A stretch of DNA of 64,000 nucleotides from Escherichia phage vB_EcoM_G17 (MK327931.1); one strand, 5' to 3'; positions 1 through 64,000 are shown, counted from the first letter of the stretch. Program-made: numbers and translations. Notes: a model not told the origin generated them from the sequence alone.

Positions 1-871
1 CTTTAAAGAGGAAGTCTGCCCAAGCTTCTTCTTGACGGATAGCAGACATAAACATTTCCAGTACTTCATCATAACACTCTTCTGCTATTTTTACCATATC
101 TGGATCTTCTTTTTTCAGAAGACGTAGAATCATTTGGGTTGCTGCTAGGTGTAGGTTTTCATCACGACAGATTAGACGGATAATCTTAGCATTACCTTCC
201 ATTAGATTGTTTTCAGCAAACGCCCAAGAACACGCAAAGCTTGCATAAAAACGAACACCTTCAAGAATGTTAATACTATTCAGACACAACCAAAGTTTTT
301 TCTTTAGTTCGTACAAACTAATTTCAACTGTTTCACCATTGATTGTATGTGTCCCAACGCCCAATGCACGGTATAAAGTTCCTAATACATCAAGTTCATC
401 GTAGTATTTGGAAACATCAGCCGCACAATCTGTGATTTCTGGAATGTCCAACATAGTATCAAATACTTCAGATGGATTAGGATAAATGTTACGAATAATG
501 TGAGTGTATGATTTGCTATGAATCGCACCTTCAAAGAATGCCCATGTCTCTATAAAGTTCTCTAGTTCAGGTAGAGATGCATATGGAAGTAACATTAGGT
601 TTGGACCACGACCTTGTACGGAATCAAGAAGAATTTGACGTTTCAAGTTAGAGGTAAAAATGTGCTTCTCGGAATCATTAAGGTTGGCAAAATCAATTTT
701 ATCTTTAGATACGTCAACTTCACCAGGAGTCCAGAAGAAACTTTTCTGTTGCTCTGTTAGTTTTTCAAGTGTAGAGTATTTGTTACTTTCAAAGCGTTGG
801 ATATCAACACTTTCATCAAAAAACATATTTTTTTCTAGGTGAGACTTCTCGTTAATTTTGAAAACTGACAT
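1..871 (-). CDS. nrdB: Ribonucleotide reductase class Ia beta subunit (NrdB); C-terminus cut by window edge
   Basis: Not in ORF track because it is open at the edge. Manual minus-strand translation from ATG at 869-871 gives MSVFKINEKSHLEKNMFFDESVDIQRFESNKYSTLEKLTEQQKSFFWTPGEVDVSKDKIDF...ETWAFFEGAIHSKSYTHIIRNIY..., closely resembling E. coli/T4 NrdB as recalled. Lies directly downstream of nrdA. Confidence 0.9.
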   Translation of the reverse strand, partial: MSVFKINEKSHLEKNMFFDESVDIQRFESNKYSTLEKLTEQQKSFFWTPGEVDVSKDKIDFANLNDSEKHIFTSNLKRQILLDSVQGRGPNLMLLPYASLPELENFIETWAFFEGAIHSKSYTHIIRNIYPNPSEVFDTMLDIPEITDCAADVSKYYDELDVLGTLYRALGVGTHTINGETVEISLYELKKKLWLCLNSINILEGVRFYASFACSWAFAENNLMEGNAKIIRLICRDENLHLAATQMILRLLKKEDPDMVKIAEECYDEVLEMFMSAIRQEEAWADFLFK

Positions 872-901
872 ATATATTCCTTTATATATTTTGAAATAAT
901 A

Positions 902-919
902 ATCCCGCCGAAGCGGGAT
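902..919 (-). terminator. Intergenic stem-loop between nrdA and nrdB (attenuator or partial terminator)
   Basis: Inverted repeat atcccgc-cgaa-gcgggat, 7-bp GC-rich stem with a 4-nt loop, followed on the minus strand by a U-rich stretch. Confidence 0.4.
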
Positions 920-925
920 CTTAAA

Positions 926-3244
926 TTAGATTTTACAACTATCACAATCACCTTCATCCAAATCAGGAAGTGATGGTAATACAAATTGTCCAGATTCTGG
1001 TTTGGCAGCTTCTTTCAGTACTTTTTCAACGTCTACTTCATCTGAACCATCATTTGTATTATGATAATAAAGATTTTTCAAACCAACTTTATATGCATAC
1101 ATAAGTTCAGTTAGAAGAGTTGACATTGGCAACTTACCATCAGGGAAGTGTATTGGGTTATAACTAGTATTAACACTGATACTTTGGTCAATGTATTTTT
1201 GTAGAACACCACAGATTTGTAGATAACCAATGTTATCTTTCTGATCCCATAGTAAATCATATTTGTTTTTCAACTTATTGATTTCTGGAACTACTTGTTT
1301 AAGAATACCATCCTTAGATAGTTTCTTCGTTACAAGAGAACGTGGCTTTTCAATACCGTTAGTACTGTTACTGATTTGTGCACTTGTTTCTGCTGGCATT
1401 AATGCCATTGTTGTTGCGTTACGAATACCATATTCTTTGATATCGGCACGTAAGGATTCCCAATCTTGTTTTAGTTCTTTAGTTACTAATTCATCAATGT
1501 CCGATTTATAAGTATCGATTGGAAGGATACCTTTGGCATATTTTAGATTATCAAATCCTTCACACTTACCTTTCTCTTTAGCAAGCTGTACAGAAGATTT
1601 AATTAGATAGTAAGACCATGCCTCGGCCCACTCGTTAACTGTTTCTAGTGCTGCTTCATTATAACGTAAACCACGTTTAGCAAGGAAGTATGCAAAGTTA
1701 ATAATACCAACACCTAGTGGACGATACATTTTTGTAGCACGGTCAGCATGAACTACTGGGTAGTCTTGATAGTCTAATAGAGAATCAAGAGCACGAACAG
1801 AAAGATCACATGCCGTTTCCATATCTTCTGGACGGTCAAAGTTACCCCAGTTGATTGCACTCAATGTACATAAACTAATCAAACCTTCCCCAGTATTAAT
1901 GTCATCAAATGGCACAGATGGTAGTGCGATTTCTTGACACAAGTTGGATTGTTCAATAGGTGCAATAGATTCAATAAATGTTGAATGAGTGTTTGCATGG
2001 TCAATATTTTGAATATAGATACGCCCAGTTTCAGCACGCTCAGTCATTAAAGTACTGAATACTTCAACAGCAGGTACGGATTTTTTACGGATGCTTTGGT
2101 CAGCTTCGTATTTTTTATATAACTTTTCAAATTCTTTTTGATCAGAGCAGAATGCTTCATATAGCCCAGGGACTTCATTAGGACTAAAGAATGTAATATT
2201 CTTTCCATCAACCAAACGTTGATACAAAGTTTTGTTTACTTGGAAACAATAGTCCAGTTGACGCACACGGTTAAACTCAGTACCTTTGTTATTTTTAAGG
2301 ACTACCAAGTTATCAAATTCCAAATGCCACAATGGGAAGTGAACAGTTGCTGCACCACCACGAACACCACCTTGTGAACAGCTTTTAACAGTCTTAGCAG
2401 TAGCTGCAATGAACGGAATCAGCCCAGTGTGTACTGCATCACCTGAACGAATCTCGGAGTCCAGAGCACGAATGCGGCCCATATTAATACCAAGACCAGC
2501 TTTACGTGAAATATAACGTAGAATAGCGTGGTTAGAGGAACCAATACTATCCAAGCTGTCACCAACGTTTAGTACTACACAAGAGCTAAACTGACGTGTA
2601 TTTGTACGTAGACCAGCCATAATAGGCGTAGGAAGACTAATGTCAAAGTTACTTACTGCATCATAAAACTTTTTAACATATGACATACGAACAGAACGAT
2701 CATACTCCATAAAGATGATTGCTGCAATAGTCATATATGCCATTTGTGGAGTTTCATAAATTTTCTTAGTAACGCGATTTTTGTAAAGGTATTTTCCTTC
2801 CCATTGACGCATTGCAACATAAGTAAATTTATCGTCACGTTTATGTTTGATATAACGTCCAAGCTCTTCTATTTCTTGAAGAGTATATTTCTCAAGAATT
2901 TCAGGATCATATATTTTGGTATCAACCATTTCTTGAAGATGAGCAGTATATTTAATTGGGTCATACTGCCCATATACTTGCTTACGAATACTATAGTTTA
3001 ATAGTCTTCCAGCAACATATTGGTAATTAGGTGTATCTTCTGAAATAAGTTCTGCTGCTGCTTTAATAAGAATATCATGAATAGTACTAGTTTCAATACC
3101 TTCATAAAACTGAAGCTGTGCTCGGATTTCAATTTCAGAAACTGAAATACCACTTAAACCTTCAGCAGCGAAAAATAAAATTTGATGGATCTTATCCAAT
3201 GATAACGGCTCTTTCATTCCATTACGCTTGGTTACGTTAATCAT
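926..3244 (-). CDS. nrdA: Ribonucleotide reductase class Ia alpha subunit (NrdA)
   Basis: 772-aa ORF, ATG confirmed at 3244. N-terminal ATP-cone-like region and overall NrdA-like sequence; followed by nrdB. Confidence 0.92.
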   Translation of the reverse strand: MINVTKRNGMKEPLSLDKIHQILFFAAEGLSGISVSEIEIRAQLQFYEGIETSTIHDILIKAAAELISEDTPNYQYVAGRLLNYSIRKQVYGQYDPIKYTAHLQEMVDTKIYDPEILEKYTLQEIEELGRYIKHKRDDKFTYVAMRQWEGKYLYKNRVTKKIYETPQMAYMTIAAIIFMEYDRSVRMSYVKKFYDAVSNFDISLPTPIMAGLRTNTRQFSSCVVLNVGDSLDSIGSSNHAILRYISRKAGLGINMGRIRALDSEIRSGDAVHTGLIPFIAATAKTVKSCSQGGVRGGAATVHFPLWHLEFDNLVVLKNNKGTEFNRVRQLDYCFQVNKTLYQRLVDGKNITFFSPNEVPGLYEAFCSDQKEFEKLYKKYEADQSIRKKSVPAVEVFSTLMTERAETGRIYIQNIDHANTHSTFIESIAPIEQSNLCQEIALPSVPFDDINTGEGLISLCTLSAINWGNFDRPEDMETACDLSVRALDSLLDYQDYPVVHADRATKMYRPLGVGIINFAYFLAKRGLRYNEAALETVNEWAEAWSYYLIKSSVQLAKEKGKCEGFDNLKYAKGILPIDTYKSDIDELVTKELKQDWESLRADIKEYGIRNATTMALMPAETSAQISNSTNGIEKPRSLVTKKLSKDGILKQVVPEINKLKNKYDLLWDQKDNIGYLQICGVLQKYIDQSISVNTSYNPIHFPDGKLPMSTLLTELMYAYKVGLKNLYYHNTNDGSDEVDVEKVLKEAAKPESGQFVLPSLPDLDEGDCDSCKI

Positions 3245-3288
3245 GTGTCATCCTTGTTTTTTGATGTAAATTTCTTTTTTTAGTGGAA

Positions 3289-3310
3289 GAAAAAGGCGGG
3301 ACGCCTTTTA
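3289..3310. terminator. Bidirectional rho-independent terminator-like hairpin
   Basis: aaaggcg-gga-cgccttt stem-loop flanked by an A-run and a T-run, between the 193-aa gene and nrdA. Confidence 0.5.
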
Positions 3311-3889
3311 AGGTTTGTCCCACCCACGATATACAAATTCTATATGATATCCTGAATTTAAATAATCCGAGTTAACTATGTTAAATTGCATATTTCCAGT
3401 TGTAGAATCATATGCAGGATCTTCAAATGAGATAGAAATAATTGCGTCAGTTCTATTTGTATTATTTGACTGTGCAATCATCGTGTTTGTACCAGCAGCT
3501 ACAATTTGAATAGTTCCTGATTCCAAAACCGTTTCGGTATCATCATATGCAATATAATCGATGAATACTCTACTTTCACTTTCAAGAATAACTTCTATAC
3601 TTTCTTGATTTTGTGGAAGATCAACTTTAAACGGTCTGTTAATTATTTTTGATACCGTTCTCCACGGTGAAAATTCTGTAATTATTTCTACGTTTTCTTT
3701 ACCTGAATTTGGATCAGTAGTCCAAGTTCTACCTGCAACTAAGCTGGCGGGGTCAGATGATGATGGAAGGCCAATAAAAACACGACCCACATCAGTACTG
3801 AATCCTATCTGACCTTTTTCTAATGCATCAGGTAAGTCTCTCTGTTTACCAGTTCTTACTTGTTGTAAAGCAATTTGTTGTTGTGCCAT
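3308..3889 (-). CDS. Hypothetical protein (193 aa)
   Basis: ORF with ATG at 3889 and SD AGGAGA upstream. No recognisable motifs. Confidence 0.6.
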   Translation of the reverse strand: MAQQQIALQQVRTGKQRDLPDALEKGQIGFSTDVGRVFIGLPSSSDPASLVAGRTWTTDPNSGKENVEIITEFSPWRTVSKIINRPFKVDLPQNQESIEVILESESRVFIDYIAYDDTETVLESGTIQIVAAGTNTMIAQSNNTNRTDAIISISFEDPAYDSTTGNMQFNIVNSDYLNSGYHIEFVYRGWDKP

Positions 3890-3917
3890 AAAAACTATCT
3901 CCTATAGTATTATAGGA

Positions 3918-4472
3918 TTATTTAGCTTTTTCTTTAACTTCCGCAATACGCTCATTAATTAGTTGAGATACAACTGAGCTATCTACAGAAGATAAAATTT
4001 GTTCTGGTACTAAAGATTTTAAATGTTTAACATAGTTGGAAACACTTTTAAATTCTTTAGTCTGTAATGCTTCTTTGATAATGTCCAAATCTTCTTTAGA
4101 TGAAACAACACGCTCAATAACGACTTCATCTTCTTCCAATTCAGGAGCAAGTTCTTCTGCAATAATTTCAACTTCTTCAGAAACTTTAACTTGTTCTTCA
4201 CTATCAACAACATACTCTTGGATAACTTCTGGTGGTACATTGCGTGATACTTCATCAACACTAATATCTTGTGCAATTTGTTCTTTAATTTCTTCAACAG
4301 GTTTAGCACCACGTTGTTTATAATCTTTGATATTTAGAATTAGCTTATTTGATAAATCAAGTTTATCAATCTCTTCTTCACTAAGTTTAATTACTTCTTC
4401 TAAATCATAACCTTTACTTACTAGTGCACGAATTGTATATAGATCTTGTTTCATTTTTTTATGCTGCTCCAT
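3918..4472 (-). CDS. Hypothetical acidic helical protein
   Basis: ORF-track start at 4490 is GTG; first ATG at 4472 has a GGAGA SD. E/K-rich sequence. Confidence 0.5.
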   Translation of the reverse strand: MEQHKKMKQDLYTIRALVSKGYDLEEVIKLSEEEIDKLDLSNKLILNIKDYKQRGAKPVEEIKEQIAQDISVDEVSRNVPPEVIQEYVVDSEEQVKVSEEVEIIAEELAPELEEDEVVIERVVSSKEDLDIIKEALQTKEFKSVSNYVKHLKSLVPEQILSSVDSSVVSQLINERIAEVKEKAK

Positions 4473-5178
4473 TTGATTCAATTTCTCCACGTAAAATATA
4501 GTATTGTTCTACACGTTCAATCCACATATTGACTGCATCTTTGAAGTCTTGACCTTCTATGACAAACTCTTGATATTGTAGATTGTTAGGATCTTTTCTT
4601 ACACAGATGAAAATCACACCACGTTCTATATTAGTACCAAACATTTGATTATGGGCTAATGCATATGCTGCAATTTGCATACGATAATTTTCGATTTGTC
4701 CCCACTTCTTAACTTTACGGGAATTTTTATAATCCATAATGGTTGGGATTCCATCATGAACACCTACTAAATCAGTTGTTCCGGCCCATAAACCTTCATA
4801 GTACAATGGGACTTCCTGTCCCCATACTTCATTAATTCTAGGCCATGCTTCTTGCTGAATTTTGTCAGCCATTCTACGTGCAAGAACTCGAATTGGCATA
4901 CCGCCTTCATGGTCTGGCTTTCCTTCCAATCTAAATTCCAAGTTCTCATGCATAAAAGTACCAACTGTACATGCTTCTAATGTAATCTCATTAGCCTTTT
5001 CTTCACCAACAAATTCTCTCCATTTCTTTAAACCTTCGTCATTCGAGGTCGCACTTAGAATTGTTGTTACTGACGGCAGATTACCTGTTGGAGTTGAATA
5101 AAGGCGACCTTCTGGGCCGCCTTCAATTCTATTGTAACCAACATATGTATATCTGCTAACAATTGGTGGTGTGTACAT
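4459..5178 (-). CDS. PD-(D/E)XK (RecB/Cas4-like) family nuclease
   Basis: 239 aa with AGGAGT SD. Motifs in order: ...GTFMHE..., ...TTDLVGVHDG..., ...MDYKNS... (D-x-K), ...QIAAYAL... (Q-h-x-x-Y), typical of RecB-family nucleases. Confidence 0.55.
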   Translation of the reverse strand: MYTPPIVSRYTYVGYNRIEGGPEGRLYSTPTGNLPSVTTILSATSNDEGLKKWREFVGEEKANEITLEACTVGTFMHENLEFRLEGKPDHEGGMPIRVLARRMADKIQQEAWPRINEVWGQEVPLYYEGLWAGTTDLVGVHDGIPTIMDYKNSRKVKKWGQIENYRMQIAAYALAHNQMFGTNIERGVIFICVRKDPNNLQYQEFVIEGQDFKDAVNMWIERVEQYYILRGEIESNGAA

Positions 5179-5217
5179 CCGTGTACTCCTAATTATAGCA
5201 TTATATTTTAATTTGTC

Positions 5218-5553
5218 TCAGTTTTTTTGTTTATTTGCTGTCACAGCAGCTTTTGTGGCCCAATCTTCAACTTGCTCTTCAGAATCTTGCTCGACTTCTT
5301 CTGAACCTTCTGCTGAATTTCCTGCAAAAGTTACAACATCAGAATTAGCATCCTGTACAAAAGGAAGGGAATTCAAAATGTCCATCATTACATTGTATGG
5401 AACATCGATGTTGGTTCTCTTTTTAATTTCAGAAATCAAAGATTGAACATTTACTTCTTCTCGACCCGTGGACACTAAAGACAACGCAATAGTAGTAATC
5501 ATATTGCGTATATCTTTACCAGGAGCCTCTTCAGTAAGATCACGAAATCTCAT
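5218..5553 (-). CDS. Hypothetical protein (111 aa)
   Basis: ORF with ATG and AAGGA SD; acidic C-terminal tail. Confidence 0.55.
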   Translation of the reverse strand: MRFRDLTEEAPGKDIRNMITTIALSLVSTGREEVNVQSLISEIKKRTNIDVPYNVMMDILNSLPFVQDANSDVVTFAGNSAEGSEEVEQDSEEQVEDWATKAAVTANKQKN

Positions 5554-5569
5554 GTAGAATTGTCCTTAA

Positions 5570-6202
5570 TTATTTTTTAACGTATCCTAGAACACGTTTA
5601 ACTTTCTTTTCATTCTCAGAAAGCCATGTTTTCATTTCTTCTTTTGAACTAAAGTATTTAGTACCCACAGTTCCGCGAATACTTTCCATTTTTACACCAA
5701 CTTTACTTGGTTTAACAGATTCTTTCATTTCACGTTCAGTTGGTACTGGCTCAGAGATAATGTCTTCTTCAAAGTCTGCGTCTGCATCCATATCAAAAGT
5801 TGGGGTATCTGCTGCAATATCAATATCAACATCTTCACTTCCAATATCAGAAACATCTGGACCGTCAGTGATATCACCAGTTAGTTTAAGTGTTTCAGTA
5901 CTGATTTTGTCTTTTACATCCATTAAGGTAGTAACTGCATGTTGTAGTAGATGGCGAACATTATCACTAAAATTTTGTGCAGCATCTAGACCTTGCTCGG
6001 CTTTAATACGGTCAAGTAATGGGCCTAGTACGTCAACACCCATGTTGTTAATAACCTCAGATTGACGTTGGAGTTTATCCACAATCTCACCTTTTACTGA
6101 AAGAACAATTTCTGCTTTTTCAATATTAGATTCATTTAGTTGAATAAACTTCATAGCTTCTGCACGAGAAGCTGCTTCCATTAGTTTTTTATATTTTGAC
6201 AT
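5570..6202 (-). CDS. Hypothetical acidic protein
   Basis: ORF-track start is GTG; ATG at 6202 (MSKYKK...) has an AAGGAAA SD. Contains a D/E-rich segment. Confidence 0.5.
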   Translation of the reverse strand: MSKYKKLMEAASRAEAMKFIQLNESNIEKAEIVLSVKGEIVDKLQRQSEVINNMGVDVLGPLLDRIKAEQGLDAAQNFSDNVRHLLQHAVTTLMDVKDKISTETLKLTGDITDGPDVSDIGSEDVDIDIAADTPTFDMDADADFEEDIISEPVPTEREMKESVKPSKVGVKMESIRGTVGTKYFSSKEEMKTWLSENEKKVKRVLGYVKK

Positions 6203-6234
6203 TTGTATTTCCTTATAAAATATCACTCATTTAT

Positions 6235-6906
6235 TTACTTTATATAACCTTCGCCTTTTAGAAAGTTTAATACACGCTCTTTTAATTTATACGCTTCAGC
6301 TTTCTTTTCTGCAATAATTATATCTAAATCTTTTGCTTCATCATACTTCGATTCATTAAGTACGCGTTGACGTTTCTGGGCTGCTTTCAATGCTTCACTA
6401 ATCACATTCGTGTATTGAAGACCCGAACTGATTATACCAAGTACTTTTGCATCTGTCAACATTCTTCCTTCATTAAGAAGATTAACTAATGTAAGTGCTG
6501 CTTCATACATCATAATATTATTCATGATAATTTGTGAACTATGATTACACTTAATGCTATAAACTTTAGTAGATTTAGTACCTTGTACTTTTTCTTCCAC
6601 TAAACTCCAATTAGTTTTTGGTTTAAGAGGTGCTTGTGATGGTCGTGGCGAAGGTACTGGTGAATTCCCTGATAAATGTTCATTATACGGAGAATTGTAT
6701 TGAACCATATGTGGATGTTGTGGTTCACCATAATCCATACCTGCTTCATTTAATGAAGTTAAAATAGAAGCCATAGCACCGATATCACCACCAGTTTTAT
6801 ATGGAACCCCCGATGCGTTATGTGTTTCACCAGCTTCAATGTCATTCAATCCACTTAACAAATCAGCCATCTGATTAACTGATTGTTGATCATATTCGTA
6901 ATTCAT
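6235..6906 (-). CDS. Hypothetical protein (223 aa)
   Basis: ORF with ATG start; start overlaps the stop of the upstream gene. Confidence 0.55.
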   Translation of the reverse strand: MNYEYDQQSVNQMADLLSGLNDIEAGETHNASGVPYKTGGDIGAMASILTSLNEAGMDYGEPQHPHMVQYNSPYNEHLSGNSPVPSPRPSQAPLKPKTNWSLVEEKVQGTKSTKVYSIKCNHSSQIIMNNIMMYEAALTLVNLLNEGRMLTDAKVLGIISSGLQYTNVISEALKAAQKRQRVLNESKYDEAKDLDIIIAEKKAEAYKLKERVLNFLKGEGYIK

Positions 6907-7121
6907 TTACTACTCCTAACTGTTTGGTAAGATTCAGTACCGTCATCATTTTCTATTTTATTTAGAACACCACGTGATACCATCTTATCAGCTAATTCCT
7001 GATAATATTCATTTACCTTTTCAACTGGAACAGTACCGCGTGCTTTTATCTTTTGTAATAGTTTATATTCTTCATTAGAAACCATTGTATTGTGACCATG
7101 CACATTTAGTACTGTTCTCAT
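6903..7121 (-). CDS. Hypothetical small protein (72 aa)
   Basis: ATG at 7121 shares one nucleotide with the upstream stop (TAATG); GAGGT SD. Confidence 0.5.
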   Translation of the reverse strand: MRTVLNVHGHNTMVSNEEYKLLQKIKARGTVPVEKVNEYYQELADKMVSRGVLNKIENDDGTESYQTVRSSK

Positions 7122-8065
7122 TAACGACCTCGCATACGATGACAGAAATCGATAATTTGGTCTACCATGTCATCATTATCAGATTGTGATGTGTTTGCCA
7201 TAACACTTTCATCACCATAGATATCATCTTCTTTTTCAATATCAGAAATTGCATGTATCATTTCGCCCATACCAGGTGCGTGATGTGACAATGGTGATGG
7301 TGTATCAGGATTACTATCAGGCTCTAAACTGGAATTAGCCATAAGTTCACTGTTAATTTCTTGTGGAGATTTTTCTTCACGAATTGGATTATTTTGATTA
7401 TCAATAGGATTAACATCACTCAAAGGAAAAACGTTCAACTCATTTGGCTTAGTCCCACTTTTAGTAATAACTAATGATTGCTCCGGTGTTTGTCCTGGGT
7501 CAACACCAACTACAGGTTCAACCGAATCTGTCCCGCTTTGTGTACCAGGAACACTAACTTTCATATTATTAGCATTTCTTTGCAACTCAGCTTGTTTCAT
7601 TTTAGCTTGAGTTTGTGGATTGACTTGTTGTTGACCCTGAGAAACATTCATTTTAGCAATTTGTTTTGCTTGCATTTGTGTGGCTTGATTTTGTAAATCT
7701 TCAAATACAATTGCTTTTAATTCTTGTGTGGTTAGTTTTGTTATATCTGAATATGTATAATTTTTATGATACTCTTCTGCTAATTGCTTTAGTGACATTG
7801 AATCAACAATACTATGAAGTTCAGTGCTTTCATTAATATGTTTGTTAACATTTTTAGTACTAAAATAATTATAACATTCACTCATCTGTGCTTTGTATTT
7901 TTGTAAAATTTGGAATATTTCACGATTGTCAGAATTATCAATCGCAGAATTTAAAGTGATAAAATCACCTGCATCCATATTATCAAGAATAACAGAAACA
8001 TCAACATTCAAATTATGTGCATCTGCGAACTTTTGAAGTTCAGTTGCTGTTTGGTTTATATCCAT
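7121..8065 (-). CDS. Hypothetical Q/N-rich protein
   Basis: ORF-track start at 8119 is GTG; ATG at 8065 (MDINQTATELQKF...) has a GGAGAAA SD 5 nt upstream. Confidence 0.5.
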   Translation of the reverse strand: MDINQTATELQKFADAHNLNVDVSVILDNMDAGDFITLNSAIDNSDNREIFQILQKYKAQMSECYNYFSTKNVNKHINESTELHSIVDSMSLKQLAEEYHKNYTYSDITKLTTQELKAIVFEDLQNQATQMQAKQIAKMNVSQGQQQVNPQTQAKMKQAELQRNANNMKVSVPGTQSGTDSVEPVVGVDPGQTPEQSLVITKSGTKPNELNVFPLSDVNPIDNQNNPIREEKSPQEINSELMANSSLEPDSNPDTPSPLSHHAPGMGEMIHAISDIEKEDDIYGDESVMANTSQSDNDDMVDQIIDFCHRMRGR

Positions 8066-8121
8066 AATTTCTCCATATAAAATAAAAAGACCTCTGTCTT
8101 GCTTTATGATATTTATCACAA

Positions 8122-8514
8122 TTAAGAAAAGGTCTGTTTGCTGATGCTAATGTTAATATCATCACCAGATGTGATAAATTTTGTTATTCGTTTTCCATTT
8201 AATTCGGTTGGTAGAACCAATGGTATACCATTCAAACGAAGTTCGACATCCATTGGTAATGCGAATTTGAATGTGCTTATGGTACATTTTCCCCAAGAAA
8301 TTGGCATGTTATAAAAAGATGAATTATTATCTTTATATAAATCGACTTCATTTTTAACAACGCTTACCATCATTGGATAGTCATATACCATAATAGCTTC
8401 CAACAACCTAGACAAGTTCATAGCACCAGTGAACTTAGAATCTATGATTGTTGGGGTTTTACCATCACCAATATCTACTACAGTGTGAATTGTGTAGAAT
8501 GTATATGGTTTCAT
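8122..8514 (-). CDS. Hypothetical protein (130 aa)
   Basis: ORF in the same-strand gene array; start not verified. Confidence 0.45.
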   Translation of the reverse strand: MKPYTFYTIHTVVDIGDGKTPTIIDSKFTGAMNLSRLLEAIMVYDYPMMVSVVKNEVDLYKDNNSSFYNMPISWGKCTISTFKFALPMDVELRLNGIPLVLPTELNGKRITKFITSGDDINISISKQTFS

Positions 8515-8675
8515 TCTTTGTCCTTATCTTTTTTCTCTACGACTTTGTATCCAAAGAAGTTAGTAGGAGGCAATCTACGATGTAATGGATAATGTAAACC
8601 AGTACTGACTGATGCAATAGCACCTGCTGAAGTAGCTCCAGAAGATGCATTTTCTTTGATATTCTTTTTCTTCAT
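8511..8675 (-). CDS. Hypothetical small protein (about 54 aa)
   Basis: Internal ATG at 8675 with an AAAGGAAA SD avoids overlap with the upstream gene. Confidence 0.3.
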   Translation of the reverse strand: MKKKNIKENASSGATSAGAIASVSTGLHYPLHRRLPPTNFFGYKVVEKKDKDKE

Positions 8676-8676
8676 A

Positions 8677-8949
8677 TTAATTTCCTTTATTACGTTTTTC
8701 ATCAAGTGCTATATTCTCTAACCCTTTTTGAAACTTTTTATAATCTCGGTTTTTTATACTTAGAAATAAGCGTTTTTTTAAATCTTCAGCATCAGTTTGG
8801 TTAAACTCATCTTCAATGCTCTCCAATAAATGAATCACAGAGTTTATTGCGTGGTCGGCACGATTACTAAAACTCTGTAATGTATCTTTCTCTGGCGTAT
8901 AGTCAACTATACTATCAAGTAGATTCTTTTTATTGGATTTACTAGACAT
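8677..8949 (-). CDS. Hypothetical protein (90 aa)
   Basis: ORF in a tightly packed same-strand array. Confidence 0.45.
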   Translation of the reverse strand: MSSKSNKKNLLDSIVDYTPEKDTLQSFSNRADHAINSVIHLLESIEDEFNQTDAEDLKKRLFLSIKNRDYKKFQKGLENIALDEKRNKGN

Positions 8950-8952
8950 TTA

Positions 8953-10473
8953 TCATTTCCTTTGATTTAACCATTGCTTCATTGCATGAACACGATCAGT
9001 ACCAGCATGTGTCTGTGGATTCTGTATTTCGTTTTGTGTCGTAGAGTTAGGAGCACTATCAGTATTTAGTGTTACTGTATTGTCAGGTTGCACAGATGGT
9101 GATTTAGCTGCACCAGAAAGCGAATGACGTAATGTTTGCATAGTGCTGGGTGGTAACGCCATGTTCCCTCCACCAATCTTAGAAACACCGCTGTGACGGA
9201 ATCCATTACCTTCGGTTTCCATTTGTTGTACTGTAGTTGCGTGGTCAAGAACTCTCAATGAATCAATATCATATGACATACGCAAACGGGAACCTACTGC
9301 ACTACTGTTACGTGTTTTTTGGAAATCAAACCATAGTTCGCCAGTTTCTTTTTTTGCTTCAATATAAATTACGTTATCAGCAGTATAAATTTTTGAAATA
9401 CCACCAGCAATCTGACTTTGACTTTTCTTATCTTCGTCCATACCACTACGGTTAAACTGAGATGCAGTGAAAACAGTCAAATCCATTTTGGATGCAAGAG
9501 CACGTAATTCTTCTGATACAAATTTATCTTTAGTAAATGTATTGGATTTATCATTTGGTCCAAGACGATTAGAAGTTAATAGATCCAAATAGTCCACGCA
9601 TACATAATCAAGTTTGATTTCCATCTTAATTTGTAATTCACGTAGATAACTTTCAATATCGTCTGTGGTTGTTACAGATTCAGGTAAGCGTTTAATACGC
9701 AACATACCACTGTTTTTACCTTCAACTTTAACAGCAAATCCAATCTTTTCAGCTTCATTTTTTACGTTACTGAGTTTTGATTCAGTCATCATACCATAGA
9801 TACGAACAGCAACCAACTCTTCAGCTAGTTCAAGTGAAATGTATGCACCATTCATTCCAGCTTTCGCAAAGTTAACTGCTAAATTTTGCAGTACTACTGA
9901 TTTACCACCACCTGATGCAGCAGCAAAGATCTCTAACTCTCTACGCCCAAATCCACCGAAAAGTTTGTAATCAAGAGTTTCCCAACCACTCTTAAATGAT
10001 CCTTGCATTGTACTGAGTGAGCGGATTGTATCTTCAGGGTTTTCAAAAATATCCAAACCTAACTCATTCTGTACCGTTACCAACATTGCTTCTCGGATTA
10101 GTTCTTCGATTCCACCATATTTTTTCTGATGGACAAGTTCCATTCCTTTTTCAACGGCTAAAGCTAATGCTTTATGGCGACAAAATTCACCACAGGTATC
10201 AAGTACTGATTGTTTATGTAATTCTTGAACTTCATATTGATCGTATTGATAACCACCTTTAACTTCAATATCTTTCAAAGTAGGTGATGAACTATATTTT
10301 GCAGCATAATCATGCACGTATTGAATACTTTCATGAAATGTTTTATCAAAATATTCTGGTTTAAGGATATTTTTACAACGTACATATAAATCAGGATTAC
10401 TGAAAATCTGAGATAATAAGTATTGTTGTGCATTAATCCCATATTGTTTCACATCCACTGTGCTTTGAATCAT
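8953..10473 (-). CDS. gp41: DnaB-family replicative DNA helicase (T4 gp41-like)
   Basis: 506 aa with Walker A AASGGGKS and RecA-like helicase core; ATG confirmed with GAGGGAA SD. Immediately downstream of the primase gene, as 61 then 41 in T4. Confidence 0.85.
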   Translation of the reverse strand: MIQSTVDVKQYGINAQQYLLSQIFSNPDLYVRCKNILKPEYFDKTFHESIQYVHDYAAKYSSSPTLKDIEVKGGYQYDQYEVQELHKQSVLDTCGEFCRHKALALAVEKGMELVHQKKYGGIEELIREAMLVTVQNELGLDIFENPEDTIRSLSTMQGSFKSGWETLDYKLFGGFGRRELEIFAAASGGGKSVVLQNLAVNFAKAGMNGAYISLELAEELVAVRIYGMMTESKLSNVKNEAEKIGFAVKVEGKNSGMLRIKRLPESVTTTDDIESYLRELQIKMEIKLDYVCVDYLDLLTSNRLGPNDKSNTFTKDKFVSEELRALASKMDLTVFTASQFNRSGMDEDKKSQSQIAGGISKIYTADNVIYIEAKKETGELWFDFQKTRNSSAVGSRLRMSYDIDSLRVLDHATTVQQMETEGNGFRHSGVSKIGGGNMALPPSTMQTLRHSLSGAAKSPSVQPDNTVTLNTDSAPNSTTQNEIQNPQTHAGTDRVHAMKQWLNQRK

Positions 10474-10495
10474 CTATGTTCCCTCATTATATGTA

Positions 10496-11551
10496 TTACA
10501 TCCATTTATCCGTTTGAGCTTTAATATAAAATGGCTCATCTACTATACTATCATGTATTAATTGTAAACAAAATAACCTACCAAATCGTGCACAAGCTTC
10601 TTCAAAGTCTTTGATATGACGTATTGTACTACCTTCTCTTACAGCACCAAAGTCTGGGAAGGAAACACTGAATCCATTTTCAAGTGCTTGGTCTATAGTT
10701 ATTAATCCATCTTTATCTCTATCTGGAACAATAACTATTTTTTTACCTTTTTGCTGTGCATCTTTTAATACATCAATCTGTACGTTTGATAATTTAAAGT
10801 TATTAGCAGATACACCACCCATTAATGCTGCGTCTAACGGACCCTCACATACTAAAATTGTTTTTATTCGTTCATCTTTTAATAAATCATAGTTATATAG
10901 TATATTAGTACTTACTTGATTTATGAACCTGTATGTACTTCCAGGATCTTTTAATTTATGTCGTGCAGTATAACCAATAATTTTACCATTCATGAAATAT
11001 GGAATAATAAATCTGTCATACATTTTATGTTCTTTATTAGGTGACCAATATAATTCTAAGTCTAACAGATATGGGTTTCTTTCATTGACATTATGCAAAA
11101 CACTTATAAATTCTTGTGGAATTTTATCTTCAGGTAAAGAAGCCCATTCCCAAAATGTTTTTGCATTTGATGGCAAATCACGTACTGTTACTCGGTCATA
11201 CAATTTTGATGCAACAGTTTCTTGTGCAGCAAAATCACCGCTGTCAACCATTTCTTTAATATAAAACTTAACTAATTCTATTTCTTTATCTTGTGCACCA
11301 AAAGAAATGAGCAAAGACTCCATATCTTTGCTCATATATTTTCCTGGTTGCCAACCAGTTTTTAAACTACAGTTAAAGCAGTTATATGAAACGGAACCAT
11401 CTGCATTGAACATATGATTACCACGGTGCTTTGTATCCGGCCTTGAATGTCCTCTGAACACACAAGCTGGACAGTTGTGTTGTGACCATGTACCAATCGC
11501 AGGTACTGGATCATTCATAATTTGTGCCATTATGTTTTGTACAGCGTTCAT
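10496..11551 (-). CDS. gp61: DNA primase (T4 gp61-like; zinc-binding plus TOPRIM)
   Basis: 351 aa. N-terminal Cys cluster (HNCPAC...YNCFNC) and TOPRIM-like VCEGPLDA; ATG with AAGGA SD. Confidence 0.8.
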   Translation of the reverse strand: MNAVQNIMAQIMNDPVPAIGTWSQHNCPACVFRGHSRPDTKHRGNHMFNADGSVSYNCFNCSLKTGWQPGKYMSKDMESLLISFGAQDKEIELVKFYIKEMVDSGDFAAQETVASKLYDRVTVRDLPSNAKTFWEWASLPEDKIPQEFISVLHNVNERNPYLLDLELYWSPNKEHKMYDRFIIPYFMNGKIIGYTARHKLKDPGSTYRFINQVSTNILYNYDLLKDERIKTILVCEGPLDAALMGGVSANNFKLSNVQIDVLKDAQQKGKKIVIVPDRDKDGLITIDQALENGFSVSFPDFGAVREGSTIRHIKDFEEACARFGRLFCLQLIHDSIVDEPFYIKAQTDKWM

Positions 11552-11606
11552 AAGTTAATCCTTGTCTTTTCTTACAAATGATTATAGCACACCTTCTAGT
11601 TTTGTC

Positions 11607-12584
11607 TCATCTACGTATCAAAATTTTAGGTACTGTTAGGAAAGGGTCATACACTTTTCGGACAGCAGCATAGTCATATGGTACTGGAACAATTTTGGGA
11701 TGAATAGCAACCACCAAACGTAACCACATATAATTTCCTTTAAAATTAAATGCTTGTATTCCGTCAAGTTCTTTTGGAAAACCTTCTGAATCAATTCCAT
11801 TTTCAATATAATCCTTTCCATCTAATTTAATAATAAACCATTTATAGTTTTCATTATCATTAGGTACGTTGTTACACAAGCACCCTTGTAGCTGTATTCT
11901 ACCAATAAATTTATCAAAATAGATTGCAATACTACTTAATCCATCTACTAATCCAAACTGCATTTGTGCTGGTAGTGGAGTTGATGCGAGAATATCATAT
12001 TCACCAATCATACCATTTCCAATTGGTTCATGATATAAACGCTTTATAGTTGTCCATGCTGGATTTTTATTAACTGATATTTCAGTACTGGGGACAAATA
12101 CAGGTGCTGCTTGGTCTGAAATTATTAGCTCTGCTGATGCCTCAAAGTTCATCCCTGTATATAGATATTGTGTTGGTTCTATAAGTGAACCATCCATTGT
12201 TACTTTAGTAATGCTCCATCTATATTTTGAACCAGGACTGGTATCTTGAATAACTCCTGCTGGAACAATACATCCATAATATACTTTCTTTTTATTTCCT
12301 AATGTTTGTCTTGCTTGTCCACTTTCTGATAACCAACTGGGTTCTTGTTTTTCTAATACAACATCAAATAGTTTAGTATTATTTCGTGCATCAAAAATCA
12401 TAAATGTAAGATATTCATTATCTTTCAATAAAGTATATTTTCCATCAGCGTTGTGAACAGTAAAAGATAAATTATTATTTGCCCCTCTATATATAGTTAG
12501 TTTTTCATTGCTATATGGCATATTAAAATTGCCCAATGATACTTCCTGATTATAAGGGTACATAAACACGCCGTGATGAGCCAT
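11607..12584 (-). CDS. Hypothetical protein
   Basis: Likely start MAHHGVFMYPY at 12584 with a GGAAGG SD; the longer ORF-track start would overlap the divergent plus-strand ORF. Confidence 0.5.
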   Translation of the reverse strand: MAHHGVFMYPYNQEVSLGNFNMPYSNEKLTIYRGANNNLSFTVHNADGKYTLLKDNEYLTFMIFDARNNTKLFDVVLEKQEPSWLSESGQARQTLGNKKKVYYGCIVPAGVIQDTSPGSKYRWSITKVTMDGSLIEPTQYLYTGMNFEASAELIISDQAAPVFVPSTEISVNKNPAWTTIKRLYHEPIGNGMIGEYDILASTPLPAQMQFGLVDGLSSIAIYFDKFIGRIQLQGCLCNNVPNDNENYKWFIIKLDGKDYIENGIDSEGFPKELDGIQAFNFKGNYMWLRLVVAIHPKIVPVPYDYAAVRKVYDPFLTVPKILIRR

Positions 12585-12609
12585 AGTTTTTCCTTCCATA
12601 AATAATAGG

Positions 12610-12617
12610 TATAAATT
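12610..12617 (+). promoter_or_regulatory. Late-promoter-like TATAAATT element, palindromic
   Basis: gtATAAATTTATac lies 25 nt upstream of the ATG at 12642 and reads similarly on both strands. Confidence 0.25.
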
Positions 12618-12641
12618 TATACTAATATTTATGGAACTAAT

Positions 12642-12995
12642 ATGAATCAATATAACACTATTCCACCATTCATTACTGTAATCCAGTATGATGGTAAAAC
12701 GTTTGTTGGTATCATCAAAATCAAAAGCAAACAGTATACAACTCTTTACTGTTTCGATGATATGGATGATTCAATGCAAGACGAATTGTTAGGTATAGCA
12801 CACGATTGGTGGTGGCAAAGTAATAGAACCATTCCAGTTTGTCTATTCTTTCAAGAAGAGATGGAGAAATTTGAACCGTACACACAGAGATTCGATACAC
12901 CGTCGGTGAATTTCGTATGTGGTCCAGTAGTTTCTTTAAGCAATTTGCCACAGAAACGCATCAAGCGTCGTAATGTGGCTCTTAAGAAGAAGTAA
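12642..12995 (+). CDS. Hypothetical protein (117 aa), plus-strand gene inside the minus-strand block
   Basis: ORF exactly fills the 330-bp gap between two minus-strand genes; Trp-rich (HDWWWQ); basic C-terminus. Confidence 0.4.
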   Translation: MNQYNTIPPFITVIQYDGKTFVGIIKIKSKQYTTLYCFDDMDDSMQDELLGIAHDWWWQSNRTIPVCLFFQEEMEKFEPYTQRFDTPSVNFVCGPVVSLSNLPQKRIKRRNVALKKK

Positions 12996-13620
12996 GATGT
13001 TCAACTAAAGCATTTAGTTGTACAACAATCATTAAGCTATATGCGTAAGCATGTGGCTTTTTGAAATATCGTAATTTATTTCCTGCTTGGTCAGTGCCTA
13101 TAGTACTATAATCCCATATGGTAGCTTTAACTTCGTCCCATGTGTTCATACTTTGGCACTGCCTTTTTCCTGGGCGAATCATTGCAATAAACATTGCTAG
13201 TTCGTCTATAGATTTAGGCTTCCATACATTTAATAAAGTTACATGTTTTTTAATTTGCGATAGATGTTCTACAATTTCGGGTTCTAACAATAGATCCCAA
13301 TTTGGTTCCTGATTCATTAGTTCTTTTAAATGCTCTCTATCACGAACATACATGTAAGCTGACTGTGAAAGAATATCAACTTTTTGATACCCTAACCTTT
13401 CAGCTTCTTTATATTGTATACTTGCCAATCCAGTGATTGGATCAATAGGTATATTATCAAAATGAACACCACTATTATGGGGGATTAAACCATCCTCCGT
13501 AATTTTTTCAGTACTTCGCACACATGGAAGTTTAGCGATTACGCTTTTACTATCCTTGAAGTCAATGTCAATATCAGTTCGGGCTTTTCTATAATGTTTA
13601 GAATCGGTCGAATCCTGCAT
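12982..13620 (-). CDS. Hypothetical protein (212 aa) with local DnaE-like motifs
   Basis: Contains ...VDILSQSAYM..., ...AMFIAMIRPGKR..., ...FKKPHAYAYSLMIV... in the order of fingers-region motifs of bacterial Pol III alpha as recalled; by-eye only. Confidence 0.5.
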   Translation of the reverse strand: MQDSTDSKHYRKARTDIDIDFKDSKSVIAKLPCVRSTEKITEDGLIPHNSGVHFDNIPIDPITGLASIQYKEAERLGYQKVDILSQSAYMYVRDREHLKELMNQEPNWDLLLEPEIVEHLSQIKKHVTLLNVWKPKSIDELAMFIAMIRPGKRQCQSMNTWDEVKATIWDYSTIGTDQAGNKLRYFKKPHAYAYSLMIVVQLNALVEHLTSS

Positions 13621-13927
13621 TTTTTATTTGCTCCTGTAACTGTTTAACTGTATTAGTCAAAGTTGATATTTGATTCTCTAATAATCTACAATTTTGTTTT
13701 GTCTTTGCCAATTCTTGACTTAAACTGAAAAAGCGTTCTTCGTGTCTTTCTACCAAAGAAATAATTTTTTCAATACGAGCAGGATCATGAACTTGAAATG
13801 TTTTACCATCTAAAGTTATTTCAGTAATAGATCCTTGTCTAAGTAGAGATATTTGTTTTGATTTTTGTTCTTTAGGTACAGGTACATACCCTTCTGGTAT
13901 TTTATTATATATACTTTTTCCATTCAT
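13598..13927 (-). CDS. Hypothetical protein (109 aa), C-terminal coiled-coil
   Basis: Heptad-like ...QELAKTKQNCRLLENQISTLTNTVKQLQEQIKN... Confidence 0.5.
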   Translation of the reverse strand: MNGKSIYNKIPEGYVPVPKEQKSKQISLLRQGSITEITLDGKTFQVHDPARIEKIISLVERHEERFFSLSQELAKTKQNCRLLENQISTLTNTVKQLQEQIKNAGFDRF

Positions 13928-14634
13928 AATCCTGCCTCACATAGCATAATCTTAATTTCATCACAATCCTTTTTGTATTTTATAGTTTTGATTTCAAAAT
14001 AACTTGGATCGATGTATTTAAGTATATATTCAATTTCTGAGTTTGATAGTTTTTTAAAAAACTTATTAGTACTTTTTTTAGGAGCAAGCCAGATAATCCA
14101 AGGTGAAATTTTACCACTCTCAATCCATGCAATTGCACGGGCAGAACTTACATTTTCAAAGAAAGTATTCCATTGTACATTCAAATTTTCAGCCCATTCA
14201 ACCAGTGAGATAACACTTCTTGCAATTGCTTCTTTTGGGTGCTCGGCACGAATTGTTTTTAATATCCATTCATCTTTTGCTTTATATGTACTCCATTCCG
14301 TGATTGGTTTGTTATTGATAATCAAGTACTTTACAAACTCGTCCACATTAATAATATCTCTATTATTCAAATAGTATTCGGCAAAACTATAAAAATCATT
14401 AAAGTACTTTGACTTTATAAAAGCAATAAAAGGCTCTACGCCTTTTTTAAATGGGAACTTATTCAATTCCATAAATTGCATATATATACGAAAAGCCTCC
14501 ATCATCTGGCGGCTTTGGCGGTCTTCGTATCGGTCACGTTTTATACATTTATGTGTGTTTACAGTTTCTTCACGTTTAAATTCACGATCACAAAATCTAC
14601 AGGTATATACTTTATTACTTGATTTCTTTGCCAT
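13924..14634 (-). CDS. Hypothetical protein with N-terminal zinc-finger-like motif
   Basis: YTCRFCDREFKREETVNTHKC at the N-terminus (C-x2-C-x12-H-x-C). Confidence 0.5.
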   Translation of the reverse strand: MAKKSSNKVYTCRFCDREFKREETVNTHKCIKRDRYEDRQSRQMMEAFRIYMQFMELNKFPFKKGVEPFIAFIKSKYFNDFYSFAEYYLNNRDIINVDEFVKYLIINNKPITEWSTYKAKDEWILKTIRAEHPKEAIARSVISLVEWAENLNVQWNTFFENVSSARAIAWIESGKISPWIIWLAPKKSTNKFFKKLSNSEIEYILKYIDPSYFEIKTIKYKKDCDEIKIMLCEAGL

Positions 14635-15460
14635 ATTTTTTACATTCTTCTTTAAACAATTTCATCATAGATTTCTTTTCATTATCTTGAAAACCATTAT
14701 TGTCAAGAAATGTCTCAAATGTTTTTTTATCATACTGCAATAGAACAATTTTGTACTCATCTTCATTCATTTGAGTAGATATAGTATCAGGTTGTGAGCT
14801 TTTAATTAACTCAAATAATTCGTTATTTGCCTTTTTGAAATTCTTAGAAAAGTTTAACCAGTTACGTGGCATTTCTTGTCCACCAATCATATCATGGACT
14901 GAACACATAAGCTGATATACTAATTCTGGATGTTCTTTCATATCCCAAAATCCATCATTAACCATATCATTTAGCATAATAAGTTGGTATTTGACAACTT
15001 CAGTATCTACTAATGAAACAATTTCTGAACCTGATACGCCAAATTCGACCATTGAGGATATTAATTTTTGTGCGTCATCTTTTGATTGGACTGCAAATTT
15101 AATACGCCAATCATAATCACTATGACAGTACTTAGTTACTGATGAAACATTTGTCCCTGAAGACTTTAATTCAGTAACTAGTTCAGTCAGTGCTTCTTTA
15201 CCACCAGATTTCCATTTTCCAAATACACTTTCAACTTTACTACTAGGGTAGGTTACTTGTAACGAATCATCTAAAGAGCTTACCCATCGCAAAACAGTAT
15301 ATGGAGTAAACTCTTTTCGTTCTTTTTCGGTCATGTCATTATAGTACTTATAATCAGCACGGTCAATGTGTTTTAGAAATTCAGCAATAGAAAAAGAATG
15401 CTGTGTTGGTTTTTCATCATCATCGACCGACTTATTTTTAATATCACTGAAATCAAACAC
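14615..15460 (-). CDS. Hypothetical protein (281 aa)
   Basis: ORF in the same-strand array; no recognisable motifs. Confidence 0.5.
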   Translation of the reverse strand: MFDFSDIKNKSVDDDEKPTQHSFSIAEFLKHIDRADYKYYNDMTEKERKEFTPYTVLRWVSSLDDSLQVTYPSSKVESVFGKWKSGGKEALTELVTELKSSGTNVSSVTKYCHSDYDWRIKFAVQSKDDAQKLISSMVEFGVSGSEIVSLVDTEVVKYQLIMLNDMVNDGFWDMKEHPELVYQLMCSVHDMIGGQEMPRNWLNFSKNFKKANNELFELIKSSQPDTISTQMNEDEYKIVLLQYDKKTFETFLDNNGFQDNEKKSMMKLFKEECKKYGKEIK

Positions 15461-15464
15461 TATT

Positions 15465-15962
15465 TTATACTCCTAGATACAAATCTTGAATTTTTTCGTT
15501 TTCATCTGCAAAGTACACACATGGTGGATTTTCACCACTATGTAGTGGGACGCATAGTAAATTCTTTTTAGGTAACATTGGTATCTGCCACTTTGTAGTT
15601 AATGCAAATACACGTAGTACTTTGACTGGTTCAAACTTAGGATACATTGAACGGATAGGATTGTAAACAAAAGCTTTTGGTTCTTTCATGTTAAGAATGT
15701 TTTCAATTGTACACATCTCAACCATACCAGTTTCTTCATCACCTAACATAATTTGCCATCCTAGAGGCACTTGAATAATCTTTTCACCAATTTGAAGATC
15801 AGCACTAATACTATTAAATGATACGGTGTTTAGAATATGTCTAAAATAAAAATCAGATTCACCATTTGGGCTTAGATCCAAAACACAATACATTTCTTCA
15901 GGGATATGTTCTGTTACTAAATCCATGTCAAAAGAATTATTTTCAGGTGTTAATACGTTCAT
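15465..15962 (-). CDS. Hypothetical protein (165 aa)
   Basis: ORF in the same-strand array. Confidence 0.5.
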   Translation of the reverse strand: MNVLTPENNSFDMDLVTEHIPEEMYCVLDLSPNGESDFYFRHILNTVSFNSISADLQIGEKIIQVPLGWQIMLGDEETGMVEMCTIENILNMKEPKAFVYNPIRSMYPKFEPVKVLRVFALTTKWQIPMLPKKNLLCVPLHSGENPPCVYFADENEKIQDLYLGV

Positions 15963-15971
15963 GTCATCTCC

Positions 15972-16400
15972 TTAGTACTGCGAATCTTCTTCGTCATCAT
16001 AATATTCTTCATCATCTTGGTCTTCTACCCCATAAAATTCAAGTCCATAAGTTTCACACATCTCTTGAATTTTATCTACATCAGTATCCAGATATGAATC
16101 AAAATTACCACTTAGACTTACTACATCAATAAAAGTTTTCGTGTCAGTACTTGCATAGATGATATCATATTTCAATGATTCTACTTTAGAATCAATTCGT
16201 GTCTGTAATTCATAGATATTAATCCAAGAATCACTATCAATATTACATCTCCATACGTTAGTATCATCCGTTTCTAGCTCAGGTATATAGTCAAGAGAAG
16301 ATACCATGTCATCCATAATACCATCATCGTTCAACAATACATCCATAACTTCTAAAGTTTCTTGGTCACAAATAAAAGCAATACTAGATCTCAATTCCAT
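15972..16400 (-). CDS. Hypothetical highly acidic protein (142 aa)
   Basis: D/E-rich C-terminus (EDQDDEEYYDDEEDSQY). Confidence 0.5.
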   Translation of the reverse strand: MELRSSIAFICDQETLEVMDVLLNDDGIMDDMVSSLDYIPELETDDTNVWRCNIDSDSWINIYELQTRIDSKVESLKYDIIYASTDTKTFIDVVSLSGNFDSYLDTDVDKIQEMCETYGLEFYGVEDQDDEEYYDDEEDSQY

Positions 16401-16447
16401 TTTATTTTACATCCTTGTTGTTGTCATATGACACATTATATCACAAA

Positions 16448-16466
16448 CAGCGGGTTTATCCCGCTG
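16448..16466 (-). terminator. Stem-loop at the 3' end of uvsW (terminator or attenuator)
   Basis: cagcggg-tttat-cccgctg, 7-bp stem, followed on the minus strand by UUUGUG. Confidence 0.4.
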
Positions 16467-17940
16467 TGTTTTCCCAATCTTTAACATCTATTATACTATG
16501 AGGATATTGTGCTTCCTTATAGTAAGCTAAACGTTCTCGTAAATGCTTAGCACTATACTTATTAGAACCACTAATATCATATATTTCTACGTGGTCTTTA
16601 TCTTCTGCTCGGCGTAATCCACGTCCAATTGACTGTATAGTTCTTACAAAACTTTTTCCTGGCTCAATCAATACTACATTATATAACCTTGAAATACTAA
16701 TACCAGTACTGGCAACGCCGTATGTCGCAATAAGTATTTTATTATCAGCCCAACGAATTTCACCATAAGATGATTCTCGATCTTTCTTTTTAGTTTCTCC
16801 ACGAACGAATTCTGATTTGGGAATGCCTAAAAATTCACATAGCAACTCACCTGCTTCAAGTCTATCTACTAAAACTAAAGTGTTTCCTGATTCAGATAAC
16901 GCAGATATCAATGACGCTACATATGCCATCCTATCTCTGTCAGTTACTAAGTATTTCAACTCTTCAGCATATGATGCAAACTTCATACTACTTTTTAGTT
17001 TGATGCAATTCACATTACATGTACTTAGTATTTGTTTATCTTGTAATTCCTTTGCAGTTATTTTAAATATAACATCACCAACATTACATTTGATTTTCGC
17101 GGCAACTACCGGATCTTTAGGAATTGTTCCAGTAAGACCCCAACGTAATGGTACGTTATTCATAACTTTAGAAAGTACTTGAACTAATGCGTCACCGCCT
17201 GCACCTTGACACTCATCAACGATAACACAAACTACTCCATCGATAAAATCATTCACGTCTTGTTCAGTTAATTCAATTTCACCTTTCTTGGTTTTCTTCC
17301 ATAGAGAGTTAAATGATTGCCAAGTCGTAATAGTATGTTGGTGACCAAAATCTTTTTGTGAACCATAGAACATGCCAGTATCCAACCCACACATAATGTA
17401 GTCATCATATGTTTGTTGTACTAAGTCAGTACTTGGTACTATTATAACAGAACGTCCATACTCTTGCACTTTCTTTGACAATGCAGCAGTAATGAGAGTT
17501 TTACCTGCACCAGTAGCTGCCAATAGCAGTCCGTGTGGATTAGCCAAACATGCATTAACCGCATTAACTTGATGTTCACGTAGTTTTATGGATTTACCTT
17601 CCATGTGGTGTCCTGCACCGAATACAACATCACTAAAAATATCTTCATCAATGGGGTCAAATTTAAATCCATAATCTACCCTATGATCTACTAATTCAAT
17701 GTCAATCTTAGCTTCATCAAGAATAGGCAATAACTTATCTAACATATGATAATAAGTTGTTCCGCCTAAATTCATAAACTGAACTTTACCATCCCAACGT
17801 CCAATACGTCCTGCTGGTGTGAACTTTGCATATGGTAACACATATTCAGTTGCACGAATCATCTTTTGTCTAATTGAGGGATCAAGTCCCTCAAATTTAC
17901 AATTCACCTCATCCAATAAGGTTAACTTACAAGTTTTCAT
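16456..17940 (-). CDS. uvsW: SF2 DExH-box helicase, UvsW-like
   Basis: 494 aa. Walker A LLAATGAGKT, motif II VIVDECQ, motif VI-like QSIGRGLRR; ATG confirmed. Confidence 0.7.
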   Translation of the reverse strand: MKTCKLTLLDEVNCKFEGLDPSIRQKMIRATEYVLPYAKFTPAGRIGRWDGKVQFMNLGGTTYYHMLDKLLPILDEAKIDIELVDHRVDYGFKFDPIDEDIFSDVVFGAGHHMEGKSIKLREHQVNAVNACLANPHGLLLAATGAGKTLITAALSKKVQEYGRSVIIVPSTDLVQQTYDDYIMCGLDTGMFYGSQKDFGHQHTITTWQSFNSLWKKTKKGEIELTEQDVNDFIDGVVCVIVDECQGAGGDALVQVLSKVMNNVPLRWGLTGTIPKDPVVAAKIKCNVGDVIFKITAKELQDKQILSTCNVNCIKLKSSMKFASYAEELKYLVTDRDRMAYVASLISALSESGNTLVLVDRLEAGELLCEFLGIPKSEFVRGETKKKDRESSYGEIRWADNKILIATYGVASTGISISRLYNVVLIEPGKSFVRTIQSIGRGLRRAEDKDHVEIYDISGSNKYSAKHLRERLAYYKEAQYPHSIIDVKDWENTAG

Positions 17941-17955
17941 CCATGATTACCTTTA

Positions 17956-18774
17956 TTAATTAGTTCGAGTATTATATTCGTACTCAAATGTATATACTAA
18001 ATCTTTATCACAGTTAGGGTTACTTGCATCTAAAATGTCACTATTAGTAATCATCCATTCAATGTAATTCAATGGAACTGTACTCATTGGCTCACCTTTG
18101 TGTTTACCAAATGGCATGAATTGATAACGCATTGGTGTGTTGCAGAAAGTTACAATTTGCTCACCAATATCACCATTAGGTTCGATATGTCCACGTTCGA
18201 TTGCAATTTCAACTAATTTGATTAGAACCTGATAACACATAAACACATCGTCTTTTGCTGCGTGTGCATTAACAGGTCGATGAACATCACGATAACATCC
18301 AAACTTATACCACAAATAACTTAGAGTTAAGTTTTTAAATTCAATATCTTCTGCGAACATTTTCTTAGCAAGACGAAGGGTACAAATCCATTTATTTTCA
18401 TCAAGTAAGTACTGTGAAATTGAGTTACGATATTTATATTCGTTATCTACCATCATTCTACGGTCAAATTGTACATTATGACCAACAAAATACTTACGGC
18501 ATCCCATAAGTGCATCAATGTTATCTAAATCATCTTTATACCCAACACAATTAGCTACATCCTCAGTACTGATAAAGTGCACAGCAGATGCCTCTGGTGG
18601 AATATCTTTCAAGGGTTTGTATCTCAATGTATAGTTATCAATAGTATCAATGTTTTCATGTGAAGTATGTGGATACGAGATACTAAATTCAATAATATCA
18701 TCTTCACTCTCAACCCCAGTAGTTTCAGTATCTAGAACTGCTACATTTGATAAAAACTCATTTAATTTTGTCAT
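17956..18774 (-). CDS. DnaQ-like 3'-5' exonuclease (DEDDh) with C-terminal DUF3820-like extension
   Basis: Exo I VLDTETTG, Exo II FVGHNVQFD, Exo III HAAKDD; C-terminal ...MPFGKHKGEPMSTVPLNYIEWM... resembles the DUF3820 motif. Functional analogue of T4 DexA. Confidence 0.7.
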   Translation of the reverse strand: MTKLNEFLSNVAVLDTETTGVESEDDIIEFSISYPHTSHENIDTIDNYTLRYKPLKDIPPEASAVHFISTEDVANCVGYKDDLDNIDALMGCRKYFVGHNVQFDRRMMVDNEYKYRNSISQYLLDENKWICTLRLAKKMFAEDIEFKNLTLSYLWYKFGCYRDVHRPVNAHAAKDDVFMCYQVLIKLVEIAIERGHIEPNGDIGEQIVTFCNTPMRYQFMPFGKHKGEPMSTVPLNYIEWMITNSDILDASNPNCDKDLVYTFEYEYNTRTN

Positions 18775-18785
18775 TTTATTCTCGC

Positions 18786-18812
18786 ATAGAAAAAGGACGC
18801 GATATGCGTCCT
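18786..18812 (-). terminator. Rho-independent terminator (minus strand)
   Basis: aggacgc-gatat-gcgtcct stem-loop followed on the minus strand by UUUUUCU. Confidence 0.55.
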
Positions 18813-18821
18813 TAATGATAA

Positions 18822-19283
18822 TTATTCTAAACGTGCATCCTCAATACCAGCGGCACGTAGTCTCACAATATTGTTTAACTGAAAAGCTTTCATCTCTAAG
18901 GATTTAACAATACTTGAATATGTATTTCTTATATAAGATACCTCGTTTATAAGTTCTGCTAACTCACAAACATCTTTATCACCTTCAACATACTTTTTAC
19001 AGTCAGATGAAGATAGTGCACGGCGGTATCCTTCGAGAAAGTATTTGAACTTCTCGGCTTGTACCTGACGCATTTCAATTTCTAACATTTCCAATACTGC
19101 TTCAAGTTCTTGAAGCTGGCTTAGACGCGTCTCATGCCAGCCAGGAATCTCTTGAGCAATTTTTTCAATGATGCCAATCTTCTTTACTTCACGACGAGCT
19201 TCTTCAACTTCGTTGTTAAAGAACTCAATCATTTCAATAATTTTAGATTTATCATCTTTGATAATCCAATGCCAAGGTTTCAT
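18822..19283 (-). CDS. Hypothetical helical protein, possible UvsY-like recombination mediator
   Basis: 153 aa, immediately downstream of uvsX; helical, contains DKDV; size similar to T4 UvsY (137 aa). Assignment is context plus weak resemblance. Confidence 0.3.
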   Translation of the reverse strand: MKPWHWIIKDDKSKIIEMIEFFNNEVEEARREVKKIGIIEKIAQEIPGWHETRLSQLQELEAVLEMLEIEMRQVQAEKFKYFLEGYRRALSSSDCKKYVEGDKDVCELAELINEVSYIRNTYSSIVKSLEMKAFQLNNIVRLRAAGIEDARLE

Positions 19284-20401
19284 TATTCCTCACTAATATC
19301 CACATCAGTACCAAAAGTTTCATCACCTTTTTCTTCTTCTTTAACTTCTTCAATCAAAGGATGATTTTTAAATTGATGCATTACCAAATCAAGACATGAA
19401 TCTTCATTACGCATCCACTCTTTGCGATATTTTAGAATCTGTTCGCCAGTTACAATATCAACATACAATAGACGGTTACCTGATTTAGTGATTAGACCGT
19501 ATTTTTCAAACATATCTAGTAGACCACTACGTGGGTCCATACCTTTATCCCAAGGAATTTTAATTTCTACATCTTCGAACGGCTTGTTGTAACGAGTCTT
19601 CATGACTTTACATTTAGCACGAATACCATTTACTTCGGAAGTTTTATTTCCGTCTTCATCTTCTTTAAGTTTTAATTTACCCATTGCGATAACCATAGAT
19701 GAAGCATAAATCAAGCCACTACCACCTGAAACTTTAGGATCTGGGTTAAACATGTCCTGAGATTCATAACTGTGGTTAACGCAAACCATACCAATGTTCA
19801 ATGAACCAATAGAGTTTACACAGTTTGTGATATATGCTTTAAGCTGTTTGGGTTTATGACCCATGTCACCTTTAAGGTTACCCGCTTTCATTTGATCATT
19901 GGCTACTTCAGTGTTTAGCATACCAATTGAATCAATAATAAACAATACTTTTTGACGTTCATCTTTAGGTGTATTTTCGTATTCTTTACGATATCCTTCA
20001 ATGAACTCATAGGTGAATTTTGCAACGTCACCAATCATACCCATATTGACTTTCAAAAGTTTTTCTTCAGAAGTGTCAACACCAAGTGCTTGAAGCCAAT
20101 CTGAATCCAATGCGTTCTCTGAGTCAATCATAACAACAAAGATGCCTTGTTTTTGAGCTTCACGTGCAATATTACCAGATACGATAAAAGATTTACCACT
20201 ACCTGATTCACCAGCAAACATCGTTACTTTGCCTAGTGGGATACCACGGTCAAAATAGCCACTGATGCGATAATTTAGTGCATAGTTACCAGTACTAACC
20301 CATGTATCTGGATCATGAAAACCAACACTAACACCAGTATTCTTTTTAACACTACCAGTACTGTTTTTAAGAATGTTCGCAAAACCACTTGTCATTTTCA
20401 T
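19283..20401 (-). CDS. uvsX: RecA-like recombinase UvsX
   Basis: 372 aa. Walker A FAGESGSGKS and RecA-core layout; ATG with AAGGAG SD; acidic C-terminus. Confidence 0.85.
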   Translation of the reverse strand: MKMTSGFANILKNSTGSVKKNTGVSVGFHDPDTWVSTGNYALNYRISGYFDRGIPLGKVTMFAGESGSGKSFIVSGNIAREAQKQGIFVVMIDSENALDSDWLQALGVDTSEEKLLKVNMGMIGDVAKFTYEFIEGYRKEYENTPKDERQKVLFIIDSIGMLNTEVANDQMKAGNLKGDMGHKPKQLKAYITNCVNSIGSLNIGMVCVNHSYESQDMFNPDPKVSGGSGLIYASSMVIAMGKLKLKEDEDGNKTSEVNGIRAKCKVMKTRYNKPFEDVEIKIPWDKGMDPRSGLLDMFEKYGLITKSGNRLLYVDIVTGEQILKYRKEWMRNEDSCLDLVMHQFKNHPLIEEVKEEEKGDETFGTDVDISEE

Positions 20402-20423
20402 AATTCGCTCCTTGAATTTTATG

Positions 20424-20452
20424 AAATAAAACGGGGCAAACTCCGTTGCCCC
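20424..20452 (-). terminator. Rho-independent terminator after gp32
   Basis: ggggcaa-actccg-ttgcccc stem followed on the minus strand by GUUUUAUUUC. Confidence 0.55.
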
Positions 20453-20470
20453 TTAACTTTTCAAAAACTA

Positions 20471-21523
20471 TTACTTACCTTGTTGTTTCAAACGAGCAAC
20501 TAGTGCAGATGCAGATAGTTGTTCTTTTGGTGCTTCAGGAGTGGTTGCTGCTGGGGTAGCGACTGGAGTTACTGGAGCAGCTTGTGGGGCTGGTGTAACT
20601 GGAGCAGTAGGTGCTACTGGTGCAGGTGCTGACTCTTGTTGTACTGGAGCAGGAGTTGGTTTTGATTCAGTAACAGTTCCAGAGTTAGGTTTTGGTACAC
20701 CTGCTGGACGATATGCAAATGCCCAACGTGCTGGATCATATGCTTCACCATTTACTGATGCTTCGAACATTTCTTCAATTGCTTTCAACTCTTCTGGAGT
20801 TGGTTGTTTTGGCATAAAATCATTTAGATTGTATAGGCCATATTTTTCAATTGCTGCTAGTTCTTCTTCGTTTAGTGGACGCTCAGACATGGAGAATTGA
20901 GACATGTCGTAGCTATTATAACCACCACCATTCTTAGTTTTAACAATACCAAAATCACGACCTTGAACGTAGTGAGTTGGAGACTCTTTGATGCCTGGGT
21001 TTAGCAGGATGGATTTAACTTTATCAAAGATATCTTTGTTAGCCAGAATACGACGAATTGGATTTTCTGGTGCAATGTCGTCTTTTACTGCAACGCTATC
21101 AGGAGCAATAAAACATTGCATTAGATAGGTTTTCTTCTTCCAGTAACGACCAGCCATTGCTTTTAGTTCTTCGTTCCCTGTTTCATTCGCACTTTGGAAC
21201 CATTGACGTACTTCTTTCAGAACCGGACAGGATTTAGGAACCCACATTTCGTTACAAGGTACTTGAACGGTAACTTTATCAGTGTGCATACCGACTACAC
21301 CATTGAAAGTTAGGTTAATCATGTCACGTTCACGCCAGAAGAATGGGTTAGACTCATCTGCATCTGGTAGAAAACGTAGGTTTAGTGGTTCGTTATAAGG
21401 TACGTTCCAGAAAGCTAAGAACGAATCAGCTTTACGCTCGCCAGTAAATGTACCATTCTTTTGAGCTTCTGCTTTTTCTTGTTCTGCTTTTAGGTGTGCA
21501 CGAATTTCAGCTAGAGATTTCAT
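20471..21523 (-). CDS. gp32: Single-stranded DNA-binding protein (T4 gp32-like) with Pro/Ala-rich C-terminal tail
   Basis: 350 aa. ...LNLRFLPDADESNPFFW..., ...YLMQCFIAPDSVAVKDDIAPENPIRRIL... parallel gp32 core motifs as recalled; ATG with AAGGAAG SD. Confidence 0.7.
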   Translation of the reverse strand: MKSLAEIRAHLKAEQEKAEAQKNGTFTGERKADSFLAFWNVPYNEPLNLRFLPDADESNPFFWRERDMINLTFNGVVGMHTDKVTVQVPCNEMWVPKSCPVLKEVRQWFQSANETGNEELKAMAGRYWKKKTYLMQCFIAPDSVAVKDDIAPENPIRRILANKDIFDKVKSILLNPGIKESPTHYVQGRDFGIVKTKNGGGYNSYDMSQFSMSERPLNEEELAAIEKYGLYNLNDFMPKQPTPEELKAIEEMFEASVNGEAYDPARWAFAYRPAGVPKPNSGTVTESKPTPAPVQQESAPAPVAPTAPVTPAPQAAPVTPVATPAATTPEAPKEQLSASALVARLKQQGK

Positions 21524-21650
21524 ATATATCTTCCTTGATTTTGGGTTTCTTTGTTATTTGTTAATTGGCTTCAATGTTTCAGAAACTTCATTGTTCCTTC
21601 AACGTTTTACATTATAGCACAGGTTTTTATACTGTCCCATATTTTTTTAA

Positions 21651-26908
<5,258 letters not shown>

Positions 26909-26953
26909 TCATTGATAATTATAGCACATCTTGAATCACTTTCCCAGATTTGA

Positions 26954-26968
26954 TAAATAATATCATAG
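26954..26968 (+). promoter_or_regulatory. Extended late-promoter-like element ATAAATAATATCATA
   Basis: Same 14-15-nt core as the elements upstream of the capsid and acidic core genes (reverse complement at 39637-39652 and 42402-42417). Confidence 0.45.
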
Positions 26969-27016
26969 AAATTCATTAAATATCTCAGTAAATTTAAATG
27001 CTAGTGATATTTTTTG

Positions 27017-27024
27017 ATAAATAA
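27017..27024 (+). promoter_or_regulatory. Late-promoter-like GATAAATA element
   Basis: Lies 46 nt upstream of the ATG at 27070; 7 of 8 match to TATAAATA. Confidence 0.35.
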
Positions 27025-27069
27025 CTTTAAGCAGGATATACCTGCACAAAATTTGACAAGGAGATTTTC

Positions 27070-27669
27070 ATGAGTCTTAATTCTTTTAACCGTAACTATG
27101 GTATGTCTAGCGTTGCTCGCGAATGGTGGGGTGGTAATAACGGTTTCGTTACCATCGTAATCGATCTACCAACTGATGTTGAACTAGGTACTACCAAAGT
27201 TACTTCTGACGGTTCTGATGTTCAAGCTGAAGCGTATCAAACTGCTCTAAGTAATGCTCAATATAACCTATTCATGGTTACCCAACTACTACAACAACGT
27301 GCAGTTCTAGTTACTACCTCTCTACTAGCTCTTGATTCAGAAGTTGTTATTCCTGCTGATTTCAAAAATGCTAATCCAAACGTAGTTGCATTCGGTACTA
27401 GTGGTGCTGATGTAGCAGGTGGTGCTAATTCTGTTGCATTGACTTTCATCTGTGAACGTCAAGACGTATTTAACAAGCAAGAAGTTCGTCCTGGTTCAGC
27501 ATGTCCTGCTCCAGTTGATCCAACTGTTGACCTAGCTAAGTCTATCGCTCAAGCTAAAGTTTTCCGTACCAAAACTTTCGTAAGTCAAGGTACTGATGGT
27601 GTTGGTGATGCAGGTGCATCTACTGCTGTAGCAATTAAAGTACGTGCTGCTCTTCCTGTTCAACTATAA
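27070..27669 (+). CDS. Abundantly expressed protein, paralog A (199 aa), unknown function
   Basis: AAGGAG SD 7 nt upstream; strong capsid-like codon bias (Leu CTA, Arg CGT, Gly GGT); paralogous to the next gene. Confidence 0.7.
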   Translation: MSLNSFNRNYGMSSVAREWWGGNNGFVTIVIDLPTDVELGTTKVTSDGSDVQAEAYQTALSNAQYNLFMVTQLLQQRAVLVTTSLLALDSEVVIPADFKNANPNVVAFGTSGADVAGGANSVALTFICERQDVFNKQEVRPGSACPAPVDPTVDLAKSIAQAKVFRTKTFVSQGTDGVGDAGASTAVAIKVRAALPVQL

Positions 27670-27683
27670 TAGGAGGATAGATT

Positions 27684-28373
27684 ATGTCATATACTAATAC
27701 TTCTTTTGAACGTATCAATGGTTATTCCTTTGAACGTATTCTAGGTTACTTTTGTGGCACTAACGCCCTAGCATCCATTGCTATCAGTAAGCTAGGAAAC
27801 GTAAACGTTCTAGTTACTGGTGCAGTTTCTTCTTATGCTGGTCTACAACGTTTTCTAAACACTGATATTCCAGAAGAAATTCTAGCATATCTAAATGATA
27901 AAGGTATCAAACGTATTGATGGAACTGCATTTGTTCTTGGCACACTAGAAGCTGATTACAATGCATCTTATGCAGCACAAACTAACGTTAAACGTATTGT
28001 CGATGTTGTTCAACAACGTGCGGTTATCATCGCTACCTCTAACATCGCAGGTAATGGTCTTGAAGTATTTCCAGTTACTGGTTTCACCAACGCACCTGAT
28101 GGTGTATTGAGTGCAGGTTCAGTTAGTATTGCTGATGCTTCCGTTGTAACCTTCCTAGTTGAACGTGCTGGTGTCTTTAACAAAGATCTTAAATCACCAC
28201 AAGGTGTACCAAGTACTGAATCCGAAGAAGGCCGTCTACTAATTGATGATCTAACTGGTGTTCCGCTACTTGCTAAAGATGGTGTTACTGAAGTTTATCT
28301 ACGTTCCCAGTCTGCTGATGCAGCAGGGGATTTCGGTGTTAAACTTTTCCAATACATCCCAGCATTGGTTTAA
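27684..28373 (+). CDS. Abundantly expressed protein, paralog B (229 aa), unknown function
   Basis: AGGAGG SD; shares VQQRAVIIATS / ERAGVFNK with paralog A (QQRAVLVTTS / ERQDVFNK); same codon bias; followed by a terminator. Confidence 0.7.
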   Translation: MSYTNTSFERINGYSFERILGYFCGTNALASIAISKLGNVNVLVTGAVSSYAGLQRFLNTDIPEEILAYLNDKGIKRIDGTAFVLGTLEADYNASYAAQTNVKRIVDVVQQRAVIIATSNIAGNGLEVFPVTGFTNAPDGVLSAGSVSIADASVVTFLVERAGVFNKDLKSPQGVPSTESEEGRLLIDDLTGVPLLAKDGVTEVYLRSQSADAAGDFGVKLFQYIPALV

Positions 28374-28384
28374 TATTTTACAAA

Positions 28385-28420
28385 AGAAAAGGAGAGCAAA
28401 TGCTCTCCTTTTTTTATTTT
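28385..28420. terminator. Bidirectional rho-independent terminator
   Basis: ggagagc-aaat-gctctcc stem flanked by an A-run and a T-run, between convergent genes. Confidence 0.7.
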
Positions 28421-29145
28421 TATCTATATGAACGAAATCCTTCAGGTAAACCAGGTAGCTTGTCTAATCCTTCGTTCGCACTCACTAGCTTTGTGTCGTA
28501 ATCATCACTGAAATCATCCGTAGCAAGTTTACGCCCCAAGTCTCTAACAAAGTTATCTATGATTTCTTCTTCATCATTACCTGGATGACCTTCGGCTTTC
28601 AACTTTTTCCAGAAATATTCGTTATAGTCAAAAACAAACTCAACTTCATTTGTTTCAGGATCAAGAACCACATCCAAATCAATCCAAGGCTCTTTTCGAA
28701 GTGTATATATCTCCTTTGAATATTCACTTTGAGTGATTTCTTCATAACGATATGCAAATTCTATAGCCTTAAGCCTTTTTTCATCACCGTCTGGCATTAA
28801 CTCAATGATTTCCATATCATATTCTTTTTCAGTAATAGAACCAGTACTTAGTTTTGCATCAAGAACTTTAACATTATACTGTTCACGAGTAATTTTAGAA
28901 TATTTTAGTTCAACATCAAGTACAGTAATTAGATATTCCAAATCTCCAATTACGCTATATTTCTTTTTAATATCCAATTGGGCCAGTTCAACTTCATATG
29001 GAGTTAGATATGTCAATTCAGCAACTTTCATATCAGCTTCATAATCATCATTGTAGTAGTATGCTTTAGCTATCTCTTTTGCCTTTCCAGAAAGTCCCCA
29101 GTGAGCAGGGACCATCCAAAATGGAATAAATTTCTTTTTAGCCAT
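28420..29145 (-). CDS. Hypothetical protein (about 241 aa)
   Basis: ORF; probable start MAKKKFIPFW; overlaps the 3' end of the gp31-like gene by a few nucleotides. Confidence 0.5.
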   Translation of the reverse strand: MAKKKFIPFWMVPAHWGLSGKAKEIAKAYYYNDDYEADMKVAELTYLTPYEVELAQLDIKKKYSVIGDLEYLITVLDVELKYSKITREQYNVKVLDAKLSTGSITEKEYDMEIIELMPDGDEKRLKAIEFAYRYEEITQSEYSKEIYTLRKEPWIDLDVVLDPETNEVEFVFDYNEYFWKKLKAEGHPGNDEEEIIDNFVRDLGRKLATDDFSDDYDTKLVSANEGLDKLPGLPEGFRSYR

Positions 29146-29437
29146 TTTTCTTACCAAAAATCTCTTCGATTTTCATTACATAATATGTATCTTCACCACC
29201 ACCAAGATCTTCAGTCAGAGGTGTGTTCAAAGATGAACGACCAAACACAACCATATCACCTTCTTTAATATTATGTTCTGCAAGTTGTCCGTTCGGAAGA
29301 ATTTTACCTGGACCAACGGAAATTACCATCCCAATACATGGTGGTTCAACATTACCTAGAATAATACCACCAGTACTTTTATTCTGTGCTTCAATTTGTC
29401 GAACAAGAACGTAATCATTAATCATTTTAATTTTCAT
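29138..29437 (-). CDS. GroES-like co-chaperonin (T4 gp31-like)
   Basis: Start placed at MKIKMINDYVLVRQ; ...STGGIILG...VISVGPGK...EGDMVVFG... matches the GroES/gp31 pattern. Confidence 0.5.
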   Translation of the reverse strand: MKIKMINDYVLVRQIEAQNKSTGGIILGNVEPPCIGMVISVGPGKILPNGQLAEHNIKEGDMVVFGRSSLNTPLTEDLGGGEDTYYVMKIEEIFGKKNG

Positions 29438-29438
29438 A

Positions 29439-29645
29439 TTAGTAACCTCCAGTATTTGCAAACCATTTTCCACGGAAATAAAGATTAGCACCCTTATCAC
29501 CTGGAGTGAACACTTCCAACTTCATAGTTTTTTCACCATTACATTTAGGACAATCATGAGGTTCATCACGATTTGCAATTTTAACAATTTTTTCCATGCT
29601 ATGTTTGCATTCTTCTTTTTCACAACGATATGTATATAATGGCAT
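29439..29645 (-). CDS. Small zinc-ribbon protein (FmdB-like)
   Basis: 68 aa: MPLYTYRCEKEEC...HDCPKCNG..., a CxxC...CxxC zinc ribbon. Confidence 0.45.
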   Translation of the reverse strand: MPLYTYRCEKEECKHSMEKIVKIANRDEPHDCPKCNGEKTMKLEVFTPGDKGANLYFRGKWFANTGGY

Positions 29646-29680
29646 TTTGTATTCCTTTACTTTTTAAATCAAACTAATTT

Positions 29681-29699
29681 GGGGAACATAGTGTTCCCC
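29681..29699 (-). terminator. Stem-loop (possible attenuator)
   Basis: ggggaac-atagt-gttcccc, 7-bp stem; weak U-tract. Confidence 0.3.
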
Positions 29700-29709
29700 G
29701 TTATTTATA

Positions 29710-30441
29710 TTAGCAGCCTGTTACGTAAAATTTGTATACTGCAATTCCAGTATCTAGTGTTACATTTAGCATACCAGTTTTAGTAATACCAAGTGATACT
29801 GATTCGGCATTAGATACGCGAGATAATGCTTGAAGTACGCGATCAATATTATAACCAAAACCAAGACCTAATTCACCTTCAGTTTTAGAAAAAGCTAGAG
29901 AACCAACGTGGTTACTTTTGTTTTTCTCACCAACGTGAAAGTATAGGGTGTCGCCTTCAGTATACGGAGTTACAAGAGAACTAAAAGATTTAAATACACC
30001 AGAAAAACTCTTTAGTTCCTGAACTTTTGCTGCACTAGGAATAACCTGTACGTCATATGGTTGTTCATGAAAACGTGGTTGAACTGGAATAAGTTTTTCA
30101 GCTTGTACCATAAATGTAGTGCTTGCATCTTCAGATTTAAATGCCAGACTTTTAACTGAACCATCTTTAACATTTGATGTGATTGTGGTTCCTTCGGTAC
30201 TGTATGTTTTTAGAGACATTAGACCCTGAAGAAGACCTAGATTACCTAAGCCAAAACGACCCTGAACTTCAGGAACATCTTCTTTAGTATATGCTCGCAT
30301 TACAAGAGTTCGGTCATCTGTGTACGCTTCTAGATATACACGTTGTCCTTCACCACGGTCTTCACTGCTTACTGCAATACAAGAGAAGTCAATACCACTG
30401 GTTGTGTTTACGAGGTCACGTAGTACGTTGCGTAGATCCAT
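29710..30441 (-). CDS. Hypothetical protein (243 aa); possible sliding clamp by size and context
   Basis: Acidic 243-aa protein near the DNA polymerase gene; no sequence match to gp45 was confirmed. Confidence 0.3.
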   Translation of the reverse strand: MDLRNVLRDLVNTTSGIDFSCIAVSSEDRGEGQRVYLEAYTDDRTLVMRAYTKEDVPEVQGRFGLGNLGLLQGLMSLKTYSTEGTTITSNVKDGSVKSLAFKSEDASTTFMVQAEKLIPVQPRFHEQPYDVQVIPSAAKVQELKSFSGVFKSFSSLVTPYTEGDTLYFHVGEKNKSNHVGSLAFSKTEGELGLGFGYNIDRVLQALSRVSNAESVSLGITKTGMLNVTLDTGIAVYKFYVTGC

Positions 30442-30542
30442 TATATAATTCTCCGTTTTATTTGTTAATCAAAAAATGTTTTTATGTAAGATTACTACAA
30501 GCACCATTATATCTCAAAAATGATGCTTGTCTCAATTTTTTA

Positions 30543-30839
30543 TCAGTATTTTGTATTCCAACGTTGAAGATAAGGCTTATCAATTGTAGAACTCATGCCA
30601 ATTTTATCGCGTAATTTTTTCAAGTCTTTTAATGTATGTACATCATCGACAAAAACAACTTTACGCTTTTTCACAAGAGTGTAAACATCAGCAATCTCTC
30701 CGTCAACTTCCACTGAACCAGTGCGAGTAAAACCCGCACCAATTAGAACTACTTCTTCATCATTATCATATGCTAGTACAGAATTAATGATACCATTACC
30801 TTCTAATACTTCACCAATACGCTTATATATATTACTCAT
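30543..30839 (-). CDS. Hypothetical protein (98 aa)
   Basis: ATG start overlaps the stop of the small upstream ORF (ATGAGTAA). Confidence 0.45.
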   Translation of the reverse strand: MSNIYKRIGEVLEGNGIINSVLAYDNDEEVVLIGAGFTRTGSVEVDGEIADVYTLVKKRKVVFVDDVHTLKDLKKLRDKIGMSSTIDKPYLQRWNTKY

Positions 30840-30981
30840 TATTTTTACCTTGTAATGAAGTCCATTCTACATATTTTTCCCATGCCTCATTTACACTTTC
30901 TTCAGTAAGATTCAACATCTCATTAGTGAAAGTATCGTTTACTTCATCATAGTTTAGTTCAATTTCATTTACAATAACCAT
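30832..30981 (-). CDS. Small hypothetical protein (49 aa), translationally coupled
   Basis: Manual translation MVIVNEIELNYDEVNDTFTNEMLNLTEESVNEAWEKYVEWTSLQGKNNE; AGGAGT SD overlapping the polymerase stop; below the ORF-track length cutoff. Confidence 0.35.
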   Translation of the reverse strand: MVIVNEIELNYDEVNDTFTNEMLNLTEESVNEAWEKYVEWTSLQGKNNE

Positions 30982-30992
30982 ATTATTACTCC

Positions 30993-33900
30993 TTACCAAG
31001 TGAAGAATCCATTGTTTACTGACGCAGTACTTTTTTCATGAATACCAATATCCATATCCAAAATACCAAAAATATTCTCTAATTTTTTAGTTAGAACAAT
31101 CTCTTCCATTTTTTCAGTATCAAATGGTAGTTCCAAGAACCATTCTGGTAGATACTCAACACAGTCAATTGGATATCCAACAGCTTTAATTCCCATAGGA
31201 TTATCTTTTAAGTTACAGACAATTACTTTTGTTCCATCTGTTACTTCTGGAACAGATTTATCATCATAAACTTCACGTAGACGGTTCCATTGGATACCAG
31301 CAAGAACGTGACCAACTTTACACTTACCAGTTAGCTGATATTCAGCCTCTAAATTAGTGTAGTTTTTTACAGTTTTTGGTGAACCTTTTTCATGTACAGG
31401 CATATCCTTAAATACGTCCTTAAACTCACGTACACGCTGTTTTAGCTGCTGTTCACTCTCACCTACCAGTAATGCGATTAGAGTCTCTTCTAGGAAGTTC
31501 TGGATGTATTTTGGCGTGTCTGAGCGTTTAATTTCAAGACCCATCGCTTTGATTTCACCTGGTTTACCATCAATATCTTTACGGAACCCATCTTCCCAGT
31601 ACTTCAGAATTGCATAACGTTTTTTCTTCAAGAATAGGCCACGTGAACCAACCATCTCAAGGTCTGCACCAACAATCTTACCTTTTTCAATACCAGTGTT
31701 GAACATCTCATGCATAAATGATGGGAAAGATTCACCAACTTCTTCACCAATTTTAATATACATATCAACAATCTCTTCTTTAGATAGATTATATGGAATA
31801 CCTTGTTCTTTCAGATAATGCGTTACACTAAAGTAAACTGAGTCAGTATCACCATAAATTACTGAACCACCTTGGTGATTATATACACCAGTAGTAATCT
31901 CATTGATACGACTTGCCATATGTTTGGTCATAGAACGTCCAGTTAATGTTACGGATTGACCTAAACGTTTGTCAAAGAAACGAGAACCTTTGTTCAATAG
32001 TGCACCATATAGACTGTTTAGAAGAATCTTACGAATCTGTTGGTTCTGTTTCCAGAAAGCACTACGTTGTTTGAAGTAATCTTTTTCTTCTTTAGGACAG
32101 AAAATACGACCATCTTTTAGTACTAAACCATTTTCTACAATCAACTTAGCAACTTCATCCCATTGTCCTTTACCAATTTCTTTACGAAGTAAGTATACAG
32201 GATCATTATCATGAATATTAGTTCTAAACATTGTACCAGGGGTATAGTTTGATAGTAGTGGTTCGACTTTTTCATAGCCATTAAACTCCCAACCATCAGT
32301 ATACATATGTTTATAGTCAATGACCATTTTTTGCTGTGCTTTACGTTCAGAATACCATTGAGTTAGAATGTCAGGAATTACACCAGACTTAGACTTATCA
32401 AAAAGTGTTCCGTTTGCACTAAGTACAATAGTACTATCTTCTGCAAAAATAATATCATATAGCTCTTTGCCCGTTGCTTTAAAAGAACTCCCATCTTCTA
32501 AATCAACAATCAATGTTTCTTCTGACTTTTCATGAACCATTGTAAATTCAACAGCAGCAAATAAACCATGCCATGCCGCAGTCCAATCTGGTTCAAATGA
32601 TTTAGATTTAGATTTGTTCTTCTGTTCTTGGATTTTAGCTGCAAGATACGCATCGGTGTAATCTTGACGTAATTGACCAAGAATACATTCAGTACTCATA
32701 CCCAAAGTACGTAGAACAGTAGGGTAAAGAGAGTTAAAGTCAGTACACCCAAGGTCACTTACAAGTCCTAGTACTGGATCTTGTACCCATGCACCTGCTG
32801 CTTTTGCACTAATTTTCTCATCTTCATCTTCACCATCTTCACCATAATATTCCATTTCTGGATCAAACTCAAGATCATCTTTAGGTGCTTTGTTAAAAAC
32901 AACTTCACCACGAGTATGTGCTAAGTTGATAATAGCAGTGTCGATTAGTGCTACTGAACCCATTGTTGTGCTGATAAGTACACATTCTTTGTGTGCAAGT
33001 CGATTGTGTAGGTTGATATAGTCACATTTAGCATCAATCTTTTTAAGAAGAATACTATCCTGTTTAGAATAACGCAAGAAAGTAATGTAATCCTCTCTGT
33101 AAAGTTTATCCAATGAACCTTCATATGATACTTTATTTTCTTTAGTTACTTTTTCAGCAATATAATCTAGTTTATAAGATTGTTCAACTTGACCAGCATG
33201 TTTCTTATACAAAGCCAAATAATCAAGATGGACGCGACCTACCAGATCATATGTTTGAACAGTTTTACCAAAGTTGTCTGCTTCACGTGAATTTGGTTTT
33301 TTATTCCATAAACACCAACGAGCAGTTGTTGCTTCATTGAAGATTTTTTTAGTTCGATTGATCATATATGGAATATCAAAGAATTCACTATTCCATCCTG
33401 AAATAACATCAGAATCATCAATTAAACTAAAGAATTCCATAAACATTTCCTTTTCGTCTGTATATAAAATTACAGTACTGTTAGGATCGTTTGTTTCTTC
33501 ATTTAGTTGGCGAACAATATCTTGTGCTTCATAAATTTCCATATCAGCAGGTGGTAAAGTAAGTACATAATCCTTTCCAGTCCACGATTGATATAGAGAA
33601 ATAGCGGTTACTCGGTTAAACGGGTCTGATGGTGGAGCATAACCAAATTTCTTATGGAAATCAGTCTCGATATCGAAGAACACGATGTTCAAATCGGGTG
33701 AACCTTTTCCCATATATTCTTTAGCTAATGTTTTAAATGTAATGTTACAATCACTTTCAAAAATACGTAGACCTTCACTTTTGTGTTGCTCTACACTTTT
33801 ATTCATTTGAGCTTGAGTTTGAAACTCAAAATGTTTAGCCATTGTACCATAAACAGTTTTATGTGTTCCTTGTGGGGATTCAACATAATATTCATATACT

Positions 33901-33998
33901 GGATCTAATTCGCGTAGAATACGTTTACCATTCTTACGTTCAACTACATGAAGAATATCACCAGTACGTTTACGTTCCATATAAGCATCGATATACAT
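30993..33998 (-). CDS. gp43: Family B DNA polymerase (T4 gp43-like)
   Basis: 1001 aa; B-family signature ...VIYGDTDSVYF...; N-terminal exonuclease-like region; ATG confirmed. Confidence 0.9.
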   Translation of the reverse strand: MYIDAYMERKRTGDILHVVERKNGKRILRELDPVYEYYVESPQGTHKTVYGTMAKHFEFQTQAQMNKSVEQHKSEGLRIFESDCNITFKTLAKEYMGKGSPDLNIVFFDIETDFHKKFGYAPPSDPFNRVTAISLYQSWTGKDYVLTLPPADMEIYEAQDIVRQLNEETNDPNSTVILYTDEKEMFMEFFSLIDDSDVISGWNSEFFDIPYMINRTKKIFNEATTARWCLWNKKPNSREADNFGKTVQTYDLVGRVHLDYLALYKKHAGQVEQSYKLDYIAEKVTKENKVSYEGSLDKLYREDYITFLRYSKQDSILLKKIDAKCDYINLHNRLAHKECVLISTTMGSVALIDTAIINLAHTRGEVVFNKAPKDDLEFDPEMEYYGEDGEDEDEKISAKAAGAWVQDPVLGLVSDLGCTDFNSLYPTVLRTLGMSTECILGQLRQDYTDAYLAAKIQEQKNKSKSKSFEPDWTAAWHGLFAAVEFTMVHEKSEETLIVDLEDGSSFKATGKELYDIIFAEDSTIVLSANGTLFDKSKSGVIPDILTQWYSERKAQQKMVIDYKHMYTDGWEFNGYEKVEPLLSNYTPGTMFRTNIHDNDPVYLLRKEIGKGQWDEVAKLIVENGLVLKDGRIFCPKEEKDYFKQRSAFWKQNQQIRKILLNSLYGALLNKGSRFFDKRLGQSVTLTGRSMTKHMASRINEITTGVYNHQGGSVIYGDTDSVYFSVTHYLKEQGIPYNLSKEEIVDMYIKIGEEVGESFPSFMHEMFNTGIEKGKIVGADLEMVGSRGLFLKKKRYAILKYWEDGFRKDIDGKPGEIKAMGLEIKRSDTPKYIQNFLEETLIALLVGESEQQLKQRVREFKDVFKDMPVHEKGSPKTVKNYTNLEAEYQLTGKCKVGHVLAGIQWNRLREVYDDKSVPEVTDGTKVIVCNLKDNPMGIKAVGYPIDCVEYLPEWFLELPFDTEKMEEIVLTKKLENIFGILDMDIGIHEKSTASVNNGFFTW

Positions 33999-34024
33999 CG
34001 TTTGTATTCCCTTACGTTTATTAA

Positions 34025-34055
34025 GTTAAAAAGAAAGCCTCCGTCATTGGAGGCT
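34025..34055 (-). terminator. Rho-independent terminator upstream of the polymerase gene
   Basis: agcctcc-gtcatt-ggaggct stem followed on the minus strand by UUCUUUUU. Confidence 0.55.
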
Positions 34056-34077
34056 ATTTAATATATTTTAGTACTAA

Positions 34078-34380
34078 TTAGTAATCATCTGCTTGTGGAA
34101 GATTATTAGTAACACTAAGAATAGTTTCGATATTATCGAGTTTATTTTGTTTGTCAAAGTAATCACCTTTGTACATACGTTGTGCAGCTTGTTTGATATC
34201 AGATGCATCGATACCAAGTTCATCAGAAACACTAGAAACAAAATCAGATAAGGATGCTTTGGTATCATCAATGAAAGTTAGTTGTACAACAATGTTGTTA
34301 AGTGCATCGCCGAGACGTTTACGTTGTTCATCGTTTAGATCACGAATTTCAACTTTAACTTCTTTTTTAGATTTAGCCAT
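34078..34380 (-). CDS. Hypothetical protein (about 100 aa)
   Basis: ORF-track start is TTG; ATG at 34380 (MAKSKKEVKV) has a GGAGAAA SD. Confidence 0.5.
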   Translation of the reverse strand: MAKSKKEVKVEIRDLNDEQRKRLGDALNNIVVQLTFIDDTKASLSDFVSSVSDELGIDASDIKQAAQRMYKGDYFDKQNKLDNIETILSVTNNLPQADDY

Positions 34381-34404
34381 TTTGTATTTCTCCATGTGTG
34401 TTTT

Positions 34405-34436
34405 CAAAAAAATGTCACCTCACCACAATCGGTGAG
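34405..34436 (-). terminator. Terminator-like hairpin after the tail-fibre assembly gene
   Basis: ctcacc-acaatc-ggtgag stem followed on the minus strand by a run of seven U. Confidence 0.45.
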
Positions 34437-34470
34437 ATGACTTAATTGTATCACGTCTTTACGTGTTGTC

Positions 34471-34986
34471 TCATTTTTTTTCCGGTTTAACTGGAAATGA
34501 AAATGTTTTCTTGATCATGTCTGCTGGTTTGATTGAATTCAATTGCGTTACATAATCTTTCAATTTTACAAACAATACAGCTTCTTCATCAGTTGCTAAC
34601 TCAAGATCCATAGCAGTTTTTAAGTGTCCAAGTTCTTGAATTGCAATGTATTTCAAATTAGATAATTCATTTTTTAGGCGTTCAATTTTTTCTTCTTTAG
34701 TTTCAATATAGTCATGAATAGTATTTCCATCGTAAACCATACCATAAAGTTTGTTAATATCACCATCATATTCAATTTCAGAAACACTAAAACCTAAAGG
34801 TACTAGATCATAAATGTTATATGATGCTGAAACAATTAAACCATTAGTATCATACATAAATTTTGCTTTATTAATGTCAAACAATTCACGAGATTCATAC
34901 CAATCCATACCTTCATCGGACATCATATACAAAGAATTAGGATTACCACCTTCTTTTTCATACATCTTAAAATTTGTTAGTTGCAT
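34471..34986 (-). CDS. Tail fibre assembly chaperone (Tfa-like)
   Basis: Start placed at MQLTNFKMYEKEGGN (ATG 34986, AAGGAA SD); ...DWYESREL...GFSVSEIEYDGD... pattern of Tfa proteins; directly downstream of the tail fibre gene. Confidence 0.55.
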   Translation of the reverse strand: MQLTNFKMYEKEGGNPNSLYMMSDEGMDWYESRELFDINKAKFMYDTNGLIVSASYNIYDLVPLGFSVSEIEYDGDINKLYGMVYDGNTIHDYIETKEEKIERLKNELSNLKYIAIQELGHLKTAMDLELATDEEAVLFVKLKDYVTQLNSIKPADMIKKTFSFPVKPEKK

Positions 34987-34996
34987 TACACATTCC

Positions 34997-36607
34997 TTAT
35001 TGTTGACGTACTGTTTCCCAGTTACCATTTATTTGCATTTGAACATAGCGATAACTAATTCGTTCTAAGTGAGTGCCTGAACTACCATTAACAGAAATCC
35101 ATACGCCATCCATAAATGCACCTTCTGGTGTATATGTCCATGAAGAATCAGGTATTTTACTTGTTTCAATACGTGCACTCAAACGAATACTTTGTACGTT
35201 ATTAGTACTAATTTGCAAAGTAACGTTGCCACTAGCATCAGCAGCAGTACCGTTAATTGAACGAACAATATTTTTACCACCAACAGTAGCTGAGTTGTTA
35301 GAAACAGTTAATGATGGAGCAGCTAACGTACCAGAAGAGTTTACAGTAACTTCTGCTCCACCGGAACGTAATCTCAATGTATTATTTGAAGAGTTATGAT
35401 ACACTGCCGCACGCTCACCACCGCTTGCGTTACGGAAATATAGAACTAATGATGTATCATTTGACTTAATTGACGCACTGTTTGCAATAGTCAATGAACC
35501 AGTCATTGTATCACCAGTTTTTAGTACATAACGAGTGTTTGCAACTTTTTCACTCAATGCGACGTTAGATTCAGCAATGTTATATAGATATGCAACGTTA
35601 AAGTGTTCCACATCAATGTTACTAATACCATGATAGTGTGGTTGGTTTCCACCAAGTGTGTTAGTGTTTCCACTAAATGAGTGAATGTGGTCTGGTGCTT
35701 CGTTAATGTTATTGATTACAGTTGGTATACCGTTATCATTACTTGAAGTTAACGCATTTAGACCACTACGGTCCATACCTTTTAGTGCTTGACTATGACC
35801 ATGACGACCAGCAGCCCCTGTGGTCCCACTAAAACTAAATGAGTGTGATGGTAATTGGGCAACACTTAATACTGTGCCGCTAATATTACCGCTACTACCA
35901 ATAACACTATCAGTTTTAGTTACACCTGATGTGGATATCCCTTTTAAGTACGCGTTTTGGTTAAGGTTTGGTACTTGTTTGGTAATTGTACCATTTTCCC
36001 CCTCCCATTGCCACCACATACCATCAGCAAAACACCAACCGTCAGACGTTTTCCACGGAGCACCTTGTGAACCGTTTCTCCCACTTTGTCCATTCGATTG
36101 TCCTGACATTTGTTCACGTATACTAGCAACAGATTGACCAGAAGTCAATGAATATTGTGTAATAGCACCAGGTTTAAGTGAAGTGTAAAGACCAGTTGGA
36201 CCAGAACCACCACTAGAAGCAGTAGGGAATACAATGTTTAAGTTTGTTCCACTAATACTTGCACTAGGAACAGTACTACTACTATAAGTTACACTTTCTA
36301 CTTTTAAATTTAGTTTTCTATTTACTTCATCAAGTGAAATTCTAATTGGTTCTAAAATGGTATCAGTATCGTATACTGCAATCCAACTAGTACCGTTATG
36401 ATACTTCAAAACTAACTCGTTTCTATCAAAGACCATTGCACCTTGTTCACCAGTTGGTAAAGTTTGTACTGGTATGATAACTGATGACGAGTTAAAACGA
36501 ATAGGTCTTGGGTTAGTTGGTGTACCACCAAGCACTATTAGTTCTAAAGATCCATTAGCACCAGTACTGGTCATTGTATCCAATGGGTTATTAAAACTTA
36601 TGCTCAT
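34997..36607 (-). CDS. Tail fibre protein with tail-collar-type domain
   Basis: 536 aa, Ser/Gly/Thr/Asn-rich; ...LSVAQLPSHSFSFSGTTGAAGRHGHSQ... resembles the tail-collar motif; followed by a Tfa-like gene. Confidence 0.7.
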   Translation of the reverse strand: MSISFNNPLDTMTSTGANGSLELIVLGGTPTNPRPIRFNSSSVIIPVQTLPTGEQGAMVFDRNELVLKYHNGTSWIAVYDTDTILEPIRISLDEVNRKLNLKVESVTYSSSTVPSASISGTNLNIVFPTASSGGSGPTGLYTSLKPGAITQYSLTSGQSVASIREQMSGQSNGQSGRNGSQGAPWKTSDGWCFADGMWWQWEGENGTITKQVPNLNQNAYLKGISTSGVTKTDSVIGSSGNISGTVLSVAQLPSHSFSFSGTTGAAGRHGHSQALKGMDRSGLNALTSSNDNGIPTVINNINEAPDHIHSFSGNTNTLGGNQPHYHGISNIDVEHFNVAYLYNIAESNVALSEKVANTRYVLKTGDTMTGSLTIANSASIKSNDTSLVLYFRNASGGERAAVYHNSSNNTLRLRSGGAEVTVNSSGTLAAPSLTVSNNSATVGGKNIVRSINGTAADASGNVTLQISTNNVQSIRLSARIETSKIPDSSWTYTPEGAFMDGVWISVNGSSGTHLERISYRYVQMQINGNWETVRQQ

Positions 36608-36638
36608 GTATAAATCCCTTTATGATTAATATATACTA

Positions 36639-36646
36639 TATTTATT
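36639..36646 (-). promoter_or_regulatory. Late-promoter-like AATAAATA element upstream of the tail fibre gene
   Basis: Plus-strand tatttatt, 32 nt upstream of the tail fibre ATG. Confidence 0.3.
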
Positions 36647-36647
36647 C

Positions 36648-36956
36648 CTATAGCAAGTCGTTATCCATATCATCCCATACGGAATCAATAATGTTGGCTG
36701 CTATCTTTTTAGACATTTTAAACCACTCGGTATTGGGTTGTCTAGTTGCATTCATCTGCTTAAGCCTTTTATGTATTTCTTTTTCAGCCAAACGTGCATC
36801 ATCAAAATGAACTTCATGATATACTTCAAAGTCACGAAATGGTGTAGCAGTCTGATACGTTCTTAGACGTTCTGTCATTTCTGATTTTGAAGTAAAACCA
36901 ATTTTAACATACTCAGGCCATGCAGAATTTATTATAACATAACATATCTGTGACAT
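36648..36956 (-). CDS. T5orf172 / GIY-YIG-like domain protein (stand-alone)
   Basis: Start placed at MSQICYVIINSAWPEYVKIGFT (GGAGA SD); CYVII...KIGFT...RL..Y pattern typical of the T5orf172 family. Confidence 0.5.
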   Translation of the reverse strand: MSQICYVIINSAWPEYVKIGFTSKSEMTERLRTYQTATPFRDFEVYHEVHFDDARLAEKEIHKRLKQMNATRQPNTEWFKMSKKIAANIIDSVWDDMDNDLL

Positions 36957-36995
36957 AGATTCAATCTCCATCATTAATATGGAGATATTTATCTA

Positions 36996-37355
36996 TCAAC
37001 TAATAGTGAATTTCAAACCAATATCTATTAAACGTTGAAAAGGATTATGGGGCTGAAATTCAGAAGGTTCTTGTGTAATGTTTAGTACTGGAGCGTCTGA
37101 GTGTAATTGTGACATACGTTCCCTATAATGATCTATGTATTCTTCATATAACATATCTTCAGTATGTGTGTTTAGTATATCTTCTATAAAAGAATCTAAA
37201 CTATAATCCAATCTATCATCATTATAATACAATGTTTCAGTGGCTTCATCATATCCAACTAACGTACCATAAGGAACATTTATTTCTATATTTGAGTACT
37301 GACTCTTTAAGTACTCTTCTTTGTTAAATTTGTATACAGTTAACATCCGTGTCAA
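36996..37355 (-). CDS. Hypothetical protein (119 aa)
   Basis: ORF between the two T5orf172-type genes. Confidence 0.45.
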   Translation of the reverse strand: MTRMLTVYKFNKEEYLKSQYSNIEINVPYGTLVGYDEATETLYYNDDRLDYSLDSFIEDILNTHTEDMLYEEYIDHYRERMSQLHSDAPVLNITQEPSEFQPHNPFQRLIDIGLKFTIS

Positions 37356-37369
37356 CTCCTTTAGATTGT

Positions 37370-38293
37370 TTACTTAAAAGTATTTACAATTTCTAAAACA
37401 CTTTCAAGATACTTAGCATCAAATGTTTCAGTAAATCCTGACGGTAACTCTTCAGTACTTACAACACCACTTTCAATGTATTTCTTTATGAACTTTTCCA
37501 ACAGTAATGGTTGATTGCCATCTTCAAAGTAGCGTTCTACAAGTACTTCATGCTCGAACTCAGAATTGCGACTTTGTTCGTTTACACGGCGTTTCATATC
37601 ACCAGTGATTCCATACTTGTACACCGTCTTGTCATTGTTAGTTAGTTTTTGAACATAGAAATATCCAGGTTTTGATGGTTGATAACCATACTCACCACAT
37701 GATGGACATCCTCTTCCTGCCATATGAGATTTGGGTATTTGTTTAAAGACACCATGTTCAGGACAAATAATATCCACATGTTCATCACTAGTCTTGTAAT
37801 CCACCAAGCTATAATCATACTTATGGTTATGGATAGGCGACACAAGTTCAATGAAACGTTCAGTACTTCTTCCACCTTTACCAGAACATATTCCACAACT
37901 AGTTTTTCCTTTTAATAATGTTGCGGCTGATACTTCCCAATCATGCACATCATTCGGATCATTATGACATGTAACGATGACTCGCCCATTACTGTCACTT
38001 TGTTTTTTGTAGATAGTTTTCTCAAATGACAATGTTGGATGGATGGTTTTAACTTTTTCAATAAACGTTTCGGTCGTGTATGCTGTGTTTTTTTGACAAA
38101 TGTTACATCCTTTTGCAGAAGGTCGGACTATTTGCATAGGAGTGATTTTGAAATAATGACAACCTTCTACACAATAAAGTTCAACCTGTTTATGAGCATT
38201 AATATATACCATTTTATCAAACAAATACACACCAGTACCATACTTTTCATTCACTGCATTAATAAATTTTTCTTCATTTGGATTCATTGTCAT
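37370..38293 (-). CDS. Homing-endonuclease-like protein: three Cys/His zinc-ribbon-like repeats plus C-terminal T5orf172 domain
   Basis: Three ~60-aa repeats (FIEKV...IHP...Y.Y...V.I.C..HG.F......H..G.GCP.C); C-terminal KTVYKYGITGDMKRRVNEQ T5orf172-like domain. Confidence 0.5.
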   Translation of the reverse strand: MTMNPNEEKFINAVNEKYGTGVYLFDKMVYINAHKQVELYCVEGCHYFKITPMQIVRPSAKGCNICQKNTAYTTETFIEKVKTIHPTLSFEKTIYKKQSDSNGRVIVTCHNDPNDVHDWEVSAATLLKGKTSCGICSGKGGRSTERFIELVSPIHNHKYDYSLVDYKTSDEHVDIICPEHGVFKQIPKSHMAGRGCPSCGEYGYQPSKPGYFYVQKLTNNDKTVYKYGITGDMKRRVNEQSRNSEFEHEVLVERYFEDGNQPLLLEKFIKKYIESGVVSTEELPSGFTETFDAKYLESVLEIVNTFK

Positions 38294-38351
38294 TTCTCTT
38301 CTTCATTTATAATGTACGCGTATTATTACACAAAAAATGTGACATGTCAAC

Positions 38352-38392
38352 ACAAAAAAGAAAAGGGACTCCGAAGAGTCCCTATTGTTTTT
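38352..38392. terminator. Bidirectional rho-independent terminator after the capsid gene
   Basis: gggactc-cgaa-gagtccc stem flanked by an A-run and a T-run. Confidence 0.65.
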
Positions 38393-38426
38393 AATTTCTT
38401 GATTAAATCTTTTAAATCGATTACAA

Positions 38427-39602
38427 TTACATGAAAGTAACGTTTTTGATAGCGATTTTGCTGTAGTAGTCAGCAGCGTTACCAAGAGAAGAAGTACTAT
38501 CAGTCAATTGTACATAACCATACCTGGTAAGGAAAGTTGTGACCAATTCCCCAGTGTTAGGGTCCATTACAGTACCGGAAGCCATTAGTGGGATGTATGG
38601 GCAATAGAACACACCAGCATCAGTTTCTGCATTACCTTTATAACCAATTAGAATATCTTCTGCATCACTTGCATAAGTATCAACAAAAATACGCATAGTG
38701 CTGTTTAGAGTACCTACAAACTTAACGTTAGTTGGGGCTTCGAAAGTACCTTCAGTGGTACGTGCAAAGCTAGAAGTAGTAGCAGATTGTAGAATGGTTA
38801 GTGCAGTTGGGGAAACAACAGCCCAGTTTGCAGCACCACGCTTAGTACGACGAGCAACTTCGTTTGCTTGACGGTTAATTAGAGTTGCTAGAGCAGCGTG
38901 CTCATCACCAACGAAGGTTGCAACACCAGTAACTTTAGATTGGTCATAAGTTACAGCAGCAGCACCAGGTAGTGCACGTAGACGGCTTAGTAGCTCTTGG
39001 TCGATTTCTACGGTAACTTCTTGAGCGATTGCAGCCATTAGTTCTGCTTCAACGTCAACACCATGTTGGGATTGTGCATCTTGTGCAGATTCAACAGTCC
39101 AACGTGCAGATAGACGACGAGATTTCGCTTCAACAGTTTCACGTAGAATACGGATGTTAACGCGACGACCCATAGTACCTTCTAGTTGGCTAGTAGGAGC
39201 AGCTTGTGGGTTGCTATTATCCGCATTTAGATCACCAGAGTAAGATTTAGCGATTTTGTATGGAGAAAGCATTTCTTCACCAGCGATTACACCAGGTGCG
39301 TTATCAGCATATTGTACACGTAGGGTGTGGATCTGACCAACTGGACCAGTCATAGGTTGAACACCGATGATTTCGTTAGCAATAACGGTTGGCATTACAC
39401 GACGCATAATTGGTAGAATCACTTTGTTTAGAGTAGCGATGTTACCAGCGGTAGTTGCACCAGAAGTTGCGGATTCAGTTAGCATAACTTTACGATGGTT
39501 ATCAAGAACAGTTTCCATTACAGACTTACGAGTACCCTGTAGACCTTCAACTAGTTTCTCTTTTACTGCTACCCATTTGGATTCATTTAGTAGTTGTGAC
39601 AT
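38427..39602 (-). CDS. gp23: Major capsid protein (T4 gp23-like)
   Basis: 391 aa. ...IANEIIGVQPMTGPVGQIHTLRVQY..., ...VEAKSRRLSARWTVESAQD..., ...IGYKGNAETDAGVFYCPYIPL... collinear with T4 gp23 as recalled; AAGGAG SD; strong codon bias. Confidence 0.88.
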   Translation of the reverse strand: MSQLLNESKWVAVKEKLVEGLQGTRKSVMETVLDNHRKVMLTESATSGATTAGNIATLNKVILPIMRRVMPTVIANEIIGVQPMTGPVGQIHTLRVQYADNAPGVIAGEEMLSPYKIAKSYSGDLNADNSNPQAAPTSQLEGTMGRRVNIRILRETVEAKSRRLSARWTVESAQDAQSQHGVDVEAELMAAIAQEVTVEIDQELLSRLRALPGAAAVTYDQSKVTGVATFVGDEHAALATLINRQANEVARRTKRGAANWAVVSPTALTILQSATTSSFARTTEGTFEAPTNVKFVGTLNSTMRIFVDTYASDAEDILIGYKGNAETDAGVFYCPYIPLMASGTVMDPNTGELVTTFLTRYGYVQLTDSTSSLGNAADYYSKIAIKNVTFM

Positions 39603-39636
39603 TATATATCTCCTTAAAGATGTTATATTCGTTTTT

Positions 39637-39667
39637 CAGTATGATATTATTTATAGAACTGAAAAAT
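39637..39667 (-). promoter_or_regulatory. Late promoter (TATAAATA) with extended conserved element, upstream of the capsid gene
   Basis: Minus-sense ...cagttcTATAAATAATATCATACTgaaaaa...; TATAAATA at 39647-39654, about 45 nt upstream of the ATG. Confidence 0.6.
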
Positions 39668-39693
39668 TTGATTATTAAAATGCTTTAAAATGT

Positions 39694-40809
39694 TTATTTT
39701 TTATTGATACCTGAAAGAACATCTAGTTCTTTTAGGAATGCCATATCGTCAGCGGTCATTTCTTCGCTTTCAACAATAGCCTGACGGTTGCCAGTGATTA
39801 CTTTACCTTCTGCAAGAGTTTTCTTAGCGGAAGACTGAACTGCTTGACGAGTGGTAGCAGATTCATTTACTTTAGTACCGTTAAGTACTGACTTATGGTA
39901 CTTGCTGAAATCTTCTTTAAGCTTTTCAGTAGGTGAAGTAGCTAGAAGGGATTCCATAATTTGTTTTTGCTGTGCAGTTAGTGGTTTTACTAGTTCAGAC
40001 ATAATCGCATTACGTGCTTGTGCATCTTCCATAATACGTAGTTTGGTTTTAGCAGCTTTAACGGCATTAGCAGTTTCATGTAGTTCTTGCTTAACTTGAG
40101 CAATTTCATCTTCTTTAGATTTAATTGATTCAGTTAGGGAACGTAGCAATGAGTTTTCATTAAATTGTTTGACATTAAACTCTTGAGCAAATGCTTCAAA
40201 GATTTTACGACCAAACATATTTTGTTTTGCTTCCACTAGATCTTGTTTCAACGCATATAGATTCTTCTGAGTGGTTTCTGCAATATATTTAGCAGCACTT
40301 TCAGATGTACGTTTGATGAAGTTATTACGAGCTTCAGCAATTTGACGTGAACCTTCAGCAAGTAGTTTAACGCGAGTTTCTACTAGTTGGCGTTTTTCAG
40401 TGTGGAATTCTTTTAGCTCTTCTGCTAGGATACCGTTAGAAAAATTAACGAATTTACCCATGCATTCATGAAGATGCTTACGTTCTTTACGCATTTGTTT
40501 AACTTCTTCAGCCAAAACAGAGTTTGAAAACGCAGAGAAATTGCTTAGTGTTTTACGTAGAGTTACACGATCTTCAACGAGACGTTTTTTCTCTTCATAT
40601 ACAGCACCCATTTCTTCAGCAATGACTTGAGTAACCATCGTGTTCAAACCTTCGGTTAGTTCAGCCAAATCTTGCTGATAACGGCCTTTCATTTCTTCAC
40701 GCATCTCTGCGGCTAGTGTATTCTTTTCTTCATTCCATGCTTCCTGAATTAGCTGTTTTGCCTCATCAGAAAGAGATGATTCTTTTAGAAGCTTTTCTAA
40801 TTTAGACAT
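39694..40809 (-). CDS. gp22: Prohead core scaffolding protein (T4 gp22-like)
   Basis: 371-aa coiled-coil-rich E/K/A/Q protein between the protease and capsid genes; AAAGGAGA SD. Confidence 0.6.
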   Translation of the reverse strand: MSKLEKLLKESSLSDEAKQLIQEAWNEEKNTLAAEMREEMKGRYQQDLAELTEGLNTMVTQVIAEEMGAVYEEKKRLVEDRVTLRKTLSNFSAFSNSVLAEEVKQMRKERKHLHECMGKFVNFSNGILAEELKEFHTEKRQLVETRVKLLAEGSRQIAEARNNFIKRTSESAAKYIAETTQKNLYALKQDLVEAKQNMFGRKIFEAFAQEFNVKQFNENSLLRSLTESIKSKEDEIAQVKQELHETANAVKAAKTKLRIMEDAQARNAIMSELVKPLTAQQKQIMESLLATSPTEKLKEDFSKYHKSVLNGTKVNESATTRQAVQSSAKKTLAEGKVITGNRQAIVESEEMTADDMAFLKELDVLSGINKK

Positions 40810-40856
40810 TCGTTCTCTCCTTTAAGTACTGAAATATCTGTACTTCAACATACAGA

Positions 40857-40864
40857 TATTTATA
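40857..40864 (-). promoter_or_regulatory. Late-promoter-like TATAAATA upstream of the scaffold gene
   Basis: Plus-strand tatttata, about 50 nt upstream of the scaffold ATG. Confidence 0.45.
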
Positions 40865-40875
40865 TTTTTAAAATG

Positions 40876-41499
40876 TTAACCTTTTAATTTCTTGAAAAAA
40901 TCGTATATTTCAGAATCTAAATTATTTACTTTTTTAGATTCAGTGATTTTTTTAGAACTATTACAAGGTGATCCGTACTTACTCATCAGAGATTCAAATA
41001 CCGCTGTTGGGTATGCTTCTGGAGCACTAGGTTGAGCAACAATATCAATAGTGATAATTTCAAAATCAGAAACTATTCCATTATAATCAACGTTACCGGA
41101 ACCGCGAGAACTTACACCAAGTTTTACACCAGCCTCTAGCATTTTACGGATATTCTGACCATGTGCAGTATCAAGTAGTTTGATTTCTGCCATACCATTA
41201 GCACCTTCCATCCAAACCTTAGTAATCATTGCTGCTACACGGTCTAGGTTAATAGTTAGTGTTTCTGGATGGTCACATTCAACAAGAATGCTTTCACCTT
41301 TAGCTAAACGCTGGTTCATGTTATTTACTGCCCTTGTAATTTCAGATAAAGGGTAAATTCTCTCGTTCAAATTTCGTTGGTCGGCTTGAATAGCAATACC
41401 ACGAAGATAGCAGTCACGCCCACCAAATCCATTATCACGATGTTCCAAAACAACTTTAGAATCATTGAATGAAGACCATTCACGAATCATACTACTCAT
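40876..41499 (-). CDS. gp21: Prohead core protease (T4 gp21-like)
   Basis: 207 aa; position between core proteins and scaffold; ...ECDHPE..., ...GVSSRGSG...; AAAGGAG SD. Confidence 0.6.
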   Translation of the reverse strand: MSSMIREWSSFNDSKVVLEHRDNGFGGRDCYLRGIAIQADQRNLNERIYPLSEITRAVNNMNQRLAKGESILVECDHPETLTINLDRVAAMITKVWMEGANGMAEIKLLDTAHGQNIRKMLEAGVKLGVSSRGSGNVDYNGIVSDFEIITIDIVAQPSAPEAYPTAVFESLMSKYGSPCNSSKKITESKKVNNLDSEIYDFFKKLKG

Positions 41500-41519
41500 A
41501 ATGATCTCCTTTCAGATAT

Positions 41520-42368
41520 TTATTTTAGTTTAGGTTGTGCTTTGCTTAGTGGTGATTTAGAATTAGATGCAGTAGTTTTTGGTGCTTTAACATCTTTCAT
41601 TTCACCGCGAGCATTTTTACCAAGATCTAGGCTATCTTTTGGTAGAACAGATTTATCATCTAGGTCTAGTAGTGGGGCTTGGTCAGTTTTCTTAGCGAAT
41701 TTAACTGGCTCTGCTCCTGCTACTGGAGATTTAGCTTCTGGTGCTACTGGAGATTTGGAATGAGTGCCAGCTTTTTCTTTCTTATCAACTGGAGCAACTT
41801 TTTCTAGTTTGAAGGATTCACCGAATTTTTCATCGCCGAATTCAACATCAGCAAATTCGTCGTCACCGTCAACACCAACTTCTTCTTCGCTATCTTCTAC
41901 TTCTTCTTCAGAATCTAGATCAACTTCACCGTCACCGATTTCATCAAACATTTGTTGTAGGCCACGGAAAGCATCTTGGATTGATTCCCATTGGTCTTCG
42001 GAAGGAACATCAGCATCAGCTTTCACTTCAACGTCAACATCGTCTTCACCGTCACCATCTGCATCAGCAGAGAATTCAACTTCTTCTTCTGCACTTTCAT
42101 CTTCTTCACCAAGGGTGTATTCGATTTCAGCATTTAGACCTTCGTCTGGTTGTACATCAAAATCTTCGTCAAGCTTTTCTTCATCTTTGACTTTAACTTC
42201 GACTTCACAATCTTCATCGTCGTCTTCATCTTCCATGCTTTCTTCTAGTTGTTTGTTAATTTCTTGAGCTTGCTCAACGAAATACTTACGCATTTTTTTA
42301 TCAGCAATATCTTGTTCGCCATTTGCAAACGCCGCAATTGCTTCTTGTAGTAGTTTTAAATTCGCCAT
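41520..42368 (-). CDS. Highly acidic prohead core / internal protein (gp67/gp68-position)
   Basis: Start placed at MANLKLL (GGAGGA SD); long D/E-rich segments; between portal and protease as the T4 core proteins. Confidence 0.5.
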   Translation of the reverse strand: MANLKLLQEAIAAFANGEQDIADKKMRKYFVEQAQEINKQLEESMEDEDDDEDCEVEVKVKDEEKLDEDFDVQPDEGLNAEIEYTLGEEDESAEEEVEFSADADGDGEDDVDVEVKADADVPSEDQWESIQDAFRGLQQMFDEIGDGEVDLDSEEEVEDSEEEVGVDGDDEFADVEFGDEKFGESFKLEKVAPVDKKEKAGTHSKSPVAPEAKSPVAGAEPVKFAKKTDQAPLLDLDDKSVLPKDSLDLGKNARGEMKDVKAPKTTASNSKSPLSKAQPKLK

Positions 42369-42401
42369 TATATCCTCCATAGATATATTACATTCGTATA
42401 A

Positions 42402-42431
42402 AGTATGATATTATTTAGTACTGAATAAAAT
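42402..42431 (-). promoter_or_regulatory. Late-promoter-like element (CTAAATAATATCATACT) upstream of the acidic core gene
   Basis: Shares the core agtatgatattattta plus actgaa(a/t)aaaat with the capsid-gene upstream element at 39637-39667. Confidence 0.45.
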
Positions 42432-42469
42432 CGCCTTTTTTAAAAGCTTTAAAAAGTGCGATTTTCGGT

Positions 42470-42697
42470 TTACATTAACCCAGAACCGTCACCTGTTGGT
42501 GCAGCGGCATAAACAACTGCAACCACATTTTTGCGGCGTTGTTCTTCATGTGCTTTAAATTCACGGTACTTTCTTAAGTTGTTTAATACTTGTAATGTTA
42601 GTTTCGGTTTTCTGGAATCAGTAATTTTATATACGTTCTGATCATCTTCAGGGTCGTACATTGAATCACTGCTAGATTCAAAGATGTCCTTTAACAT
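42470..42697 (-). CDS. Small hypothetical protein (75 aa), possible prohead core component
   Basis: ATG with AAGGAG SD; directly downstream of the portal gene. Confidence 0.4.
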   Translation of the reverse strand: MLKDIFESSSDSMYDPEDDQNVYKITDSRKPKLTLQVLNNLRKYREFKAHEEQRRKNVVAVVYAAAPTGDGSGLM

Positions 42698-42711
42698 TTG
42701 ATCTCCTTGAA

Positions 42712-42748
42712 ATATGCATTATAAATGAGGGTAAAAATAAACCCTCAT
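42712..42748 (-). terminator. Stem-loop after the portal gene (attenuator or terminator)
   Basis: atgagggt-aaaaataa-accctcat stem followed on the minus strand by UUUAUAAU. Confidence 0.35.
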
Positions 42749-42770
42749 TCTTATACATTGTTATTTATGT

Positions 42771-44510
42771 TTAAAAAGAATTGCCTAAATTATTAGGGTC
42801 GAAACCACCACTTCCACTCTGTTGCTCTTGGTATTCGGCATCAGCACTTTCCAAATTACCTTCTCCATCAATACCAAGATCCATTCCAGGATCATTTGGA
42901 GCATCAATACCAACAGACTGCAATCCTGCGGAATCTTCTTCACCACCAGAAGGTTGGGAACCATCTTGTGGATTCTCTTGTAACCACATTTGTTCATTCT
43001 TAACAATATCAGCTTTAGAAAAGCCCATTTTTTCAAGAATTGTTTGTTTTGCCATATAAGGCAAGTCATTAAGAGGAAGATATGTATTAATTAGTTTAGC
43101 ATCTAGTTCAGCTTTACGATAAGAAGCTAAGTTAATAGGTGGATTCATAATAACTTCAAAAGATGAAGTACTAATGTTATATCCATTTTTAACCATAAAT
43201 CTTTTGAATTCAGCATCAAAATGTTTTGCAACTAAACGTTGATAACGCATACATTGATTATTGAATCGCAATTCACTTGCCATAGCTTGTGTAGCACCAT
43301 CACCAAATAATGAAACACCACCATCATCTGGACCTTGTGGTAGATATGAAGCTGGTATTTGAAGACCACGAATCAATTTATTATTGAAATAACGTAAGTC
43401 ATCAATTTGTCCTAAGTTATCACCGCCTGGTAATGTTTGAACATCTGAACCACGACCTTCAGAAGTTTGTGGGAAAAAGTAGTCTTCTAAAATGCTTAAT
43501 GGATTATACGCTGCATCCATTAGTGAAGTACTTCCACCTTTGTTTGAAGGTATTCTACGCTGGTGGATTTCATTTTTAAATCTTTCAACATAAGCCATCG
43601 CTTGGTGTGCTTGCATATCACCAACATCAATTTTAAATACACGACGCTCAGGTGCACGTTGTACACGATAAATTATGATACTATCTTCCAGAAGTTCTTT
43701 TTGCTTATAGACTTTAAATACGTCCTCAAGTATACTAGTACCAAAAGGCCATACCCCATCTTGTCCTGTATTTAGTGTTAGATGAATTACGTGTTCTGCA
43801 CCAACAGGAATAACGTCTAATTGACCGTTAGTACTGAATGGGTCAGCCGTATTTCCTTGACTTGTAAAACCAGATGCACCACCAGCAGCTACTGAACCAC
43901 CACCACCCATTGTTGTTGGAATAGCTCCTGGATAAGCGGTTTTATCAAATCCTACTTGAAGGTTACTAAAAACTTTATCTTTCAAATTTAATGATACGTC
44001 ACGTATATAATAAATTACTGGTGTTTTACCAGTGGCTTCGTTAACAAATACTTGCTCAACATTTTTGGGACTTACCCAATACCAATCGAATGTTTCTGGA
44101 TCTCGAATGAAAAATTGATCACCATATTTCAGAAGACCACGCACAATTTCATACATTCGTGTTTTAAAATCATTTTGTTCAGTCCATGCATCTAAACGAT
44201 CTTCAATAGTCGTTACTTCAGTATCACCAATATCATCTTTATATTTGATTTTATATGGTAAACCAAAATCTTCAGTACTTTGAGTACAAAAGTCAGCAAT
44301 TATATTCAATGCAGTTCTAATTTCAGGATCTTGGTCCATTTGCTCATACTGACTATAACGCTCAGTACGATTTGCCAATCCATTATATACAACAGGAAGA
44401 TAGGAAGCGAAATTTGTTTTCGTTCCTGTTGATTTATTGCTATTACTGGACTGATTTGGGATGGTCGATAGTTTAGACCTTCCCACTGTCATATGTCGTT
44501 TCCAACTCAT
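42771..44510 (-). CDS. gp20: Portal vertex protein (T4 gp20-like)
   Basis: 579 aa; position upstream of core, protease, scaffold and capsid genes; acidic C-terminus; AAGGA SD. Confidence 0.65.
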   Translation of the reverse strand: MSWKRHMTVGRSKLSTIPNQSSNSNKSTGTKTNFASYLPVVYNGLANRTERYSQYEQMDQDPEIRTALNIIADFCTQSTEDFGLPYKIKYKDDIGDTEVTTIEDRLDAWTEQNDFKTRMYEIVRGLLKYGDQFFIRDPETFDWYWVSPKNVEQVFVNEATGKTPVIYYIRDVSLNLKDKVFSNLQVGFDKTAYPGAIPTTMGGGGSVAAGGASGFTSQGNTADPFSTNGQLDVIPVGAEHVIHLTLNTGQDGVWPFGTSILEDVFKVYKQKELLEDSIIIYRVQRAPERRVFKIDVGDMQAHQAMAYVERFKNEIHQRRIPSNKGGSTSLMDAAYNPLSILEDYFFPQTSEGRGSDVQTLPGGDNLGQIDDLRYFNNKLIRGLQIPASYLPQGPDDGGVSLFGDGATQAMASELRFNNQCMRYQRLVAKHFDAEFKRFMVKNGYNISTSSFEVIMNPPINLASYRKAELDAKLINTYLPLNDLPYMAKQTILEKMGFSKADIVKNEQMWLQENPQDGSQPSGGEEDSAGLQSVGIDAPNDPGMDLGIDGEGNLESADAEYQEQQSGSGGFDPNNLGNSF

Positions 44511-44521
44511 TATTTTCGTCC

Positions 44522-46726
44522 TTAACTGTTTCTCTCACCTTGAGTGTTTTCAGAGATAGTTCTTAGATAGTTATTTGTCTGTTGCACAGCAGATAGAGAT
44601 TGCTCATTAACATCAGCAAGTTTTTTAAGTAACTCTTTCATGTCTTCTGATATTGTGGCATTATTATTAGCATTTGCCATACTACTACCACTATTTATCA
44701 TCGCTTTCATGGACTCATAATCGTCCGGTTCAGCTTGAATTGGTAGATCATTTGGTCCCCATGCTGATTTGTCAAATGTTTTTGGAGTTATCGTTACATA
44801 TGGTGCAACATGTTCAGATTTTTCAATTCTCGCAGTAGCTCTTGGCTTATTTTCAAGACCACTACTAATAAGTTTTTCAGCAACTGATTCATCAAGGGGT
44901 TTTGGTTGTTTAAAGTTTCTACTTGAATTCCATTTTAAAAAACCATCAAATGAACTAGAAATATAATCACCAAATGAATTCATTTTTTCTTCAAAATAAT
45001 TATTAACTTTTTCTGCACCATCGGTAACAGAATTGTTTTCTACTTTTACTTTGTCGTCTGAACCACCAAACCAACCTTTAACAGAATCCCAAAGTTTACC
45101 AGGAAGATCCATTAGGTTATTCATAAAGCTATCAAATGCTTCTGAAACTTTATTATATCCACTACCAAAAATTTCAGTACCTAACCCTTCTAACCACTGC
45201 TCAAACTCACCACCAATCCTATCCAAATACGCAACTGCATCTTTCGCAATAGGAACCAAACCAAAACCATCAAGTGCTAACTCTCCGATAAATTCCCATG
45301 CACCATCAGTACGGTCTGCAATATCAGTAAGGTAATCCGCAATAGAATTTTGTGTATCTGCATACATTTTATTAAATGGTTCAGTAAATTCTTTACTAAT
45401 CCATCTATTGAATCTATCCGTGAATTGTGTTAGTTTATCTGCTGGTTGACTCTTAGGATCATTAATCGCAGCTTCCATATCAAGTAGCTGTTGGTTGAAG
45501 GTTGCTGCTGTAGTGTTTCCTAATTGTATCTGATTTAATAAATCTTGCTTTATTAGTTCTTTGTTCTTTTTAACAAATTCCAATTGTTGACGGCGAATTT
45601 CTTGTGAATCAGTAACACCACTACGTACCAAGTTCTCACCTAAATCAGCAAATTGGTTCAGTACTGGAGTCAATAAATCATCTGGTACTCCACCAATAGT
45701 TAAACGATGTGAAATTAAACGTAGAAAATCTGCACCAGCATCACCCATACTGGCAGCCGCTTCGTTAAATGCTTTTGATGTTGCAACTGCTGCTTTACTA
45801 GATAATCCAGAATAGTTTTGTAATGCGATTTGCATTGAACGTGTGTCTAATGATTTATCTAAGTTTTGTGTTTTATTTAATAGTGCATCAACTGACTCAC
45901 CCATGCTTTTACTGAACTTAGTCATGCTCATGATAAACTGTTCAGTACTTTTTGCTTGATCCATACTACGTAACATTTCTCTTCCACCAAATTGCTTTTG
46001 GAATTTAATATTACGTGCAGTTAAATCAGTTAATGTTTTTTGTGAAACACCATATAAACCTAATTGATTTTGTGCTTGTTGCACAGTACCCAATAATTTA
46101 CCAAATGTAGAAACACCATCACCATATGCACCATCTAATTGTGCAACAACGGCACTATGAGTTTGTAATGCTTCACCAAATGCATCAATACTCATCATTG
46201 ATGCACCAGCACCTTTTAATATGGAGCCGTAACCTTCAGATAGAGCGACACCAGCACTGTTTATTCTATTATAAACTTCAAGCTGTGCATTTAACACATT
46301 ATAAACTGCTAAACCAGCGTCAGCAACCAATTTGAAGGCAGATGCTGCTGCACCAACTGGACCTGGGATCATTGCTAATGAACCAGCAAATGAAGATGCA
46401 CTCATTCCTAGTGAGTTTACAACATTGCTAACGTTTGCAGACGTACTCATCATAGTTTTGCCGACATTCGATACTTCAGATGATAATGATTTAAATATTT
46501 TTCCAAATTCTTTACCATCATCAGCTTTGTTATTTGTTCGAGAGCCACGGTTTCCAGTACTTGATGAATTACTTCCATTACGTTTTCCACTTTTAGAACC
46601 GGATTTCTTTCTATCATTTTTTATATTTTCAGCCAATAACTCACGTATAGCACTCAAACTATCGTTGTTATCTTTAGTTTGATTAACCAACTGCTGGAGT
46701 AGGTAATCACTTGTATTTCCAGCCAT
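44522..46726 (-). CDS. Large low-complexity helical virion protein (tape-measure-like or internal/ejection protein)
   Basis: 734 aa, Ala/Gly/Ser/Gln-rich with basic S/N/G-rich N-terminus; AAAGGGAA SD; directly precedes the portal gene. Confidence 0.35.
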   Translation of the reverse strand: MAGNTSDYLLQQLVNQTKDNNDSLSAIRELLAENIKNDRKKSGSKSGKRNGSNSSSTGNRGSRTNNKADDGKEFGKIFKSLSSEVSNVGKTMMSTSANVSNVVNSLGMSASSFAGSLAMIPGPVGAAASAFKLVADAGLAVYNVLNAQLEVYNRINSAGVALSEGYGSILKGAGASMMSIDAFGEALQTHSAVVAQLDGAYGDGVSTFGKLLGTVQQAQNQLGLYGVSQKTLTDLTARNIKFQKQFGGREMLRSMDQAKSTEQFIMSMTKFSKSMGESVDALLNKTQNLDKSLDTRSMQIALQNYSGLSSKAAVATSKAFNEAAASMGDAGADFLRLISHRLTIGGVPDDLLTPVLNQFADLGENLVRSGVTDSQEIRRQQLEFVKKNKELIKQDLLNQIQLGNTTAATFNQQLLDMEAAINDPKSQPADKLTQFTDRFNRWISKEFTEPFNKMYADTQNSIADYLTDIADRTDGAWEFIGELALDGFGLVPIAKDAVAYLDRIGGEFEQWLEGLGTEIFGSGYNKVSEAFDSFMNNLMDLPGKLWDSVKGWFGGSDDKVKVENNSVTDGAEKVNNYFEEKMNSFGDYISSSFDGFLKWNSSRNFKQPKPLDESVAEKLISSGLENKPRATARIEKSEHVAPYVTITPKTFDKSAWGPNDLPIQAEPDDYESMKAMINSGSSMANANNNATISEDMKELLKKLADVNEQSLSAVQQTNNYLRTISENTQGERNS

Positions 46727-46814
46727 AACATTCCCTTTTAATAGATGTATTATAGAAATATTTATGAAACTATAGAGAATATAAAAATTAGTTTAATTTA
46801 ATCTTTTTTGGTCT

Positions 46815-46822
46815 TATAAATA
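46815..46822 (+). promoter_or_regulatory. Late promoter TATAAATA
   Basis: Exact TATAAATA 35 nt upstream of the ATG at 46857. Confidence 0.5.
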
Positions 46823-46856
46823 CTAAAACACATTTATTACATGGAGATTTAATAAA

Positions 46857-47693
46857 ATGGCTATGAATCCACTTGCTAAGTACACTAAAATTGAAGAGAT
46901 CAGTACTAAGTTAGTTACAAACGGCGTTATTCCTTATAAAGAAGGAGTTCTAGGTCCAAAAGGTGTCAAATGTGGAGTTTGTGCACGTAGTGCACGTGAT
47001 GAAATGACACTTAATACCCCCGATATGTTACTAAACGGAGATGCAGTATCCCGTGTTATTGAAAACTGTGTTCCTAATGTAATTGACGCTGATGAGTTGT
47101 ATGTAAATGACGTTGAAATGCTTCTTATTGCTATTAAAGTTGCTTCCAAAGAAGAAACATATGATATTAACGTTGTATGTCCTGAATGTGAAAAAGAAGG
47201 TCGATTTGAGCGTAATCTATCATATCTTCTTGAAACTGCACAAGCATTTGAAGAAATCCCATCAATTGATTTAGATAATGGACTCCGTTTAGAATTTAGA
47301 CCACTGACATGGAAAGAATATTCATCGTTTGCTGAACGCATGTTCAGTGAGCAGCAGAAGACTAAGTTTCTTGAAACTGCTGATATTGATAAAGATGAAA
47401 AAGTAAAAATATTTTCTGAAGTATTTGAAAACATGGCTCAACTTAACTTCGACATGATCGGTGGAGTTATTGCAAAAATTATAACACCAGATGGTGATGA
47501 AGTAGTTGAAAAAGAATTTATTAATGAATGGCTTGGACAACAATCGAAGGGAGTACTTAAACTAATTCGTGAAAAAATGGATGAAGTACTTGAAATTGGA
47601 GTATCACATAGTATGGAAGTAGAATGTGATGGATGTAATCATCAATGGGAAATTGATGGACTAAAATATGATCCTAGTCATTTTTTCGAGTAA
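46857..47693 (+). CDS. Hypothetical protein with two CxxC pairs
   Basis: 278 aa; CGVC...CPECEKEG and CDGCNH; TGGAGA SD; preceded by a late-promoter element. Confidence 0.5.
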   Translation: MAMNPLAKYTKIEEISTKLVTNGVIPYKEGVLGPKGVKCGVCARSARDEMTLNTPDMLLNGDAVSRVIENCVPNVIDADELYVNDVEMLLIAIKVASKEETYDINVVCPECEKEGRFERNLSYLLETAQAFEEIPSIDLDNGLRLEFRPLTWKEYSSFAERMFSEQQKTKFLETADIDKDEKVKIFSEVFENMAQLNFDMIGGVIAKIITPDGDEVVEKEFINEWLGQQSKGVLKLIREKMDEVLEIGVSHSMEVECDGCNHQWEIDGLKYDPSHFFE

Positions 47694-47902
47694 TGCTTCT
47701 CCAGTCATCTCCTGAAGAAATACAAGAAGTACTGAAGGAGATAGAACTGAATAAGTCAGAAATCAAAAATGCACTAATGGAATGTTCTGTATATATGGAT
47801 AACATTGACTATGGAACACTCCTTAATATGCCATTAATAGATAGAGACTTATTAGTTAAGTCTTTTAATAAAAAAATTAAAAAACAAAACGAGAAGCACT
47901 AA
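47693..47902 (+). CDS. Hypothetical small protein (69 aa)
   Basis: Start overlaps the upstream stop (TAATG); followed by a strong terminator. Confidence 0.45.
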   Translation: MLLQSSPEEIQEVLKEIELNKSEIKNALMECSVYMDNIDYGTLLNMPLIDRDLLVKSFNKKIKKQNEKH

Positions 47903-47911
47903 TTTTCATAT

Positions 47912-47938
47912 AGCCAGCACATTGTTGCTGGTTTTTTT
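47912..47938 (+). terminator. Rho-independent terminator
   Basis: ccagca-cattgt-tgctgg stem followed by a run of seven T. Confidence 0.7.
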
Positions 47939-47939
47939 G

Positions 47940-48737
47940 GTTTTAAACTACAGAATTATTTGAATTGAATTATGAAAGGATTAATTTTAATATTATTGGA
48001 TTCATCTAACTCATTTCATTCGTTAGCTGAAGAATATTCGTTACTACGTAACTCATATTCATTTAATTAAATTAATTATAAAGAACTTTAAAAGATTTAA
48101 TACTTGACGGGATTTGTTGAGGACATTTTCATCCCCCCGCAGGGGAATGAAGACAATAAAAAAGAGACAATGAAGTCTCTATTTCTTGACGCTGATGGTT
48201 TCAGCATTTATTGTATTGCGAATTTCTTAAAAATATATTAAGAACGAAAGCGGGTTGCTCTGTTTCTCTCTATCGCAGTCATGTGCAACGGTCGTCAGTC
48301 TTAATCATCCTGACACTCACCTGAAAGTCTATACAATCAAACTTCAGGCTGTTTATTAAAATCACTTAATAAACTCCCTTAGCAAATCTGGTAAGGTGCG
48401 ATCCTTATATGTCTATCGAGGAACTCTCTGTATGCTTATCGGAGTTCTTTATTGAGCCGCATTGCCGTGAGGGGTTCAAACTATGCCCACATCTAACGGG
48501 TTTCTTTTGCTCATCGCACTGTTGAACTGCTCATCTGCCATCTACATTTTCGATAGGATCAGGTTCTAATTTATATGCATTTCTGCATTCAACAGGATTG
48601 TCATTACTACAACAAACATTATAGCACAAACTTTAAAGTTGTCTCACTATTTTTATAAAAATATTCATTAAGTACTTAAAATATTGCAAATAACTAATCT
48701 ATAAATATTTTGATAACAAATAGTTTGGTGAGGAATT
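47940..48737. other. ORF-free, hairpin-rich intergenic region of about 0.8 kb
   Basis: No ORF of 60 aa or more on any frame; local GC about 40-50% at 48120-48540 against about 30% in flanks; several perfect short inverted repeats. No tRNA cloverleaf could be drawn. Confidence 0.5.
48700..48707 (+). promoter_or_regulatory. Late promoter TATAAATA upstream of the Endo VII-like gene
   Basis: Exact TATAAATA 31 nt upstream of the ATG at 48738; GAGGAA SD. Confidence 0.5.
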
Positions 48738-49229
48738 ATGAAAAAAAGATTAAAAGATAGTAAGGATGCTGCAAACTATCGAAACGAATTACTAAAGAAA
48801 CAAAATGGAATAGATCCTATAATTAAAGAACCAATAACTAAACCAGTACTGGATCACTACCACTATGGTAACCAACATTGTAGACAAGTTCTTCAAAATG
48901 AAGTCAATGCTTGGGAAGGAAAGGTACAAAACAGCTTCAATCGATATATGAAGCACTTAACTGATAAACCATTATATGAGGTACTCAGAAATCTTGCTGA
49001 TTACTTAGAGCGTAATAACAGCATTCCTGACGATGAACAAGTTATACATCACACTGCACTAACTGTGGATGTTAATAAGTTTAAAAGGCTTCCAGCAACA
49101 CAGCAAAACGCGATTCTGGAAGGGTTAGGAGTTGTCCCTGGTAGTAACACTACTGCTCGTGTAAAGCAAGCCAGAAAGCTGATTAAGGACGGTAAATTAA
49201 ATATGGTTGATATAAAAAAAGGGAGCTAA
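48738..49229 (+). CDS. gp49: Endonuclease VII-like Holliday-junction resolvase (T4 gp49-like), zinc ligands apparently replaced
   Basis: 163 aa. QNGIDPII / VLDHYHY / NEVNAWEGKVQNSFNR parallel T4 Endo VII QNGKCLIC / HLDHDHE / NLCNAAEGQMKHKFNR as recalled; the four Zn-ligand Cys positions read D, I, Q, V here. Confidence 0.55.
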   Translation: MKKRLKDSKDAANYRNELLKKQNGIDPIIKEPITKPVLDHYHYGNQHCRQVLQNEVNAWEGKVQNSFNRYMKHLTDKPLYEVLRNLADYLERNNSIPDDEQVIHHTALTVDVNKFKRLPATQQNAILEGLGVVPGSNTTARVKQARKLIKDGKLNMVDIKKGS

Positions 49230-49245
49230 GGCTCCCTTTATCTTT
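49211..49245. terminator. Bidirectional terminator between convergent gp49-like and gp46 genes
   Basis: aaagggagc-taag-gctcccttt stem flanked by an A-run and T-rich sequence; the gp49-like stop codon lies in the loop. Confidence 0.6.
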
Positions 49246-49247
49246 AA

Positions 49248-51395
49248 TTAGAAAACATCGTCAAGGGTTGCATATTCAACAGTACTGAAACCGTCCTCTT
49301 TAACAACTTTGAGGATTTTTTCAGTCTTAGATAGTAACTCTTCTCTGTGGGAAATAGCATAAACGTTCTTACCACGTACAGCAGCCATATCTTGGAAGAT
49401 AGACCACACACGTAGAACACCACTTGAGTCAAGACCTTGGTCAATCATCTCATCAATGATAAGAATATTAATACTTTGGTATAATGACTCATATGTATCA
49501 CGGAAAGCACAAGATAATGCGATGTTTACCCTTGTACGCTCACCTCTACTAAGCTGTTTATAGTCAAAGTACTGTCCACTCTTCTCAATTTCAACACTCA
49601 AATCATTCAAAAACACAACATTATGCTCAGAACCGCACATATCGATATAGTACTGAAGTCGTGTATTCAAATATGATATATTTTGCTCAATAATACGTTT
49701 ACGGACATAAGAATCCTTGTTTAAAAGTAATTTAACCAAGAAATCTTGGTGATTTGACATTTTATCAAGATTATTATAGTCGCTATAATCAATTGGTACT
49801 AAAGAATCAGTCTTCAGGGTATTAATTTGGCTAATAAATGTGTTAGTAGTCTTCAATTCACGATCTAATTGCTGTGATAATGAATTTACAGTCATTTCTA
49901 ACTCTTTAACTTCATATTTGTTTAATGTATCTGGAACTTCCATTAGTTCATATGAGTTAAGTTCATCATATGATGACATAAGTTCATTTGCATAGATGTT
50001 TATTTGTTCTTCTTCACTCTTTCTGACCAATTCTTGAAGCTTATGTTCATGCATTTGTGCTTCTGAAAGTGTATTATAATATGTCACAGGCTTAGGTGGC
50101 ATATCAAAAATCTCAATACTATCAATTTCTTGAAGTAATGTTTCAATTTCAGAAGAAGAACTATCAATTTTAGCTTGAAGATCATTAATAGTACTTTGGA
50201 TTTTGTCTTTAATTGAAGAAGTATGTTCGTTATGTTCCAATTCAGACATACAAAGTGGACATTTGCTGTTTTCAACTGTTGATAATTTGTCAATTTCAGC
50301 ATTAATTGAACATTCATATCCTTTTAAAGCTATTTTTAGTGAGTTTAGTTTTTGTTCTTTGAAACGTTTTTGGTTATTATTCTCTTTTAGAATACCCTCT
50401 AACTGTTTCCATATCTCCAACTCATTATGATTTTCCAATTCTGCACTAATATCAATAGTTTTTAGCTTATCAATGCTTAGATTTAATGCTCTTTTAGATC
50501 TTTCAAGTTCACGGTCATATGCATCAAATTTTAAAGCCAACTCTTGTACACGGCGTTCGATTTCACCACGCTTTGCGTTATGAATAAGAGCTTTCTCTTT
50601 TATGTCCGCAGCTTCATAGAGGTCATTAAAGTCTAAAGTTTTATATATATTCAACTCTTCATTTAACTTATATACTCTATTATTTTTATCAATTTCAAAC
50701 TGGTTTGCCTGTTCTTGTAGTGCCTCAATACTTTTTTGAATACGTTCATTACTTGCAGCTACAGTTTCATTTTTGAACTTTTCTTGTTCGGCTAAACGTT
50801 TAGTATCCTTATACATCTCCTTTAGCATTTCAGCTTTTTCCGTCAACTGTGTTATTCCAAGAAGTTCTTCTATCATATCACGTTGTTTTTGTGTGGATAA
50901 AGCTAAGAAAGGTTCAACGTTAGCATTCAGTACTACAATATGTTCAAATAATAATTGAGATATACCAAGAATTTCATTCAAATCTTCTTGTGTGTCTTTC
51001 TTTTCTCCCCTTGATTCATCTTCAATTTTATTATCTTTCCCTAAAGTAACAAAATTGAAATACGTGGGACTTCTCCCACGTTCAACCAGATATTGTACAC
51101 CATCTTTTTCAAACTCTACAACTACTTCACAATTTTTTCCATTAGTTTTATTGACTAGGTTAGGAATTTTAATATCGTTACCAATACTTTTACCAAATAA
51201 TCCAAAAACTAATCCTTGAATAATAGCACTTTTCCCTACACCATTTCGACGTCCGGTACTGTCACCACCTTCAATAACTGCATCATTATTTTGACCCAGT
51301 ACTAATGAAATGTCGGAACCATTCAAGTCAATTGATTGTGGTGCATTACCAAATGAAAAGAAGTTCCTCATAGATATACGTGTAATGTTTAGCAT
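49248..51395 (-). CDS. gp46: Recombination endonuclease subunit gp46 (Rad50/SbcC-like ATPase)
   Basis: 715 aa. N-terminal Walker A (GVGKS), long coiled-coil, zinc-hook-like CPLCMSE, C-terminal signature/Walker B (...ILIIDEMIDQGLD...). Confidence 0.85.
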   Translation of the reverse strand: MLNITRISMRNFFSFGNAPQSIDLNGSDISLVLGQNNDAVIEGGDSTGRRNGVGKSAIIQGLVFGLFGKSIGNDIKIPNLVNKTNGKNCEVVVEFEKDGVQYLVERGRSPTYFNFVTLGKDNKIEDESRGEKKDTQEDLNEILGISQLLFEHIVVLNANVEPFLALSTQKQRDMIEELLGITQLTEKAEMLKEMYKDTKRLAEQEKFKNETVAASNERIQKSIEALQEQANQFEIDKNNRVYKLNEELNIYKTLDFNDLYEAADIKEKALIHNAKRGEIERRVQELALKFDAYDRELERSKRALNLSIDKLKTIDISAELENHNELEIWKQLEGILKENNNQKRFKEQKLNSLKIALKGYECSINAEIDKLSTVENSKCPLCMSELEHNEHTSSIKDKIQSTINDLQAKIDSSSSEIETLLQEIDSIEIFDMPPKPVTYYNTLSEAQMHEHKLQELVRKSEEEQINIYANELMSSYDELNSYELMEVPDTLNKYEVKELEMTVNSLSQQLDRELKTTNTFISQINTLKTDSLVPIDYSDYNNLDKMSNHQDFLVKLLLNKDSYVRKRIIEQNISYLNTRLQYYIDMCGSEHNVVFLNDLSVEIEKSGQYFDYKQLSRGERTRVNIALSCAFRDTYESLYQSINILIIDEMIDQGLDSSGVLRVWSIFQDMAAVRGKNVYAISHREELLSKTEKILKVVKEDGFSTVEYATLDDVF

Positions 51396-51403
51396 ATAGT
51401 CCC

Positions 51404-52435
51404 TTATAACGATCTGTAAATTTGGATTAGAAGATTTTTATCAAACATTGGTGAATCAATTTCCATAATTTGCTGCAAAACTATCTCATCAACTGATTCA
51501 GTACTTTCAAAACTAACACCATCTTCGATTAATTCTGAAATACTTTGCTTGCTTGTCACAACATTAAACTCTCTAATGTTATAAAGTTTAGTAAATGTAT
51601 CACGAATAAAACTAATCTCATCAGTTGTTATTGATATATCAACTTGAACTTTTGATATTGTGTTATCTTGTAGATAATAGCTTGGATCAGTCAACAATTC
51701 AGAAAGTGTGAATGTTCTATATTTTGGTGCATTATCCCATGACTTGAAAATAGGTTCTTTGCCATGTTCAAGAATCATCACACCTCTTGCATCATCCCAT
51801 GTATCGGAAAAATTATGTGGAAAACAATTACCAGTATAAACTACACGAGTTCCTTTTGAAGTTGTTTTTGACTGTCGTTTATGAAAATGTCCACTAAAAA
51901 CATACTCACATCCACCAAAAGAACCTTCTGTTTCTTTTCCATGATCAGGCATTTCTACCATCTTGTTAAGCAAGTAACCTGGTAACTCTAAGTGACCAAA
52001 AACATACTTACTTTTTAGTTGAGGTAACAACTTATATTCATCTTCAATCATAAATGGAATGAAAGTACAATCATCAAAGGTTGTAATTTCATTAATGAAT
52101 TCTATATTTTCATAAACTTGAGCCATATTGATACTTGTTATATCACGTTTGTTTTTATGATACATATCATGGTTGCCGACTAAAAAATATACTTTTTCAA
52201 AATTATCATTTAATAATTGAAGAATTTGTAAACCATAGTTTAGTGTTTGAATATTGATATTACTTCTATTATGAAAATAATCTCCCATAAAAACACAAAC
52301 TTTGATATTATTTTTTTTAGCTACATCAATCATGAATTTAATGAAGTTTAAACAATCTTCATTGTGTTGCTTGCTGTTATTCTTTAAACCTAAGTGAATA
52401 TCAGTGAATGTAATTGCTTTATCAAACAGAGCCAT
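51404..52435 (-). CDS. gp47: Recombination endonuclease subunit gp47 (Mre11/SbcD-like nuclease)
   Basis: ORF-track start is TTG; ATG at 52435 (MALFDKAITFTDIHLG) has an AAGGA SD. Phosphoesterase motifs DIHLG, GDYFH, GNHD, GHFH. Confidence 0.85.
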   Translation of the reverse strand: MALFDKAITFTDIHLGLKNNSKQHNEDCLNFIKFMIDVAKKNNIKVCVFMGDYFHNRSNINIQTLNYGLQILQLLNDNFEKVYFLVGNHDMYHKNKRDITSINMAQVYENIEFINEITTFDDCTFIPFMIEDEYKLLPQLKSKYVFGHLELPGYLLNKMVEMPDHGKETEGSFGGCEYVFSGHFHKRQSKTTSKGTRVVYTGNCFPHNFSDTWDDARGVMILEHGKEPIFKSWDNAPKYRTFTLSELLTDPSYYLQDNTISKVQVDISITTDEISFIRDTFTKLYNIREFNVVTSKQSISELIEDGVSFESTESVDEIVLQQIMEIDSPMFDKNLLIQIYRSL

Positions 52436-53261
52436 CTTCATTTTTCCTTTCAATCATGTTCAATTCAATTTCAATTTGACGTGTATGTGATGGCGTAAAG
52501 CCATGCATTTCAAGTAAATCATCACGTATATTTCGAACATTTTTCTCACTATTCAATATAGAACGAAAACTATTGTTTACGAATGATGTATAGTAAGAGA
52601 AAGGATTTAGCTGAACTGCTGGTTTATCTTTTTTATAAAGAATGCTCTCTTTAAAGAGAAGTGCGTTTTTAACTAATTGTATTCTTGCATCACCCATCAT
52701 TTCATCTAAGTATGTATAGTTTCTGTAATTAGATTTATGAGAGATTTCCTCAGCAAGTTTAATGAACATCTTCCCTAGTTCATTTGTAATTTTACCATGA
52801 ACAGTACTGAATTCACCAGTTTCAAGATCTCCTTTCCAATGAGAACGACATACTTCATAGAGAATTCCTTCATTATCTACAATGTAATGCTTGAATGGTT
52901 CAAAGTTAACTCTAGTGTCGGGTGGAATATGTTCATCAGTGATAACACGAATAACAACTTCATCGATTGGAACATCAGTGATAACTAAATTATTTTCATC
53001 TGCATATTCTTTAGCTTTTTTAGCACTCATACTTTCCTTTTCACGAATACTATCAAGCATTTCATTGTTTAGTCGTTTGATTCGTGCTGCTTTGGCTTTT
53101 TCAAGTAACTCAGTAGTAATTTCTGACTCATGAAAAACAATATAATCATACATACTATATGATTTGTCTAATAACCAGCAGTATGAAATCTTACTTTTTT
53201 GTATTTCACGAAGTAAATCAGCATTATTGAGATACTTTTTACGCTTTGGCCTATTTGTCAT
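52422..53261 (-). CDS. gp55: Late-transcription sigma factor (T4 gp55-like)
   Basis: N-terminus ...KKYLNNADLLREIQKSK... parallels T4 gp55 ...PKYNYVNNKELLQAIIDWK... as recalled; synteny 55-47-46 as in T4. 279 aa, longer than T4 gp55. Confidence 0.6.
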   Translation of the reverse strand: MTNRPKRKKYLNNADLLREIQKSKISYCWLLDKSYSMYDYIVFHESEITTELLEKAKAARIKRLNNEMLDSIREKESMSAKKAKEYADENNLVITDVPIDEVVIRVITDEHIPPDTRVNFEPFKHYIVDNEGILYEVCRSHWKGDLETGEFSTVHGKITNELGKMFIKLAEEISHKSNYRNYTYLDEMMGDARIQLVKNALLFKESILYKKDKPAVQLNPFSYYTSFVNNSFRSILNSEKNVRNIRDDLLEMHGFTPSHTRQIEIELNMIERKNEDGSV

Positions 53262-53349
53262 TGTATTTTACTCTCCATGTTTAAATCCAATAGGTACAAT
53301 CCTTGTACCATCAATGTTATTATAGCACCAAAAAGCATTTTGTCCCACG

Positions 53350-53357
53350 TATAAATA
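53350..53357 (+). promoter_or_regulatory. Late promoter TATAAATA for the baseplate operon
   Basis: Exact TATAAATA 36 nt upstream of the ATG at 53393; GGAGA SD. Confidence 0.55.
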
Positions 53358-53392
53358 CATCAAATGTTCCCTTATTATGGAGAATCAAAAAG

Positions 53393-54124
53393 ATGATTGA
53401 TCGTAGAATTCGATTACGACCTAAAGCCGCAGGTGCTAACTATGTATATGGTGATTTCGGGGATAGCTCCGAACCAACACTACTTTCGTTTCTGCGTCCA
53501 ACTAATGGGTTGGTTTGGACTGTAACACCAACAATTACTGAACAAAGGTCAATTCAGTATGAAACACAGTCTCCTATACATACCAACAGTAACTATAACA
53601 ACTATAAGAACACTACTAATACAGTTTTCACTATTCAGGGTGAATTTTATGCAAATACAGCAGCAGAAGCTATGTATGCGTTGGCATGTGTTCATTTTAT
53701 ACGTTCTGTTTCATTGATGGATTTTGGTAGACAAGCTGCTTCGGCTAATAACCCCGAACTCGCAATTGCGGGTGCACCACCACCAATCTTACTTCTAAGT
53801 GGATATGGTCGTTATACATATAATGATATTCCTGTTATTTTAAAATCTTATAATTTTACTTACCCAAATGATGTTTCTTATATTCAAGTTCCATTGAATA
53901 GTAGCGATAGTACTTTTAATTTATCCGACATGGATAGTAGAAAATTCTTCGAACAACTTAGAAGTACTGGATATATGAACCCACAAGATGAAGTTTGGGT
54001 TCCACAAAAAATCTCAGTTATGTTACAACTTGAAGAACAACCAACATCGGATTATATGACTAAAACGTTCAACCTCAATGCATTCAAACGTGGTGAACTA
54101 TTACGTAAAGGAGGATTCATTTAA
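53393..54124 (+). CDS. Putative baseplate/tail structural protein (243 aa)
   Basis: ORF-track start at 53303 would include the promoter; ATG at 53393 has a proper SD. First gene of the baseplate operon. Confidence 0.45.
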   Translation: MIDRRIRLRPKAAGANYVYGDFGDSSEPTLLSFLRPTNGLVWTVTPTITEQRSIQYETQSPIHTNSNYNNYKNTTNTVFTIQGEFYANTAAEAMYALACVHFIRSVSLMDFGRQAASANNPELAIAGAPPPILLLSGYGRYTYNDIPVILKSYNFTYPNDVSYIQVPLNSSDSTFNLSDMDSRKFFEQLRSTGYMNPQDEVWVPQKISVMLQLEEQPTSDYMTKTFNLNAFKRGELLRKGGFI

Positions 54125-54438
54125 TGTCCAACTATAGTCAATACTCACCTTACGCTAAGGTGAAACAAACATGGTATCTTGGGTATAATTTACCACGTGA
54201 TATTGTTCCGGCTGATACTGATGATTTTTATGAGATCCCATTGAAATATGAATATCAACCTTGGCGTTTAGCATACGAAATGTATGGTAATGAACGCTTA
54301 TATTATATTTTCGCATTGTTAAATCCAGACATACTAGGAGAAGATCCTATATATAATTTTAAAAGTGGAGTAACAATTAGAATACCAGCAAATCAAAGAG
54401 TACAGAATTATCTTAATGGTACTCGAAACATAGGCTAA
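54124..54438 (+). CDS. LysM-like small baseplate protein (gp53/gpX-like?)
   Basis: 104 aa; ...YEIPLKYEYQPWRLAYEMYGNERLYYIFALLNPDILGEDPIYNFKSGVTIRIP... resembles the LysM pattern; AGGAGG SD; TAATG coupling. Confidence 0.4.
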   Translation: MSNYSQYSPYAKVKQTWYLGYNLPRDIVPADTDDFYEIPLKYEYQPWRLAYEMYGNERLYYIFALLNPDILGEDPIYNFKSGVTIRIPANQRVQNYLNGTRNIG

Positions 54439-54449
54439 TGGAGTAACGT

Positions 54450-56699
54450 ATGGCAGATTTACGAAGTACAGTTGATAATTTTCAAAATGATATTACAAGT
54501 ATTACTGGTAAGGCTAAAACCACCACATCTAATGCACTTGATAGTTTGAAAGCTACAGCAAATACATTACAAAATGATGTAAAAACTATTACAAAAAATA
54601 ATTACAAAGCAAATGTAAGTAATGTAGTATCATTACCAAAACAAAGTGCTAGTGTTGATCAAGTTTATGAAGATCTCGATTTAAGTCAGTTTGTAATACC
54701 GTATGACAATAAATTATTGAAATATGATAACCCAACTTGGCACTTTTGTTTATTTGCCTTAGATAAAGATGATTTTAAAAACTTTTGGCTTTACCCAGAT
54801 GCAGAAGTGCAACGACATGTGATATCAGAAAGTGGTGTTACTGGCAAATATAATATCACTAGTGTACAAATGACACAAGCTGGACCTTCAACACCAGGAA
54901 TGACAACAAACTATTGTTTTAATACAGCAGTACTTAATATGTCTGAAAATAATAGTATGAGTCTATATGATGAATTAATTTCGTTAAGTAACAAACTTAG
55001 ATATCATAAATTTATGGACTTGCCATTGATCTTGGAATTAAAGTTTATTGGCTTTAATAAAAATGGAATACCTGAAATTATCCCAGAAACAACAAGACGC
55101 TGGTCAGTTAAAATTAATAGTGTTACTGCAAGTGCTTCACAAAGTGGTAGTACTATGATGTATACTATGAACTTAGTTCATAATAGAGCAGCTTTAGTTG
55201 ATAACATTGAATGGACCTTAAAAGAACCATTCAATTGTACTGCTGAAAACTTTGGTGACTTCTGCTTTGATTTAGAAGATAAATTAAATCAGATGGCTGA
55301 CCAACAATATGGTTATCTTAGATATAAATTTGGTGAATTATCCGAAGGTAAATTTTTCGAATTTAAAGTAGCACCTGATTTGCAAGATTTGTTTATAAAC
55401 TATGATTCTAAACAAATGGCAGAGGCCGGAACAACTAAAAGTGGTGCACAAGGTTCTAAAAACTTTTCATGGAACCCAAGTACTCCTATATCTCGAATTA
55501 TTGATGACGTTATTGATACATGTACTGTACAAGCCGATGATAGTACTAGTGTGCGTCAATTTGTAAACATTATACCAGTTAAACAATACGTTGGTTTTGA
55601 TAATTATCGTAATACTTCTGTGTATAAAGTAATTTTTTATATTGTTAGATTTAAAATAGGTGATATTGTTCATGAATCGGATTTACAACCTGAAAATTTC
55701 ACATTTGAGTACTTTTTTGAGAACGCAGAAAAATACGTAGATCCTAATGATCAAAAACCAAAAATAAACATGAAAACTTATAATTATCAATTTAGTGGGC
55801 TTAATAGTGAGATACTTGATTTGGATTTGAAATTTGATCAGCAATTTTTCGTAGCCACTACACGTAACCCTGGTCCGATACAAGATGTAGCGAACCATGC
55901 AGGTACACATACATCCCAAGAACTCAATATTCAAGGTGTACAATACAATAGTATACCAGACGCATGGGCAAAAACAAGTGATTTACGTGTAACTCGTGAT
56001 TTAGGAGGGATGTTAACACAAGCCCAACAACAATTGTTAACTGAAGTTGAAACTTTAGCAAAAAATCAAATGCAGGTTGGTAACGCAGAAGAACAAGACC
56101 GTTATAATAACTATCAAGTCAATGTTTTACCTCAATATATTGAAGATTATGTAACCACTTATGAAGAAAACGATGGTGGCACTGATGGTGTTGGTCACCG
56201 TTATGGTGAAGTGTTCACAATGCCAACCGAAGCAACTAACAATGAAACAACTTTATCCGCTTCGTTAAACGATAACAGCAGCACATATGAAATGGATAGA
56301 CGTAAAATACGTGACAACTATTACAATAGACCTTTTTTGTGTAAACTCGATATGCGTGTAGTAGGCGACCCGTACTGGTTAGGGTGGAGTGATTACTCTT
56401 ACTTACAATATCTAGAACAAGTAATTAATGGTGAAGATATGGAAATTAACCCAGATGATTATCATGTAGCAAATTATATAACATCTGAAGCGTATCTATT
56501 ACTAAAATTACAACCAGTAATATCAATAAATGATAACACTGGTGTTTTGGATATTAATACACCAACCACATTTAACCAAACAATTTATCGTGTTAATAAA
56601 ATTGTTCATGATTTTGGTGCAGGTGGTTCTTTTACACAACAAATTCAAGCTGCAATTGTAATTCGTGCACTCAAACGTCACGATAGTATAGTTGATTAA
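54450..56699 (+). CDS. Large baseplate structural protein (749 aa; possibly hub-associated)
   Basis: ORF with TGGAG SD, directly upstream of the gp5-like spike gene; no motif recognised. Confidence 0.4.
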   Translation: MADLRSTVDNFQNDITSITGKAKTTTSNALDSLKATANTLQNDVKTITKNNYKANVSNVVSLPKQSASVDQVYEDLDLSQFVIPYDNKLLKYDNPTWHFCLFALDKDDFKNFWLYPDAEVQRHVISESGVTGKYNITSVQMTQAGPSTPGMTTNYCFNTAVLNMSENNSMSLYDELISLSNKLRYHKFMDLPLILELKFIGFNKNGIPEIIPETTRRWSVKINSVTASASQSGSTMMYTMNLVHNRAALVDNIEWTLKEPFNCTAENFGDFCFDLEDKLNQMADQQYGYLRYKFGELSEGKFFEFKVAPDLQDLFINYDSKQMAEAGTTKSGAQGSKNFSWNPSTPISRIIDDVIDTCTVQADDSTSVRQFVNIIPVKQYVGFDNYRNTSVYKVIFYIVRFKIGDIVHESDLQPENFTFEYFFENAEKYVDPNDQKPKINMKTYNYQFSGLNSEILDLDLKFDQQFFVATTRNPGPIQDVANHAGTHTSQELNIQGVQYNSIPDAWAKTSDLRVTRDLGGMLTQAQQQLLTEVETLAKNQMQVGNAEEQDRYNNYQVNVLPQYIEDYVTTYEENDGGTDGVGHRYGEVFTMPTEATNNETTLSASLNDNSSTYEMDRRKIRDNYYNRPFLCKLDMRVVGDPYWLGWSDYSYLQYLEQVINGEDMEINPDDYHVANYITSEAYLLLKLQPVISINDNTGVLDINTPTTFNQTIYRVNKIVHDFGAGGSFTQQIQAAIVIRALKRHDSIVD

Positions 56700-56712
56700 G
56701 GAATAAAATATT

Positions 56713-59376
56713 ATGGCAGATACAAGTAAAAAGTATGCACAACAGCAGTTGGGTCGTTTTGACCCATCTTATCCGCAGTTAGCAACTGTTATGGATAACA
56801 GAGATCCAACTAAATCAGGAAAACTGAAAGTTTGGATACAAGGTTCTCAAAGTGATAAAAACTCAAAAGAATCATGGATAGAAGCATCTTACATGTCTCC
56901 TTTTGCTGGTAAAACACCAGGTATTCCAAGTGCTGATGCATATGGTCAATATCCAAAAGGATACGGTTTTTGGGCAGTACCACCAGACGTAGGGTGTACA
57001 GTTGTTGTAATTTTTGCACAAGCCCGTACATTCCAAGCATATTGGATTGGTTGTGTATATGACCAGCGTATGAATACTATGGTTCCGGGTATGGCAACTG
57101 AAGTAAGTAATTATGGTGGAACTGATATGCCACTTCCTGTTACTGACTATGATCGTAACACTATCACTACCGATATGCAAGACAAATATGCTAACGTTCC
57201 AATCATCGCAGGTCTTAAAAAGCAAAACCTTTTATATGACGAAGAAGCTGGGTTGGCGAATCGTAGTAGTACTCGACAAACCACAAGTACTGTATATGGA
57301 ATGTCATCACCACGTGGAAATAGTTTCATTATTGATGATGGATATACTGAAGAGGAATTAACTGCACCCACATGGGATCAAGACCCAGATGGATATCAAG
57401 ATACGCAATTTAATAACCCAGTAAACGATACCCGTGTTGGTTCTCGTAAAAATGAAGGTGTTGTAATAAAAACACGTAGTGGTGCACAACTTCTTTTATC
57501 AGAAGCAACTGGTGATGTTCTTTTAATTAACCGTGACGGTACTGCACGTATTAAATTCACTGGTGAAGGTGATATTGACATGCATTGTGACAAGAATATC
57601 AATATTCGTGCAGGACAAGATATTAATATTACGGCTGGACGTTCATACAACATTGAAACCGGACAAGATTTCAATGCACGCGTTGGTGCAAATACTAAAT
57701 TAGATCTAATTGGTGCTCTTGATGCAAAAGTTGGTGGACAAGTGGTGGTTAATTCAGGTGCTGACCTTCGTTTAGTTACGGCTGCATCATTACGTATGCA
57801 AAGTGGTAGCAGTACTGATATTACGGCTGGTTCAAATGCTTCTATTTCTGCCGCAACATCTGCAAACCTAATTGGATCATCATCAGCAATTATTAGTGGT
57901 GGTGGTCAAACATTAACAGTTAATAGTGGTGGTAATAGCGGTACTGCTGAATTTACTGCACCAAACTTTAGAACACCATCTGCTGGTCTTAATGAACACA
58001 TTCATGATATCGCTGCATGGGTTAACGCTGAAAATCATGGTAGTTATGTTGAACCACCAAGACAAGGTGGTGGAAGTGGTTCTAGTGAATCACCAGTACA
58101 ACCACAACCAGCAAATGATGTATCACCAGAATTACCCGTAGCACAAGACACTGAAGCTGTTCAGTTTGTTAACTATACATCAGAAACTGAACAAGTTCAA
58201 TCACAAGATTTGATGACATCTGATCCTGGGATGACTGGATATAGTATTACATATGAAGGTTTACATATGTTAATGCCATGTAGCGGTACTATTCGACAAT
58301 ATGGTTACTGGGGGAAAGGTGTTCCAACACAAAGTGGAGGAAAGGCAGACCGTTCAGGTTGGGAAATACAATGTAAAGGTGATGTAGTTGCACCAGATGG
58401 TGGTGTGGTAGTAATTACTAATGGTGCTCTTTTAATACAACATAAGTCTGGATATAAATCTATTTTTTATAATATTCAATCTGATTTATTAAACAAAGAT
58501 GTTGTTCAAAAAGGTCAAGTTGTTGGAAAAGCAAATGGTGTCATACAGTTTGAAATTCGTGTTACATCAGCAAATGTTCTTGGATTCAGTGGTTCTGTTG
58601 ACCCAGGATTATTTTATGCTTCACAAACAGGAACAGGGTCTGATGCGGCGAATAAAACATTAATTGGTGGTCAAGCAACTAATCAATCTGCTCCAAAAGC
58701 AGTTGTACAACCTTCAGTTGATAGTGATGAATTGGTAGTTACAACAAAAATCAAAACGATAGGTACTGGATATTCTCAACGTGGTTCTCGTCATGTGCCT
58801 CGTAGGAGAAGAACACAGAGAAGTGGAGCTTCAACAACTCCGGTGGAGCAACCTACCTATAATATTGGAAATGTTGATAAAACTGCAATCGATTGGAAAG
58901 TTGTTCCAGGTGATGCACAATTTATTTCTGAATTAAAAGAATATGAAGGTACATTACAATACCAACAAGCAAAAGGATATTATCGTAATGGTAAATTCTG
59001 GCGTTATTTGGATAGTCGTGGGTATCCAACTATTGGTTATGGTCACTTGATTATTAGTGGTGAAAACTTTTCAGATGGAATAACTGAACAGCAAGCCAAC
59101 GATATGTTAGTTCGTGATAGTAGTAAAGCTATATATGATGCTAAATCAATTTATGCTTCATATAACATGAAAACACCTTATTTGGCTCAACAAGTACTAT
59201 GCCAAATGGTATTCCAGATGGGTAAAGGTGGGGTACTTAAATTTAAAACTATGTTGTCTGAATTAGCTAAAGGTAATTATAAACAAGCTGCTGCTCAAAT
59301 ACGTAATTCAGCTTGGTATCGCCAAACTACTCGCCGTGCTGAGTTAATGGCTCGTCGTTTAGAGGCATGTCAATAA
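56713..59376 (+). CDS. gp5: Baseplate central spike / tail-associated lysozyme (gp5-like): beta-helix repeats plus C-terminal T4-type lysozyme domain
   Basis: 887 aa. Mid-region repeats (INIRAGQDINITAGRSYNIETGQDFNARVGANTKL...); C-terminal 160 aa match T4 lysozyme (GYPTIGYGHL, MVFQMGKGGVLKFK, NSAWYRQTTRRAE) with Glu/Asp/Thr at catalytic positions; AAGGAA SD. Confidence 0.8.
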   Translation: MADTSKKYAQQQLGRFDPSYPQLATVMDNRDPTKSGKLKVWIQGSQSDKNSKESWIEASYMSPFAGKTPGIPSADAYGQYPKGYGFWAVPPDVGCTVVVIFAQARTFQAYWIGCVYDQRMNTMVPGMATEVSNYGGTDMPLPVTDYDRNTITTDMQDKYANVPIIAGLKKQNLLYDEEAGLANRSSTRQTTSTVYGMSSPRGNSFIIDDGYTEEELTAPTWDQDPDGYQDTQFNNPVNDTRVGSRKNEGVVIKTRSGAQLLLSEATGDVLLINRDGTARIKFTGEGDIDMHCDKNINIRAGQDINITAGRSYNIETGQDFNARVGANTKLDLIGALDAKVGGQVVVNSGADLRLVTAASLRMQSGSSTDITAGSNASISAATSANLIGSSSAIISGGGQTLTVNSGGNSGTAEFTAPNFRTPSAGLNEHIHDIAAWVNAENHGSYVEPPRQGGGSGSSESPVQPQPANDVSPELPVAQDTEAVQFVNYTSETEQVQSQDLMTSDPGMTGYSITYEGLHMLMPCSGTIRQYGYWGKGVPTQSGGKADRSGWEIQCKGDVVAPDGGVVVITNGALLIQHKSGYKSIFYNIQSDLLNKDVVQKGQVVGKANGVIQFEIRVTSANVLGFSGSVDPGLFYASQTGTGSDAANKTLIGGQATNQSAPKAVVQPSVDSDELVVTTKIKTIGTGYSQRGSRHVPRRRRTQRSGASTTPVEQPTYNIGNVDKTAIDWKVVPGDAQFISELKEYEGTLQYQQAKGYYRNGKFWRYLDSRGYPTIGYGHLIISGENFSDGITEQQANDMLVRDSSKAIYDAKSIYASYNMKTPYLAQQVLCQMVFQMGKGGVLKFKTMLSELAKGNYKQAAAQIRNSAWYRQTTRRAELMARRLEACQ

Positions 59377-59388
59377 ATATTTTAGTAC

Positions 59389-59396
59389 TATAAATA
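59389..59396 (+). promoter_or_regulatory. Late promoter TATAAATA upstream of the free lysozyme gene
   Basis: Exact TATAAATA 17 nt upstream of the ATG at 59413. Confidence 0.45.
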
Positions 59397-59412
59397 AAAC
59401 GAGGATATCTTT

Positions 59413-59901
59413 ATGAGTAAATGGGAAATTAAAAATACAGATGAGCAATTTTTTAAGGAAATTAAAGAATTTGAAGGAACTATTGCTTATCAGAAAAAAC
59501 TTGGTTATTTTAAAAATGATAAGTTTTGGGTATATAAAGACAGCTTAGGTCTTGATACAATTGGCTATGGTCACCTAGTTTTACCTGGTGAAAATTTCAA
59601 GAATGGTTTAACAGAAGCACAAGCTGACCAACTTCTTCTTAAAGATGCTCAAACTGCGTACAATGATGCAAAATCAATTTATGAACAATTTGGTATGACC
59701 GCACCTATACAGGTTCAACGTGTATTATGGTTGATGGTATTCCAGATGGGCAAAACCAAAGTTTTAAAATTTAAAAAAGCAATGACCGCATTAGGTAAGG
59801 CTGATTATAAAACTGCTGGTAAGGAATTGCGTGATAGTACATGGTATAAACAAACCACTTCAAGAGCGGAAAAGATGGCACGTATTGTTGAATCCGTATA
59901 A
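59413..59901 (+). CDS. e: T4-type lysozyme (endolysin, GH24; gene e-like)
   Basis: 162 aa; EFEGTIAYQKKLGY...DSLGLDTIGYGHL...LMVFQMGKTKVLKFK...DSTWYKQTTSRAEKMA closely parallels T4 lysozyme; paralog of the spike C-terminal domain. Confidence 0.9.
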   Translation: MSKWEIKNTDEQFFKEIKEFEGTIAYQKKLGYFKNDKFWVYKDSLGLDTIGYGHLVLPGENFKNGLTEAQADQLLLKDAQTAYNDAKSIYEQFGMTAPIQVQRVLWLMVFQMGKTKVLKFKKAMTALGKADYKTAGKELRDSTWYKQTTSRAEKMARIVESV

Positions 59902-59916
59902 TAAAGGAAATAGTCA

Positions 59917-60312
59917 ATGGCAGTTGTTTTTAAAGGTTTTTCTACCCCAGTAGTGGGTAGAACTGAAACATTGTATGATAGTGAATTGGTTCGCCAAGAT
60001 TTAATGAATCATTTCAATACAAAAAAAGGCGAAAGAGCATTTGATGCTGACTATGGTTTTATTGCATGGGATTTGCTGTTTGAATTGGAAGGTTATAATA
60101 CTATCAACCTTTTGGAAGCAGATGCCCGTAGAATAATTAGCTTAGATCCACGCTTAAATCTTAAGAAATTGCAAATTTCAAGAATAGAATATGGATACCA
60201 AATGAATATTGTATTACAGTACGTAGTATTGGATACATTAGAAGAACTTACTATTGTATTCGATGCAAGAAGTAATAACAGAATGGCAACATATTCAGTA
60301 TCGTCTTTATAA
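59917..60312 (+). CDS. gp25: Baseplate wedge protein gp25-like
   Basis: 131 aa; ...KGERAFDADYGFIAWDLLFE... parallels T4 gp25 ...KGSRPFDPEFGCDLSDQLFE... as recalled; AAAGGAAA SD. Confidence 0.7.
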   Translation: MAVVFKGFSTPVVGRTETLYDSELVRQDLMNHFNTKKGERAFDADYGFIAWDLLFELEGYNTINLLEADARRIISLDPRLNLKKLQISRIEYGYQMNIVLQYVVLDTLEELTIVFDARSNNRMATYSVSSL

Positions 60313-60316
60313 TTAC

Positions 60317-60346
60317 AAAAGCACTCTTCGGAGTGCTTTTCTTTTT
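60317..60346 (+). terminator. Rho-independent terminator after the gp25-like gene
   Basis: aaagcactc-ttcg-gagtgcttt stem followed by ttctttttg. Confidence 0.65.
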
Positions 60347-60413
60347 GAATAAATATTTCTATATATAATTCCCAGTACTGAACTAGTACTTTACTGATTT
60401 AAAGGAATAAATT

Positions 60414-63400
60414 ATGTCACAACAAAAAAGGCAATCAAATTTATACGCTGGTGAGGATTGGACTCAAGTATATGAAAGTTTTTATAAAATCAATCTTACA
60501 GCTTATGACTTCGATACTATCCGTCAGAGTATGATTGATTATCTACGTGCAACTTACCCAGACTCATTCAACGACTGGATCGAAAACGACCAGTTTATTT
60601 TTATTTTAGATACGATTTCTATGCTAGGGCAGAACTTGGCATTTCGTATGGATTTGAACACACGTGAAAACTTTTTAGATACTGCAACTCGTCGTGCATC
60701 AGTACTAAAACTAGCTAAAATGATTTCTTACTCACCACGCCGCTCATATCCAGGTCGTGCAGTTGCTAAATTAACCGAAATTAAAACAAACCAAGATGTT
60801 CGTAATAGTTTTAATGAATCATTAAAAGATAAAATCATTCGTTGGAATGACCCGATGGATGCTAACTGGTATGAAAACTTCATTCTAGTAATGAACAGTT
60901 CATTTGTCAGTACTAACCAATTTGGTAATCCAGTCAAGCGTATTGATGTTAATGGTGTCTCTCGTCAACTATATCGAATGAACACCATCCCAATGACAGC
61001 ACCCAGTATTCCATTTATTGCAACTGTCAATGGTGAATCTATGACATTTGAAGTAGTGAATCCTGATATTACGTCTGTTGGTGTTGAAGAACGACATCCA
61101 GAACCACAAGAGCAAAAATATATTGTTTATCAAAATGATGGTAATGGATTTAGTTCACCAAATACTGGTTTTTTTGTATATTTCGTACAAGGTACATTGA
61201 CATATCAAGATTATCAATATGCTATCCGTGAAGAGAACCGTATACAAGATATTAACGTTGATAATATCAACGAAACTGATGTATGGGTTCAAGAAATAAA
61301 TGAAGATGGTATTGTTCGTACCAAATGGACAAAAGTTCCATCAATGGAAAGTATTGCATATAACACTGTTAATCGTCAATTAAAAACAATTTTTGCTGTT
61401 ACTACTCGTGATAAAGATCAAATAACAATTAAGTATCCAGACTCAAGAAGTGGTGTTGTTCCCCGTGGGACGTTCCGCGTATGGTATCGTGTTAGTAATG
61501 GTAAAACATATAACATTAAAACTTCTGAAATTCAAAACAAAAGCGTAAAATATACATATCGTACAAAAACACAGTCAAGTTATGAATCTAGTACATTGGA
61601 TATACGTTTTTCATTACAATATGAGTCCGACCGTGCACAAAGTGCAGAGACTATTGAGCAGATTAAAGCACGTGCACCACAAATGTACTATACACAAAAC
61701 CGTTTTGTCAATGGTGAAGATTATAATATTGCACCACTTAGTTTAGGCAATACTGTACTTAAATCTAAAGCTATTAATAGAATTTATAGTGGACAATCAA
61801 GATTTATTGATATTAATGATCCTACTGGTAAGTATCAAAATACCGATGTTTTTAGTGATGATGGTGCATTATATCAAGAAAACACACAATTTAATAGATC
61901 ATTATTGCTACCAACTACAAAAACAAATGCTAGTATTGTTATTGACAATATTCAACCATTGATTGGTGAAAATGCGGTAATACAACGTTACCAAGCGTTT
62001 CCATCAAATACAATTGGTATTGAAATACAACAAGCATGGACTCCGGTATACAATTCAAATTATACAACTAACACATATGGTAGAATTTTGGGTTCATCTG
62101 GTACAGTTTATGGTTCATATCAGGTTGGTACTCTAATTAAATTTTCTAATTCTGGAACTACTATATGGGCTAGTGTAGTTAGTGTATTGGATAATGGATT
62201 TTATGTACTGAGTACATCGGTTCCAAGTGGAATGCAAGCCATAGAGTACATTTTACCATATAGAACTAGATTTAACTCGGTTGAAGTTCAAGCAATTTCT
62301 GCTATGCTAGATAAAAAAACTGATTTTGTTATTGTACATGACAAAGAAACGACATCATGGGTTCCTATTGAAGTAAGTACCAATGATGATACTATTGTAT
62401 ATAATGGTAATGAAGTTTTAATTATAATTAATGTAAAATATACAGCAGAAACTTGGGAATTTGATGCTAACGGTATTGAATATATTTTTGTGGGTGGAGA
62501 AAAAGTAAGATTTTACTTTGTATCATCTAAAAAAATTACTGATATTAGTACTGGTACAGTTCAAAGTGATAAGATTGAAATTTTATCATCTAACACTACT
62601 AGTAGTAGTAATTCAGGATTGACAAGTAATATAGATTTTCAAATTTATGACACAATTCAACAAGAGAATGGCTATCTAGATGGTTCTCGTGTTATTGTTA
62701 CATCTAGGAAAGTAGATAGTAATGGTATACCATTGGAACCAAACCAATTTAAAGAAATTGTTCCTACTTGGACTGGAACCGATGCATTAAAATATGGTGG
62801 TATTTTGGTATTTCAGGAAAATAGTGATTTCACTATATCAGTACTGTCGTTACCAAATGATACCTTCACACTTCTTGATTCATCGTGGTCTTATACAATG
62901 GAACAAGCCTTGGCAGAGCCGAATGCATATAAAAGAACTGAATTTGTTAGAAATAACGCAATTCGTTCAACCACATTGAGTGGATTATATAGTAAAGGTT
63001 CTGGATTTTTAGTTGGTTTTAACTATGATGGTAAATATTATTTTATTGAACAAACAGTTGGTAACAACAATGATCGTTTAGGACAGCTAATTAGTAATTT
63101 AACTTATTCCGATGATACTGGCACTGTTAGTCCTGAATTGGCTTTTTATCGTGCAATTAATAACATGGGAACTAATGCTGACGAGAATCAGAAGCTAGAT
63201 TATTATGGATACAAAGATGTTACTTCACAGTACACTGTTAAAACTAATGCACGTACTAGTATAGACTTCCATTGGAAACACTATGCACCTGACGACAATC
63301 GCATTGATCCTAGTAGAACAAACTTAATTGATATGTATGTATTAACCAATTCATATAAAACTGAAGTTGACGTTTGGTTGAAAAATAATGCTGTTGGTAG

Positions 63401-63875
63401 TATTCCTAAACCACCTACATCGGTTGAATTGAAAGATATGTTCAAAGATGTTGAACAAAAAATAGTCATTAGTGATAGTATTATTTGGCATAGTGCTGAG
63501 TACTTACCTTTATTTGGCAACAGTGCTGCTGAAGATTACAAAGCTGATTTTAAAGTAGTGAAATTACCAAACAGCACAATGAGTGACGATGAAATTCGTC
63601 AAAATGTTATAGCATTAACTAATGAATACTTCAATGTTGACAACTGGGATTTCGGTGAAAGTTTCTATTATACTGATTTGTGTACTTACATACACTCACA
63701 GTTAGGTAGACATATTAGTACCATTGTTATAGTTGCACAAAATCCAAATTCAAAATTTGGCTCTCTATTTGAAATCCCTTCACGTTCAGACCAAATATTT
63801 TTGAGTACTGCATCTGTTGAAAATGTTCAAATTGTTAACTCACTAGCTAAAAGTAATATTAATATCGGTTCTTAA
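60414..63875 (+). CDS. gp6: Baseplate wedge protein gp6-like (baseplate J family), unusually large
   Basis: 1153 aa; N-terminal region follows the baseplate-J/gp6 pattern by eye; follows the gp25-like gene; AAAGGAA SD. Confidence 0.55.
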   Translation: MSQQKRQSNLYAGEDWTQVYESFYKINLTAYDFDTIRQSMIDYLRATYPDSFNDWIENDQFIFILDTISMLGQNLAFRMDLNTRENFLDTATRRASVLKLAKMISYSPRRSYPGRAVAKLTEIKTNQDVRNSFNESLKDKIIRWNDPMDANWYENFILVMNSSFVSTNQFGNPVKRIDVNGVSRQLYRMNTIPMTAPSIPFIATVNGESMTFEVVNPDITSVGVEERHPEPQEQKYIVYQNDGNGFSSPNTGFFVYFVQGTLTYQDYQYAIREENRIQDINVDNINETDVWVQEINEDGIVRTKWTKVPSMESIAYNTVNRQLKTIFAVTTRDKDQITIKYPDSRSGVVPRGTFRVWYRVSNGKTYNIKTSEIQNKSVKYTYRTKTQSSYESSTLDIRFSLQYESDRAQSAETIEQIKARAPQMYYTQNRFVNGEDYNIAPLSLGNTVLKSKAINRIYSGQSRFIDINDPTGKYQNTDVFSDDGALYQENTQFNRSLLLPTTKTNASIVIDNIQPLIGENAVIQRYQAFPSNTIGIEIQQAWTPVYNSNYTTNTYGRILGSSGTVYGSYQVGTLIKFSNSGTTIWASVVSVLDNGFYVLSTSVPSGMQAIEYILPYRTRFNSVEVQAISAMLDKKTDFVIVHDKETTSWVPIEVSTNDDTIVYNGNEVLIIINVKYTAETWEFDANGIEYIFVGGEKVRFYFVSSKKITDISTGTVQSDKIEILSSNTTSSSNSGLTSNIDFQIYDTIQQENGYLDGSRVIVTSRKVDSNGIPLEPNQFKEIVPTWTGTDALKYGGILVFQENSDFTISVLSLPNDTFTLLDSSWSYTMEQALAEPNAYKRTEFVRNNAIRSTTLSGLYSKGSGFLVGFNYDGKYYFIEQTVGNNNDRLGQLISNLTYSDDTGTVSPELAFYRAINNMGTNADENQKLDYYGYKDVTSQYTVKTNARTSIDFHWKHYAPDDNRIDPSRTNLIDMYVLTNSYKTEVDVWLKNNAVGSIPKPPTSVELKDMFKDVEQKIVISDSIIWHSAEYLPLFGNSAAEDYKADFKVVKLPNSTMSDDEIRQNVIALTNEYFNVDNWDFGESFYYTDLCTYIHSQLGRHISTIVIVAQNPNSKFGSLFEIPSRSDQIFLSTASVENVQIVNSLAKSNINIGS

Positions 63876-63881
63876 TATAAC

Positions 63882-63907
63882 GGGCGTTCTTCGGAACGCC
63901 TTTTTTA
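63882..63907 (+). terminator. Rho-independent terminator after the gp6-like gene
   Basis: ggcgttc-ttcg-gaacgcc stem followed by a run of six T. Confidence 0.7.
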
Positions 63908-63954
63908 TATCATAAATAAATCAAATGAATGAACGAATTATATGGAGTCCAAAA

Positions 63955-64000
63955 ATGACTAATAATTTTAAGTTTCAACCTACACAGATGGCTGAAGCAG
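63955..64000 (+). CDS. 5' end of a further gene (cut by window edge), probably a baseplate component
   Basis: ATG at 63955 with TGGAG SD; reads MTNNFKFQPTQMAEA... to the window end. Confidence 0.3.
   Translation, partial: MTNNFKFQPTQMAEA

Follow-up and report, generated by a model that had tools for sequence, protein, structure and literature searches.

Introduction

The closest described counterparts of the locus studied here come from phages RaK2 and CBB. The RaK2 paper (2013) called the domain make-up of an 886-aa protein "very unusual" relative to T4 gp5, with a beta-helix followed by a C-terminal lysozyme, and reported three related lysozymes; the CBB paper (2017, PMC5259590) sets out this gene trio as well. 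For both phages, the atypical order of domains and the presence of several lysozymes are already in print. In T4, gp5 also combines an OB-fold with a beta-helix, and its lysozyme lies between the two, spanning residues 190-326 in a chain of 584 aa (1k28_A); a LytM domain is lacking from gp5, whose tip is a separate PAAR protein, gp5.4. T4, too, pairs a spike-borne GH24 lysozyme with a free paralog, T4 e, and the gp5 and e genes are not adjacent. A second type of spike is represented by P2 gpV and phi92 gp138, which run from OB-fold through beta-helix to an HxH motif. According to the P2 Apex paper, HxH right after the beta-helix marks an Fe-binding Apex domain, and gp5 is without this motif.

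We analyzed a window of 64,000 nucleotides from Escherichia phage vB_EcoM_G17 (MK327931.1), an Asteriusvirus of 350 kb and a RaK2-like jumbo myovirus, whose sequences enter our comparisons under the name Sharanji. We think it quite probable that this locus encodes a spike of the gpV type that carries a dead LytM domain and a GH24 lysozyme as cargo, followed by an old paralogous free lysozyme.

Domain architecture of the spike

The features of the spike gene, together with its gp25-like neighbor for context, are as follows.

56713..59376, + strand: spike gene, 887 aa, predicted central baseplate spike (ORF call, Pfam domains)
56779..57060, + strand: N-terminal OB-fold of the gp5/gpV/VgrG type, aa 23-116 (Pfam PF04717, Phage_base_V, E = 8e-7)
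57061..57462, + strand: highly conserved segment without family or fold match, aa 117-250 (block identity 0.6-0.8, many invariant residues)
57463..57972, + strand: triple-stranded beta-helix region, ~aa 251-420 (Pfam DUF2345, PF10106, at aa 278-329; VgrG beta-helix matches; pLDDT 70-84)
57973..58050, + strand: apex-like segment, aa 421-446, with HxH = H429-I-H431 at nt 57997-58005 (conservation in 87 sequences)
58051..58242, + strand: linker 1, aa 447-510, Gly/Ser/Pro/Gln-rich, then a short strand and helix (low-confidence prediction)
58243..58677, + strand: degenerate LytM (M23-fold) domain, aa 511-655, without any zinc or catalytic ligand (fold match; ligand check in 87 sequences)
58678..58893, + strand: linker 2, aa 656-727 (alignment of 87 sequences, monomer model)
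58894..59373, + strand: GH24 (T4-type) lysozyme domain, aa 728-887 (Pfam Phage_lysozyme at aa 765-882)
59917..60312, + strand: gp25-like baseplate wedge gene, downstream neighbor (Pfam PF04965; synteny in all related loci)

The 887-aa ORF reported in a preliminary description of this window was recovered on the same strand, and its other factual elements (lysozyme, linker, downstream gene) all lie where it had placed them. The existing annotation of the spike gene, Sharanji_gp372, says just "lysozyme". Orthologs of the spike, phAPEC6 gp241 and CBB_240, were found in virions by mass spectrometry (CBB: PMC5259590); virion mass spectrometry of RaK2 did not pick up the spike at all. Statements about the family refer to a set of 87 spike sequences.

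The OB-fold is predicted to dock the spike onto the hub and tube. Residues 19-117 align with the OB domain of a VgrG (residues 364-449 of 9jg8), and nothing lies upstream in the spike. The conserved segment that comes next sits where T4 gp5 has its lysozyme, and with ~130 aa between OB-fold and beta-helix it is an addition relative to P2 gpV and phi92 gp138. In our structure model, which is of the monomer only (pTM 0.36, with low confidence at aa 116-248 and at the apex, aa 424-455), pLDDT is 28-50 across aa 117-250, and the beta-helix region consists of regular short strands.

At the end of the beta-helix, H429 and H431 are invariant in the family (87/87), position 433 is His in 70 sequences and H442 is retained in 81. 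Because HxH directly follows the beta-helix in all 87 sequences, we read the protein as a gpV-type spike with C-terminal cargo, which arose by a fusion of its own and not by rearrangement of gp5, and we predict a "histidine cage" apex at its tip, in which six histidines of the trimer would hold an Fe ion. The module order of OB-fold, beta-helix and HxH is that of P2 gpV and phi92 gp138. However, 456 residues, with the LytM and lysozyme domains, follow H431, where P2 gpV stops ~12 residues past HxH; the motif is thus not near the C-terminus, unlike the gpV-type rule.

The preliminary description had presented the spike as "domain-permuted" with respect to T4 gp5. It was right that the position of the lysozyme differs, since in Sharanji this domain comes after the beta-helix, but permutation of gp5 does not explain the difference: HxH marks a P2 gpV-type spike extended by ~450 residues. 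Descent from a T4 gp5-like ancestor by genuine circular permutation or rearrangement, keeping the same lysozyme fusion event, would account for the same three kinds of module (OB-fold, GH24 lysozyme, beta-helix) in both proteins. We nevertheless regard it as extremely improbable, given that the gp5 lysozyme shares 47% identity with T4 e and just 35% with the Sharanji spike domain, that a ~13-residue insertion and a deletion tie the Sharanji domain to its own subfamily and not to T4, that gp5 lacks the HxH apex, and that other spikes of the lineage have a GH19 C-terminal domain instead. Identity with a permuted gp5 was rejected, as the split between lysozyme subfamilies contradicts it. C-terminal GH24 or GH19 domains are also present in other, more distant spikes.

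Between apex and lysozyme lies a domain that the preliminary description had missed. Residues 511-655 show the LytM beta-sandwich fold. The positions of the M23 motif, HxxxD plus HxH (547, 551, 587, 611 and 613), are occupied by R, E/I, N/D/G, I/F/L and F, and a full set of Zn/catalytic ligands is present in 0 of the 87 sequences, so we class the domain as degenerate LytM without peptidase function. Its best structural matches, EnvC, NlpD, DipM and SpoIIQ (identity 13-22%), are also without Zn ligands; these belong to cells, where they serve as scaffolds or activate amidases or lytic transglycosylases. The dead domain would most likely bind peptidoglycan, or position or regulate the hydrolase. 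Once carried into the periplasm at the needle tip, it might also act as an activator of the EnvC/NlpD/DipM kind, switching on the lysozyme in cis or hijacking host amidases or lytic transglycosylases and so breaching the cell wall locally, with the Gly-Ser...Pro-Arg-Arg linker as a release or processing site. We consider this improbable; if it were true, a phage entry device would be carrying a regulator of host autolysins. Another tail-tip protein, phi29 gp13, has a lysozyme and an active M23 endopeptidase. It resembles the spike in combining a muramidase with an M23-fold domain at the tail tip, but differs in its opposite domain order, in its catalytically active M23 domain, and in belonging to a podovirus of Gram-positive bacteria.

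The Arg-rich stretch RHVPRRRRTQR was correctly described as lying after the beta-helix; it occupies aa 693-703 (nt 58789-58821) in linker 2. It overlaps a conserved motif, I-G-x-G-Y-S-Q-R-G-S-[RK]-H-V-P-[RK]-[RK], at aa 683-698 (nt 58759-58806), within which G691 is found in 87/87 sequences, P696 in 86/87, S692 in 85/87 and R690 in 79/87. A hypervariable tract (aa 701-720, block identity 0.16) follows the motif, and pLDDT in the monomer model falls below 50 at aa 698-715. The lysozyme domain begins at the invariant W728, nt 58894, close to the "about 58890" given earlier, and lies at the extreme C-terminus as claimed. Residues 728-887 are predicted to take the T4-lysozyme fold, with E745, D767 and T773 as catalytic residues (T4 E11, D20 and T26). 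Across the family, E and D are each kept in 86/87 sequences; T is present in 61/87, with Asp in its place in 19.

Along the chain, the order would be an OB-fold on the hub, a trimeric beta-helix needle, the HxH tip, a flexible linker, LytM, a second linker and the lysozyme. We infer delivery to the periplasm, as we do the LytM roles above and an endolysin role for the free lysozyme below: on sheath contraction the spike would cross the outer membrane and take three tethered lysozyme domains into the periplasm, where they would cut the peptidoglycan locally and let the tube pass.

Relationship of the two lysozymes

The gene directly downstream of the spike encodes the second lysozyme, as first described, and Pfam identifies it as Phage_lysozyme.

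59413..59901, + strand: lys162, free GH24 lysozyme, 162 aa, Sharanji_gp373, paralog of the spike C-terminal domain (PF00959, E = 6.5e-9)

Spike residues 728-885 and lys162 residues 4-161 align without gaps at 53% identity (BLASTP, E = 3e-57), far beyond chance. The two are paralogs within one GH24 subfamily, with 49-53% mutual identity, whereas either one reaches just 30-36% with T4 e or the gp5 domain of T4 and 32-35% with the phage's own third lysozyme; both carry an N-terminal W-x-[IV] extension. The paralogy proposed in the preliminary description is borne out by these values.

The same description took the pair for a "recent duplication or domain capture", and this part we abandon. Two adjacent genes on the same strand whose products align so closely would agree with a tandem duplication, or with capture of the neighboring lysozyme by the spike, in the recent past. 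However, GAP32, Muenster, fHe-Yen9-04, Kaldavass, PHA46, XaC1 and the metagenomic lineages P0077, P0078, P0081 and P0085 carry these two genes in this same order, and the order spike-lysozyme-gp25 is syntenic across at least five genera, in Asteriusvirus, Alcyoneusvirus, Mimasvirus, Eneladusvirus, the unclassified PHA46 and Kaldavass, XaC1 and deep metagenomic lineages. Identities between orthologs are 48-79% and mostly 59-79%, generally above the 45-54% between spike domains and free paralogs. Sharanji lys162 itself is 59-79% identical to its orthologs but 45-54% whichever spike domain it is compared with (52% for that of its own genome); the pair within one genome is no more similar than pairs across genomes. 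At the nucleotide level, the two Sharanji sequences agree at 60% of positions overall and at 52% of third codon positions. A recent origin is very improbable on this evidence.

The lysozyme is borne on the spike in 87/87 family members. Among the 11 deep lineages checked for the free gene, it is missing in six (P0076, P0079, P0080, P0083, P0084 and the most divergent, P0086). As judged from these sequences, the paralogs are old; the fusion to the spike is universal in the family, while the free copy is facultative.

The direction in which the lysozyme moved is a harder question; the lysozyme tree is nearly a star. One reading, which we put forward tentatively, is that an old duplication of part of the spike gene, its 3' end, gave rise to the free lysozyme, which gained a start codon, a ribosome-binding site and sometimes a promoter, perhaps repeatedly. 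The universal spike domain, the free gene's absence from six deep lineages and the shared W-x-[IV] extension are consistent with such an origin. So are two quartet analyses: crown spike domains group with crown free lysozymes against clade-B spikes and the outside group (0.61 vs 0.35, the top arrangement in 78% of bootstraps), and (FR-B,SP-B | FR-A,SP-A) reaches 0.62 and is top in 77%. Against it, strict-monophyly NJ bootstraps are at most 25%, the quartet (FR-B,OUT | SP-B,SP-A) reaches 0.73 and conflicts with FR-B as sister to SP-B, endolysins of the AAS21 type nest beside the free lysozymes, and the spike tree was rooted, arbitrarily, on its most divergent member.

The opposite direction would start from an ancestral free lysozyme gene lying behind a gpV-type spike; after its duplication, loss of the stop codon would have fused one copy to the spike, and several lineages would later have dropped the free one. 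This seems to us rather unlikely. The free gene is found in both major clades, A and B, which would fit a common ancestor that already had it, and a C-terminal domain behind the hypervariable, low-complexity linker at aa 701-720 is the trace that a read-through fusion would be expected to leave. Yet no fewer than three separate losses would have to be assumed (in P0076, in the P0079/80/83/84 clade and in P0086), and the clade-A and clade-B free lysozymes are not clearly grouped (0.32 vs 0.62).

We also considered that the free lysozyme is a horizontally acquired endolysin, from a prophage or T5-like pool, inserted in the baseplate operon, so that its likeness to the spike domain would be one of subfamily only. 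The T5-like AAS21 endolysin clusters next to the free lysozymes, with 44% full-length identity, proteins of ~150 aa from Enterobacterales are 43-52% identical, and the quartet at 0.73 pairs clade-B free lysozymes with the outside group. On the other hand, crown free lysozymes lie nearer, on average, to the spike domains of the crown (0.49) than to sequences of the outside group (0.43), the N-terminal extension is common to free and spike domains and not to the outside group, and no compositional anomaly was seen. On balance we judge such an acquisition unlikely.

The free-standing lysozyme

The preliminary description gave lys162 its own late promoter, and candidate elements are indeed present upstream of the gene, with a second copy of the motif near the start of the baseplate block listed for context.

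59389..59396, + strand: TATAAATA, late-promoter-like motif, 16 nt before the lys162 ATG at 59413 (positional enrichment)
59401-59405, + strand: GAGGA, Shine-Dalgarno of lys162, before the ATG at 59413
53350..53357, + strand: TATAAATA, late-promoter-like motif, 35 nt upstream of ORF 53393-54124, the first of the baseplate block

By raw count the motif is not enriched (8 found vs 10 expected), but for seven of the eight copies a same-strand ATG ORF starts 10-60 nt downstream, compared with 4.2% in the background (P ~2e-9). The CBB paper reports ATAAATA before structural genes (PMC5259590). Among the relatives compared, the motif precedes lys162 only in Sharanji and Muenster, is degraded in PHA46, and is absent from GAP32, Yen9-04 and Kaldavass; in XaC1 and P0077 the gap before lys162 is only 10-12 nt. 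The gene would thus be expressed late, from its own TATAAATA promoter here, and be co-transcribed with the spike in several relatives.

The catalytic residues E21, D43 and T49 of lys162 are conserved in 69/69 orthologs. The protein has no hydrophobic segment and appears soluble, catalytically competent and without an export signal. An ortholog, LysUE1, has been purified and is muralytic on cells with EDTA (PMC12805682), and the primer used for its cloning is identical to the first 21 nt of the lys162 ORF. The third lysozyme of the phage, gp426, has a TM helix and LysM and resembles the predicted endolysin CBB_187. No holin gene was found near lys162 in the window, where its neighbors are the spike and gp25-like genes; its closest relative outside jumbo phages, the AAS21 endolysin, adjoins a holin. 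Most likely, lys162 is a free late muramidase, endolysin-like, that would act beside the membrane-anchored LysM-lysozyme.

A place in the tail or baseplate, as extra lysozyme cargo or as an assembly factor for the spike, would suit the invariant position of lys162 between the spike and gp25-like genes, with which it is co-transcribed in several lineages. The TM-LysM-lysozyme encoded elsewhere has been proposed as the endolysin by others, and the CBB authors list the lys162 ortholog as "possibly associated with the baseplate" (PMC5259590). Nonetheless we think a baseplate role instead of an endolysin one doubtful: the ortholog is absent from the phAPEC6 virion list and from the part of the CBB list that was examined, although its neighbors were found, the gene is dispensable in six related lineages, and its close relative in AAS21 lies beside a holin. 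Non-detection in virions is weak evidence, because the gp25-like protein, surely structural, was also missed in the phAPEC6 and CBB proteomes. We keep to the endolysin-like reading, and lys162 is probably not a stoichiometric part of the virion.

Comparison with known systems

Beyond phage spikes, a parallel is the "evolved" VgrG of type VI secretion systems, in which enzymatic cargo is likewise appended past the beta-helix. V. cholerae VgrG-3, for example, is an evolved VgrG spike bearing a C-terminal peptidoglycan hydrolase. The OB-fold and beta-helix of the Sharanji spike are detectably homologous to those of VgrG; however, VgrG has a fused gp27-like module of ~360 aa before its OB-fold, whereas the Sharanji spike enters its OB-fold at residue 23 and has its hub encoded by another gene.

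The closest systems are orthologous. RaK2 gp078/gp073, CBB_240/CBB_239, GAP32 gp234/gp233, phAPEC6 gp241 and 121Q gp587/gp586 are 58-99% identical to the Sharanji proteins over their full length and have the same gene order. Relative to the RaK2 and CBB papers, the difference lies in two flanking regions left without assignment there, and nothing else of substance differs. What we add, from sequence comparison, is the assignment of these regions as a predicted HxH apex and a degenerate LytM domain, together with the facultative nature of the free copy across the wider family.

The spike and lysozyme locus

The gene for the 887-aa spike and that for the 162-aa free-standing lysozyme (lys162) lie within a plus-strand baseplate block, which runs from a 243-aa virion protein through a gp53-like 104-aa protein, a 749-aa virion protein, the spike, lys162 and a gp25-like protein to a gp6/J-like protein of 1153 aa. 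Over 3.2 kb, the locus matches Escherichia phage Sharanji (OR545507.1, genus Asteriusvirus, 350 kb) at 100% identity, and there the two ORFs are Sharanji_gp372 and gp373. Its identity to PBECO4, 121Q, phAPEC6 and other jumbo coliphages is 94–99%.

Features of the window discussed in the text
~49248–52427, minus strand: SbcC/SbcD-like pair (AAA_23/SMC_N and Metallophos), Sharanji_gp366 and gp367
56713–59376, plus strand: spike, 887 aa, with a Phage_base_V OB-fold (aa 23–116), a DUF2345 beta-helix and a Phage_lysozyme domain (aa 765–882)
57061–57462, plus strand: spike aa 117–250
58789–58821, plus strand: Arg-rich stretch RHVPRRRRTQR, spike aa 693–703
58894, plus strand: invariant W728, start of the C-terminal spike lysozyme domain
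59029–59031, plus strand: spike T773, equivalent of T4 lysozyme Thr26
59413–59901, plus strand: lys162, a 162-aa Phage_lysozyme protein
18431, 29702, 39648 and 40857, minus strand: copies of the motif TATAAATA
46815, 48700, 53350 and 59389, plus strand: copies of the motif TATAAATA

Annotation of both genes is inconsistent between GenBank records (OQ708376.1, OR545507.1). In the Sharanji record both are labelled merely "lysozyme", in the CRJP21 record the features under them are named "nuclease subunit" and "putative RNA polymerase sigma factor", and the Sharanji paper counts the spike (WNN14653.1) among the phage's "lysis proteins". Several of these annotations, and the "lysis protein" listing, are misleading. 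The SbcC/SbcD-like pair diverges from the baseplate block and is syntenic in nearly all related contigs that reach upstream (L010, L012–L016, L018, L019), down to 36% spike identity.

Anatomy of the spike

We aligned the spike with 86 full-length homologs of 869–984 aa, with identity down to 36%. H429 and H431 are invariant (87/87 spike sequences), while His is found at 433 in 70/87 and H442 in 81/87. In P2 gpV-type spikes, published work takes an HxH placed immediately behind the beta-helix as the sign of an Fe-binding Apex domain, and spikes without it, such as T4 gp5, have a separate PAAR tip protein. Because this marker is invariant, the N-terminal 446 residues are assigned to a gpV-type spike. 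A PDB sequence search with spike aa 1–700 returned VgrG matches only, all of them weak; an alignment of 4uhv onto "HHHH" was disregarded as a His-tag artefact.

Beyond the needle, aa 511–655 form a beta-rich domain that is predicted confidently (pLDDT 85–96). The full M23 metal-ligand set (HxxxD and HxH) occurs in 0/87 spikes, with most ligand positions substituted throughout, and the domain is a LytM domain that has degenerated and is not a peptidase. The stretch from there to the lysozyme holds a conserved motif, I-G-x-G-Y-S-Q-R-G-S-[RK]-H-V-P-[RK]-[RK], in which G691 (87/87), S692 (85/87) and P696 (86/87) are nearly fixed, followed by a hypervariable tract with a block identity of 0.16. The Arg-rich stretch is therefore part of a conserved linker element, and a processing site there is putative. 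The full-length monomer model has a pTM of 0.36, too low for reading inter-domain geometry.

The best-conserved stretch of the entire spike is aa 117–250, with a block identity of 0.6–0.8 and many invariant residues. It sits where T4 gp5 has its lysozyme, has no Pfam or PDB match, and scores a pLDDT of 28–50 in the monomer model; it may perhaps fold only in the trimer.

Within the lysozyme domain, the Thr26-equivalent column (T773) is Thr in 69/69 free lysozymes, but of the 76 crown-group spike domains 19 have Asp there and 4 have Ser. In some lineages, catalysis by the enzyme on the spike may follow a relaxed or altered mechanism. The metagenomic spike P0086 (L011:400–3153), which diverges most within the family, carries Asp and Arg where the catalytic Glu and Asp should align; its lysozyme domain may be inactive, or these columns may be misaligned.

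An old pair of paralogs

The paralogy proposed in the preliminary description holds: BLASTP of spike aa 728–885 against lys162 aa 4–161 gives 53% identity without gaps (E = 3e-57), and both fall within a single GH24 subfamily, where they resemble one another far more than either resembles T4 e, T4 gp5 or this phage's third lysozyme. The duplication or capture had also been thought recent, and this is contradicted by several observations. The run of genes from the spike through the free lysozyme and the gp25-like gene to the gp6-like gene is kept in GAP32 (Mimasvirus), fHe-Yen9-04 (Eneladusvirus), Kaldavass, PHA46 and XaC1. Sharanji lys162 is 59–79% identical to its orthologs and 45–54% identical to every spike domain, its own included (52%), and nucleotide identity between the two lysozyme segments is 60% overall and 52% at third codon positions. 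Given this synteny across genera, the excess of ortholog over paralog identity and the third-position divergence, both a recent duplication and recent gene conversion are excluded, and the split between spike-borne and free lysozymes is robustly old. A compositional sign of horizontal transfer was sought for lys162 and none was found. In Klebsiella phage Muenster (Alcyoneusvirus), two small reverse-strand genes lie between spike and free lysozyme (L003:4992–5884), and these, with an annotated terminator after the spike, interrupt an otherwise tight operon.

Distribution and origin of the free gene

All members of the family have the lysozyme fused to the spike, and the free copy is facultative, a conclusion that is robust. 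The gp25-like gene directly follows the spike, with no free lysozyme between, in five lineages (P0076, P0079, P0080, P0084, P0086); the free gene is also missing from P0083, and present in P0078 and the clade-B lineages P0081 and P0085. Either the free gene is older than the split between clades A and B, with at least three losses, or it had at least two separate origins. When only those first five lineages were considered, a tree of the spike body (699 columns) had pointed to a single late gain of the free gene; this reading, with the direction from spike to free gene, was dropped after the free gene was found in P0081 and P0085 and the quartets proved to be in conflict.

Strict-monophyly clade bootstraps in neighbor-joining trees of the 162-column lysozyme alignment were all ≤25%, so group identities and quartets were used instead of tree topology. 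Quartets of spike-borne (SP) and free (FR) lysozymes and an outside group (OUT) conflict with each other. Crown SP joined with crown FR, against SP-B with OUT, at 0.61 vs 0.35 (top in 78% of bootstraps); FR-B joined with SP-B, against FR-A with SP-A, at 0.62 (top in 77%); and FR-B joined with OUT, against SP-B with SP-A, at 0.73. The subfamily is nearly star-like, with all between-group identities at 0.38–0.49. The free lysozyme is an old, dispensable paralog.

Late-promoter motifs

The preliminary description had placed a late promoter before lys162, and the 36-nt spacer does hold TATAAATA (59389–59396) and a GAGGA Shine-Dalgarno sequence. The raw count of the motif in the window is not enriched (8 observed, 10 expected). 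Position was then scored as lying 10–60 nt upstream of an ATG ORF of ≥60 aa, for which the background is 4.2% of strand-positions; 7/8 copies lie upstream of such an ORF, at 16–56 nt (P ~2e-9), the only significant motif test, and all eight are on the local coding strand. No ORF start lies within 60 nt of the copy at 18431. These motifs look like T4-type late promoters, and their placement agrees with published work on CBB and GAP32, in which an ATAAATA late motif precedes structural genes (PMC5259590). The copy before lys162 is lineage-specific, being present in Sharanji and Muenster, degraded in PHA46, and absent from GAP32, Yen9-04 and Kaldavass. In XaC1 and P0077 the gap between spike and lysozyme is just 10–12 nt, which implies that the free lysozyme is co-transcribed with the spike.

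Function of the spike and the free lysozyme

Spike orthologs are virion proteins in phAPEC6 (gp241, 7 peptides) and CBB (CBB_240, 3 peptides), and RaK2 gp078 was not detected. The HxH-tipped needle would pierce mechanically, and the three tethered spike lysozymes would then cut peptidoglycan locally; by analogy with EnvC, DipM and SpoIIQ, the dead LytM domain may serve as a peptidoglycan-binding or regulatory module.

The small lysozyme could be tail-associated, and its gene does lie in the baseplate block. Neither the phAPEC6 virion list nor the examined part of the CBB one includes it, a weak negative because the gp25-like protein was also missed. Its 162-aa ortholog LysUE1 from phage UE-S1, cloned with a primer that matches the first 21 nt of the lys162 ORF, has been purified and lyses cells with EDTA (2025; PMC12805682). 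No hydrophobic segment was found in lys162. Outside the jumbo phages, the protein most closely related to lys162 is a lysozyme of the T5-like Pantoea phage AAS21 (L008:3001–3498), which is encoded next to a holin. A third GH24 paralog outside the window, Sharanji_gp426 (OR545507.1 263024–263950, L005:46025–46951, minus strand, 308 aa, annotated "hypothetical"), has an N-terminal TM helix (aa 12–30), a LysM motif and a C-terminal GH24 lysozyme 32–36% identical to the other two; its counterpart CBB_187 was proposed to be a SAR-type endolysin (PMC5259590). Nothing convincing as a lysis cassette was found beside gp426. On the virion lists, LysUE1 lysis, the lack of a hydrophobic segment, the holin linkage and gp426, we somewhat favour lys162 as a soluble late muramidase that acts from within, and regard a tail-associated role as rather unlikely.

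The AAS21 endolysin aligns to lys162 along its full length with 44% identity and has an N-terminal W-x-[IV] extension otherwise confined to the spike and free lysozymes of jumbo phages; these shared features suggest that jumbo myoviruses and T5-like siphoviruses have exchanged genes.

Comparison with known spikes

The unusual layout and the multiple related lysozymes were already known from orthologs, and the genome itself is published. The RaK2 paper (2013) reported three related lysozymes and an 886-aa baseplate lysozyme, gp078, with "a very unusual domain composition" compared with T4 gp5 (a beta-helix between two unassigned regions, plus a C-terminal lysozyme), and the CBB paper (2017; PMC5259590) described the same three adjacent genes and the contrast with gp5. 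The searched literature yielded no mention of the apex assignment, of a degenerate LytM domain in the spike, of the conserved motif in its linker or of the patchy occurrence of the free copy; these are refinements and not a new kind of system. The work thus carries little weight as discovery and its value lies in corrections and refinements, although the corrected anatomy could guide cryo-EM interpretation of RaK2-like baseplates. The original observation is real and well above chance, and its interpretation holds in part: the two lysozymes are paralogs and the domain order is not that of gp5, but "recent" and "permuted" fall.

The domain order does differ from that of T4 gp5, where the lysozyme is central (chain residues 190–326 of 584), whereas here it is C-terminal, after the beta-helix. 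The spike had for this reason been called domain-permuted, a reading contradicted by the HxH apex, by the split between lysozyme subfamilies and by the other C-terminal hydrolases on related spikes. A rearranged gp5 was rejected, since the gp5 lysozyme has 47% identity to T4 e and just 35% to its counterpart on the Sharanji spike. Between the catalytic Glu and Asp, the spike-borne and free Sharanji lysozymes have ~13 inserted residues that also occur in a set of enterobacterial and phage lysozymes; a deletion relative to T4 is shared too. More distant spikes, with only the OB-fold and beta-helix module in common, carry other C-terminal wall hydrolases, GH24 in P0095 and P0115 and GH19 in P0110, P0099 and P0107; a cell-wall hydrolase beyond the needle tip is common in this spike lineage. 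Because the lysozyme subgroup and its indels differ from those of gp5, and because distant spikes carry other hydrolases at this end, the layout is that of a gpV-type spike to which C-terminal cargo was fused independently, not a rearranged gp5. With its cargo at the C-terminus, the Sharanji-type spike is functionally analogous to evolved VgrGs.
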